From Octopus bimaculoides (taxonomy: Eukaryota), in NCBI RefSeq assembly GCF_001194135.2, contig NC_068995.1, positions 55,375,945 to 55,439,944 on the forward strand: DNA of 64,000 nt, read 5' to 3'. Positions 1-64,000 of this stretch are shown here, in pieces; within the stretch, counting starts at the first letter, position 1, and each line of letters starts with the position of its first letter. A program made the translations under genes and the position numbers. The notes below the pieces were generated by a model. The model did not search any database, was not told the origin of the DNA, and saw only the letters and a list, made by a program, of their open reading frames with translations.

Positions 1-13645: not shown

Positions 13646-15269
13646 CCCTCTTTGTCTCACGCTTTCATTTTGATTTTGTAGTTTACAATAGGAATTGTGT
13701 CGTTGCAGTTTCATGAACAACTTTGAACATTCGAATACAAGACCTGAACTGGTATAAGAAAGTTTGAAAATATTATTATTTGTACAATTTGGAAAATTTA
13801 ATTACTGGGGAAAATAAATATAAGGGGTAATTAAATGAATTTGATGACTCTAGCTCAGTGGTGATAGTTAGAGATAAATTAAAGGTAAAAATGAGGAAGG
13901 GGAAATCGAGATGGAAGAGTTTAAGTAGAATGAGTGGAAGAGGGAGGTGGTTTTTTTGGTTTTTTAAACCAGAGTAATTATTTTGTAAATTTGAAAAATA
14001 TTTAAAATATAATTCATTCTATTTTAATTTATTTTTCTATTCCGTTTTCCCGTTGCATATTTTACCCTTTCGTCAATCTCTATTTCACCACCATTTCTAT
14101 ACGTTTGTTATCAACCGAAGACAGCCACCAAAGAGCTGCCTATGCTAGGCGCAACAAGATGAATCTGGTGACCACACATGGATTCTTTCAACAGTTGAAA
14201 ACAAATTAAGTTTTCAGTGTTCCACTGAAGTGGGTCGTGCAGTATATTAGCAAGACGGCTAATGGGAATATATGATGAATTTAGGGAAGTAATTTCAAAA
14301 CTTCGATTGCTTAAACACACACACTCTCACAAATACCGACGCAAACGGCGGTGCTTATGTGTGTGTGTATACATGTATATATTTTGACTATACATACATA
14401 CATACATATATATATATACATATATACACAGACTCACACACACACATATATATACACATATACTTATATCTATAATATACCATGTGACGATATATAATAT
14501 ATATATATATATATATGCATATATAAGCATCTGTATGTATGTGGGTGTGTGGGTGTAAATATGTGTAGTGAGAAAGAGAGACCAATAGGCGAACAGTTAA
14601 CAGCAATGTAACGTTTCGATATTTTCCGATAATTATACAGTTCTTACAGCAATAGATTGCCGTAGTTCAACATGGCGCATTTCACAATTGCTTGCTAGTT
14701 TGCCTCGTAATGAAATGTTTTCAGTTTAACAGAAATACTATCTGACTATTTAATTCGAGCAATATAATTATATATATAAGGGGACTAGAATTTTTCTGAT
14801 TAACAAATTAATTAGGAATTTTCCAGCACTATGTTACGTTACCCTGAATGTAATTTGATTTTCAGAATGTTATGTCGAAAGCAAAATGTTTAATGAAATA
14901 TTGCTAAATCTGGAAATATTGGGACTGGGTTTCCGCCATTCCATATTTCTAAGATAATTCAGTTATGACGTTTTCCGTCTCCTTAGCCGTCACTACCCAG
15001 CTCCACTAAATGCACTTTAATTTGCTTTTGACACTTCTTGTTGAGATAGTAGCACTATATAACTGAGTTAGAAGTCTCCAGTTCTGCAGTTATAACTAAT
15101 TTAACTAACCTAATCCTTTGCCTTCGCAACGACTCCACTTCTATACCCCATTCTCGTTCTCCCTCCCCACACTTTCTCTCAATTTACATACAAACACACA
15201 TATACACGACCCCCTCCCCTGAGTTGCAGAGTTTGGAAGCAATCATTATCAAACTTGGTACAAATTACT

Positions 15270-15700
15270 CGAAACCAATGAGAATATGCACCGTGGAAAT
15301 TGATTGATTGAATAATAGTGTCTTTATTCGAGTCAATCGGTTTGAAAGAAAGCGCACATTGTTTGCAGTCCTAAGCCGATTCATTCGCCATTCTGTTTGT
15401 ACGTACCGGAGAGCGTCTCGGATTCTTCTTGCTCTTGTTTCTCTTGCCTCTAAATCTAATGTCCACCTTCACTATTATCATAATAATGTTTTGGGCGTGA
15501 TTTGATTTTCGTACACATAATTCTCTTTCCCTTAGATCTTTATTATTCCTAACCAATTCCGATAAAGACAATTTTATTACCGTGCGTTTCTTTTCTTGTT
15601 CTTATCTTTGCGATTATTCCTTTGTTGTGGGTTTAGTTATCATTGTGGTGGTGCGATGCTGAACGTTATTATCATTATGCTAGGCGCATACTATTATTTT
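15270..15700 (+). promoter_or_regulatory. Possible promoter / non-coding first exon
   Basis: Non-repetitive and locally CG-richer, with CCAAT at ~15275, followed by pyrimidine-rich, UTR-like sequence with no sensible ORF. Gestalt only. Confidence 0.25.
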
Positions 15701-17647
15701 TCATTTAGTTTGCTGTGTTAAATACAACTCAAAATATTTTGTATGAATTTTCCTGTGTTTATAACTGAATACAGTTTATTGTTTCGTTTCTTCCATTCTA
15801 ACATATTACACTGAGTGACACCACATAAAATTTCAACAGAATTCTTTTGCCAGCTTTTAACATTATTGATTCGTTATTTTCTTTTCTTTGTGTATTTGGA
15901 GGCGTTGTTTACAACAGATTTTACTTCCTTCAAATAATTATTTATTTGCACTAAATATTATAAGAAACGAGCCACATTTACAAACTCAAAATAACCAAGT
16001 CTGCTATAGCTGAGACGTACACGGATTTACTTCCTGAAAACTAATTGGAGCTAATGGATACAGAAATTTACTGTAATTGAATCATACAAAATCACTAAAG
16101 AATAAAACATAACTTGAATTATCGCTTATATTACAAACAGCAAATTCATAGCCCCCACCCCTACCCCATTTGGTACATTCTATTTTTAATTTACCTTGAA
16201 ATGTTGAGTTTTTTCGTCTTAATCACAATTTTATCATTACGTTGATGAACCCTTTTCTTCAACAGACGCTCAGTTGTTAATTAAACTTTTTTGCCCTCTA
16301 CATTAACCATATTACCATGCGCTTGCCATGCGTAAAGTGTCTCTGGGTATTTTCGCCAGATCTAATTATGCAATATAGTTTTGGAACTTGTGACTCGACT
16401 ATAATCCAAATAATGGACGTTGAGATTGATGAATAGCTTACTAACGAACAGGTTTTCTATATAACAGTATAAAACATTGATTCAGTATATATGTAACTGA
16501 CTTTCATCAAGTGGTACCGTAATTGCATCCAAACAGTATTCAATAACACCTTGTATCTATGTAACAGAGCTCAATCGAACTGTCTCTTATTAATTAACAA
16601 ATAACAATTCCGAATATCATTGCTACTGTCTCTGGTGTTGTTCTTGTTATTGTTGCTTTTTATAATCCCCTGTTTTTGGACATGTTGTTATTGCCTGCAA
16701 ACAAGCAAATTACTATACATCTCACCGACAAAACGTGAAACAGATGCAATTGATGCCTGGAGATTGCAAAAAGAGAACACTAAATCGCAAACTTATCTCC
16801 CACGAACAGGAACTAAAAGCTGTCAGTGAGAAACTCCGGCTTCAGAGCAGAGGAACCGGAAGCAAAACAATAAACAGAAAATTGTCTTTCTTCTGTTTGG
16901 TATCTGTTTTACTTAAGATCTCTTTATTCAATATTTTCTCTGCTATAAAGCAATTGACTTTGATCTGAGGGTCCTTTAGCTTCAACTTTAAGCAGTTTCA
17001 ATGACCGTGGAGAAGTGCTCTCTCTGTCCTCTCATTAGCATCTGTTATGTTATTATTGAGTACCAAATCAGCAACGATGGAAAAGTACTTTAAGAAAATG
17101 TATGTCAGCCTTGATCACCTGGTATTTTATTCACAGCAGTGTATCTTAGTATATCTAATGTTTCCTACGTTTCAGAGACTCTAGATCCTGATTTACATAA
17201 ACTTGGCTCCTATTTCTAGCAAGTAGAATGAGTGCGCACTGACCCCCACTCATGTAAAGAGTGTGAAACTGTTTGCAATAGATTGTAAAAGCTGATCACA
17301 AATGTATCTCAGCATGTATTGCCTCGCAAAATACATTTCTACATTTCCTGATGTTACTAATACGTCAACACAGCATGGAAATTATTATAAGTATAACATA
17401 ACGAAGTATTTTATAAGTTTAAAAAAGAACTTTAGTCTTCTTGTGAATCATTTCCGAAATCAGCGTCAGCACGACGCTGGCTTCGTCATTACTAGTTTCG
17501 ATCTTTATTCGGTTCTCCAGAGAGCTTCTTTAAGTGCAGTCGCCTTGTAGCCGAGAATGAAAAGCACGTACACAATCATACACACACATACATACATACA
17601 TACACACACACTCTCTCACACACACTCACATATATATATATGTAAAT

Positions 17648-17696
<49 letters not shown>

Positions 17697-18099
17697 TATG
17701 TGTGTGTGTGTANNNNNNNNNNGTGTGTGTGTGTGTGCGCGTATGTGTGTGTGTGTAAGATAAGCACGTAGGTAAGCGTGGTAATTAACTTACAACTGTG
17801 CATACGACAGACGTTAATAAATAACGAAGAATCAAAATGTAAAACATTCAGAAGAAGGCAAAACATTGTCATATTTCGTAGATGTGTTTTCTCTCTGTAA
17901 AACGGAGCACATGAGAACGTGATGTAAATATCTGCCATTTATTTGTTCAAAGATTATATTCGTTTTGGTACATTTTGTTTTTGAAATCAAACGCTTAAGG
18001 TGTCTGTTACGGTCAATGGTTTGAAAGAATTGATGGAGCGCCGAATAAAATATCCTATGGTATTTAGTTACTTTCTGTACATTAAGGGTTCACATTCCA

Positions 18100-18150
18100 T
18101 TGAGGTCAACTTCGACATTCATATTTTAAGGATCGATAAAATATTTACCC
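18100..18150 (+). mobile_element. Decayed family-A SINE fragment
   Basis: gaggtcaacttcgacattcatattttaaggatcgataaaatatttacc aligns to the gaagttgactttgcctttc...gatcgataaattaagta segment at ~33328-33372. Confidence 0.5.
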
Positions 18151-21100
18151 ATCAAACCCTCATCGATTTAATGGATAATAAGCTCTCCATAATTTATGGA
18201 ATTGTGCCAATGTTAAAAATCAATACAATTTACTTTGCAGACATCTAACTCGAATCAAACCAAAAGCTATTGTGACTGAGCTAGGAGAGCATTTGATTGG
18301 AAGTGTGATTATAGCTGCCTCTGATATCGCTACCACTAATATTACTGCGTATAATGATTACAAGCAAGAGGGAAATTTCGTTTGAAATTCTCAAGTATTT
18401 ACTTTTGGGTATTGAGTTAAAGTAATATTACAATTTATGTTTTAAATTAATTGATGAGACTTCGATATATGTTATCGAAAATATCTTGGCAATAATACCT
18501 TTTTTTTACATTTCCATAGCTGCATTGCTATGAAATTATTAAAAATTATAAGTTACACGCTTTACTGAAATATTTGATTAAAAAGAGTTTCATATACTAA
18601 TAAGGGTAAGATAATTTCATTTTATTATGAGGGTGTTGCGGGGTAGAATATGAAGGTCCACTAAATCTAGAAACTACAAAGAGAAGTAACTTGCAAGAAT
18701 CTTAGTCTCAAAAACACACCAGAAACTTCATACTCACAGATGTTGCTTCTGTATGTTATTCCGATGAAAGTGCACCTGAAAATGCATGCCGTCCCCATGC
18801 TCCACTACTCTAACAACTACATATTAAGCCAATCAAAATATCTACCCTTAATACACTTTTCAAACACACCAAAGTTTGCTACAACACTAGCAAAACTTTC
18901 CCAGTAACATGAAGCTCAATCATACAAAATTGTCGCAGAGAAATTTGGAGGTTTGGGGTTCGATCCCACTGTTTATCACCATCGAAATTTATTTTCTGCT
19001 ACTGCCGCGGGTCGAATAATTGGTTACGAGGAAAATTTAGCAGACGGAAACCGTGTCGGTTACGTATCAGAAGAACTGTTCTTGTTCTTGGGTGGTGGGC
19101 GTATTTTGAATGCTTCACAATAGTCGGTGTTTTGCCAGTATTGCAAGTATTCGTGTGAAGACACCAGTCAGACGATAATACTTCCTCCCAACAATCTTGA
19201 AGGCATTGAGAATAATTCTGGGCATTGTCTTTCCTCCTTTGACGAAGTGGTATATTTTTGTCACAAATACAATTTATCCGGACACCATTAGATTTGCAAT
19301 GCACCAGAATTCTGCTTGAACAGCGATGGACATCGCCTCAAAAATGTTATATCTAGTCATGCTCAAACTTCCATCTACGTTACACTGAAATTATGCTCCA
19401 CCGCCAATTAGCCACAGCTCCTAAATCGATATTCAATCGCCCAGAAATATATGGAATTCGATAGCAACATGGCATAACTACACTACAAAAATACACTACA
19501 CAACACCGTGAGTTCAAATTCTTTGCGAAGCATTTTGGGAAAACGTTTTACCATATCCATAAATCGGACTGAGCTTTTTATGTTCAGTTATATAGCTATG
19601 AAAGAAAAGAACGCCAAGAGATTTGCTCTATTTTTCTTTCTTTTGTAGACAACGAAATCAATCGATACATATTGAGCATTTGACAGTTGATTGCATTTAG
19701 TGGATTCAACTTACATGCATTGCGATCAGGACACAATGGGAGTATATCTTGATCGATATTTCCTACTTCAGGAATACATGAGTGGTTGTTTCTTATTTTG
19801 GCACCCTGTAAAACAAAACGTAGCTTCCGATTTGCTCCTCTCATTTACTAATATAAATACAGGGAGCAGTGTGCAAATCGTAAGTTACATCTGATTATTG
19901 ATTTTACTTTTATTACAGTGGGTGATCATCTCTAAAATTTCTCCCTCAAATTTTAATTAAACGCTTTCTATCTACGTTAAAGACAGATTAGAAATAATTA
20001 GAATGGAATCACGTTCCCTAAAATATCAGTTTGTTTCCTATCTTATAATATATAATCCTTACTTAATTAAAAGGATACCAGTATCTATTTATTTAATCTT
20101 CTTATTAAAAGGCCAAACTGAAACGTGATGCATTTCCCAGTAAAATGCGTTCCCAACAAAGTCAGAGGACGTTTATGCGATATGTGTGGAATAATGTCCA
20201 ACGAATGCGTTGGATGAGTGTATAAAAAGTTGACTGAGATGTTTCAAACCCAATATTTCATATGAAATGACAAAGTTAATCAAGACAAATGTCCTTTCTT
20301 ACTTCAGACGATGAAACATCACTCTTATATTGCTCTATCCATGTTGCCTCTTTTATTATTCCTTATCACAGAATCTTTAATACTTTTAATTTACGAGAGA
20401 TAATTGTTCTATATTTTCAAGTGATTTAAAAAATTTGACAGTGGTATGTCGTGTTAACAACGGTAGATCGTTTTGTTTGCTTACTAAAAACATTTCGACA
20501 GATACATTGTTTTGTAAAGATAAAATAATAATAAAACGTTCAGCTTGGGAATTTTTAGATGCTGCACAGCATACATTAGCTTTCTTTAAAAGCAACGTCA
20601 AACCCACATTTATAGAAATATATTTGTAACATTGCAGTGAAAGTGGCATCATGCCAACAAATCAGTGTCCTTATAGTACAATTGATTATATAAAATGGGT
20701 AAAAGCTGCATGAATTTAACCTTTCTATTTTGTGAATGATAAATATATACCACATAGTTTAGCTGAAAAGTTCTAATTCATTAAACAGCGCCATGAATTA
20801 AAGGAAATTCAGTTACACATTTCAAATCAAACTTTTGTGTTAAATGAAATTCTATTGAATTTTAGTTTAATAGTTGGATTTGGGAATAAAGCCACAGTTG
20901 TACTTGAGACACCACAAGTGTTATATTCTATGTCAAGTGTTAGTCATTTCCCTAAAACAGATGAAATAAATACGATTTCTCGCACAGTAGACTCCCTGAA
21001 AAGAAATAGGCTGAATCTGTCTGTTTTGTGCTTTGAAATCAATCTTTTCTAGGAAATTGGAAAATAAGAAAATTTAACAAATGTAATGTGTTTATAAATT

Positions 21101-22476
21101 GTCGGGCGCAATCTACTTTACTAAATAAGAAAAAAAGAAAACGCCGAGGGGTTAATCTACGTTTTCAGAAAACTCCAGTGCCTGATATTGCAAATATGTA
21201 AGTTTGTATGTTCTTTAGACAAAAAATATCGATACAATGAGAGCCTCGAAAACAAGTTGTTCATGGTTTATGTCACATCGGTTCTACAGGACAGTTTTGG
21301 AAAGCAAATCATTGAACTTAATATTTTAACACTAATCATAATTGCAGATCTGGAAGCAGAGTGTGAACACTTTAATGTACCGAGAGTATCTAGAAAAGGG
21401 CTCCAATGGTTAATGTTATTCCTAATGGACAACGCCATTTGATCTGGGCATATGACATCGGAACAAGCCAGCATTGATGGCTATTGTGCCAAATTCTCTG
21501 CCCATCACGAAACGGTTAAAATTCAGGACGAAGGCCTTTCAAGATTCACTTAAATATAAATACTTGAAAGAGAACGAAACTACCCATGATTTAGTCTTAA
21601 TCCATTCGTATAAAGTATGTAGCCTATCCTTAAGAGAGATCAATAATGCTGCTTATCTATTTCGCCCTCGCGTTATCGATAATGCATTAATGTACACATA
21701 TACTAAATCTATGCCAACATAATCTCTAGAATTATAAAGTGTAGATGAATGTTTCCACATATTTTCCAAGTCATGTGAATGCATGCACCTTGAATGATGC
21801 ATTTAACGTATTTCAAAGTCCATTTCCATCTTAATGGAATATTTCCTTATATTTAATAGGATAATTGAAATATTTCAAGCGTTGTCCTGCGAAATATATG
21901 TTTCAAAACTTGTTTGATTTCATTTTCACCTTAAAATTTTCTTTCGTGAACACGCAATTAGCATTTAATTAAAATGAAGAAAATATTGAAACCTGTACGA
22001 GTGTGAAGTTCAGTAGTGTTATAGTACTAAGAGAACTCGGGTTCAATGTCACTGCGTTGCACCTAAGAAAATATCTTCAGTTAAAGAGTAACTGATGTTA
22101 ACAGAAGAACTTAACACACACACACGCACACACACACACACACACATACATACATATATATATATATGTGTGTATANNNNNNNNNNNNNNNNNNNNNNNN
22201 NNNNNNNNNNNNNNNNNNNNNNNNNNNNNNNNNNNNNNNNNNNNNNNNNNNNNNNNNNNNNNNNNNNNNNNNNNNNNNNNNNNNNNNNNNNNNNNNNNNN
22301 NNNNNNNNNNNNNNNNNNNNNNNNNNNNNNNNNNNNNNNNNNNNNNNNNNNNNNNNNNNNNNNNNNNNNNNNNNNNNNNNNNNNNNNNNNNNNNNNNNNN
22401 NNNNNNNNNNNNNNNNNNNNNNNNNNNNNNNNNNNNNNNNNNNNNNNNNNNNNNNNNNNNNNNNNNNNNNNNNNNN

Positions 22477-22535
<59 letters not shown>

Positions 22536-22540
22536 ATATA

Positions 22541-22868
22541 TAGTCACTAGGGTGATTAAGAGTGCTATTCAGTTCTAGAATTGCTATAAATAAGAGTCAG
22601 AACAACTCTTAGCCACGGAGAAGCACTTCTCGCATGATTGAGAAAGGAGACAAGGTCCCCACAGCTAAAATTACAGACCCAGATCATTGATGATTTCCGA
22701 TTTAATTAATCCTCATGAATGACTCTCAGCCGGTTGCCGAGTCTTAAAGCTTACTCGCCATGTAAGTTTATAGAGAATGCTGGTGCTAGCTAGCAGCCTT
22801 GGTCACGTTAATGACCTTTATAGTGTGTCGTGTGCCTTTTGGTTGTAAACTGCGAATAAGCCATCTTT
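22541..22868. mobile_element. MITE/LTR-like element copy 1: ~50-bp imperfect terminal inverted repeats around a ~200-bp core, plus a tail
   Basis: The left end tagtcactagggtgattaagagtgc...attgctataaa resembles the reverse complement of the right end tttatagagaatgc...ggtcacgttaatgacctttata. Tail: tttggttgtaaactgcgaataagccatc. Confidence 0.6.
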
Positions 22869-22920
22869 ATTATTTATTATTTTCACTTTTACCATTTATG
22901 GAATCAACCTCCGATTCCTA

Positions 22921-23212
22921 CAGTATTCTCTATAAATAGACATGGCGAGTTAGCTTTAAGCTTTGGCAACAGGGGGAGAGCCACTGGTGAGGATTAATCA
23001 AATCCGAAATTGTCAATGATCTGGCCGTGTCTCGTATGCTGTAGGGTAGTTGTCTCCCTTGTCAGTCATTAGATAAGTGCTTCTCCGTGGCTAAGAGTTG
23101 TTCTGACTCTTAATTCTAGCAATGCTGGTGTTGACCAGCACCCTTACTCACCTTAATGACCTCTATACTTGGACCATTTGGTTGTAAATTGCGTGCGAAT
23201 AAACCACCTTAA
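22921..23212. mobile_element. Copy 2 of the same element, with the core inverted relative to the tail
   Basis: 22921-23125 is the diverged reverse complement of ~22580-22782, with a perfect 38-bp match between 22591-22628 and 23075-23112. It ends in cacccttactcaccttaatgacctctata plus the same tail tttggttgtaaattgcg..gaataaaccacc. Confidence 0.7.
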
Positions 23213-23333
23213 TAAGTATATATATATATATATATATAAGGCGTGCGGTGCGACAGCGTAGTCATGGTCTAATGAATGAATCAAGTAAAAGTTAAAAGGT
23301 ATCAAGATATGTGTATAAATTGATCGATTGATC

Positions 23334-23334
<1 letters not shown>

Positions 23335-23395
<61 letters not shown>

Positions 23396-23404
23396 CAGAT
23401 AGAT
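23335..23404. repeat. (GATA)n microsatellite
   Basis: Seen directly. Confidence 0.95.
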
Positions 23405-23849
23405 GTGTTTGTTTAGATGGTACTATATTTCCTCGTTTGTTAAGAGGGTACTATTTTCTTGTGTCACTTTCCTAATTTGCATTTAAGTGATGTGAGACAG
23501 ATATTTGCATAACCTACATTGTCATACGACTTGTAAACACAGACGACTGTCTACATCAACACCAACCCAATCGTTCTCCACCATCGCACACAGAAATAAC
23601 AAGCAATTCATGCGTAAAGCGTATCATGGGGCCGAATATTCATAACAGGTTTGGTGGGGGGTAGGTCCTTTGAACTTGCTGCACAAAGCAGGCAATCAAT
23701 AACAACACATGGGAATATACTTCAACATCCAGTGAAACAAGTATATCACTATTCTATGATAAAAATGCTTATCTAAACAAATGACCGAAATATTCATGTC
23801 TTGGTATTAATACATAATGGCTATAACATATCAAGTGACACATTTAAAA

Positions 23850-24660
23850 ACACAAATGTCCACTAGGGAAATATGTGTCTGTTGTACAGGCGTATTTTAC
23901 ACCGATCGTCTACACCTAAAATCAAAATATCACAATATATTTGTACACATACTAGACGAAAACTAGCCCTAAACAAGCTGAATGGCTGGAGCACAAAACA
24001 CTGGCTAATTTCAGATATATTCACAAAACGAATGTCATATGAAGGATTGAGATAGGTGGAATATGAACTGTGAATATAGAACGGACACTTACATTCATTT
24101 AGTTCGTTATTACTTTGATGCTACTGCAAACGAGAATCTGCATTCGCTCCACAACATACTTGAAAACGGTCCAAGTCGATCTGCGCCAAATCAAAATCCC
24201 TTCCGGTGAATTCACGTGGCTCCCACCATATCTCGGTAGGGAAGTGAAGACAGGGTGTCATTAGTGTCTCCTTCTGCTTTCCACCTCTTCGCTGCGCTTA
24301 CATCTGGTGGATTACACCAGAGTTTTGTCTTTCGAGTCTGCCATCACCATCACCACCAGTACCTTCCCTACTTTATAAATGTCGTCTATTGATGCCAGTG
24401 GTAAACGCAACGATCGTCAGAGTTGAAAACCTTCGCACAAATGAAGAGAACCTAGAAATACTTAAACCAAAATTCCTGTAGATTTGTCCAAACTATACAA
24501 ATGACATGCAAAGAAGATCGCTCTAATGAGATCAAATAACAAAGCGTTTAAAAAATATCGTCATAGTAACCGGGTATCATGAAAGGAAGAGACCTATTTC
24601 GATCTTATTAGACAGCGTCTGCCACATAAATTCGAAAATCTAGGAAGTATTAAGAATGAT
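23850..24660 (+). pseudogene. Highly decayed RTE-type RT
   Basis: Colinear remnants: LLYRRILHR (~23878), EVKTG..CH*..ctcctt ctgcttt (FxVxTGVRQGCxLSPLLF-like, 24241-24290) and KFENLGSIKND (FxYLGS-like, 24628-24660). Many frameshifts and stops. Confidence 0.45.
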
Positions 24661-24945
24661 GAATATACAAACATAGAAGGAACGCTGATGGTAAATTAGT
24701 GATGTCGATGACATTTTTATCGACAAGAGTGAAATACAGGAAAGAAAGAGAGAAGCCCCTGCATTTAAACTTAAAAAATCTATTTAAATATATTTGCATT
24801 AATTTCAATATATATTTACATTTTAAAAATTATAATCAATAGATTCTTAAAGATGGCGTTATCAGGGAAAACTTACGTTAAAATGTAGATATATTAGTAA
24901 ATCACATATCTACACGCATACTTACCGTATTTCTATTGATGTATT

Positions 24946-25022
<77 letters not shown>

Positions 25023-26141
25023 AAGAGAGATAAATATATATGTATATATAAATGCGTATATATATATGTATATATATATTGTAATATGTATACATGTATA
25101 TAAATTCATACGTAATTATATATATACATACATATGTACGCATATGTATGTATATATGTATGTTTGTATGTATGTATGCATGTATGTATGTATGTATGAA
25201 TGTACGTATGTATGAATGTACGTACGTATGAATGTAGGTAGGTACGTAGGTAGGTAAATAGATAGGCATAATGACCCTGGAGTTTTCGCTGTAATTTACT
25301 AGAATAGACGAATAACTGTATACAGAAATGTAGATTACTCATACATAATTATACAATTACTGAGATTTGCATAATTCGCAAGTAAAATTCTGCAAACTCA
25401 TATAGGTATATAGATCATATGCTTATGTACGCATATGTGTGTATTTCTGTATACATGTAAATGTATATGCATATATATATACACACATATATATATATAC
25501 ATATATATATGNNNNNNNNNNNNNNNNNNNNNNNNNNNNNNNNNNNNNNNNNNNNNNNNNNNNNNNNNNNNNNNNNNNNNNNNNNNNNNNNNNNNNNNNN
25601 NNNNNNNNNNNNNNNNNNNNNNNNNNNNNNNNNNNNNNNNNNNNNNNNNNNNNNNNNNNNNNNNNNNNNNNNNNNNNNNNNNNNNNNNNNNNNNNNNNNN
25701 NNNNNNNNNNNNNNNNNNNNNNNNNNNNNNNNNNNNNNNNNNNNNNNNNNNNNNNNNNNNNNNNNNNNNNNNNNNNNNNNNNNNNNNNNNNNNNNNNNNN
25801 NNNNNNNNNNNNNNNNNNNNNNNNNNNNNNNNNNNNNNNNNNNNNNNNNNNNNNNNNNNNNNNNNTATATATATTCAGATGAATATGGTACTTAAGTTGA
25901 GGCACCAGAATTTACTAAGGTATTATCCACACAATTTCAAAATAAGGTGATTGGAATCAAAATAAGCAACAAGGATATCCAGAGGTAATGCAGTACGATC
26001 GTTTCACGCAACTCCATTTAATTGAACAATGCAGACATTAAATCAATTTAAATGCAGAGCAATCCTCAGCTACACAAAGACATAGAATTTAATTAAATTA
26101 AAATAGATGGACGCATTAGTATATTTTTGCATAAAATCTCC

Positions 26142-26213
26142 AAGTTAAGGAGATAGACAAAGTTAAGGGGATATACAAAGTTAAGGAGATAGACAAAGTT
26201 AAGGAGATGGACA
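26142..26213 (+). repeat. Minisatellite, 4 x 18 bp (aagttaaggagatagaca)
   Basis: Units start at 26142, 26160, 26178 and 26196, with 0-2 substitutions each. Confidence 0.95.
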
Positions 26214-26762
26214 AAATTTATATTTTATATAGATATTAAACAAACAAGCTCTCCTGAATGTTGTAGTTGCCTGTGTCTAATAAAGTCTAATAAATAATTT
26301 AAACAAATATTTCATCTATTTTACACTTTCAGAGAAGAGAAGAAAATAGATTAAAAGCCGCAGCGTAGAAACAAAATGTCTGTTGTTTGTATGATTGCTT
26401 CTGAGAGGACGCGGTGTCTTGAAACGTATCCTACAGCCATAGTCTTCATGATATAAAGGATAGAAAGATTTTCGGATTCTGGTCACAAGCTTTCATATTA
26501 TAGTTTCGCCAATAGAAGCAACTCGTTAAGATTGGGTGCGGCTGTTTGAATGCTTTGTGATTTGGCACGGCTTATCGGACATTCAACCTGCTTTGACGCT
26601 GGAGGCAAACACACGTGCACGCTCACGCAGTGATAAATTAATATATACAATGTGTGAGAGAGAAGAGAGAAAGAAACATTAAACATACATACAAATATAA
26701 CTAGAAGCTGACACGCATAAACAGCGAGAGAGACAGAAGGAGATAGAGATAGATAGAGAGAT

Positions 26763-26811
<49 letters not shown>

Positions 26812-26822
26812 GAGAGAGAGAC

Positions 26823-26855
<33 letters not shown>

Positions 26856-27675
26856 GACANNNNNNNNNNNNNNNNNNNNNNNNNNNNNNNNNNNNNNNNN
26901 NNNNNNNNNNNNNNNNNNNNNNNNNNNNNNNNNNNNNNNNNNNNNNNNNNNNNNNNNNNNNNNNNNNNNNNNNNNNNNNNNNNNNNNNNNNNNNNNNNNN
27001 NNNNNNNNNNNNNNNNNNNNNNNNNNNNNNNNNNNNNNNNNNNNNNNNNNNNNNNNNNNNNNNNGGGGAGAGAGGTAGTAGGAGAGAAACATTAAAACAA
27101 GTGAAACATCAAAACATCTGTTGTGAAACGCGTCAGAATCGGATCAGAGATTCTAAACGGTTGTGCCAAAACGTATCACAGTCTCAATAGAAACAACTCA
27201 ATCAGATACTGGTATCCAGCTATGACTCTTATTTCTTTCTGCAGTACATTGAGCCATCCCAGTAAATTGTATGGTATGAATTCGACGACTCATTTTTATA
27301 TTACTCTTATGACTCATTTCAGTTTTCCATCTAGTTTAAAATGGGGTTTTCTACTTGAAGTGCTAATGCAAAATAGATTAAATGTTTATTTTGTTATAAG
27401 GAAAAAAGAAAAGCATTCTAACGGCTTCCTCATTTTTCAAATTAAATTTCATAATGCCTTACATAAATATCCTCAAAGAAAAATTTAATTACACATCTAT
27501 CTTTGCCGGGATAAAGGAGAAAAATAACTTCTCTTGTTTTCAAGCAGAATTTAATTAGGTACATACATCTATAAAGGCATAGACCCACACGCAAATACAC
27601 ACACACACATACACGCACACGCATATACGTATATATATATTGATTCTTACGCACAAATCTCTCTCTCTCTCTATG

Positions 27676-27750
<75 letters not shown>

Positions 27751-28056
27751 TATGTATGTATGTATACACATGCACGTATACACACTCTGCAAAAACATGG
27801 ATGTCTATGTTCATAATGTTGCTGTTCCAAGAACAGATATAGCTTCCATTTACGTTCTGGTAAAGTCCCTTTATGTCGAGATCGATTTTTAAAGGGACAT
27901 ATTGCACTTTTCTTGTAAAATCGATGAAATCAATAATAGGCAAACTACAGTGTGGCATATATTCGCCTATATCTTTGAGACACTCCTTATTACATAATGA
28001 TAGAAAATAATAAATGCAAAAGAAAATAACATATTTTTATTAAAATTATTAAAAAT

Positions 28057-28475
28057 GGCGCAGGCGTGGCTGTGTGTTAAGATGTTTGTTTCCCAACTAC
28101 AAAATTCCTAGTTCAATCCCACTGCATTACTTATGGACAAGTGTCGTCTTCTATATCCTCGGGCCGACCAAAACTTTGTGAATGTGGTAATGTGGTAGAG
28201 GAAAATAGAAAGAAGAATGTATGTGTGTGTGACAGAGTGTGTGTGTGTGTGTGTGTGTNNNNNNNNNNTGTTTGTGTCCAAATCGGTGTTGGTGTGATTA
28301 CGTCCCTTTATCCTAGCAGTTCGTCAAAAAAGACCGATAGAACAAATACTAGGTTTTAAAAAATTAATAAGCACTGGTGTTGAATCATTCGACTACAATT
28401 CTTCAAGATGGTGTCCCAGCATGACCGCCGTCTAATGACTAGTAAAGATCTAATGTCTATTTACAAGTAAAAGAT
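28057..28475 (+). mobile_element. tRNA-derived SINE, family B, full length with internal (TG)n tract
   Basis: Head ggcgcaggcgtggctgtgtgttaag...agttcaatcccactgc, then ctcgggccgaccaaaac, an internal microsatellite and gap, and the 3' half ttacgtcccc...gaccgatagaac...cagcatgaccgccgtctaatgact. Colinear with 42115-42515. Confidence 0.9.
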
Positions 28476-28573
28476 CCTAATTTTCATATGTTTGTTTAAT
28501 AAACGCTACGTGAGTCTTTAATATATAAACTTAGTTTGAAATACAGGAATAAGTAAAAAAATATGTCCTTTTA

Positions 28574-28790
28574 CGTAGACTGAAGGATGAACAGAGACTC
28601 CTTTACTCCCACTTGTGTAAGGGGAAAAGAAACCAGGGAAGATATGAACTGAGATTCAAAGATACTTCAAAAATGAATATGAAGTGGAATGGAATTGATC
28701 ATAATAAATGGCAAATTCAAGCGGGAAAACAACCAGTATGGAGAATGTTTATCAAGTCATGCGAAAGCCATCGACAGTTATCTTCGAAAA
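28574..28790 (+). pseudogene. RTE-clade LINE ORF C-terminal fragment
   Basis: RRLKDEQRLLYSHLCKGKRNQGRYELRFKDTSKMNMKWNGIDHNKWQIQAGKQPVWRMFIK matches the RTE C-terminal pattern RMxDxRxPKxLLYxxLxxGxRxxGRxxxRxKD...W...A.D...WR. Confidence 0.8.
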
Positions 28791-29591
28791 CACTGACTGC
28801 AGATAAGATCAATTTCTCGGTATCATCCATAGCAACAATCTAAATATAATTAGTGCTCCACTAGTTGGCTGGTGGTCACCATGTTGAGTTGTCCTGGAGT
28901 TTAGACACATACATTACGTGTTTATATATTTCCGAGGATTTACTTTATTTCCGTAATTCGCTGTCTTGAATTTGCTTAAATATTAATGAACCACATTTTA
29001 TCGCGACATCAAGGAAATCCTCTTACAGAATTCATTTCCTATAAAGCTCTTAAAGGTCGAAAATCTTCGCAGATTGTAAACATTCTCAGAATAACTACAC
29101 ACATATATAGAGTACTTGCAAAAGTTCCTCTTATACCAAAAAGTCTATTTCTAAGCCGATAGCTTATTAGGATTATATACTGACACTCTTTTAAAGGTTC
29201 ATCTCTAATCGTTTTCATGACACTTTATACACCACAAACTTCATTGTACAGAAAAAATGTATAAAATATGTAAAGCAATAAAATATATAATATTGGTATT
29301 TTCCTAGTCGTACGTCCATAAAGCTCGTTCACTGTCTATGGCTACCTAGCGCCATCCACAGTAATTACACAATTATCGCTGCATCCACCTCAGGAATTCT
29401 TACGTGTACGTTGAGTATAAAACAAATTATACGGGAAACTTTATTGCTCACGACGATCGTTTCGACACATCCTGCATCGCTCCCTCGCGGGTGAGAAAGT
29501 ATACAACTAGTTTAGTGCATCCCACTGTGACAGGCCTCTCGTTAGGTGATGTAATAAGCGGTATCTCTTTAAATGAATTCTGTTTCGCTCG

Positions 29592-29762
29592 GATTTTGCA
29601 ATGATTTACGACGCTGGAAAGGTCATTTATGTAAATTATAAAGAGGAGCGGGCCCAAGACAGTCCCCTGAGGGACACCATTGGTGACTCCATCGACCACA
29701 ACTTCTTGTGTTCTATTCGCCAGGAAATACTTAATCCAGTGTAGAAATTTTCCAAGGATTCC
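29592..29762 (-). pseudogene. CR1/Jockey-superfamily LINE reverse transcriptase fragment
   Basis: Translates to [57 protein letters not shown], containing the classic GVPQGxxLGPLLFxxYINDL RT motif. Confidence 0.92.
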
Positions 29763-32250
29763 AAAATGTTCATGGATAAGTTCATGAACTTTGGTTCTTT
29801 TCTCTCCCTCTATCTCTCTCCCTCTTTCTCTCTCTCTCTCTTAATATATATATATATATATATATATATANNNNNNNNNNNNNNNNNNNNNNNNNNNNNN
29901 NNNNNNNNNNNNNNNNNNNNNNNNNNNNNNNNNNNNNNNNNNNNNNNNNNNNNNNNNNNNNNNNNNNNNNNNNNNNNNNNNNNNNNNNNNNNNNNNNNNN
30001 NNNNNNNNNNNNNNNNNNNNNNNNNNNNNNNNNNNNNNNNNNNNNNNNNNNNNNNNNNNNNNNNNNNNNNNNNNNNNNNNNNNNNNNNNNNNNNNNNNNN
30101 NNNNNNNNNNNNNNNNNNNNNNNNNNNNNNNNNNNNNNNNNNNNNNNNNNNNNNNNNNNNNNNNNNNNNNNNNNNNNNNNNNNNNNNNNNNNNNNNNNNN
30201 NNNNNNNNNNNNNGAGGAAATTCAAAACTAAACCGCCACAATAATTGATAATGAATCAGAAAATGCTGAGATAGTAATTTAAAATAAATCGATATGAATT
30301 TCTTGTAATTTATATCGAATGATCAAAACACCCAAGAATTATATACTGCAGCTCTTTTTTTTTTTTTTGTATCTTTAACCATGAAATTTACCGCCGGTTA
30401 GCAATATCGATAATTCTATATGTTAAAAGTATTATCTGATCTGCAAGCAGATTGAGATTCCGCTGCATACACAAGTGTATTATAAATCCTTGATTGCAGA
30501 AAATATCAACCTATAGCATATATATTAGCTACACTATTTTCTCAATCATTTCAAATTAACTTCCCTCCTTCTAGGGGTTAGTTAGCAAATGGCGCTAGAA
30601 GGCTTTTTTCCGTCTACCTCACATTGGGAATTTTTTATTTAAAAAAAAAGCGTATATAGTATACTTCATCCTTTATAATAATTATCTAAATTTATGCTAT
30701 TACCTCACTCCTTAATCTATCTCGCTCTTCTCTCACTGTCTATCTCGTTCGCTCTTTAAATCTATTGACACATAACTACATAGATAGATAGATAGATAGA
30801 TAGATAGACAGATACATATATTGTTATCCCATATATAAAATTCCCCTTTATTAATATTACTGTTTCAATGATTTACATATACATTAGATTTTATAACGGA
30901 ATTGCTACAAGTTTTCACGATAATTAAGATATTTGTCATTCAGAGAAAGTTTTGTTCAAAGATAATTACGATGGAATTTCATTTTCTTGTCTATTTTTAT
31001 ATTCTCGTATTTATACATTAACAGAGATGAAGATAAAATCCTTTATAGTTACTTATATGTAAATATATGATATACATTTCATCTTTGTCCTATTTGATCT
31101 GGAATTTAAATATGAATATATATGCTCATGGGTTGGTATGAATACGTACTCATGTATATATGCATGAATACATATGTATGTGTATGTATATGTGTACAAA
31201 GAGAGAAAGAGAGAGAGAAGGAAAAGAGAAGAAAGGAGGGTGTGGGTTAGAGAGCGACCATACACACGCATATTCATTACGACCATGTGATTGTATCTCT
31301 TACATGTCTACAGGGATACATGCACTCACACCCACGTTCATCTCCCTTTAGAAACAGACGCAAGCGGTACTAGTCACATGGCAGCTATGCGCATATGCGT
31401 ATACGTTTGCCGTCCGATAATGATCCCGAATAGAATAGTAATATGTAACCCTAACAAGCTATTGTCGAATATCTCCAATGGGGCGTAATATGTAGATCTA
31501 AAGAATATTCAATTGAATTCAATATGTAGATTAATGCAAATAATTGGCAATGAAATATATATATATATATCAAGAACTGATACCACCGGAAAATTTTTGA
31601 CGAAAATAATCTATTCATATATGCTAAAAATTTGAATGCGTGTATGTATGTATGTATGTGTTTGTATGTTTGAAACAGGTTTTGGCGTATATGCTTTCAT
31701 CGCAATACCGTTGCTTGCATATGTTGTTGAATAGTCTTGATTAGATTTGTAGCTAAGTTGCATAATTGCAATTATCTGATAATTTGAAGTTCGATATGTT
31801 GCTTAAATAGAACGACATAATCATCAGATTCGTCAGATCAAATGTAATGCTTTCGATTATTATTTTTTTTACATATTCTTTATAATGGCTCTGATAAAAG
31901 TTCAAAAACACGTCATGTTTGATTGCTTTCGAAATACTTCCTCGTTTTAATACATACATATACGTACATACTTAAATTCATATATATACTGACACACATT
32001 GTATATATATATATATATATATATATNNNNNNNNNNNNNNNNNNNNNNNNNNNNNNNNNNNNNNNNNNNNNNNNNNNNNNNNNNNNNNNNNNNNNNNNNN
32101 NNNNNNNNNNNNNNNNNNNNNNNNNNNNNNNNNNNNNNNNNNNNNNNNNNNNNNNNNNNNNNNNNNNNNNNNNNNNNNNNNNNNNNNNNNNNNNNNNNNN
32201 NNNNNNNNNNNNNNNNNNNNNNNNNNNNNNNNNNNNNNNNNNNNNNNNNN

Positions 32251-32301
<51 letters not shown>

Positions 32302-32626
32302 AAAGTCCTATTTGAAATTCTTTGAAAATGTTATAGAAGCGTGGTTACGTATAAGTTACTTCTAAACCGTGAATTACGTACTTCGTTGTCTCGTGCCCTG
32401 TTCAGTATAAAGGAAAAATTTAAATTATTCATAGCTCGGAATAACTAACGTAAGCTTTTTCGTTTTTCTTCTCCACTTAAACACAACGCTGCGCAAACAT
32501 CTGGCTTTATTAACGATGTAGTGCAGTTCATAACATTATGCTAAACCTTGTAGTGGTTTCGATCCGCGGCCCGATTTCAGTTTTTAATTTATCCTTTTCT
32601 GTGTGTTCTTAACCACACCCTTAAAC

Positions 32627-32900
32627 GGGTGTGGTTAAAGGCTTGTTTTGCAACCGCCTGGTTTCACATTCAGCCCCACTGCGGGGCACTTTGGACAGGT
32701 GTCTTCTACTGTAGGCCCCAGTCGATGAAACACTATGAGTGAATCTGGTAGACGGAAACTGTGTGGAAGACTGCCATACATATATAGATATGCATGTGTT
32801 TTTGTGTGCTCCACAAACTACTAGGCGGCGATTGTAGCTTTGTTTACGACTCCATTAATTAGCAGTTCAGCAAAAATGAACGAAGCGAAAGATTAATTAT
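32627..32900 (+). mobile_element. Family-B SINE, decayed
   Basis: gggtgtggttaaaggcttg...cattcagccccactgcggggcactttggacaggtgtcttctactgtagg...ggtagacggaaactg...attagcagttcagcaaaa. Confidence 0.8.
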
Positions 32901-32984
32901 CATACTTCTAGAAAATAAGGCTACTGGAAGAACAGCGAAATAATAGAAGCAATGATAGAATAAGAGCTTGTGGAGCCCGGGAGG

Positions 32985-33630
32985 GGACGATTTCAGGCCT
33001 TGTCCGTATTGTAGAAAGATTTATTAGAAGTAAGACGAAGGTTTTAGCACGCCGAATGGAATGCTTATGTTCTGAGTTCAAATTCCTCTCAGGTAAACTT
33101 TGCATTTCATTATTTCATTCTTTCGGGGTTGATGAAATAAAAGTTGAAAGCCAGAGTCGATATAATCGAAAAGACCCTGGTCAAAAAATTACAGGCATTG
33201 TGCCTGTAGTAGAAAGTTGAATTCTTATTATCGTGATGAGGCGGCGAGATGACAGAAAAGTTAGCACGCCGTGCGAAATTCTTAGCGGTATTCCGTCTGC
33301 CGCTACGTCCTGAGTTCAAATTCTGCCGAAGTTGACTTTGCCTTTCATCTTTCGGGATCGATAAATTAAGTATCAGCTGCGTAATGAGGTCGATCTAATC
33401 TACTGGCCCCCTCCCCCAAAATTTCAGGCCTTACACCTAGAGTAGAAAATAGCCAAAGCGGCGAGCTGACAGAATCATTAGCACGTTCTGACTTCAAATT
33501 CCGCTGAAGTCGACTTTGTCTTTCATACGCTCGACGTCGATAAATTAAGTACCATTGAAACACTGGGATCGAGGTAATCGACTAGTCCCCTCCCCACAAA
33601 TTTCGAGCCATGTGCTTATAGTGGAAATGT
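32985..33630 (+). mobile_element. Head-to-tail array of 3 family-A SINE copies plus the tail of a 4th
   Basis: TTAGCACG at ~33044, ~33261 and ~33478. B-box-like GAGTTCAAATT/GACTTCAAATT at ~33074, ~33312 and ~33490. Tail motif (A/T)(TTTC/TTAC)AGGC..TG at ~32990, ~33190, ~33421 and ~33600. Confidence 0.85.
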
Positions 33631-35194
33631 TCAAATGCATATAACTCCATCCGGTTTTTATTTGATTTTTTCCTTTTTCGTGTGTGTGAAAGTGATAAAT
33701 TATGTTTGATACATTTTTATAAATCGCTATGGAAGGGAAGTCAAAGGTAAAAAAACGAAAGCAGTCGCATTGGGAGTTGAACTCAAAGCAGAGGGCAACG
33801 GAATGAATCATTTCATAGCATTCAGTCAAACATCAGTATTGATATAGATCACGCGCGCACGCGCGCACACACACGTACAAAACATACGGTCGCATACACA
33901 GAGAGGCAAAGCTGCTACTACCGGACATTACAACCGTCCTTAAACTAAAGACACAAATGAATGGAATTAAAAGTAATGTGTGCTATGGTGCATATTTCAA
34001 CGTGCCGTAATAAAAGTGAAGCAAAGAATCTCATTATTAAAGCTATATTTAGAGGCAGTTCCATCCAGTCTCCTCACCAATAGGATAAAAATGCAATTAA
34101 CAGATAGCTTGGGGACAAACTGTCTAGAATGATAGAGAAATAGCAGCCAGACATGCATTACTAACAAATCATGAACAATCACTACACTATGCAACAGAAC
34201 CAATCAGGTAATTGTACACACATAAATAGACATATCAACATCTTTGTCTGTATATATATATGTATATATATACAAACCCGTACGTACATATGTATATATA
34301 TATATGTACGTATGTATTTCTGTCTTTCTCTCTTTATATTTTTGTGTGTATGCCAGCTAATATATTTGTGTGTTTACGCGATTGTATTTGTATGTGAGCG
34401 TGTTTTGTAAGACATATGGAATGAAAACAACGGATGCACACACACACACACACACACATACACATATATATCTGTACATATGCATACATATACATATAAT
34501 AGTGTGTGATGTCCATTTTTCTTTTTATGAGTGTGAAAGAGAGAGCTAGAAACATAGAGAGAGAGAGTGAGTGAGAGAGACAGAGGAAGAGAGAGAGAGA
34601 GAGAAAGAGGAAGGGCGAGAAAGAGACAGCTGCTTTCGTTACTGTTTGTTTTCTTTTTTTTTTTTTTTGAAGCAAAGGAGATAAATGATGTCTTGATATA
34701 TGGTTGCTTTAAGATAACTTTTTCGTTATTTTGCTTAATGTAACGTGCTGTGGTGTCGCGATGTAATCGTTCGGTGTAGTGTAATTATGTAGTGTATTGG
34801 AGTATATTTAGTGTGTTTTAATGCATAGAATATATTTGATGTTTTCAATATTAGTTTTATTGCTCAAGAGGACAATTAATTCCAATATCCCACTACTTCG
34901 GTATTTAATGTTCATTGTGATCACAATGAAGGTCGGAATATAGGCAAACTCGTGTGTCTGCGTATATTATTAAGCAGAACATACCGGGTTCGTTCCTCAA
35001 CGGGGTTATTTAACGATTTATTCTTTCACAATTTACAACTACAGTTTAAAATTGTAAAACATAACTGTCACCACTATTGTATGAACCTGAAGATTGCATA
35101 GTTTAAAGGTAAGCCCGGAGTTATAATAGAAGTCATGGGCCCAACATGTTACCGCACAGTTGTACTGAGCCCGGATCCACGTACTTGCAAAGCG

Positions 35195-35233
<39 letters not shown>

Positions 35234-35689
35234 CGCATGTACACGTGTGTGAGAGAGGGAATGTGTGTATACGCATGTATGGTGTATGTAAGCATGTATG
35301 TGAGACGTTATTGTGTGTGTGAAGAGAACCAACTTCCTGGGACCATTAAAGAAATCTTTAACGGTGATGCGCCATGTTTGAATTCCTATCAGCGAAATTA
35401 CTGCAAAAATAATGAAGCACTTCACTGCTTTCCACGGATTTGGTTTAAAAAATCCTATGCAATACAATCGTATATAATATTTTTGTAATGCATTCTCTAC
35501 ATGAGTATACTATAACATTTATACCAGAGCAACGTGTTGCTAAGCTGCCATAGATTATAATCTATTAGTGCACTAAATAGTACACTCTTTATCAAATGGT
35601 CTTAGTTTTTGTTCTTCTCTTTTGTGTTATTGCTATTCTTTTAAGACTTCAGCCTTGATTGTGCAGACGCTTCCTGTAAGAACCGGTGA

Positions 35690-35870
35690 CAGCTAACTTA
35701 TAACTCCATCTCCTCAATTGTATTTAATATGCCCGAGTGCACTGAACAGTCTAGTTCCGTTGTTAGAATGGTAATTCCAGTACTCGATTCTCTCCTTAAC
35801 TGGCTGCAGGTCAGCGACCTTCAGCTTTCTAATCCATGTGCACAGATGTTAACTAAGCGCTTCTTTTTCA
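35690..35870 (-). pseudogene. Possible decayed RTE-type C-terminal region
   Basis: Minus-strand LQPVKERI...RLFSALGHI...GVIS*L resembles RTE 'LPPV....RRL.FAGH...EVIS.L'. Weak. Confidence 0.25.
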
Positions 35871-36439
35871 AGTTACCAGGTGAGCATTGATTCTGGATCA
35901 GTGAATTATAGCAAACCAGCTCTTTATTTTTACATATGTACTAACAAATCGCAATTACCTTTAAAACCACATTAAGTACACATATTTATACAATGATGTC
36001 CAGCTGCTAATTTTCTTACAGTTATAGTTATTTCCAGTACTCAAATAGATAACTAAATTTAATCTGCTCCTAATTTTGCTACTTGTATTAAAGTTAATGT
36101 GAGTGCTAATACGCAAATGTGTATCTAATATTAACCAACTGTTGATTTTGGATAAGATATATCTTTCAGTGGGATCAAATTTTGGTCTCCAGTTGAAGAA
36201 AATGTTACTTAGCTGATGCTATTGCCTAAAGGGTTTCCAAAATGGGGAAAAAATATAATTCCATTAATCTACCCTAATATTCTCAAGCAATTAAACTTCC
36301 TCTTTCTCCGATTACACTGTATTGCATTAATCGATACACGAAAGAAAAATTTTCAATCAGACTCAAATGAAAATTAGAAACGAAAATAAGAGAATCATCC
36401 GAACACAACGAACTGGGATTTGTGAAGTGTAAAACAGAT

Positions 36440-36715
36440 TTCATTGCATAGGTATGCATACCAGGGTATCGATGAGATTATCGGATGTTGTTGTCCATCG
36501 CTGATTACAATGTGCTTCGCATTGGTTTAGCTTCCGAATGACGCCGCTTCCGCTGGCGGGGCGATCAGGCCAACTTACCCCATTATCAGGAAGCCATTCC
36601 CACATAGGATTAGCCATTAACGTGAACTGAAGCGTTTCGCTCTAGAACACAACGTGGTGCCTGTTCCGGGAATCGAACCCATGAAGTAGAAGCCATTAGG
36701 CCACAATCCTTTACA
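36440..36715 (-). mobile_element. tRNA-derived SINE of a third family (C), 5' end lost in a gap
   Basis: The reverse complement has B-box GGGTTCGATTCCCGG, then gttgtgttctagagcgaaacgcttc...cagcggaagcggcgtcattcggaagctaaaccaatgcgaagcacattgt..cagcgatg..acaacatc. Confidence 0.75.
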
Positions 36716-37007
36716 CNNNNNNNNNNNNNNNNNNNNNNNNNNNNNNNNNNNNNNNNNNNNNNNNNNNNNNNNNNNNNNNNNNNNNNNNNNNNNNNNNNNN
36801 NNNNNNNNNNNNNNNNNNNNNNNNNNNNNNNNNNNNNNNNNNNNNNNNNNNNNNNNNNNNNNNNNNNNNNNNNNNNNNNNNNNNNNNNNNNNNNNNNNNN
36901 NNNNNNNNNNNNNNNNNNNNNNNNNNNNNNNNNNNNNNNNNNNNNNNNNNNNNNNNNNNNNNNNNNNNNNNNNNNNNNNNNNNNNNNNNNNNNNNNNNNN
37001 NNNNNNN

Positions 37008-37038
<31 letters not shown>

Positions 37039-37699
37039 GCACGTGACACAGTGTGAAACATTCTCAATGGAAGTGTCAGAAATAATTGTGGCGACAACTT
37101 TACGCGAATTTATTCGACTAATAAATACGTTTTAACCATCACCATCAGCACAGCGCAGCAGCAGCAACATCAACAAAAACAACAACAGCCATTACAGATA
37201 CATCAACAGCAACGACTACATCGATTTCAGTTTCTATATGGCATGTGTGGATGATATATGTGACGCTTTATTTGTCTCGTGCAATTTACACACGGAACTT
37301 ATCTGATAGGAACTGTCAAATTACTATTAATTTTCTTTTGATCAATCATTCGCCTATATTTTATGGCTAATTATGTTTACTGTGAGTAAATATAAATATA
37401 TGGAAGTCTTCTGCTATCTGAACTATTCATTGCGTTTCAATCTGTTTACTGAAGCCCACATACACCGAAAGTATTTGATAATTTAAATCGGTTTTCATCA
37501 TTTGTCATACTGGAATCCACAGCACCATTCTGCTTTTCCGAAATTATGTTTATTTCTCGCACAAATAAATGGGCCTCTCGTTGTATCATAAAATATTGGT
37601 GAGAAATCTACGGAACATCTTCCTGATCCTTCGCCTTGTAACATTAACAGCCAAATTTCAAATCGCAAGTCTCAACCTATTATGTTTGAACACTGTATC

Positions 37700-37881
<182 letters not shown>

Positions 37882-40278
37882 ATGTGTGAATCTCCATATG
37901 GTTACGGCAATTGTTCCAAGACCTGAGTCGGTTCCATCGAGAATGACCCCACTATTCAAACGTAACAGCGGAACAGTAATCTCCTTATAAGCTGTGAGGT
38001 ATTGATTGGCTTCTAAAATGGAGGAAGCCAATAGTTGAGAACAAAATTGTATTTTCAAGAAATACAAATGAAGTAAATTCTATGTACATGGAACATCGAG
38101 CTCTAAGACCGTAATACTATGTGACTAATATCTTGAGACGTTTTTGCAAAATGATCTTTAATATATATTTTCTCCTTAGACTTGAATTTAGAAATGACAT
38201 CAAATTCGTATTAGTTAAAGCAACAGCTGCTTAACTAAAGTTTATTAGCTTCGAAAAACATATGATACTAACACATAAGCTCGGTTCATTATTAACCGCT
38301 GGCCTTAAATTTCCGAAATTAAATGTTTTACAATAGCAAAGAAAGAAGACGTGGGTGGCTTGCTAGATTTGCTAAAACTTTGTCAAAATATTTTACGGAA
38401 TTTTTTTGACTTCGATTTAAAATTGCGCCCTGAAGAACGTAGCATTTCGTCGTTTCGAAATGGGTTAACTAAGTACGAGGCAATTATTGGATTGATTAGA
38501 CAAACTTTGTTTCCTTAACTATTTCCTGCTTTGTGTGAATGTAATAAAATATTAATTTCTGGAATTTGGTTTTCACTGACAACTTTGTTATTTCTGGCAC
38601 GCCAAGTTTTCGATTAAAAGAACTCACACTACAATATCCATTCTCATTTGAACTTACTTATAAACTTTATCAGGAAATCATAGCGTAGACCAGGAAACAA
38701 ACGATTTCTGAAAGAACGTCAAATTTTGTGTTCTTAAATTAAATTTCTAAGTTTATCTCTTTGATGGAATTTTCGGCAACACTGTCGTCCACCCAGTCTT
38801 GAATCACAAAATACCCGAAGAAGACTGGAACGTACTCATCCGAAATGTAAGAAAAGCAACAATTACAATGAGGGAATCACTCAGATTGCCACTACACTAA
38901 GTAACGTGTATAGCATTACTTTTTTATGACTTTGAAATAGTGAAGCTAGTCTGGCATTTGTACACATTTTTCGATATAGCATATAAGAATATTAAAATTA
39001 AATATTAGAATCCGATTATTTCAGTTAGTCATGTAATTTCGTTATGCTTACTGCTCTGAAGTATCCTAGATACTAAAATGGTTGAGTTTTTCTCACAATA
39101 AAACCAAAACTAAAAGCATGCAAAACTTATATGATGCCGGAATCACTGACAATAGCAGTAAACCACTGTTAATAACTGTCAAAAATACGAAATGTATTGA
39201 GAGGGGATGTAGTGTTTTTGGATGCAGAAGTAAATGGAACACTAACTCTGAGACAGAGCATTCGCTATAATACATTCCCGGTAATTTTCTATAATTTTAA
39301 CAATAGCCTCCGATGAGCTCGTAGGGAGAAACGGCAACATCATTGATAATTGTATATATGCTTTTTGTAAATTTGCTGTGCAAAGTAGAATATATTGTAA
39401 GATAACGATAAGATAATTTTTTACTTTCTTATTTATATTCGATGTTATTATTTTATCTCTTAAATTTTTTTTTCTCCATTTTATTACTTCATAGAACAAA
39501 CAGAAAAGCCTCAAAGTAATTTTGGAGTTTAAATCTCCCAGAAAATAGGAGTCATATCTTGATAGGAGATGGAGAATAATATCAGTGTTCGAGGAAATTT
39601 AAAATGATGTGAATGATTCAACATATAAATTGGCACGTCCTTATATGAAATAAATAAGTCGAGGTAAAAACAAAAATAACGTGTGTACAAGATCAATATT
39701 TAATATGAAAGCGATGAGGTTAAAAATTGTTGTTCACGTATATATTTCGAAATATTGTCCATTGCACAAGACAATGTCATGAAGATTTTATTAACTTATG
39801 AGCTTTATGCAGTCAGTCAACATGAAAACTTATAATTTCATCAACTCCTACAAGGATTCAAATTCCAAACAAACAATGCGCGAGATAGAAGCAAGAACTT
39901 TATTGTTTCTACTTTTGTCATTTCGTCTGTTTATTTACTTCTCTCTTCCTTTAGATTACGGATTAGATTAATCGAATATTCGTTTAAAATATTTAATATT
40001 TATTATACAGTGCATTCACACATCCTCCAATTTTGGATCCTTTTTAATCTTGTAGTTTTAACTTCGAAATTTAGCCATCACTTTCTTTTACAATATTAAC
40101 CTCGAACAGCTTTTATCACGTAATTTCTATCTTATTATTTATGCGCGTAAGTGATTTTTAAGACGATTTAGGCGGTTTGCCATTTTAAAATTGACGTTCT
40201 TATTCCTATATTTATCAACCTCTCATTAGTTTTGCACCTCTCATATTTATGTGTTTGTGTGTATGTGTGTGAGTGAGT

Positions 40279-40337
<59 letters not shown>

Positions 40338-42114
40338 CACATACACACACATATAATGTGCTCAATAATAGTTTTATTTTATGTTAGTGCTTATTTGCAC
40401 AACTGTTAGATGGTGCAAACACTTACGAAAACCGTTACGACGAAAGCCTACGCTACAACTATTTCCTGCTGCTCGCTCTATAGCAACAAAGAAACGAGAA
40501 TTCAACTCTGCAATTTCTGGTATTGGAAATTAAACAGATTCGATATTCGACTTAGCTAAGCAATTACCCTCTAATGAATGGTGGACGTTTGACGATTATC
40601 TAACATAAGGCTGGACCGTAGAAATACTAGCCAAGATATGGCAGCCAACACTGAGGCGATCAAAGAGTAGCCAAAGGCTGGGATTACAATACTTATTTCA
40701 GATAATCCTAATCACTAATACTCAAATCTCTCTCCCCCACACCCTCTTTCCAACGCTCTCAAAAAATATTAAATATTAAAATATATCGCTTAGATGCAAT
40801 GTAGATATTAAAAGTTTCTCTGAGCTAGTTTAAACAAAGTCTTGCTACTTAGCAATAGGTAAATTGCGATCTTATGCAAAGTTGATATAAGATTAGTTTT
40901 GTCTGATGATTTTGTTTTAATTTAGCAATCTCTCGGCAAAACCAAATATAAAATATATTGGAGTACGATCAGGCAGAAAATTGCTCTATTGAAACGCACA
41001 AAATATAATATGATTTGATATATTTTGAATAATATCTAGCGTGTAAATTTCATCTGGTGGTGTCAGAATGTCTGATAAAAAAGCATCAGAAATTATGCTC
41101 ATGGGGAGAGGGTAAATTACGAAGTCATTTGTAAAATTCATTTCTTCTGATTACTGTTTTTTTTTTCCTCAACGATAAGGATGCAGACCTTTGTGTATCT
41201 ATTCACGTGTCTTAAAAGTGAGCGGGAGAGACAGATATGCAGATAGAGAGGAAGGAAAGAAGAAAAACAAATAAAAAAATAAAAAAGCGAATAGTAAAAA
41301 AGCACGAAAGGAAAAAGTTAAATGTACGAAAATAAAAAGACCGAAGGAAAAAGACAGAATGAACGAGAAACGAAAAGGAAACGAAGAATAAAAGAAACCG
41401 ATAAAAAAAAAGCAGAGAAGCAGAAACATTAAAGAAAGACAGAAAGAGATTGTCATTATTTAAAGATGTCTGCATCTTTTTTTTTTTATTATTATTCGAA
41501 GAAATCAATACTTCATGTCTGGCTATGTCAATATCTATTCGACATGACGTTGTACGTGTGACTTAATGTGACATCTTGCTAGAATAAACTGTTCCGCTTC
41601 GTTTAGGAAATCAGTAAATCTCTCGAAATGGCAAATTTAAAGTGATTAAAGCTGTTTTGTTTTTCTTCTTTGCAATGTCTTGTGGCGCATGTTTCCGAAA
41701 TGTATTGTTTTATTTTATTTAAACGTCATCTCATATCCCAATTCTCTGTGTCACATAACACTACTTTCCCAAGAATTTTGAAGTTGATGTATAAATAAAA
41801 GGTTTTTAGAAGAGTTAGCGTAAATAGATTAACATCTTACCCGAGGAAAGAATAATTTATACACTGCTTAACACTTCAGATAAATTGATAGAAGTAACGA
41901 CTAAACTAAACTTTGTTCATAGAGATCTGGCCTGCCTGTTGATTTTTAGATTTTAAACACACCTAAATGGAGCCATTGTCTACTAATTGCTTGCATAATA
42001 TCAGGTAATCAAATTTTTTTTTACTCTCTCTAACGCTTATGTGTGATTCTGCAGGTTTTCTATTTAGAACGTTGATGGATTTTTCAAATGTCTCATATAT
42101 CTTATATATACAAA

Positions 42115-42515
42115 GGCACAGGCGTGGCTATGTGGTAAGACACTGCTTCCCAACCACATCGCTCCGGGTTCAATCCCACTGCGTGGCACTGTGGGCAAAT
42201 GTCTTCAACTATAGCTTCGAGCCGACCAAAGCCTTGTCAGTAGATTTGGTAGATGAAGACTGAAACAAGCCTGTCGTATATACATGTGTGTGTGCGTGTC
42301 TCTATAGATGTGTTTGTCCCCTACTACCACTTAACAACCGGTGTTATTGTGCTTACGTCCACGTAACTTAGCGGTTCAGTTATAGAGATCGATAGAATAA
42401 GTGCCAAACTTAAAAACATAAGTACTGAGGTCGATTTATTCGACTAAAAGCTCTTGAAGGCGGTGCCCCAACATGGCCGTGGTCTAATGACTGAATCAAG
42501 TAAAAGATAGAAGAT
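42115..42515 (+). mobile_element. tRNA-derived SINE, family B, full length (best copy in the window)
   Basis: A-box-like tggctatgtggtaa and B-box gggttcaatccc, then gtggcactgtgggcaaatgtctt, an internal (TG)-rich tract, and the 3' end ggcggtgccccaacatggccgtggtctaatgactgaatcaagtaaaagatagaagat. Resembles Octopus tRNA-derived SINEs; the named family was not verified. Confidence 0.92.
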
Positions 42516-42829
42516 GCCTCCGAAAATAGTAGTCTTCGGAGAGAAATGTTAATACGATCGGAACGTGTCCGTTTCCCCCAACCCCCAATTGGTTTTTAAG
42601 CACATGATTCACGGACATGTTGTATTGGCCATTCTATCAAAAATCTCCATCATCTTATCCAAATGATGATATCTCCCTTGTTTCTGTTTGTTTTAATTCT
42701 AAAGGCTCCTAGAGGAAGAAGTTGCCTACTAATTACACAGATAGCCTTAAATCACCGAAGAATTTCAACACATTTAAAACCATACCGCGTATATGTGTGC
42801 ATGTGTGTGTGTGTGTATCGTCGTCGGCG

Positions 42830-43190
42830 GCGGCGGAGTTTTATTGGGTGTCCGAGTGTCCGACAATTTATTTGGTTTCTCCTTGACCATTTCTTCCTCT
42901 CTGGCAGTGTTTATACCTCTGTTTACTAATGAGGCCGACTCTTCAATGAAAGCGTCTGTTGCAAAGTTCACAAGGGATCCGTGGTGGAGGCTCGTAACCA
43001 CATGTGGGTCGTTCGCGATATTTTTCCTCCGTCTTCCTTTTCTCTTGGACTTTCCTCCGTCTCCTGTTTCTGATGACGAACTTTGCTCGTAACGTAAAAA
43101 CTACATTTCTTTCCTTCCCTGAGCGTCTGCTAATATTTTTCATGTACCACATCCTCGCGTTGTTGTTTTTTTCTTGTTGTGTTTGTTCTT
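42830..43190 (+). mobile_element. Penelope-like pseudo-LTR remnant with a degenerate minimal hammerhead motif
   Basis: GC-richer, pyrimidine-rich block. CTGATGA-C-GAAC-ttt-GCTC-GTAAC-GTA at 43070-43096, then ttccttccctgagcgtctgctaata, similar to the tail at 6465-6500. Confidence 0.6.
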
Positions 43191-44129
43191 NNNNNNNNNN
43201 NNNNNNNNNNNNNNNNNNNNNNNNNNNNNNNNNNNNNNNNNNNNNNNNNNNNNNNNNNNNNNNNNNNNNNNNNNNNNNNNNNNNNNNNNNNNNNNNNNNN
43301 NNNNNNNNNNNNNNNATATATATGTATGTATGTATGCATGTATGTATGCATATGTATATACATATTATATACATAGATATATATATATATATATGCATGT
43401 ATGTATGTATGTATGTATTCTGACATGTGTTGTGTCATCGTATAAGGCATCTCGTACTACCTTGTACCAGTATTGTCAAACAAACGCCTAGGAATTGAAC
43501 GTATTTCATGGACTCATTGAAAGCAATATTCATTTCGGTAAGATGTGAACTCAGTTTGAAATAAATCAGGATACATACCGCGTTCCTTTGTATCCGATTT
43601 TCTCGTGTCTCCACCGAATCGACGCCTTCAACCTTAGGCCGGTGCTGTTAATTTAGATATAACCTACAAGATATGAATTTTAGTCACTTGATAAATATGA
43701 AGTCATTTGTTTTTTTTTATAATTGGTCTCTAATCGCTCCGAATTTACCATAGTATTGCATTATGTTATTTCCAGTATTAATCCTCCACTTGATGGTGGG
43801 AATGGGTGATAGTGACTCTTTAGTCTGTAGATGTATTGTTCACTAATGCTTTCATATCTAGACTTTCTGCATTGCGGTTGTCTCTTGTATTTGATGACCG
43901 TTTTGTTAGCCAAGCAAATGCAATACATTTCTTATCTGTGAAGTAATTAAATGGCTAATATAACATTTGTAGCCATGAAGTGTATAAATATTACGTATAC
44001 TTTCGAATCACATTGGTCATTAGTAGTTTGTTGCCCTTAGTTTTTATTGAATGTAAGTTTAAAGTTTAGTATTGGTTTAGTTTAAAGTTTAGTATATTCT
44101 ATATATATAATTAGTTTTAGTTTATTGTC

Positions 44130-44560
44130 TTGTACAATATATCATTTAACGGCAAGTTATATGTCCGGCATAAAAATAACGAGGAAAACGAAACAAGTTG
44201 TAAAAGTAAAATGGCACATTACACTAACAAGAAAAGCAAGCAGACACTGGAAAATAAAGGTGAAAGCCTTAAAAGGACAACAGAATTTACAAAAGGTCAT
44301 ATGAAAACATAGCCATCTTAAAGGAGTAGCTGTTCTCCTATGACGAACGCAACAGATAATTGCATACTCACATTTGGTTCTGATAAAAGACATCGTTTGG
44401 AATTCACCATGTAAAGAACTTTTAATTATCGGTTGGAAAGTATCAACATGGTCAGCTAAAAATGTGCTTTCGGACATTATAAAAAAGGACATTGGCTCCT
44501 GTTAGATTTATTGGTGAGGGTAACTCTGCTTGATGAGACACAATTTGTCGAAACACCGAT
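44130..44560 (+). mobile_element. Possible decayed Penelope-like 3' end ending in a hammerhead-like motif
   Basis: A-rich, coding-like but stop-ridden stretch ending in TTGATGA-GACA-caatt-TGTC-GAAAC (44530-44554). Similarity to a GIY-YIG C-terminus is only suggestive. Confidence 0.3.
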
Positions 44561-45149
44561 TTCTCAGAATTCTTCATATAATTGAATCGAGATTTATGAA
44601 CATGATAGACTTCGTAAAGGAGAAATTGTCATCAGCGATTAGCATATTTCGGTTCCAATTATAAATTATAAATATGCGTGCCGTCATTTCGAAAATCGCT
44701 GTTCGCCGTCCAAATGACTGTTCTATTTTTTTTGCACGAAAGAAGTATATGTATGTCTGCATATATACATATATGTGTGGGGAGGGTGTTTGTCTCTGTG
44801 TGTGAGTGTGTGAGTGCATTCGTGTGTGTGTGTATGTATATATATATTATATATATGCACAAATATNNNNNNNNNNNNNNNNNNNNNNNNNNNNNNNNNN
44901 NNNNNNNNNNNNNNNNNNNNNNNNNNNNNNNNNNNNNNNNNNNNNNNNNNNNNNNNNNNNNNNNNNNNNNNNNNNNNNNNNNNNNNNNNNTATATACATA
45001 TATATGTATATGCATACATGCGTATATGAATATTTGTGTATGTGTGTGTATAATTATATATAATTGAAAAAATTGGAGTCAACAAGAAGGAGTATGTTAG
45101 ATAGATAGATAGATATATTGTATGTATGTATATTTATATTCATATGACG

Positions 45150-45302
45150 GGTTTGCAAATTATTTCTGTCCGCCAAATTCAGAACTCCTCGCTCCGGGCC
45201 TAAATTAGAAAAATACTTGCGCAAAAGTACCATTAAAGCGGAAACGTTGTTTACCCTCAAACTGCATTTCAGCAAAACCAGCTTCTTAACCACGTAGTCA
45301 TG
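45150..45302 (-). mobile_element. Family-B SINE 5' half, reverse orientation, decayed
   Basis: gacgggtttgc...tttctgtccgccaaattc...ccgggcctaaattagaaaaatacttgcgcaaaagtacc...agcttcttaaccacgtagtca is the reverse complement of the family-B head. Confidence 0.65.
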
Positions 45303-45757
45303 ACTGAGATTTCTGAAATTTCAGTGTTACTGCCTTCTTACATGAATTAAATAAATTTTCTTTAAGTTTATATCCACATCTACACATAATTCCTTTCATC
45401 TCTCTCTTTTTCCTCTCTCCTTTTCCCGTCAGCGATTCCTCCCTTTATCGATTCCCTCTCTCATCTTTCTTTTCTCTTTTATTTCTCTCGCTTTTGTCAT
45501 GAGCAGCTACATAAGCTCATATGCCATTTTCAACGTACTTTAGAATTATCTATTCATTTAAAGTCAATACTTATGTAGATTTTGCAAGTTATGTGTCGTA
45601 ATATATTTCTTCTTTACATGCGACTACTAATAGATGTCCATTCCTTATTTTCAAGTGTTGAACATTTTCTGTCAAGGTTTTATACTTCGAAAGTGTTTAA
45701 TTAAAGAATCAGGTGTATAGCACAATGTTACTACATTTTACATGAAATACATATGTA

Positions 45758-45945
45758 CGCAGGAATGGTAAGAAGCTTGCTTCGCAGCTGCATGGTTCTG
45801 GGTTCAGTCCCACTGCTGAGCACCTTGGGCAGGTGTCTTCTAATATAGCCTCGGGCCGANNNNNNNNNNATAGCCTCGGGCCGACCAAAACCTTGTGAGT
45901 GGATTTGGTAAGCGGAAACTGAAAGAAGCCCGTCGTGTATATATA
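45758..45945 (+). mobile_element. Family-B SINE 5' half, interrupted by a 10-N assembly gap
   Basis: tggtaagaagcttgcttc...gggttcagtcccactgctgagcaccttgggcaggtgtcttc...atagcctcgggccga (duplicated across the gap)...ggaaactgaaagaagcccgtcg. Confidence 0.88.
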
Positions 45946-47984
45946 TGCATTCGCCATGATATATATATATATATATATACATACACATACATATAACAGA
46001 TTTTGTGAAACAAAGCATGAGACATTCAAATATGAATTACAAGCTTTATTTGCAGGCACCTCTTGTAGTTCGTTTTTATTTACTATTTGTTGCAAATTTC
46101 CTGGTGTGTCTGCACGTGAGTGTGTGTGTGTGTGTGTGTATGTGTGTGTGTGTATGTGTATGTGAGAGAGAGAGAGATAGAGGGGGGTGAGCGATTGAGT
46201 GTGCACGCATGTGGAATTTAAGACGTTTCTGGCCATAATCCTGCCATAGTTATTCTCGTTTTACTCAGGGTAATTTGAACGATTGAATGTCACTTAGTAA
46301 TTCTGCTTACATTTCGAATGACTGTAGAAGGTTTATTTTTAAATTCCATTAGCTTAACTTAGCTTATAACGTCTAGACAACAGCATTTACTGAAGAAACA
46401 TGATGTGTCGATAAAAAAATATTTTCTTTCTTTCGATAGACAATATTCAGAAAATTCTTTTGACATGTCGTGGTCGATTGTCGAATTATTGAAAATGAAC
46501 TCAGAAAATTTCAACTGTGTTTCGATATGACATGGGCGTAATATATGAGGATTGTATTTTGCCCGATGTTGTCGGTGTTGTTGGTAGCGATGATGATATT
46601 ATTAGTCTTCATAAATCAACCCTTTGTGCAGGTCAAACGTATCTCTTTGGGTCTATCTAATATTTCTCTATATGGTACTAAGAAGTAAATTATATTGTGA
46701 TACTACCATTGACCTTTTAGTACTATGATATAATTTATCGTTTGCTTATTCAGAATGAGAAAAACAGCTATGTTCAGAAGTATCAAATCTGGTAAGAAGA
46801 AAGATATTTTCAGAACGGTGTGCAGAAAAATTCTTCCAAAAGAAATAAAATAAATTTTAAATCTACACTTACGGTTAAAAGAATTGTTGATATTAAAGAA
46901 AATATTTTAATATTATTAATATTCCAATCGAAAATTATACTTTTAGAATTTGCCGGTTTCCAGTAATGTGTTATGCCATATTTAGTAAATTGGGACACAA
47001 AGATGTGTTCACATATTTTTAGATATGGCGGGAAAGATGAAACCAGTCTCTTTAAGATTGTAGTAATGTGGCAGATGAAGCTGACCTTTTTTGTACTTTC
47101 TGTCAGAGTTAATAAAATTCAGATCCTTTGGCATATGATTAGTGTTCTACATTTAATTACCCATTTGATGTTTATGTCTATTCCTGTAATTTCCAAATGT
47201 AATTGGATAATGTTCCGGAGATATTCCATATGACAGTGGCTGAAGGAAATATTCTTGTTTTGTAATACACTTTCTGTAAAACCTATATAGAACATTTGTA
47301 AGTTTTCAGTGCAGTATAATATGTAGTTTTTTGTGGTGTGTGCATTATATGTCACCATATAAGTGTAATTTAGGTTAAATAAGTACGAATATTTAAAAGT
47401 TTTGCCAAGAACAAACGTCACGAACAAATGGAATATGAATAGTGCATCTAAGTATACGGTAAACACAACAACATGTCAAGTCGTGCACTAAACTAGACTA
47501 GAGGTCAAGGGAATTTCAATTTACCCTTCGTAAATCATTCGCATTAGACGTATTAAAGGAGGAACCAGCCCATTAATTGTTGGAAATGGGTGGTGTGTAT
47601 GTATATATATATATATNNNNNNNNNNNNNNNNNNNNNNNNNNNNNNNNNNNNNNNNNNNNNNNNNNNNNNNNNNNNNNNNNNNNNNNNNNNNNNNNNNNN
47701 NNNNNNNNNNNNNNNNNNNNNNNNNNNNNNNNNNNNNNNNNNNNNNNNNNNNNNNNNNNNNNNNNNNNNNNNNNNNNNNNNNNNNNNNNNNNNNNNNNNN
47801 NNNNNNNNNNNNNNNNNNNNNNNNNNNNNNNNNNCATATATTAATATACATATATATATATATATATATTAACATATATTAATATACATATATATATATA
47901 TATATATATTAATAATAAATTATATATAAGCAATAATAAATCTCTGAGCGAAGTATAAACAGTAGCTGCGCGACATCTTGAAAT

Positions 47985-48272
47985 ATATTTGCCACCTAAA
48001 TCTAGCTGACCCGTAAGTACTGATGCTATTGTAGCTTGTAGCTCCAGGAAGACATCTCCTCAAGCTGGTTATTGACACACTTTCTGTGCCCTACCAGTAT
48101 TTGCAAAAGGAAGTCATCCTTCTCATCTCCATCCTGACGTGATTCACACGGACACGTCATCTGCGTGTGACAACCAACGGCTGGTGATGTGAAGTGGTTC
48201 CCAGTGCTGATGACGGGTCAAAATCCAGAAACTCAGGTCCGTGTGTATCACATCAGACTGGAGATGGAAAGG
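47985..48272 (+). mobile_element. ~280-bp GC-richer repeat-like element carrying a type I hammerhead ribozyme (retrozyme/PLE-associated)
   Basis: The block is distinctly richer in GC than its AT-rich flanks and ends at (TA)n. It contains the hammerhead core at 48207-48239. Only one copy is in the window, so repeat status is inferred. Confidence 0.6.
48185..48261 (+). ncRNA. Type I hammerhead ribozyme motif with intact catalytic core
   Basis: CTGATGA (48207-13); stem II cggg/tcca with loop tcaaaa; GAAA (48228-31); C-tcag-G stem III; GTC cleavage triplet (48237-39). Proximal stem I gtg/cgt (1 WC + 2 GU pairs); distal tgatgtga (48185-92) pairs with tcacatca (48248-55). Confidence 0.7.
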
Positions 48273-48284
48273 ATATATATATAT

Positions 48285-48327
<43 letters not shown>

Positions 48328-51300
48328 TGCATACACACAAACAAACACACACACACACACATATATATATATGTATAGGCACATTTACATATTGAGGTAG
48401 GGGTGTATCTGAGTAGGTACGGATATGTATGTGTGCGTGTGTGTGTGTATGTGTGTGTTCGTGTGTGTGTGTGTGTATACTTCATCTACAATACATGAAA
48501 CGATACTTTGAGAATTGGAAGGGGGTGTGGGGAGAGGGAGAGGAAGAATGCGAGTGAGTACTAGCGTTACTTATAAACTTGTGCTTGTTTGAGCTAGATT
48601 CATTTTATTCAACTAATTTTCGATTATTGAAATTTATATATTATTCAGTTTTTATATGCATAGATTTGTTTGTATTTGCGTAGTTGTATGCGAATACATG
48701 CATATTTGTATACTGTTATACATATGTATATATATATATATATATACTGTTAAAAGCATATCAAAAACAGTAAAAATTATTGTAACAATGCCGGAACAGC
48801 CATAAAACGGATTTTGACGCAATTAACTAAATGTATTTGTCTTTTCTATCAACCTGAGTTAGACAAAGACTTCCTCTAGCGATACAGTGTTATTGATCAT
48901 GAATGTTTTAAGTAAACCGCTACACAAACATTATATATTTTGCTATATGCAGTCGTTTTCTCATTAAATTTTTCAATTGAAATATGCGCCAATGAATGAG
49001 AAACAGCATATTTTAAAGCAACCATTTTTTATTACTGAATGGCAATATACATTTTAACATATATTTGAAATTAAATATACACTATCAGTTTACCAGTATG
49101 CATGAGTGTCACATATTATTCCATATAATTTTTATCAAGACGCATAAAACTTATGTACATTTTCAAATTTTCTTTTATTACGGGGGGAGATGCGTAACTT
49201 TTGTTGTGATAACTTAATGTTTCCAACCGTATTTTAGTGTTATTGACAAATATTTCATTGTATATCATACTGCTAATGGCCTTTTAATAGCCAAACAATA
49301 GTTCCACATTCGCTTCAAATTTTAGAATTTCCTTCGTCTACGTTCTCAGTGTACATCATCATAACATTTCCCATCAGTGCCCTTTATTCCTTAGGTCTTT
49401 GAATGTATCCCACGTATTTTATCACTTAATGTAGCTATTAGTAAAATCGGTGAAATCATTTTATGCATCCCATTAACAAATGAAAACTACCGTAGGGTAT
49501 CCTTGTCATCAGCAATTACGAGAGTAAACGAACATCATCTTTTCCCTTCCATTTTCTTTCTTTTTTTTTTTTCTATTTGTTCAGTTTGTACTTTCGATTT
49601 TCTGAGGTGTGAAAAAGTGCTGTTATGTGCACTACAGCCCCCAAAGCATGTTCCCATCTGAGTATTCTAATATCACTTGTGTTCCTAATTCTCCAATATA
49701 ATGGAACCAATTATACATTGTTATCCGCTGTGAGTTGCATACCCTCTATCTTCAATGTTTAAGAATAGTTATTCTTCTAATATTTAGTGAATATCTGAAT
49801 GAAACACGTTATTAACAATCCTTTGAAATACTCGAGCAAAAATGCATTAGTGAAACTCTCACGAAATATTGCATCACTTTTATTACACGTAAGTACATAA
49901 TAGTTTGCAACCATTAAGATAGATCAGTGCTAAAGCTACATAAATCATGCGTAGAACCTTAAATATTTATCGACATAGGAATAATAGTAATCCCAGTCCG
50001 ATATACAACGGATTTGTATTGCACAACCTTATGGAACTAAATAATCTTGACACTCTATCCTCCTGCTGCAACCTTAGCTGGGTTAACTTGTTATCGACAT
50101 TAACACTAATTCGCAGATGAAGAGAAAGATGTTTAAATGAAAGGCGAATGTCTTTGAATTCTGTACCAGTTAATAAGTACGTATTTTCCTCAAATGTGAT
50201 AGAATCGCTTCTTATCAGATATTTTCACCAACGGATCGCTAATTCCGCCACCTATAAGAATGTTTTTCAAAAAATTATGCATATTGTTGGAACCTAACTT
50301 TTGGCACCATAAAATCAATGGATTTGTCGTATTTTCAAAATATGTAAGCACAAAACACTTGGCTTGCAAATTGCTGTAATTGTCTAGTCCCCTCCCCAAA
50401 AGGATACATCATCATCATCTACATCATCATCATTATATGAATATCAGAGTAACAAACGTGGTATAGCTAGCATTTCGTAATCTCAATTCAAATGACAGTA
50501 GCAATTTTGTCTGCCTGTTTAAAATTATATTCATAAAAAAATACAGTGTTTTTGTATAAATTCATCTAAGAATATGTAAATTTCTTGGCATTTATGAGAC
50601 TTTGAGAGACCGTCATTTGAATTGATGAGTTTCTGAAAACTGAAGGCTTTAATTTGTTTGTAAGATTTTCCCCAGCAAATAAGATATATTCTTTCCTGAG
50701 AATTATTCATTTCAGCGCAGTTAGACCACTCTCCAGAATTTGCTTCCTCTGTAAACACGCATAAACATGAATAAAAATACAGTATACTGAGGAAATACTT
50801 CATTTTCGTTTCCCTCGGTGATGCCACGTATATTCTGAATCTCGTGGTCGATGTTTCTCACTGTCTTTTATTTTGTATTTTTTACAAAGAACATCTTTAA
50901 AAATAAATCAATTTGAAAGCGTTGATATATTGCGCAATGGTCATACCTTTACACTTTGAAAACATATCACTAATGTTATAATGTCATAACAAATGATCTC
51001 TTCACCAAGGAATAAACTAAAATACGTTAACTACAAAATCTTTACTTCGTAGAATCTTCTGCTTACATCTTTACAAGGTAAACTCTTCACGGGATGTCTT
51101 TCTGCACTTTTGTAAATAAAACATTCTCGCTCTTAAGAAATATATATTGTTATTCTGCACTTCGATGCTGAAATATATCCTCATTATAGCAAGTTTTTCA
51201 GTGTTTCCCTTTTCTTTTCTAGCTTTCATTGGAGAAATCATGTTGATTTATTCTCTTGATTTATTAAATATTTTATTGTGCATTTTATTGTCTTTTTTAC

Positions 51301-51762
51301 ACATCGTTCTTTTATTGTTATTTTCTTATGTTTCCGTCCTATGGTTATTGATGCGTTTTTCATTCATGGCCTCTTTTTTTATTTATTTATAAATATATAA
51401 CCATGCTTAAGCTCTATATCTATTTATAGCTAATGTACATTTTCTTCGATCCATATATTTCTTCCCTTTACTGCTGATATTCGTAGAAAACATGCTCCTG
51501 TAGGAAACTAACATCTCTAAAAATTTACACCACGTGAATTGTAAATTCACTATTTAGTATTTCATACCTCACCCGCTTTCACAAATATATTCGACCACTT
51601 TACTTATTCTGATTATCAAATCAGAATTCATACTCATTAAAGTGTCATGGAACCGTCTTCGCTTCAAAATGGAACTTATTTCATTATTAACGATGAGAGT
51701 ATTTAACTGGTTTCACGATGTTTTCGCAAGGATCTTCATATATTTTAGGCGTCCCAACTTTC

Positions 51763-51981
51763 TGAACTTTCCAGGAAGCAGCTCATCCTCGGAAATTTCC
51801 AGGAAGTACCATCCCCAGAACATTCCAGACAGACCTCGGAATTTTCCAGGAAGATGCTCATCCTCGGGACTTTCCAGAAGATTGCTCTTCCTCGAAACTT
51901 TCCAAGATGTCCTTGGAACTTTCCAGGAAGTAGTTTTCGGAAATTTCCAGGAAGTTTCTCAACCTTGGAACTTTCCATGAA
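51763..51981 (+). promoter_or_regulatory. Degenerate array of 9 GGAAnTTTCCAGGAAG-type cores (NF-kB/Rel + STAT + HSE-like composite motifs)
   Basis: Cores start at 51763, 51791, 51817, 51838, 51866, 51894, 51915, 51939 and 51967 (spacing 28/26/21/28/28/21/24/28). The array itself is certain; its regulatory role is inferred. Confidence 0.45.
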
Positions 51982-52057
51982 TGGACTCTTTCCAAAGTGG
52001 ACTCCTATTTGCTGGCATCTATTTCTAGCGTATAGGAGTCCACATTGGTGGTCTTTC
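51979..52057 (+). ncRNA. Pre-miRNA-like hairpin (candidate)
   Basis: 51992-52015 pairs with 52025-52048: 24 positions, 2 mismatches, 2 GU pairs, 9-nt loop. An imperfect lower stem forms between 51979-87 and 52050-57. Confidence 0.35.
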
Positions 52058-52092
52058 CTTTTAAGTTTTGTATATATGTATATATATATCTA

Positions 52093-52143
<51 letters not shown>

Positions 52144-52444
52144 TTGTTTTCTCACTTGGTCATTCTCCCTCCCGCACGTTGTTTCTATGCATGCGTACGA
52201 AGGTGCTTCCGACGAGTGTGCGTAAAAACAGGGCAAATATAAGACTTGTATTGTTTGTTATCATATGATAACCGCAAATCTTTCGTCAATTATGATCGGC
52301 AGATGAAAATAGATTATTATTATCAGTAAAACTCAACAATTCATGTACAATAATACCACCGAATAGAAGCAGACATACCGTCTCCCAACAGTTAATTAAT
52401 TCTTTTATTGTTCATTCATTGTTTTGCTGAACCATAAATTTCAA

Positions 52445-52502
52445 TAATAATGATGAAGATGATGATGACGACGACAAGTACGACGATTACGACGACCACC
52501 AC

Positions 52503-52564
<62 letters not shown>
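52445..52564. repeat. (GAT)n/(GAC)n microsatellite
   Basis: Seen directly. Confidence 0.95.
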
Positions 52565-52565
<1 letters not shown>

Positions 52566-53699
52566 AGGGTAATTTATGAGACTTGTCATCTAGATTATCT
52601 GCAAAAGCCATTGTCTAAGAGAACACGTAAGTAGTATATCTGAAGACATTTTTTCTTGTTTGCATTGTTATTCTTAGTATTCTAGACTACTTTTCACAAT
52701 GCAATGCTATTTCTGGATAAAGTCATTATTCCTGAGAACTCTCAAAGAACGACTCTTTATATTATTTCCTTTATATTCGGTCAACCACGGTACTGTAGCA
52801 TATTTCCGGCAAATTTATTTTTGTTGTATGACATTTTATAAAAATGGATGAGAGCTAAAAGAGGTGGAACGTTATGGTAACAAATTCCACGATTCAGTTT
52901 CAATAACCAGAGACGCCATTTTTATTCGGTTACCTGCAAAACAATAATTGCAGTCATAATTTTGAGTGACATGTTCCTTTTATTTCATTAAATTGTACAT
53001 TATTTTAATTTTCAGATTAAAACGTATATTATTGGTGCATATTTTATTGACTGTTTTAGATCTCAGATTTCAGAAAAATATGCGGCAAATAACTCTGCTC
53101 TGTCATCGATAAGACGTGCAATAATAAATCCATTTCTCCCTTAAATCTATTTCGAATTTGATATTATCGAATTACTGTGAGTGAATGATTTGTGCTAACG
53201 AAATTTATTTTATGATAATTTCTCAAGTTACATAATTTACTTACTTGTAATTGACATTTAAATTAATCATCTAATCATTTAGGTTAGCTACGTGATGTCT
53301 ACAGCAAACTAGTTGTCTTAGCGACAGACATGAATAATTGAATGAGGAAACCCATAACCGTGCTATAACTAAGTTGGAGAGAATACTTTGTTGGCGGAAA
53401 CACGTTGCGGATAAGACCAGAAAATGCAATTTATTCTTCGAAATATGTTCGCAGTTAAAATATAAACGCATCATGTGTAAATGCTAGATCTGCCCGGAAA
53501 TAACAATATACCAAACGGAATGAAATGAACAACGTCCAAAACCTAAAATTTTATGTATTTAAACTGCAGCGATATAATTGTTGCTCATTTTCTTGAATCG
53601 ATTCTGAACCCGATGAAACGTATTCAAGTTAACTCACTAACGTTGTCTTCTTTCTTCACCCAAGTCATACACAGCGTATCAACTGCTACCGTTTCCTTT

Positions 53700-54050
53700 C
53701 TTGCATAGATGTAATTACTTTATTTAGTTCAGTGCGACTCAGCTCACCTTCAGTGGCCAGTACAGTTACCAGCTTCTTCAAAGTATTCTCAGGATTGAAA
53801 CCCAGATAAAAGTACCCAGAAACCATTCAGTAATATATCTTGAATAGCATTATCACCTCAGCTTCGAGATCACGAGGAGTTGATTGTCACTCGATATTAT
53901 TCAATGTGACTAAATATTCATTGCGTTGCAAGCGATCGATACGTGTAAGTGTGAGTAATTACAAGCGCAGTGTACAATGATCTGCCGAAGAATATTTGCG
54001 ATTGAGTCAAGTCGCCTGCTTCCATTGTCTATATAAGCAATGTTCATTTT
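53700..54050 (-). pseudogene. Possible decayed RTE-type RT
   Basis: Minus-strand remnants DSIANILRQII..HLHV (LRQIxEK-like) followed by G.NP...ATEGELS. Weak. Confidence 0.3.
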
Positions 54051-54759
54051 ACAATTGTTTCGTGTACTCCTCAAAGTCTAATGCCACTACTTCACAGAGG
54101 AACACCGATAATCGATTTGGAGGTAGATTTTCCCACTGGCGTGATTATCACAACTTCTGCTATTTACAGTATTGAATTAGAAAACCTAATAAACGTCCAG
54201 AACTTGAAAGTACTGTAAGTTTAATGCCATGTCACTCCCAAGCAAACAGACCAATGACCAAGAGCATGAAACTATAGCCGTTCACTTTTCTTTTTCTCAA
54301 AAACATATTGAATATAATCCACTGAATTCTTCGTTTTCAGACGGTAGAGAAATTTCAGGGAAATTTCAAAACGATTTCGTTTTTTCTAGACGCTGCATTG
54401 TTGTTTCACACCAACAGAATTTACAGAATAAGTGTGACAAACATGGACACAGGCAAAGGAATTTGTAAAATTTATTCATAGGTTTTGAGGTTAAATCTTG
54501 TCTAGACATGGAATCGAGATTTGATAACTTGCTAAATCAAAAACATGAAAGGAGGAATAAAATAATCAATCCTTCTAGCTAAGTGACTAAGCAAATTCTA
54601 CTTGCAACGCATGCCGTTCCTTCATGACTTTAAGTGCTTGCTTAACATAGCAGATGTAAATGAGAGAGAAAATACTAGCAAATCCACGAGATTCAACATT
54701 TGCGAGTTCGTGATGTAAAGTACGTTTTTTTTAACCTCTTGATTTATTGAATACCAACA

Positions 54760-54760
54760 C

Positions 54761-54827
<67 letters not shown>

Positions 54828-54928
54828 GAAGAAGAAGAACAACAACAACAACAACCACATTAACGACAACAAGATCAATACTACTACTACAAATACTACT
54901 ACTGATAATATTACTACTACTACTACTC

Positions 54929-55020
<92 letters not shown>

Positions 55021-55145
55021 TGTTGTTATTATTATTAGTAGCGGTGTTAGTATTATCAACATCATAACCATAAAAGCTTACGTGGGAGAGGATGTATGCG
55101 TGGGAAATGCAGAGAAACTCACTTATAGAGACAGATAGAGAGAGA

Positions 55146-55189
<44 letters not shown>

Positions 55190-55318
55190 GAGAATGTGAG
55201 ATAGTGAGTGCCATAATGAATATATAGAACGAATAAATTACTCGGTAGACATTAGAATAAATATTTCCTTGCATATTCACAAAAGGTCGTAACAAATATC
55301 CTGATGTAATATGCATAG

Positions 55319-55394
<76 letters not shown>

Positions 55395-55439
55395 TGAACA
55401 GTGTTTTGAAGACTACCATTGATGTTGACCTCGACGCCA

Positions 55440-55495
<56 letters not shown>

Positions 55496-55545
55496 AAATA
55501 ACACCAACAACAACAATAATATTAATAATGATAATGCTGCTGCTG

Positions 55546-55609
<64 letters not shown>

Positions 55610-55707
55610 TAATAATGATAATAATAATAATGATAATAATAATAATAATAATAATATTAATAATAATAATAATGATAATAATAATAATAATGATAATAAT
55701 AATAATG

Positions 55708-55741
<34 letters not shown>
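54760..55741. repeat. Cluster of (AAT)n, (CTA)n, (GA)n and (TA)n microsatellites
   Basis: Seen directly; followed by a ~750-N gap. Confidence 0.95.
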
Positions 55742-56492
55742 NNNNNNNNNNNNNNNNNNNNNNNNNNNNNNNNNNNNNNNNNNNNNNNNNNNNNNNNNNN
55801 NNNNNNNNNNNNNNNNNNNNNNNNNNNNNNNNNNNNNNNNNNNNNNNNNNNNNNNNNNNNNNNNNNNNNNNNNNNNNNNNNNNNNNNNNNNNNNNNNNNN
55901 NNNNNNNNNNNNNNNNNNNNNNNNNNNNNNNNNNNNNNNNNNNNNNNNNNNNNNNNNNNNNNNNNNNNNNNNNNNNNNNNNNNNNNNNNNNNNNNNNNNN
56001 NNNNNNNNNNNNNNNNNNNNNNNNNNNNNNNNNNNNNNNNNNNNNNNNNNNNNNNNNNNNNNNNNNNNNNNNNNNNNNNNNNNNNNNNNNNNNNNNNNNN
56101 NNNNNNNNNNNNNNNNNNNNNNNNNNNNNNNNNNNNNNNNNNNNNNNNNNNNNNNNNNNNNNNNNNNNNNNNNNNNNNNNNNNNNNNNNNNNNNNNNNNN
56201 NNNNNNNNNNNNNNNNNNNNNNNNNNNNNNNNNNNNNNNNNNNNNNNNNNNNNNNNNNNNNNNNNNNNNNNNNNNNNNNNNNNNNNNNNNNNNNNNNNNN
56301 NNNNNNNNNNNNNNNNNNNNNNNNNNNNNNNNNNNNNNNNNNNNNNNNNNNNNNNNNNNNNNNNNNNNNNNNNNNNNNNNNNNNNNNNNNNNNNNNNNNN
56401 NNNNNNNNNNNNNNNNNNNNNNNNNNNNNNNNNNNNNNNNNNNNNNNNNNNNNNNNNNNNNNNNNNNNNNNNNNNNNNNNNNNNNNNNNNNN

Positions 56493-56528
<36 letters not shown>

Positions 56529-57071
56529 ATATATATATGTATGCATATATATATAATATATATATGATATATATACATATATATATATAATATATGTATG
56601 TGCATAAGTATGTGTGTATACAGTATCATGTTTAAATTGTGTGTATATTCCTATTCCTATGTTTCTGTGTAGATGCATGTATGTGTACTAAACCTCGTGA
56701 GGATCCACAGCAAAAGTAATTACAAGAGTGTGACTCCAGGTGATATGTTTCATTATGTGTTTCATACTTATATCTGCCGAAAATGAATACATGTTTTAGC
56801 AGACGTCTTTACACTTACGTGCATGAGATCTGTTTATTACAAGCACAATGCATACGAAAATGTGCGTGTTTACTTGGAAAGTGTTATGTGACTCGGTTTT
56901 GAACACTTCTTCTCTGTGTATCTTCATGTCAGTCAAACTATAACTATTTCTGTATCTTATATCTCAGAAACTCGTATGCTGAAATATAAGGTAAATAAAA
57001 CGAAATGAAATGAACAGATGATTTTATTGTTAGTAGTAGTAATATTTTTAATAATAATAATTATTATTATC

Positions 57072-57125
57072 TCATTTATTTGCCACAAGGGCGAAGGATG
57101 AGGGGACAATACAGAGACAGGCATA
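57072..57125 (-). mobile_element. SINE tail fragment (family-A variant tail)
   Basis: tttatttgccacaagggcgaaggatgaggggacaatacagagacagg next to (AAT)n; assignment is from memory of the family. Confidence 0.45.
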
Positions 57126-57269
57126 AAGTGTGGTGGTCTATATATAAGGAAATGACAAAAAGTAAAACAGCAACAACAACAACAACAACAATAATAATAA
57201 TAATAATAATAATAAGAGATATGACGATATGTGCATCTCTGATCATGAGCAGAAGTAGTGGTGGAGCAT

Positions 57270-57380
57270 CATAGCCAAATCAGACTGGAACGCGATTCAG
57301 TTCTCCGGCTTACCTGTTCCAATCAAACCATCTAACCCATGTCAGTATGGAAAACGGACGCTAAATGATGATGATGATGA
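57270..57380 (+). mobile_element. 3' end of a non-LTR element/SINE with a (TGA)n tail
   Basis: ccatctaacccatgtcagtatggaaaacggacgctaaa followed by (tga)n; I recognise this as a common Octopus retroposon 3' terminus. Confidence 0.65.
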
Positions 57381-58004
57381 GGAGGAGGAGGNNNNNNNNN
57401 NNNNNNNNNNNNNNNNNNNNNNNNNNNNNNNNNNNNNNNNNNNNNNNNNNGGGGAGGAGGAGGAGGGGAGGAGGAGGAGGAGGAGGATGGGGATAACAAC
57501 TCTAACTTCTACATGATTAACACACACACCCATGTACGATTATCTTCGCCCACCTACCCGAACAGTACACTATCACAATATGATCACACACACAGAGCAA
57601 ACAGTCATCGTATTCACTCACATAAATAGAGTACATACACATCATACGCAAAGACACAGACACACAGATACACACACGCACGCATACACAAACGCAATCT
57701 CTCATACAGATTACTGACCACCTTCTAAAAGACAGCGACTTAATTGTATTGGCAATTAGACAGATATATGAATATACTGATATTCTTATTTATTGATATT
57801 TTCACAGACTGATAACTACACAATTAACTAACGCTCGTACAAATACACAGTCGGATCTTGTAGGATGGTATATTAAAAGACTGAAAGATATAGAGACACA
57901 TTCGTTATAGCTTCATATCCAGATGTACAAACACATGAAAGGTTCAGCTATGTATGCGTATGTGTGTATGCATGTTATTTATGTTCATATATATATATAT
58001 ATAC

Positions 58005-58070
58005 ACAGAGAGAGACAGAGAGAGACAGAGACAGAGAGAGAGACAGAGAGAGAGACAGAGAGAGAGACAG

Positions 58071-58134
<64 letters not shown>
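58005..58134. repeat. (GA/GACA)n then (GATA)n microsatellite
   Basis: Seen directly. Confidence 0.95.
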
Positions 58135-58335
58135 GTATTTGTATGTCTGTGTTTGTCCCTCGTACCATCGCTTAACAACAAATGTTGGTGTGTTTACGTC
58201 CCCGTAACTTAGCGGCTTGGCAAAAGATACCTATAGGATAAGTACTAGGCTTACAAAGAATAAGTCCTGAGGTCGATTTGTTCGACTAATGGCAGTGCTT
58301 CAGCATGGCCGCAGTCAATCGACTGAAACACGTTA
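58135..58335 (+). mobile_element. Family-B SINE 3' half following a (GATA)n tract
   Basis: tgtgtttgtccc...gtgtttacgtccccgtaacttagcgg...ataagtactaggcttac...gaggtcgatttgttcgacta...cagcatggccgcagtcaatcgactgaaac. Confidence 0.88.
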
Positions 58336-58413
58336 AAGAAGAAAAAAAAGAAAAGAAAATATATAGCATGACGACAGCCGCCTGGCAGAAACTTATGAAA
58401 GTAGAAAAGAATA

Positions 58414-58445
<32 letters not shown>

Positions 58446-58483
58446 CATATGCAAAATTTGAAACCGATATTAATAGCTTATGC

Positions 58484-58652
58484 AGGGCGATGAGTTGGCA
58501 GAATCTTTAGCACTCCGGGCAATATGCTTTGTGGCATCGCTTTTTATGCTTTCGATGTCGATAGAATAAGTACCAGTTGAGTACTCGGGTCGATATAATC
58601 GACTTACCGCCTCCCACCTAAGTTTCTGGCCTTATGTCAAGATTTGAAATCA
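58484..58652 (+). mobile_element. Family-A SINE, internally deleted, flanked by a 17-bp direct repeat (target-site duplication)
   Basis: gggcgatgagttggcagaatctttagcactccgggc...gtcgatagaataagtaccagt...ggtcgatataatcgactta...ctggccttatgtc. The sequence atattaatagcttatgc occurs at 58467-58483 and again at 58653-58669. Confidence 0.85.
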
Positions 58653-59176
58653 ATATTAATAGCTTATGCTTATTTGATATTTTCTGTTGATAGATTATTG
58701 ACTTGGATAAAGTTTAGTTGGAACAAGCTGCAATTATTTAAATTATTTGGAATTTATATCCTTTAGGTTGCCAATGAGGGCTGCAGCATTCCTTCATATT
58801 TCTCCGCGTTTCCATAACTGGGTGCATCTGTTCAGCTTAGTGGTTGAAATCTACGGGGAGATAATTACAGTAATTAAGCCAGAGATGAAGTTAATGGTTA
58901 ATAGCTTTATAACTTTAGAGCGAAAGGAATTCTAAAACCTTTCCCAATTTGAAATACTGAAGCGAAAGGCTACGATGCGGGTGTATATAAATGACTAGAT
59001 TAGACAAATCTATGTATGAACGCGTACATGCATACATGCAGAGTTACGTACTGACACAAAACTATGGGTAAGTGGGCAAATGCACGGGACTTTGTAGATA
59101 ATTATCTTCGTATGTTTATATATGTATGTGCGTGTAGAAATATACGTAAATGCGTTTACATGAATATATGCGTAAT

Positions 59177-59218
<42 letters not shown>

Positions 59219-59994
59219 AGATATATATTTATACGTATACACACAACAGATACCCCCCCCCATACGCACACACACATATATATATATACAAATTTAGAAA
59301 AATATTCACATAAATATATGTATATTTAACGATACACATAGATATACGGATTAGAAGCATTAAGCAATGATTTATATAAAATTGTTGTCAGTTCAAGTAT
59401 GTTTTAGACATATTGGAACCCGAAGAAGGTTATCATTGCAGTTTATCATAGAGAAATATTCTCGCTCTCGGCAAAAACATATAAACACATCATATTAGTT
59501 CGAAGCGTCTTATATACAGATTGATGGATGCATACATTTCGAAGTAGTTATCTTCTCATCAGCATTACAACTGGAAAAGGGAGGCAACTCTGAACTGATT
59601 AAGAGTCAAGGTCTCTCTTATTAGAATCCAATCGAAATAGTTTGACTTCTGGCGCTAAACAGCTGCGTGGCCGTAGTAAAACGCAGACTGCAAGAGCTAA
59701 AGATTGATTTATACAGAAAAATAAACCTGCTACCACTTCAAATATGTTTGAGACATACTCGAACAAACAAGAAGGACATTCTCTGCATTTCGTGAAAGGG
59801 AAAAGTTCTCGCTGTAAACAAGAATGTATCCAGTGTTCTGGATAGATGGCGCTTAAAATTGATCTGATGTGTTTACACCTTTTTGTCAACAGTGAGAATA
59901 TTTCTACATGACAAAATGCAGGATATCGCCTTCTTAAGTGATAGAATATGTTTCAAATACATCTGAACAGGGAAGAAGTTTATACATAAAGACA

Positions 59995-60046
59995 CGTACA
60001 TACACACAAACAACTCACACACACAGCTCACACACACACAAACATA

Positions 60047-60091
<45 letters not shown>

Positions 60092-60154
60092 GCATACATA
60101 TATTCATATGCATATATATGCGTGTATATACATATGTATATACATATACACATG

Positions 60155-60208
<54 letters not shown>

Positions 60209-60887
60209 CGTGTGTATATATATGCATATACATATATGTATATATATGCACACACACATTTATAAATTAATCCAGTGAACAAGTATTTCCAATATTCCAT
60301 TAGAGAGACACAGGAATGTATAAACTCCATACTTACATTATCAAATACTATGAAGAACATAAATATAAATATACATATATATTTATTAAAGTTTCTAACC
60401 TTTTTTTTTTCATATCCTTTTTTTAATAAGATGTGATAGAATTTCACTTTATCAGAAGATGAAATTTTATTACTTAACGCATTTGCCAAATGCATGTAGA
60501 CACGATAATTTCTCGTTTGAAATTTTCAAGACGTTTTATCATTGAGATTAAATTTACTGAAAAGTTGAAGTGATGCTAAAGAAACGGGAATTTGAACACT
60601 TCGAGGTGTTTGCAGTTAATATATGAAGATATGTTGCTTTGATATAAATTCAGAATATCTTCAAGATGATAATCATCAATGTCATGGCACACTCAACGCA
60701 CACACGCACGCACACACACACACACACACAGACACACACACGCATACACACAGAGGCACACACACACACACACTCATGCACACACACAGGCCTACACACA
60801 CGTACGCACATACACACGCACACGCATACACACAAGCGCATACACACACATACATATTATGTACACATATATATGCATATACATTTA

Positions 60888-60940
<53 letters not shown>
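59995..60940. repeat. Degenerate (CA)n/(TA)n/(TG)n microsatellite fields
   Basis: Seen directly; source of the HT/YI/CV ORFs. Confidence 0.9.
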
Positions 60941-60941
<1 letters not shown>

Positions 60942-62108
60942 TTAGATTGATACATACAAGAATGCTTATAAATATTCACATATGTATATGCACACAAATA
61001 CATGCGCAGTTGTGTAAATGCACGTGACTTTGAAGATAATTATCTTCGAGTTACGTTTTATTAATATTATATGCATGCGTATGCATGTATATACACACAT
61101 ACATGCATATATACGTATGCTAACTAATACTTATACAGACACATCTTTATATATATCTATCTTTAAATATTATATAGATATGTGTGTGTGTACGTTTGTG
61201 TGCCTCTGTGTGTGTGTGCCCGTGTGTACGAAATCTCATAAACACGTCTATTTTGTGGTTACGCCGTAACGGTATATCCGGCTTTCTATATTTATGTGTA
61301 AACATGCATGTATATAGAAAAATAGATTGCTAATTATGGACCTTCATATGCTTACATAATTATACGCATACACCTCTTCTATTTATGTTCCTTTACGTAA
61401 TTGTATATATTGCCAATATCTATAATAATATAGTTAGTTACAGAAGGGTAACCTTCGTATACAAATAAATGGATAAACACGAATATGTATTTGATTGTGT
61501 GCCTGCATATATATATGCCTGTATATAGATGTCTGATATATATATATATATANNNNNNNNNNNNNNNNNNNNNNNNNNNNNNNNNNNNNNNNNNNNNNNN
61601 NNNNNNNNNNNNNNNNNNNNNNNNNNNNNNNNNNNNNNNNNNNNNNNNNNNNNNNNNNNNNNNNNNNNNNNNNNNNNNNNNNNNNNNNNNNNNNNNNNNN
61701 NNNNNNNNNNNNNNNNNNNNNNNNNNNNNNNNNNNNNNNNNNNNNNNNNNNNNNNNNNNNNNNNNNNNNNNNNNNNNNNNNNNNNNNNNNNNNNNNNNNN
61801 NNNNNNNNNNNNNNNNNNNNNNNNNNNNNNNNNNNNNNNNNNNNNNNNNNNNNNNNNNNNNNNNNNNNNNNNNNNNNNNNNNNNNNNNNNNNNNNNNNNN
61901 NNNNNNNNNNNNNNNNNNNNNNNNNNNNNNNNNNNNNNNNNNNNNNNNNNNNNNNNNNNNNNNNNNNNNNNNNNNNNNNNNNNNNNNNNNNNNNNNNNNN
62001 NNNNNNNNNNNNNNNNNNNNNNNNNNNNNNNNNNNNNNNNNNNNNNNNNNNNNNNNNNNNNNNNNNNNNNNNNNNNNNNNNNNNNNNNNNNNNNNNNNNN
62101 NNNNNNTA

Positions 62109-62144
<36 letters not shown>

Positions 62145-63589
62145 TGTATGTATATGAACATATGTATTTATATTGATGTGTGTATGTATGCTTCTGCGTG
62201 TGTGTATGTGTGTGTGTTGATGTGAATGTCTGCGTATGTGCATTTGCTTGATTACCGGATGAAATTCAAATTCCGTGATTAAAAATATTTTACAGCAACA
62301 TATTACAATAGAAAATTAATAATCCGATTTCTATGAATATTTTGAAAATACATTTCTCCGCCTAATTTCGTTGCTACGAATTCTAGTAGAAAAGTATATG
62401 ATATTAGATTTATATTCAAGCGGGGTTTTTTTTTTCTATTTAAATTTAATGTACAATTCGAGTAGTTAATTGAAACTCAAATGCATTTTATATCGATGTT
62501 GGATAAACTTTCCTCTCGTAAATTTCATTTAATAATCCTTCGTGGTAGGTATTCAGCCTGTCGAAATATTAGAATATATTGTGATTTAAAACTAATGCAA
62601 TATTTTACTATTGTAATGTTTAATGTTTGGGAGTTACTCCTCACTAGGTCGTAAGAATCTTAAGAGCACAGGCTCTTTATCACTGGAATATCAAGTGATA
62701 TCACATATCGGTTCATGAGAGACCTAGTTACTGAGATTGACTGGGTTCACTAAATGAGCAAGTTTTATGTATCCTGGGCTTACAGATAAAACAAGATTTT
62801 CGAATCTAGTCGACTAAAACCGTGACTAAACAGCTGTAGAGGTTGATCTTAATGTCAGTGATATGTTGGAGTTGTGCAACAAACATTGTGCCGCCTCATG
62901 AGTAAAAGTTTGAATGTATTTTAACAACTTTTATGCTATTAAAAGGGAGCGTAGTTCTTTCATATTTTACTTTCAAAACATTGTCTCATACCATGTCACT
63001 TGCCAGGCAATTACAACTCCGGAATATTTCACAGAGGGCTAATGCCAATAACTCATGACTGTATACACACAGGAAGTCGGTCTTTTGTTTATATAACATA
63101 AGCAATGCATTTTTCAGGAAAGAATATAGTTTATTCAATATTTATGAATACGTAACTGGAACTAAATTGATGGATTCACAGCTGGAAGAAATCAAACTTA
63201 AACTTGATTGCATTTAAAATTTGAATGAAGCTACATCTAAATACTTATATATATTTAACGTAGGCAAACATGTAAGGAAATACGATATGGTTTAATTTTT
63301 TCCGCCGTAATATGTGACGTTATAAACATTTTAGTTTGCTAATGGCATGCATTAGGAATATACTTTGCACCGTAGAATTGCGGAGAAGTGCTTCGGGCTA
63401 CATCAATACCGTCTCCTTAAATGAATGTTGCTTCCTGTTATATGTGCGTTCCTTTACGGATATATATTCATCAACCCTGCACAACGTAGAAATCATAACC
63501 TAACCAGTGAAACTGTGAACTTAATCGATAGCCAAGTCATTTATTCGTTGCTTTTCTAGAGACTAAGTTCTATATATGCCATGCGTTGA

Positions 63590-63920
63590 ACTTTAACTGC
63601 CGGCTGTAAGCAGAACCGAAAATGCTTTAGAATATGATAGCCCATCATATATTAATGGGTTCCATCTGCTGTGAGCCACACATAACAATTGTCTTCTGCA
63701 GAATCGTCGTATTTGCTCAAGTCTCTTTGTATAAACCGCCGGAAATCGTCTGAAATTCTGATTCAAGTTATTTGGTGTTTGATTAAAGGCGCAAACCAAA
63801 TATAAAACCGTAACCTTACCTGTGTTCACTCTGTCCATGTCTGCCTCTAACTAGATGTTATGATATCCAGCTTCTTTCTACAGTAACCCGGTAATACATT
63901 GGCAGCCTTTCTTATCACTC
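63590..63920 (-). pseudogene. Highly decayed CR1-type RT fragment
   Basis: NTGKVTVLYLVCAFNQTPN...IRRFCRRQLLCV..SRW...GLSYSKAFSVLL aligns loosely to the DxxYLDFxKAFDxVPH ... WIxxFLxxRxQxV ... SGVPQGSVLGPLL order; ERSWIS upstream resembles GRSC. Confidence 0.45.
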
Positions 63921-64000
63921 AAGCAGATTTTCTGCTTCTTTTTAAAAGGGCCATGGGCTCTACCGTCTTCCCTTTCTAAAGCCATAAATATTATTTACAT

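What the first reader, a model, noticed from the sequence alone, without database searches (positions are those of the whole stretch)
51763..51981. Homotypic array of nine overlapping NF-kB / STAT / HSE-like cores with diverged spacers
Seen: nine cores with variable 21-28-bp spacing. Six are full kB-type decamers: GGAAATTTCC (51791, 51939), GGAATTTTCC (51838), GGGACTTTCC (51866) and GGAACTTTCC (51915, 51967). Six overlap a TTCnnnGAA site (51769, 51797, 51844, 51921, 51945, 51973). Seven keep GAAnnTTC. Cores are conserved while spacers vary, and unit lengths are mostly not multiples of 3, so it is not a coding repeat. No comparable cluster occurs elsewhere in the 64 kb. Established: GGGACTTTCC is the canonical kB site, TTC(N3)GAA is the STAT/GAS element, and nGAAnnTTCn is an HSF dyad. 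Inference: a minisatellite-derived immune- or stress-inducible enhancer, or alternatively the transposase-binding subterminal repeats of a DNA transposon.
Basis: partly seen in the sequence, partly recalled or inferred. Interest (0 to 1): 0.7.

Follow-up and report, generated by a model that had tools for sequence, protein, structure and literature searches.

The report
Decayed 28-bp minisatellite with TF-like cores
The "array of nine NF-kB/STAT/heat-shock sites" is real sequence, but it is one 28-base unit copied head to tail about nine times in non-coding DNA, so the sites are copies of a single ancestor and nothing found here shows it is an enhancer.

Summary
Window 51759-51988 has nine head-to-tail units plus a vestigial tenth. 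The consensus is CCTCGGAAnTTTCCAGGAAGnnGCTCAT, arranged as three ~75-bp blocks of full, full and short units.

The array is a diverged, non-coding minisatellite, so its sites are nine descendants of one 15-mer, not nine independent events. That 15-mer also matches ETS and NFAT cores. It never forms the three-pentamer unit that a heat-shock element needs.

Core columns are somewhat better kept than spacers (scan-corrected p = 0.016). One sequence cannot tell selection from out-of-register homogenisation.

No frame has protein relatives. There is no Pfam domain within about 6 kb, no Rfam hit, no second or inverted copy, and no terminal inverted repeats.

A strong 57-nt palindrome (51992-52048) follows the last unit, then T-rich DNA and a (TA)n tract. 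This resembles the right module of Helentron-derived (HINE) elements, but subterminal inverted repeats were not found.

Genome copy number, orthologues and the organism could not be determined with these tools. Verdict: ordinary, low interest.

The parts
51759..51988 (.). Diverged minisatellite. Nine units of 20-28 bp with consensus CCTCGGAAnTTTCCAGGAAGnnGCTCAT. GC is about 0.45 against a window background of about 0.32.
   Evidence: composition
51759..51833 (.). Higher-order block 1 (units 1-3: full 28, full 27, short 20 bp)
51834..51910 (.). Higher-order block 2 (units 4-6: 28, 28, 21 bp). It contains the only GGGACTTTCC.
51911..51984 (.). Higher-order block 3 (units 7-9: 24, 28, 22 bp)
51984..52008 (.). 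Vestigial tenth unit (GACTCTTTCCAAAGTGGACTCC). It overlaps the left arm of the palindrome.
51992..52048 (.). 57-nt palindrome immediately after the last unit. It has perfect 12-bp arms, GTGGACTCCTAT (51997-52008) and ATAGGAGTCCAC (52032-52043), extended to about 22 bp. Its link to the array is inferred from adjacency only.
   Evidence: DNA fold -17 kcal/mol, z -7.4, 0 of 200 shuffles as good; RNA z -6.0 on + and -4.9 on -; no other copy in the window
52049..52142 (.). T-rich stretch (GGTCTTTCCTTTTAAGTTTTG) followed by a (TA)n microsatellite at 52063-52142. This is the right-hand boundary of the unique sequence.
   Evidence: family D2

Best explanation
This is an old, decayed, non-coding minisatellite.

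One ancestral unit of about 28 bp carried the 15-mer GGAAnTTTCCAGGAA. It was amplified head to tail by replication slippage or unequal exchange, first into a block of full, full and short units (about 75 bp), and then that block into three copies. Since then the copies have diverged by substitutions and by small insertions and deletions in the spacers.

Every unit inherited the same 15-mer. That 15-mer is built from alternating GGAA and TTCC half-sites, so it necessarily matches several motif families at once: Rel, STAT, the HSF dyad, ETS and NFAT. The 'homotypic cluster' is therefore a by-product of common descent, not evidence of selection for binding sites.

The self-complementarity of GGAA and TTCC gives the single strand a tendency to fold on itself. 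Such folding is the kind of substrate that favours slippage.

Shown here: the repeat anatomy, the lack of coding signal, single copy within the window, and motif multiplicity by descent. Inferred: the slippage mechanism, neutrality, and the order of the duplications.
For: - Tandem structure: spacings of 75/28/73 bp and a 28-bp consensus; TRF period 26-28.
- Divergence: units are 54-86% identical. Units at the same block position are only slightly more alike than others (0.74 against 0.68), so this is an old array with some mixing.
- Not coding: unit lengths of 28, 27, 20, 28, 28, 21, 24, 28 and 22 bp shift the frame. The +0 ORF has no relatives among 5.8 billion proteins. The -1 frame hit only two unrelated repetitive proteins among 1.84 billion representatives. 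There is no Pfam hit for any ORF of 45 aa or more between 46 and 58 kb, including all frames across the array. Two further ORFs are not on record.
- No RNA family and no tRNA.
- No second or inverted copy in 64 kb and no terminal inverted repeats.
- Motif ambiguity: the same cores give CAGGAAGT 3 times and TGGAAA 9 times, and no complete heat-shock trimer.
- Unrelated tandem arrays built round TTTCCAGGAA with quite different spacers occur in metagenome contigs L024, L048, L074 and L027. Such arrays therefore arise independently.
- The single-stranded array folds better than shuffles (z -3.0).
- The window is full of tandem repeats (265 TRF rows).
Against: - Among the three blocks, the periodic 11-bp core GAAnTTTCCAG is better conserved than the rest: 27 of 33 columns invariant against 16 of 38, with a scan-corrected permutation p of 0.016. 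Selection on binding sites would produce this. So would homogenisation between out-of-register units, and so would alignment anchoring.
- The cores are good matches to experimentally used vertebrate sites. GGAAATTTCC repeated three times is a commercial NF-kB p65 gel-shift probe (PMC3398016). TTCCAGGAA is a STAT5 ChIP-seq site (PMC3907443).
- An NF-kB p105 subunit and a STAT are expressed in octopus haemocytes (PMC4199593), if the window really is octopod.
- A minisatellite with a 28-bp unit that binds Rel/NF-kB proteins is known in humans (HRAS1; PMC3464111).
- The adjacent strong palindrome is not explained by simple slippage.
Confidence: 0.62

Rival explanations
1. The array and the palindrome are the central tandem-repeat module and right-hand module of a non-autonomous Helentron-type rolling-circle element (HINE / DINE-1-like). 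The repeats would have arrived by transposition into T-rich DNA and would be multi-copy in the genome.
For: Published HINE layout: a left module with a subterminal inverted repeat (subTIR), an inverted repeat and a microsatellite; a short central array of satellite-like repeats; then a roughly 60-bp right module holding the 3' subTIR and a palindrome. Insertion is into T-rich or TT sites without target duplication (PMC7492417; PMC4067079).

Here a very strong palindrome starts 4 nt after the last full unit (51992-52048; z -7.4). It is followed by TTTCCTTTTAAGTTTTG and (TA)n. Such elements are abundant in another mollusc, the oyster (PMC7492417).
Against: - No subTIR pair was found. Reverse complements of 11-13-mers next to the palindrome give 2 upstream matches, about what chance predicts. 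Neither match has the nearby complementary repeat.
- The palindrome arms occur nowhere else in the window.
- The nearest clear upstream microsatellite, (CAT)n at 50405-50436, is 1.3 kb from the array. The published distance is 10-500 bp.
- Published HINE palindromes are 5-10 bp. This one has 12-bp perfect arms and about 22 paired bases.
- The published central repeats cited here (the Cg170 satellite family of oyster HINEs) have longer units than 28 bp.
- No second copy exists in 64 kb.
- No Rep/helicase domain lies in 46-58 kb.
Confidence: 0.2
2. The array is a working homotypic enhancer. Rel-homology and/or STAT (or ETS) factors bind the repeated cores cooperatively and confer immune-inducible transcription on a nearby gene.
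For: - Six decamers fit GGRRNNYYCC and five are perfect TTCCAGGAA.
- The cores match validated vertebrate p65 and STAT5 sites.
- Cores are more conserved than spacers (p = 0.016).
- There is precedent for a 28-bp-unit minisatellite bound by Rel/NF-kB proteins.
- The factors exist in octopus haemocytes.
Against: - All sites descend from one unit, so their number is not independent evidence.
- The motif reading is non-specific, because the cores also fit ETS and NFAT, and no heat-shock trimer is present.
- No recognisable exon or domain lies within about 6 kb.
- No extra kB-type decamer lies outside the repeat units nearby; only two solitary TTCnnnGAA sites (51046, 51480) and one GAAnnTTC (51052) occur within about 1.3 kb.
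- The adjacent CpG patch at 52101-52300 has 11 CpGs per 200 bp. That is above the 95th percentile but unexceptional in a window whose overall CpG observed/expected ratio is 0.90.
- Binding preferences of cephalopod Rel and STAT proteins are unknown to me.
Confidence: 0.1
3. The array is the set of transposase-binding subterminal repeats at one end of a cut-and-paste DNA transposon.
For: Short repeated motifs in direct orientation near an element end are typical of hAT, CACTA, P and Mutator elements (established knowledge).
Against: - No terminal inverted repeat brackets the array. The only consistent inverted repeat is the local palindrome.
- No inverted copy of the motif array exists within 51 kb to the left or 12 kb to the right.
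- No transposase domain lies in 46-58 kb.
Confidence: 0.04
4. The array is the remnant of a protein-coding repeat, for example (L)PGKF(R/Q)G on the minus strand, now a pseudogene.
For: All three plus-strand frames stay open across the array for 55-158 codons, and two minus-strand frames for 81 and 114 codons; the third minus frame is interrupted by stops. The minus frames read LPGKFRK, LPGNFRK, LPGKFQG and LGKFRG.
Against: - The open frames simply reflect a unit without stop triplets.
- Unit and block lengths (75, 77, 74 bp) break any frame.
- There are no relatives in 5.8 billion or 1.84 billion proteins, apart from two spurious repetitive hits.
- There is no Pfam hit.
Confidence: 0.02

Closest known systems
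Human HRAS1 minisatellite (28-bp unit, bound by Rel/NF-kB family proteins; PMC3464111, which cites Trepicchio & Krontiris 1992 and Green & Krontiris 1993)
   Same: A non-coding minisatellite with a unit of the same length (28 bp), in which each unit carries a sequence that Rel-family proteins can bind. It is the precedent for a minisatellite acting as a multi-site factor platform.
   Different: The unit sequence is unrelated: GGCGTCCCCTGGAGAGAAGGGGGAGTGT-type against CCTCGGAAnTTTCCAGGAAG. Binding and reporter effects were shown experimentally for HRAS1, and nothing has been shown here. HRAS1 lies about 1 kb from a known gene (from memory), whereas no gene is recognisable within about 6 kb here.
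Central tandem repeats plus 3' palindrome of Helentron-derived non-autonomous elements (HINE / DINE-1; Cg_HINE of the Pacific oyster, PMC7492417; PMC4067079)
   Same: A short internal array of tandem repeats, followed within about 60 bp by a palindrome able to form a stem-loop, then T-rich DNA. There is no coding capacity. The host phylum is plausibly the same (Mollusca).
   Different: The subterminal inverted repeats that define the family were not found. The palindrome is longer than the published 5-10 bp. The repeat unit is 28 bp, shorter than the units of the oyster satellite family cited (Cg170). Multi-copy status is untested.
Synthetic concatemer probes and reporters of kB or GAS sites (for example the p65 gel-shift probe with GGAAATTTCC three times, PMC3398016)
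   Same: The same decamer, GGAAATTTCC, repeated in direct orientation. The natural array looks like an engineered multimerised response element.
   Different: In the probe the sites are 12 bp apart and identical. Here they are 20-28 bp apart, diverged, and embedded in a longer unit. Resemblance to a reagent says nothing about function in this organism.
GGAA-repeat microsatellites used as ETS-type response elements (EWS-FLI1 at GGAA repeats; from memory, not checked here)
   Same: Repeats made of GGAA cores can become binding platforms simply because they are repeated.
   Different: Those are pure 4-bp microsatellites acting in a tumour-specific context. This is a complex 28-bp unit with alternating GGAA and TTCC.

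Membership tests
Minisatellite (tandem repeat, unit about 10-100 bp) | Head-to-tail copies of one unit | tested here: met
   Direct-repeat families with 28- and 73-77-bp spacing; alignment of 10 units; TRF period 26-28
Minisatellite (tandem repeat, unit about 10-100 bp) | Unit length in the 10-100 bp range with several copies | tested here: met
   Nine units of 20-28 bp plus a vestige
Minisatellite (tandem repeat, unit about 10-100 bp) | Copy-number polymorphism between individuals (VNTR behaviour) | not testable with these tools
   No other assembly or reads of the species could be reached
NF-kB/Rel-responsive enhancer | Sequence matches to the kB consensus | tested here: met
   Six GGRRNNYYCC matches in 219 bp against 1.8 expected in the whole window. 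They are copies of one ancestral site.
NF-kB/Rel-responsive enhancer | Binding by a Rel-homology protein; inducible accessibility and reporter activity | not testable with these tools
   Needs gel shift, ATAC-seq or CUT&Tag, and reporter assays
NF-kB/Rel-responsive enhancer | Sites conserved in orthologous loci while surrounding DNA diverges | not testable with these tools
   No eukaryotic genome collection is available. The within-array proxy (core against spacer, p = 0.016) is ambiguous.
NF-kB/Rel-responsive enhancer | A target gene within reach | tested here: inconclusive
   No Pfam domain in ORFs of 45 aa or more between 46 and 58 kb. Short exons and distant genes would be missed.
STAT GAS element | Palindromic TTCNNNGAA | tested here: met
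   Seven matches in the array, five of them TTCCAGGAA. TTCCAGGAA is a STAT5 ChIP site in human T cells.
Heat-shock element (HSF) | At least three contiguous alternating nGAAn pentamers (established knowledge) | tested here: not met
   GAAnnTTCnnGAA and TTCnnGAAnnTTC both have 0 matches in the whole window. In the core the third GAA is one base out of register (TTC-CAG-GAA).
Cut-and-paste DNA transposon end with subterminal repeats | Terminal inverted repeats, with a matching motif array in inverted orientation at the other end | tested here: not met
   No consistent inverted repeat brackets the array within 47-57 kb. No minus-strand copy of the array exists in 64 kb.
Cut-and-paste DNA transposon end with subterminal repeats | Multiple copies in the genome | not testable with these tools
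   Single copy in the window. The genome is not available.
HINE (non-autonomous Helentron) | Central tandem-repeat array followed within about 60 bp by a 3' palindrome | tested here: met
   Palindrome at 51992-52048 directly after unit 9/10. Definition from PMC7492417.
HINE (non-autonomous Helentron) | Pair of 11-15-bp subterminal inverted repeats (the family-defining signature) | tested here: not met
   Only chance-level matches: 2 observed against about 2 expected. No companion inverted repeat. Palindrome arms are unique in the window. A diverged or truncated 5' end cannot be excluded.
HINE (non-autonomous Helentron) | Microsatellite in the left module, 10-500 bp upstream of the array | tested here: inconclusive
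   The nearest clear microsatellite, (CAT)n at 50405-50436, is 1.3 kb upstream. Only an A/T-rich low-complexity tract at about 51375-51400 lies closer.
HINE (non-autonomous Helentron) | Insertion in T-rich DNA and many copies per genome | not testable with these tools
   The 3' flank is T-rich followed by (TA)n. Copy number is unknown.
Protein-coding repeat | Constant reading frame and detectable protein relatives | tested here: not met
   Frame-breaking unit lengths. No relatives.
microRNA precursor (for the palindrome only) | Match to a curated family at its gathering score | tested here: not met
   The best hit is mir-368 at 29.5 bits against a gathering score of 58. This is a generic hairpin resemblance only.

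The most novel reading that the evidence does not exclude
The array is a ready-made multi-site Rel/STAT (or ETS) response element in a cephalopod. It was either born in place from a minisatellite or delivered by a Helentron-type element carrying the array and its 3' palindrome. In the second case, copies of the same element would have seeded similar inducible enhancers across the genome. That would be an invertebrate parallel to transposon-borne immune enhancers in mammals.
Probability: 0.06. Interest if true: 0.6.

Novelty: new member of a known kind. Interest (0 to 1): 0.12.

Why it matters
As it stands the finding matters little. Minisatellites are common, and this window alone has 265 tandem-repeat calls. 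Any unit that happens to contain GGAA/TTCC half-sites will look like a cluster of immune transcription-factor sites.

The useful lesson is methodological. Motif clusters inside tandem repeats must be counted as one event, not nine, and GGAA/TTCC cores cannot be assigned to one factor family from sequence alone.

It would matter only in two cases. In the first, orthologues or functional assays show that the cores are maintained and bound, giving a rare documented cis-regulatory element in a cephalopod. In the second, the array-plus-palindrome proves to be a dispersed mobile module carrying factor sites.

Tried and rejected
1. Protein relatives of the array's reading frames. The +0 ORF gave nothing. 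The -1 frame, searched against 1.84 billion representatives, gave two hits. One is a translated tandem repeat and the other a bacterial leucine-rich-repeat protein. Both were rejected as artefacts of repetitive sequence. Exact look-ups of two further ORFs found nothing.
2. Pfam on all ORFs of 45 aa or more in 46-58 kb: no family.
3. Rfam at gathering thresholds on the whole window, and at permissive thresholds on 51300-52500: only sub-threshold hairpin or low-complexity matches. No tRNA-like SINE heads.
4. A metagenome scan for two cores at array spacing gave 120 or more loci, none homologous beyond the selected core. The multi-match loci are unrelated repeats.
5. Search for terminal inverted repeats and for Helentron subTIRs: chance level.
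6. CpG-island test for a neighbouring promoter: the patch at 52101-52300 is mildly CpG-rich but not exceptional.
7. Organism identification. A LINE-tail-like ORF gave no candidates. A reverse-transcriptase fragment hit only ENA ORFs at 65% identity or less, from unnamed assemblies. So 'octopod' is unverified.
8. A literature search for cephalopod minisatellites found nothing relevant.

Full report
**What is there**

The window is AT-rich (GC about 0.32). It is a gappy draft eukaryotic sequence with 5,085 N and very many microsatellites. It has no tRNA and no Rfam match at curated thresholds.

Between 51759 and 51988 the sequence is a head-to-tail repeat. Cutting it at the conserved core gives nine units of 28, 27, 20, 28, 28, 21, 24, 28 and 22 bp, plus a vestigial tenth unit at 51984-52008. 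The consensus is CCTCGGAAnTTTCCAGGAAGnnGCTCAT.

The repeat finder reports copies spaced 75, 28 and 73 bp apart. Three blocks of 75, 77 and 74 bp align at 83% mean column identity. Each block consists of a full, a full and a short unit. TRF sees the array as two pieces with periods 26 and 28 and 79-84% matches. This is a diverged minisatellite with a weak higher-order period. Units at the same block position are only slightly more alike than other pairs, 0.74 against 0.68.

**Check of the observation**

- The six kB-type decamers are present.
- The six TTCnnnGAA sites are present, plus a seventh at 51888 in a spacer.
- The seven GAAnnTTC cores are present, plus one more at 51951 in a spacer.

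Six of the seven GGRRNNYYCC matches in the window lie in these 219 bp, against 1.8 expected for the whole window. All five exact TTTCCAGGAAG matches lie there as well. Sensitive self-BLAST finds no other copy of the array or of its flanks on either strand.

The enrichment is real, but it follows from the region being a tandem repeat. The nine sites are nine descendants of one site.

**Are the cores conserved and the spacers free?**

Partly. TTCCA is invariant in all ten units, and the neighbouring columns are kept in at least 90% of units. Pairwise identity is 0.78 in the 16-bp core and 0.50 outside it.

The spacers still share GCTCATCCTC, and they carry most of the insertions and deletions. 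Among the three blocks, 27 of 33 columns of the periodic core GAAnTTTCCAG are invariant, against 16 of 38 elsewhere. A permutation test that scans all offsets and core lengths, and so corrects for choosing the core after seeing the data, gives p = 0.016.

The heterogeneity is therefore probably real. One sequence cannot separate three possible causes:
- selection on binding sites;
- exchange between out-of-register units, which homogenises what all units share and scrambles what they do not;
- alignment anchoring on the conserved core.

**What the motifs can and cannot say**

The core is made of alternating GGAA and TTCC half-sites.
- GGAAATTTCC is a perfect palindrome. Repeated three times, it is a commercial NF-kB p65 gel-shift probe (PMC3398016).
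- TTCCAGGAA is found under STAT5 ChIP-seq peaks in human T cells (PMC3907443).

The resemblance is therefore to genuine vertebrate sites.

However, GAAnnTTC is automatically contained in GGAAnTTTCC, so the 'HSF dyad' is not an extra feature. A heat-shock element needs three contiguous alternating pentamers (established knowledge). Neither trimer orientation occurs anywhere in the window, because the third GAA is one base out of register.

The same cores also give the ETS site CAGGAAGT three times and the NFAT core TGGAAA nine times. Sequence alone therefore cannot name the factor.

Unrelated tandem arrays built round TTTCCAGGAA with entirely different spacers turn up in metagenome contigs (L024, L048, L074, L027). 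This shows that such arrays arise repeatedly.

**Coding and RNA**

All three plus-strand frames stay open across the array, and two minus-strand frames do; the third minus frame is interrupted by stops. This is only because the unit lacks stop triplets, and unit lengths shift the frame.
- The +0 ORF has no relatives in 5.8 billion proteins.
- The -1 frame matches only two unrelated repetitive proteins in 1.84 billion representatives.
- Two further ORFs are not on record.
- No ORF of 45 aa or more between 46 and 58 kb hits Pfam.

The array is non-coding, and no recognisable gene or transposase lies within about 6 kb.

**Transposon tests**

No terminal inverted repeat brackets the array, and there is no inverted partner array.

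One unexpected feature appeared. Immediately after the last unit lies a 57-nt palindrome at 51992-52048. It has perfect 12-bp arms and about 22 paired bases. Its DNA folding energy is -17 kcal/mol with z = -7.4, and none of 200 shuffles folds as well. It is followed by T-rich DNA and a (TA)n tract.

This order matches the published layout of Helentron-derived non-autonomous elements (HINE/DINE-1): a central repeat array, then a right module of about 60 bp with a palindrome, then T-rich host DNA. Such elements carry satellite-like repeats throughout the oyster genome (PMC7492417; PMC4067079).

The defining subterminal inverted repeats were not found.
- Candidate matches are at chance level.
- Those matches lack the companion inverted repeat.
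- The palindrome arms occur nowhere else in the window.

The palindrome is also longer than published ones, and the nearest upstream microsatellite is 1.3 kb away. I keep this as the main rival, at about 0.2. As RNA the palindrome also folds well, but it matches no miRNA family at threshold.

**Most likely explanation**

This is an old, neutral, non-coding minisatellite. One 28-bp unit was amplified by slippage or unequal exchange into a block of about 75 bp and then into three blocks, which have since decayed. The self-complementary GGAA/TTCC cores give the single strand extra folding potential (z = -3.0), which is the kind of substrate that favours slippage. That last step is inferred, not shown. 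The transcription-factor look is inherited from one ancestral 15-mer.

**What could not be done**

No eukaryotic genome collection is available. Genome copy number, orthologous loci and length polymorphism, which are the decisive tests, are therefore all open.

The organism could not be identified. A reverse-transcriptase fragment at 29451-29840 on the minus strand hits only ENA ORFs at 65% identity or less, from unnamed assemblies. 'Octopod' is therefore unverified. If it is right, an NF-kB p105 subunit and a STAT are expressed in octopus haemocytes (PMC4199593).

**Comparison with known systems**

The closest functional analogue is the human HRAS1 minisatellite. Its unit is also 28 bp, and Rel/NF-kB family proteins bind it (PMC3464111, citing Trepicchio & Krontiris 1992). 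The unit sequences are unrelated, and nothing comparable has been shown here.

**Verdict**

This is a real but ordinary feature and a new instance of a known kind. Interest is low unless step 1 or step 2 of the next steps gives a positive result.

Noticed in passing
window 51992-52048: A strong 57-nt palindrome directly after the array. It has perfect 12-bp arms (GTGGACTCCTAT / ATAGGAGTCCAC) and about 22 paired bases. DNA folding z is -7.4, and RNA z is -6.0 on the + strand and -4.9 on the - strand. It is unique in the window and matches no Rfam family at threshold. It could be a Helentron-type 3' stem-loop, a hairpin-RNA source, or chance.
   Followed up: partly
window 29451-29840 (-): Fragment of a LINE-type reverse transcriptase (…[22 protein letters not shown]…). 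Its relatives carry PF00078. The best hits are only 59-65% identical, from unnamed ENA assemblies.
   Followed up: partly
window about 9663-9780 (-): A second short remnant of the same reverse-transcriptase motif (…[24 protein letters not shown]…), abutting an assembly gap. It suggests another copy of the same LINE family.
   Followed up: no
window 28553-28840 (+): An ORF (…LLYSHLCKGKRNQGRYELRFKDT…NKWQIQAGKQPVWR…) that I recall as resembling the conserved C-terminal tail of some LINE ORF2 proteins. The word-indexed search found no candidate, so this is unconfirmed.
   Followed up: partly
window 50405-50436 and 52444-52566: (CAT)n on the left and (ATG)n/(GAY)n on the right lie about 2 kb apart in mutually inverted orientation, bracketing the array. 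ATG/TCA trinucleotide tracts are common elsewhere in the window (3587-3877, 4166-4333, 7098-7417), so this is probably coincidence.
   Followed up: no
window 52101-52300: A local CpG-rich patch just right of the (TA)n tract, with 11 CpG in 200 bp and an observed/expected ratio of 1.9. It is above the 95th percentile but not the window maximum. The window as a whole is not CpG-depleted (observed/expected 0.90).
   Followed up: partly
window 26142-26215 and 28430-28481: Two other complex minisatellites that are not microsatellite-derived: an 18-bp unit in 4.1 copies at 91% match, and a 25-bp unit in 2 copies. The array under study is the largest of this class in the window.
   Followed up: no
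loci L024 (757-1215), L048 (5897-6067), L074 (18-105), L027 (3107-3183): Unrelated metagenome contigs carry tandem arrays whose units also contain TTTCCAGGAA or its complement, with entirely different spacers and periods of about 23-50 bp. Their origin is unknown.
   Followed up: no
whole window: The draft is very gappy, with 5,085 N in many runs that often sit inside TA/TG microsatellites. Repeat lengths next to gaps, including some microsatellites near the array, may be assembly-limited.
   Followed up: no
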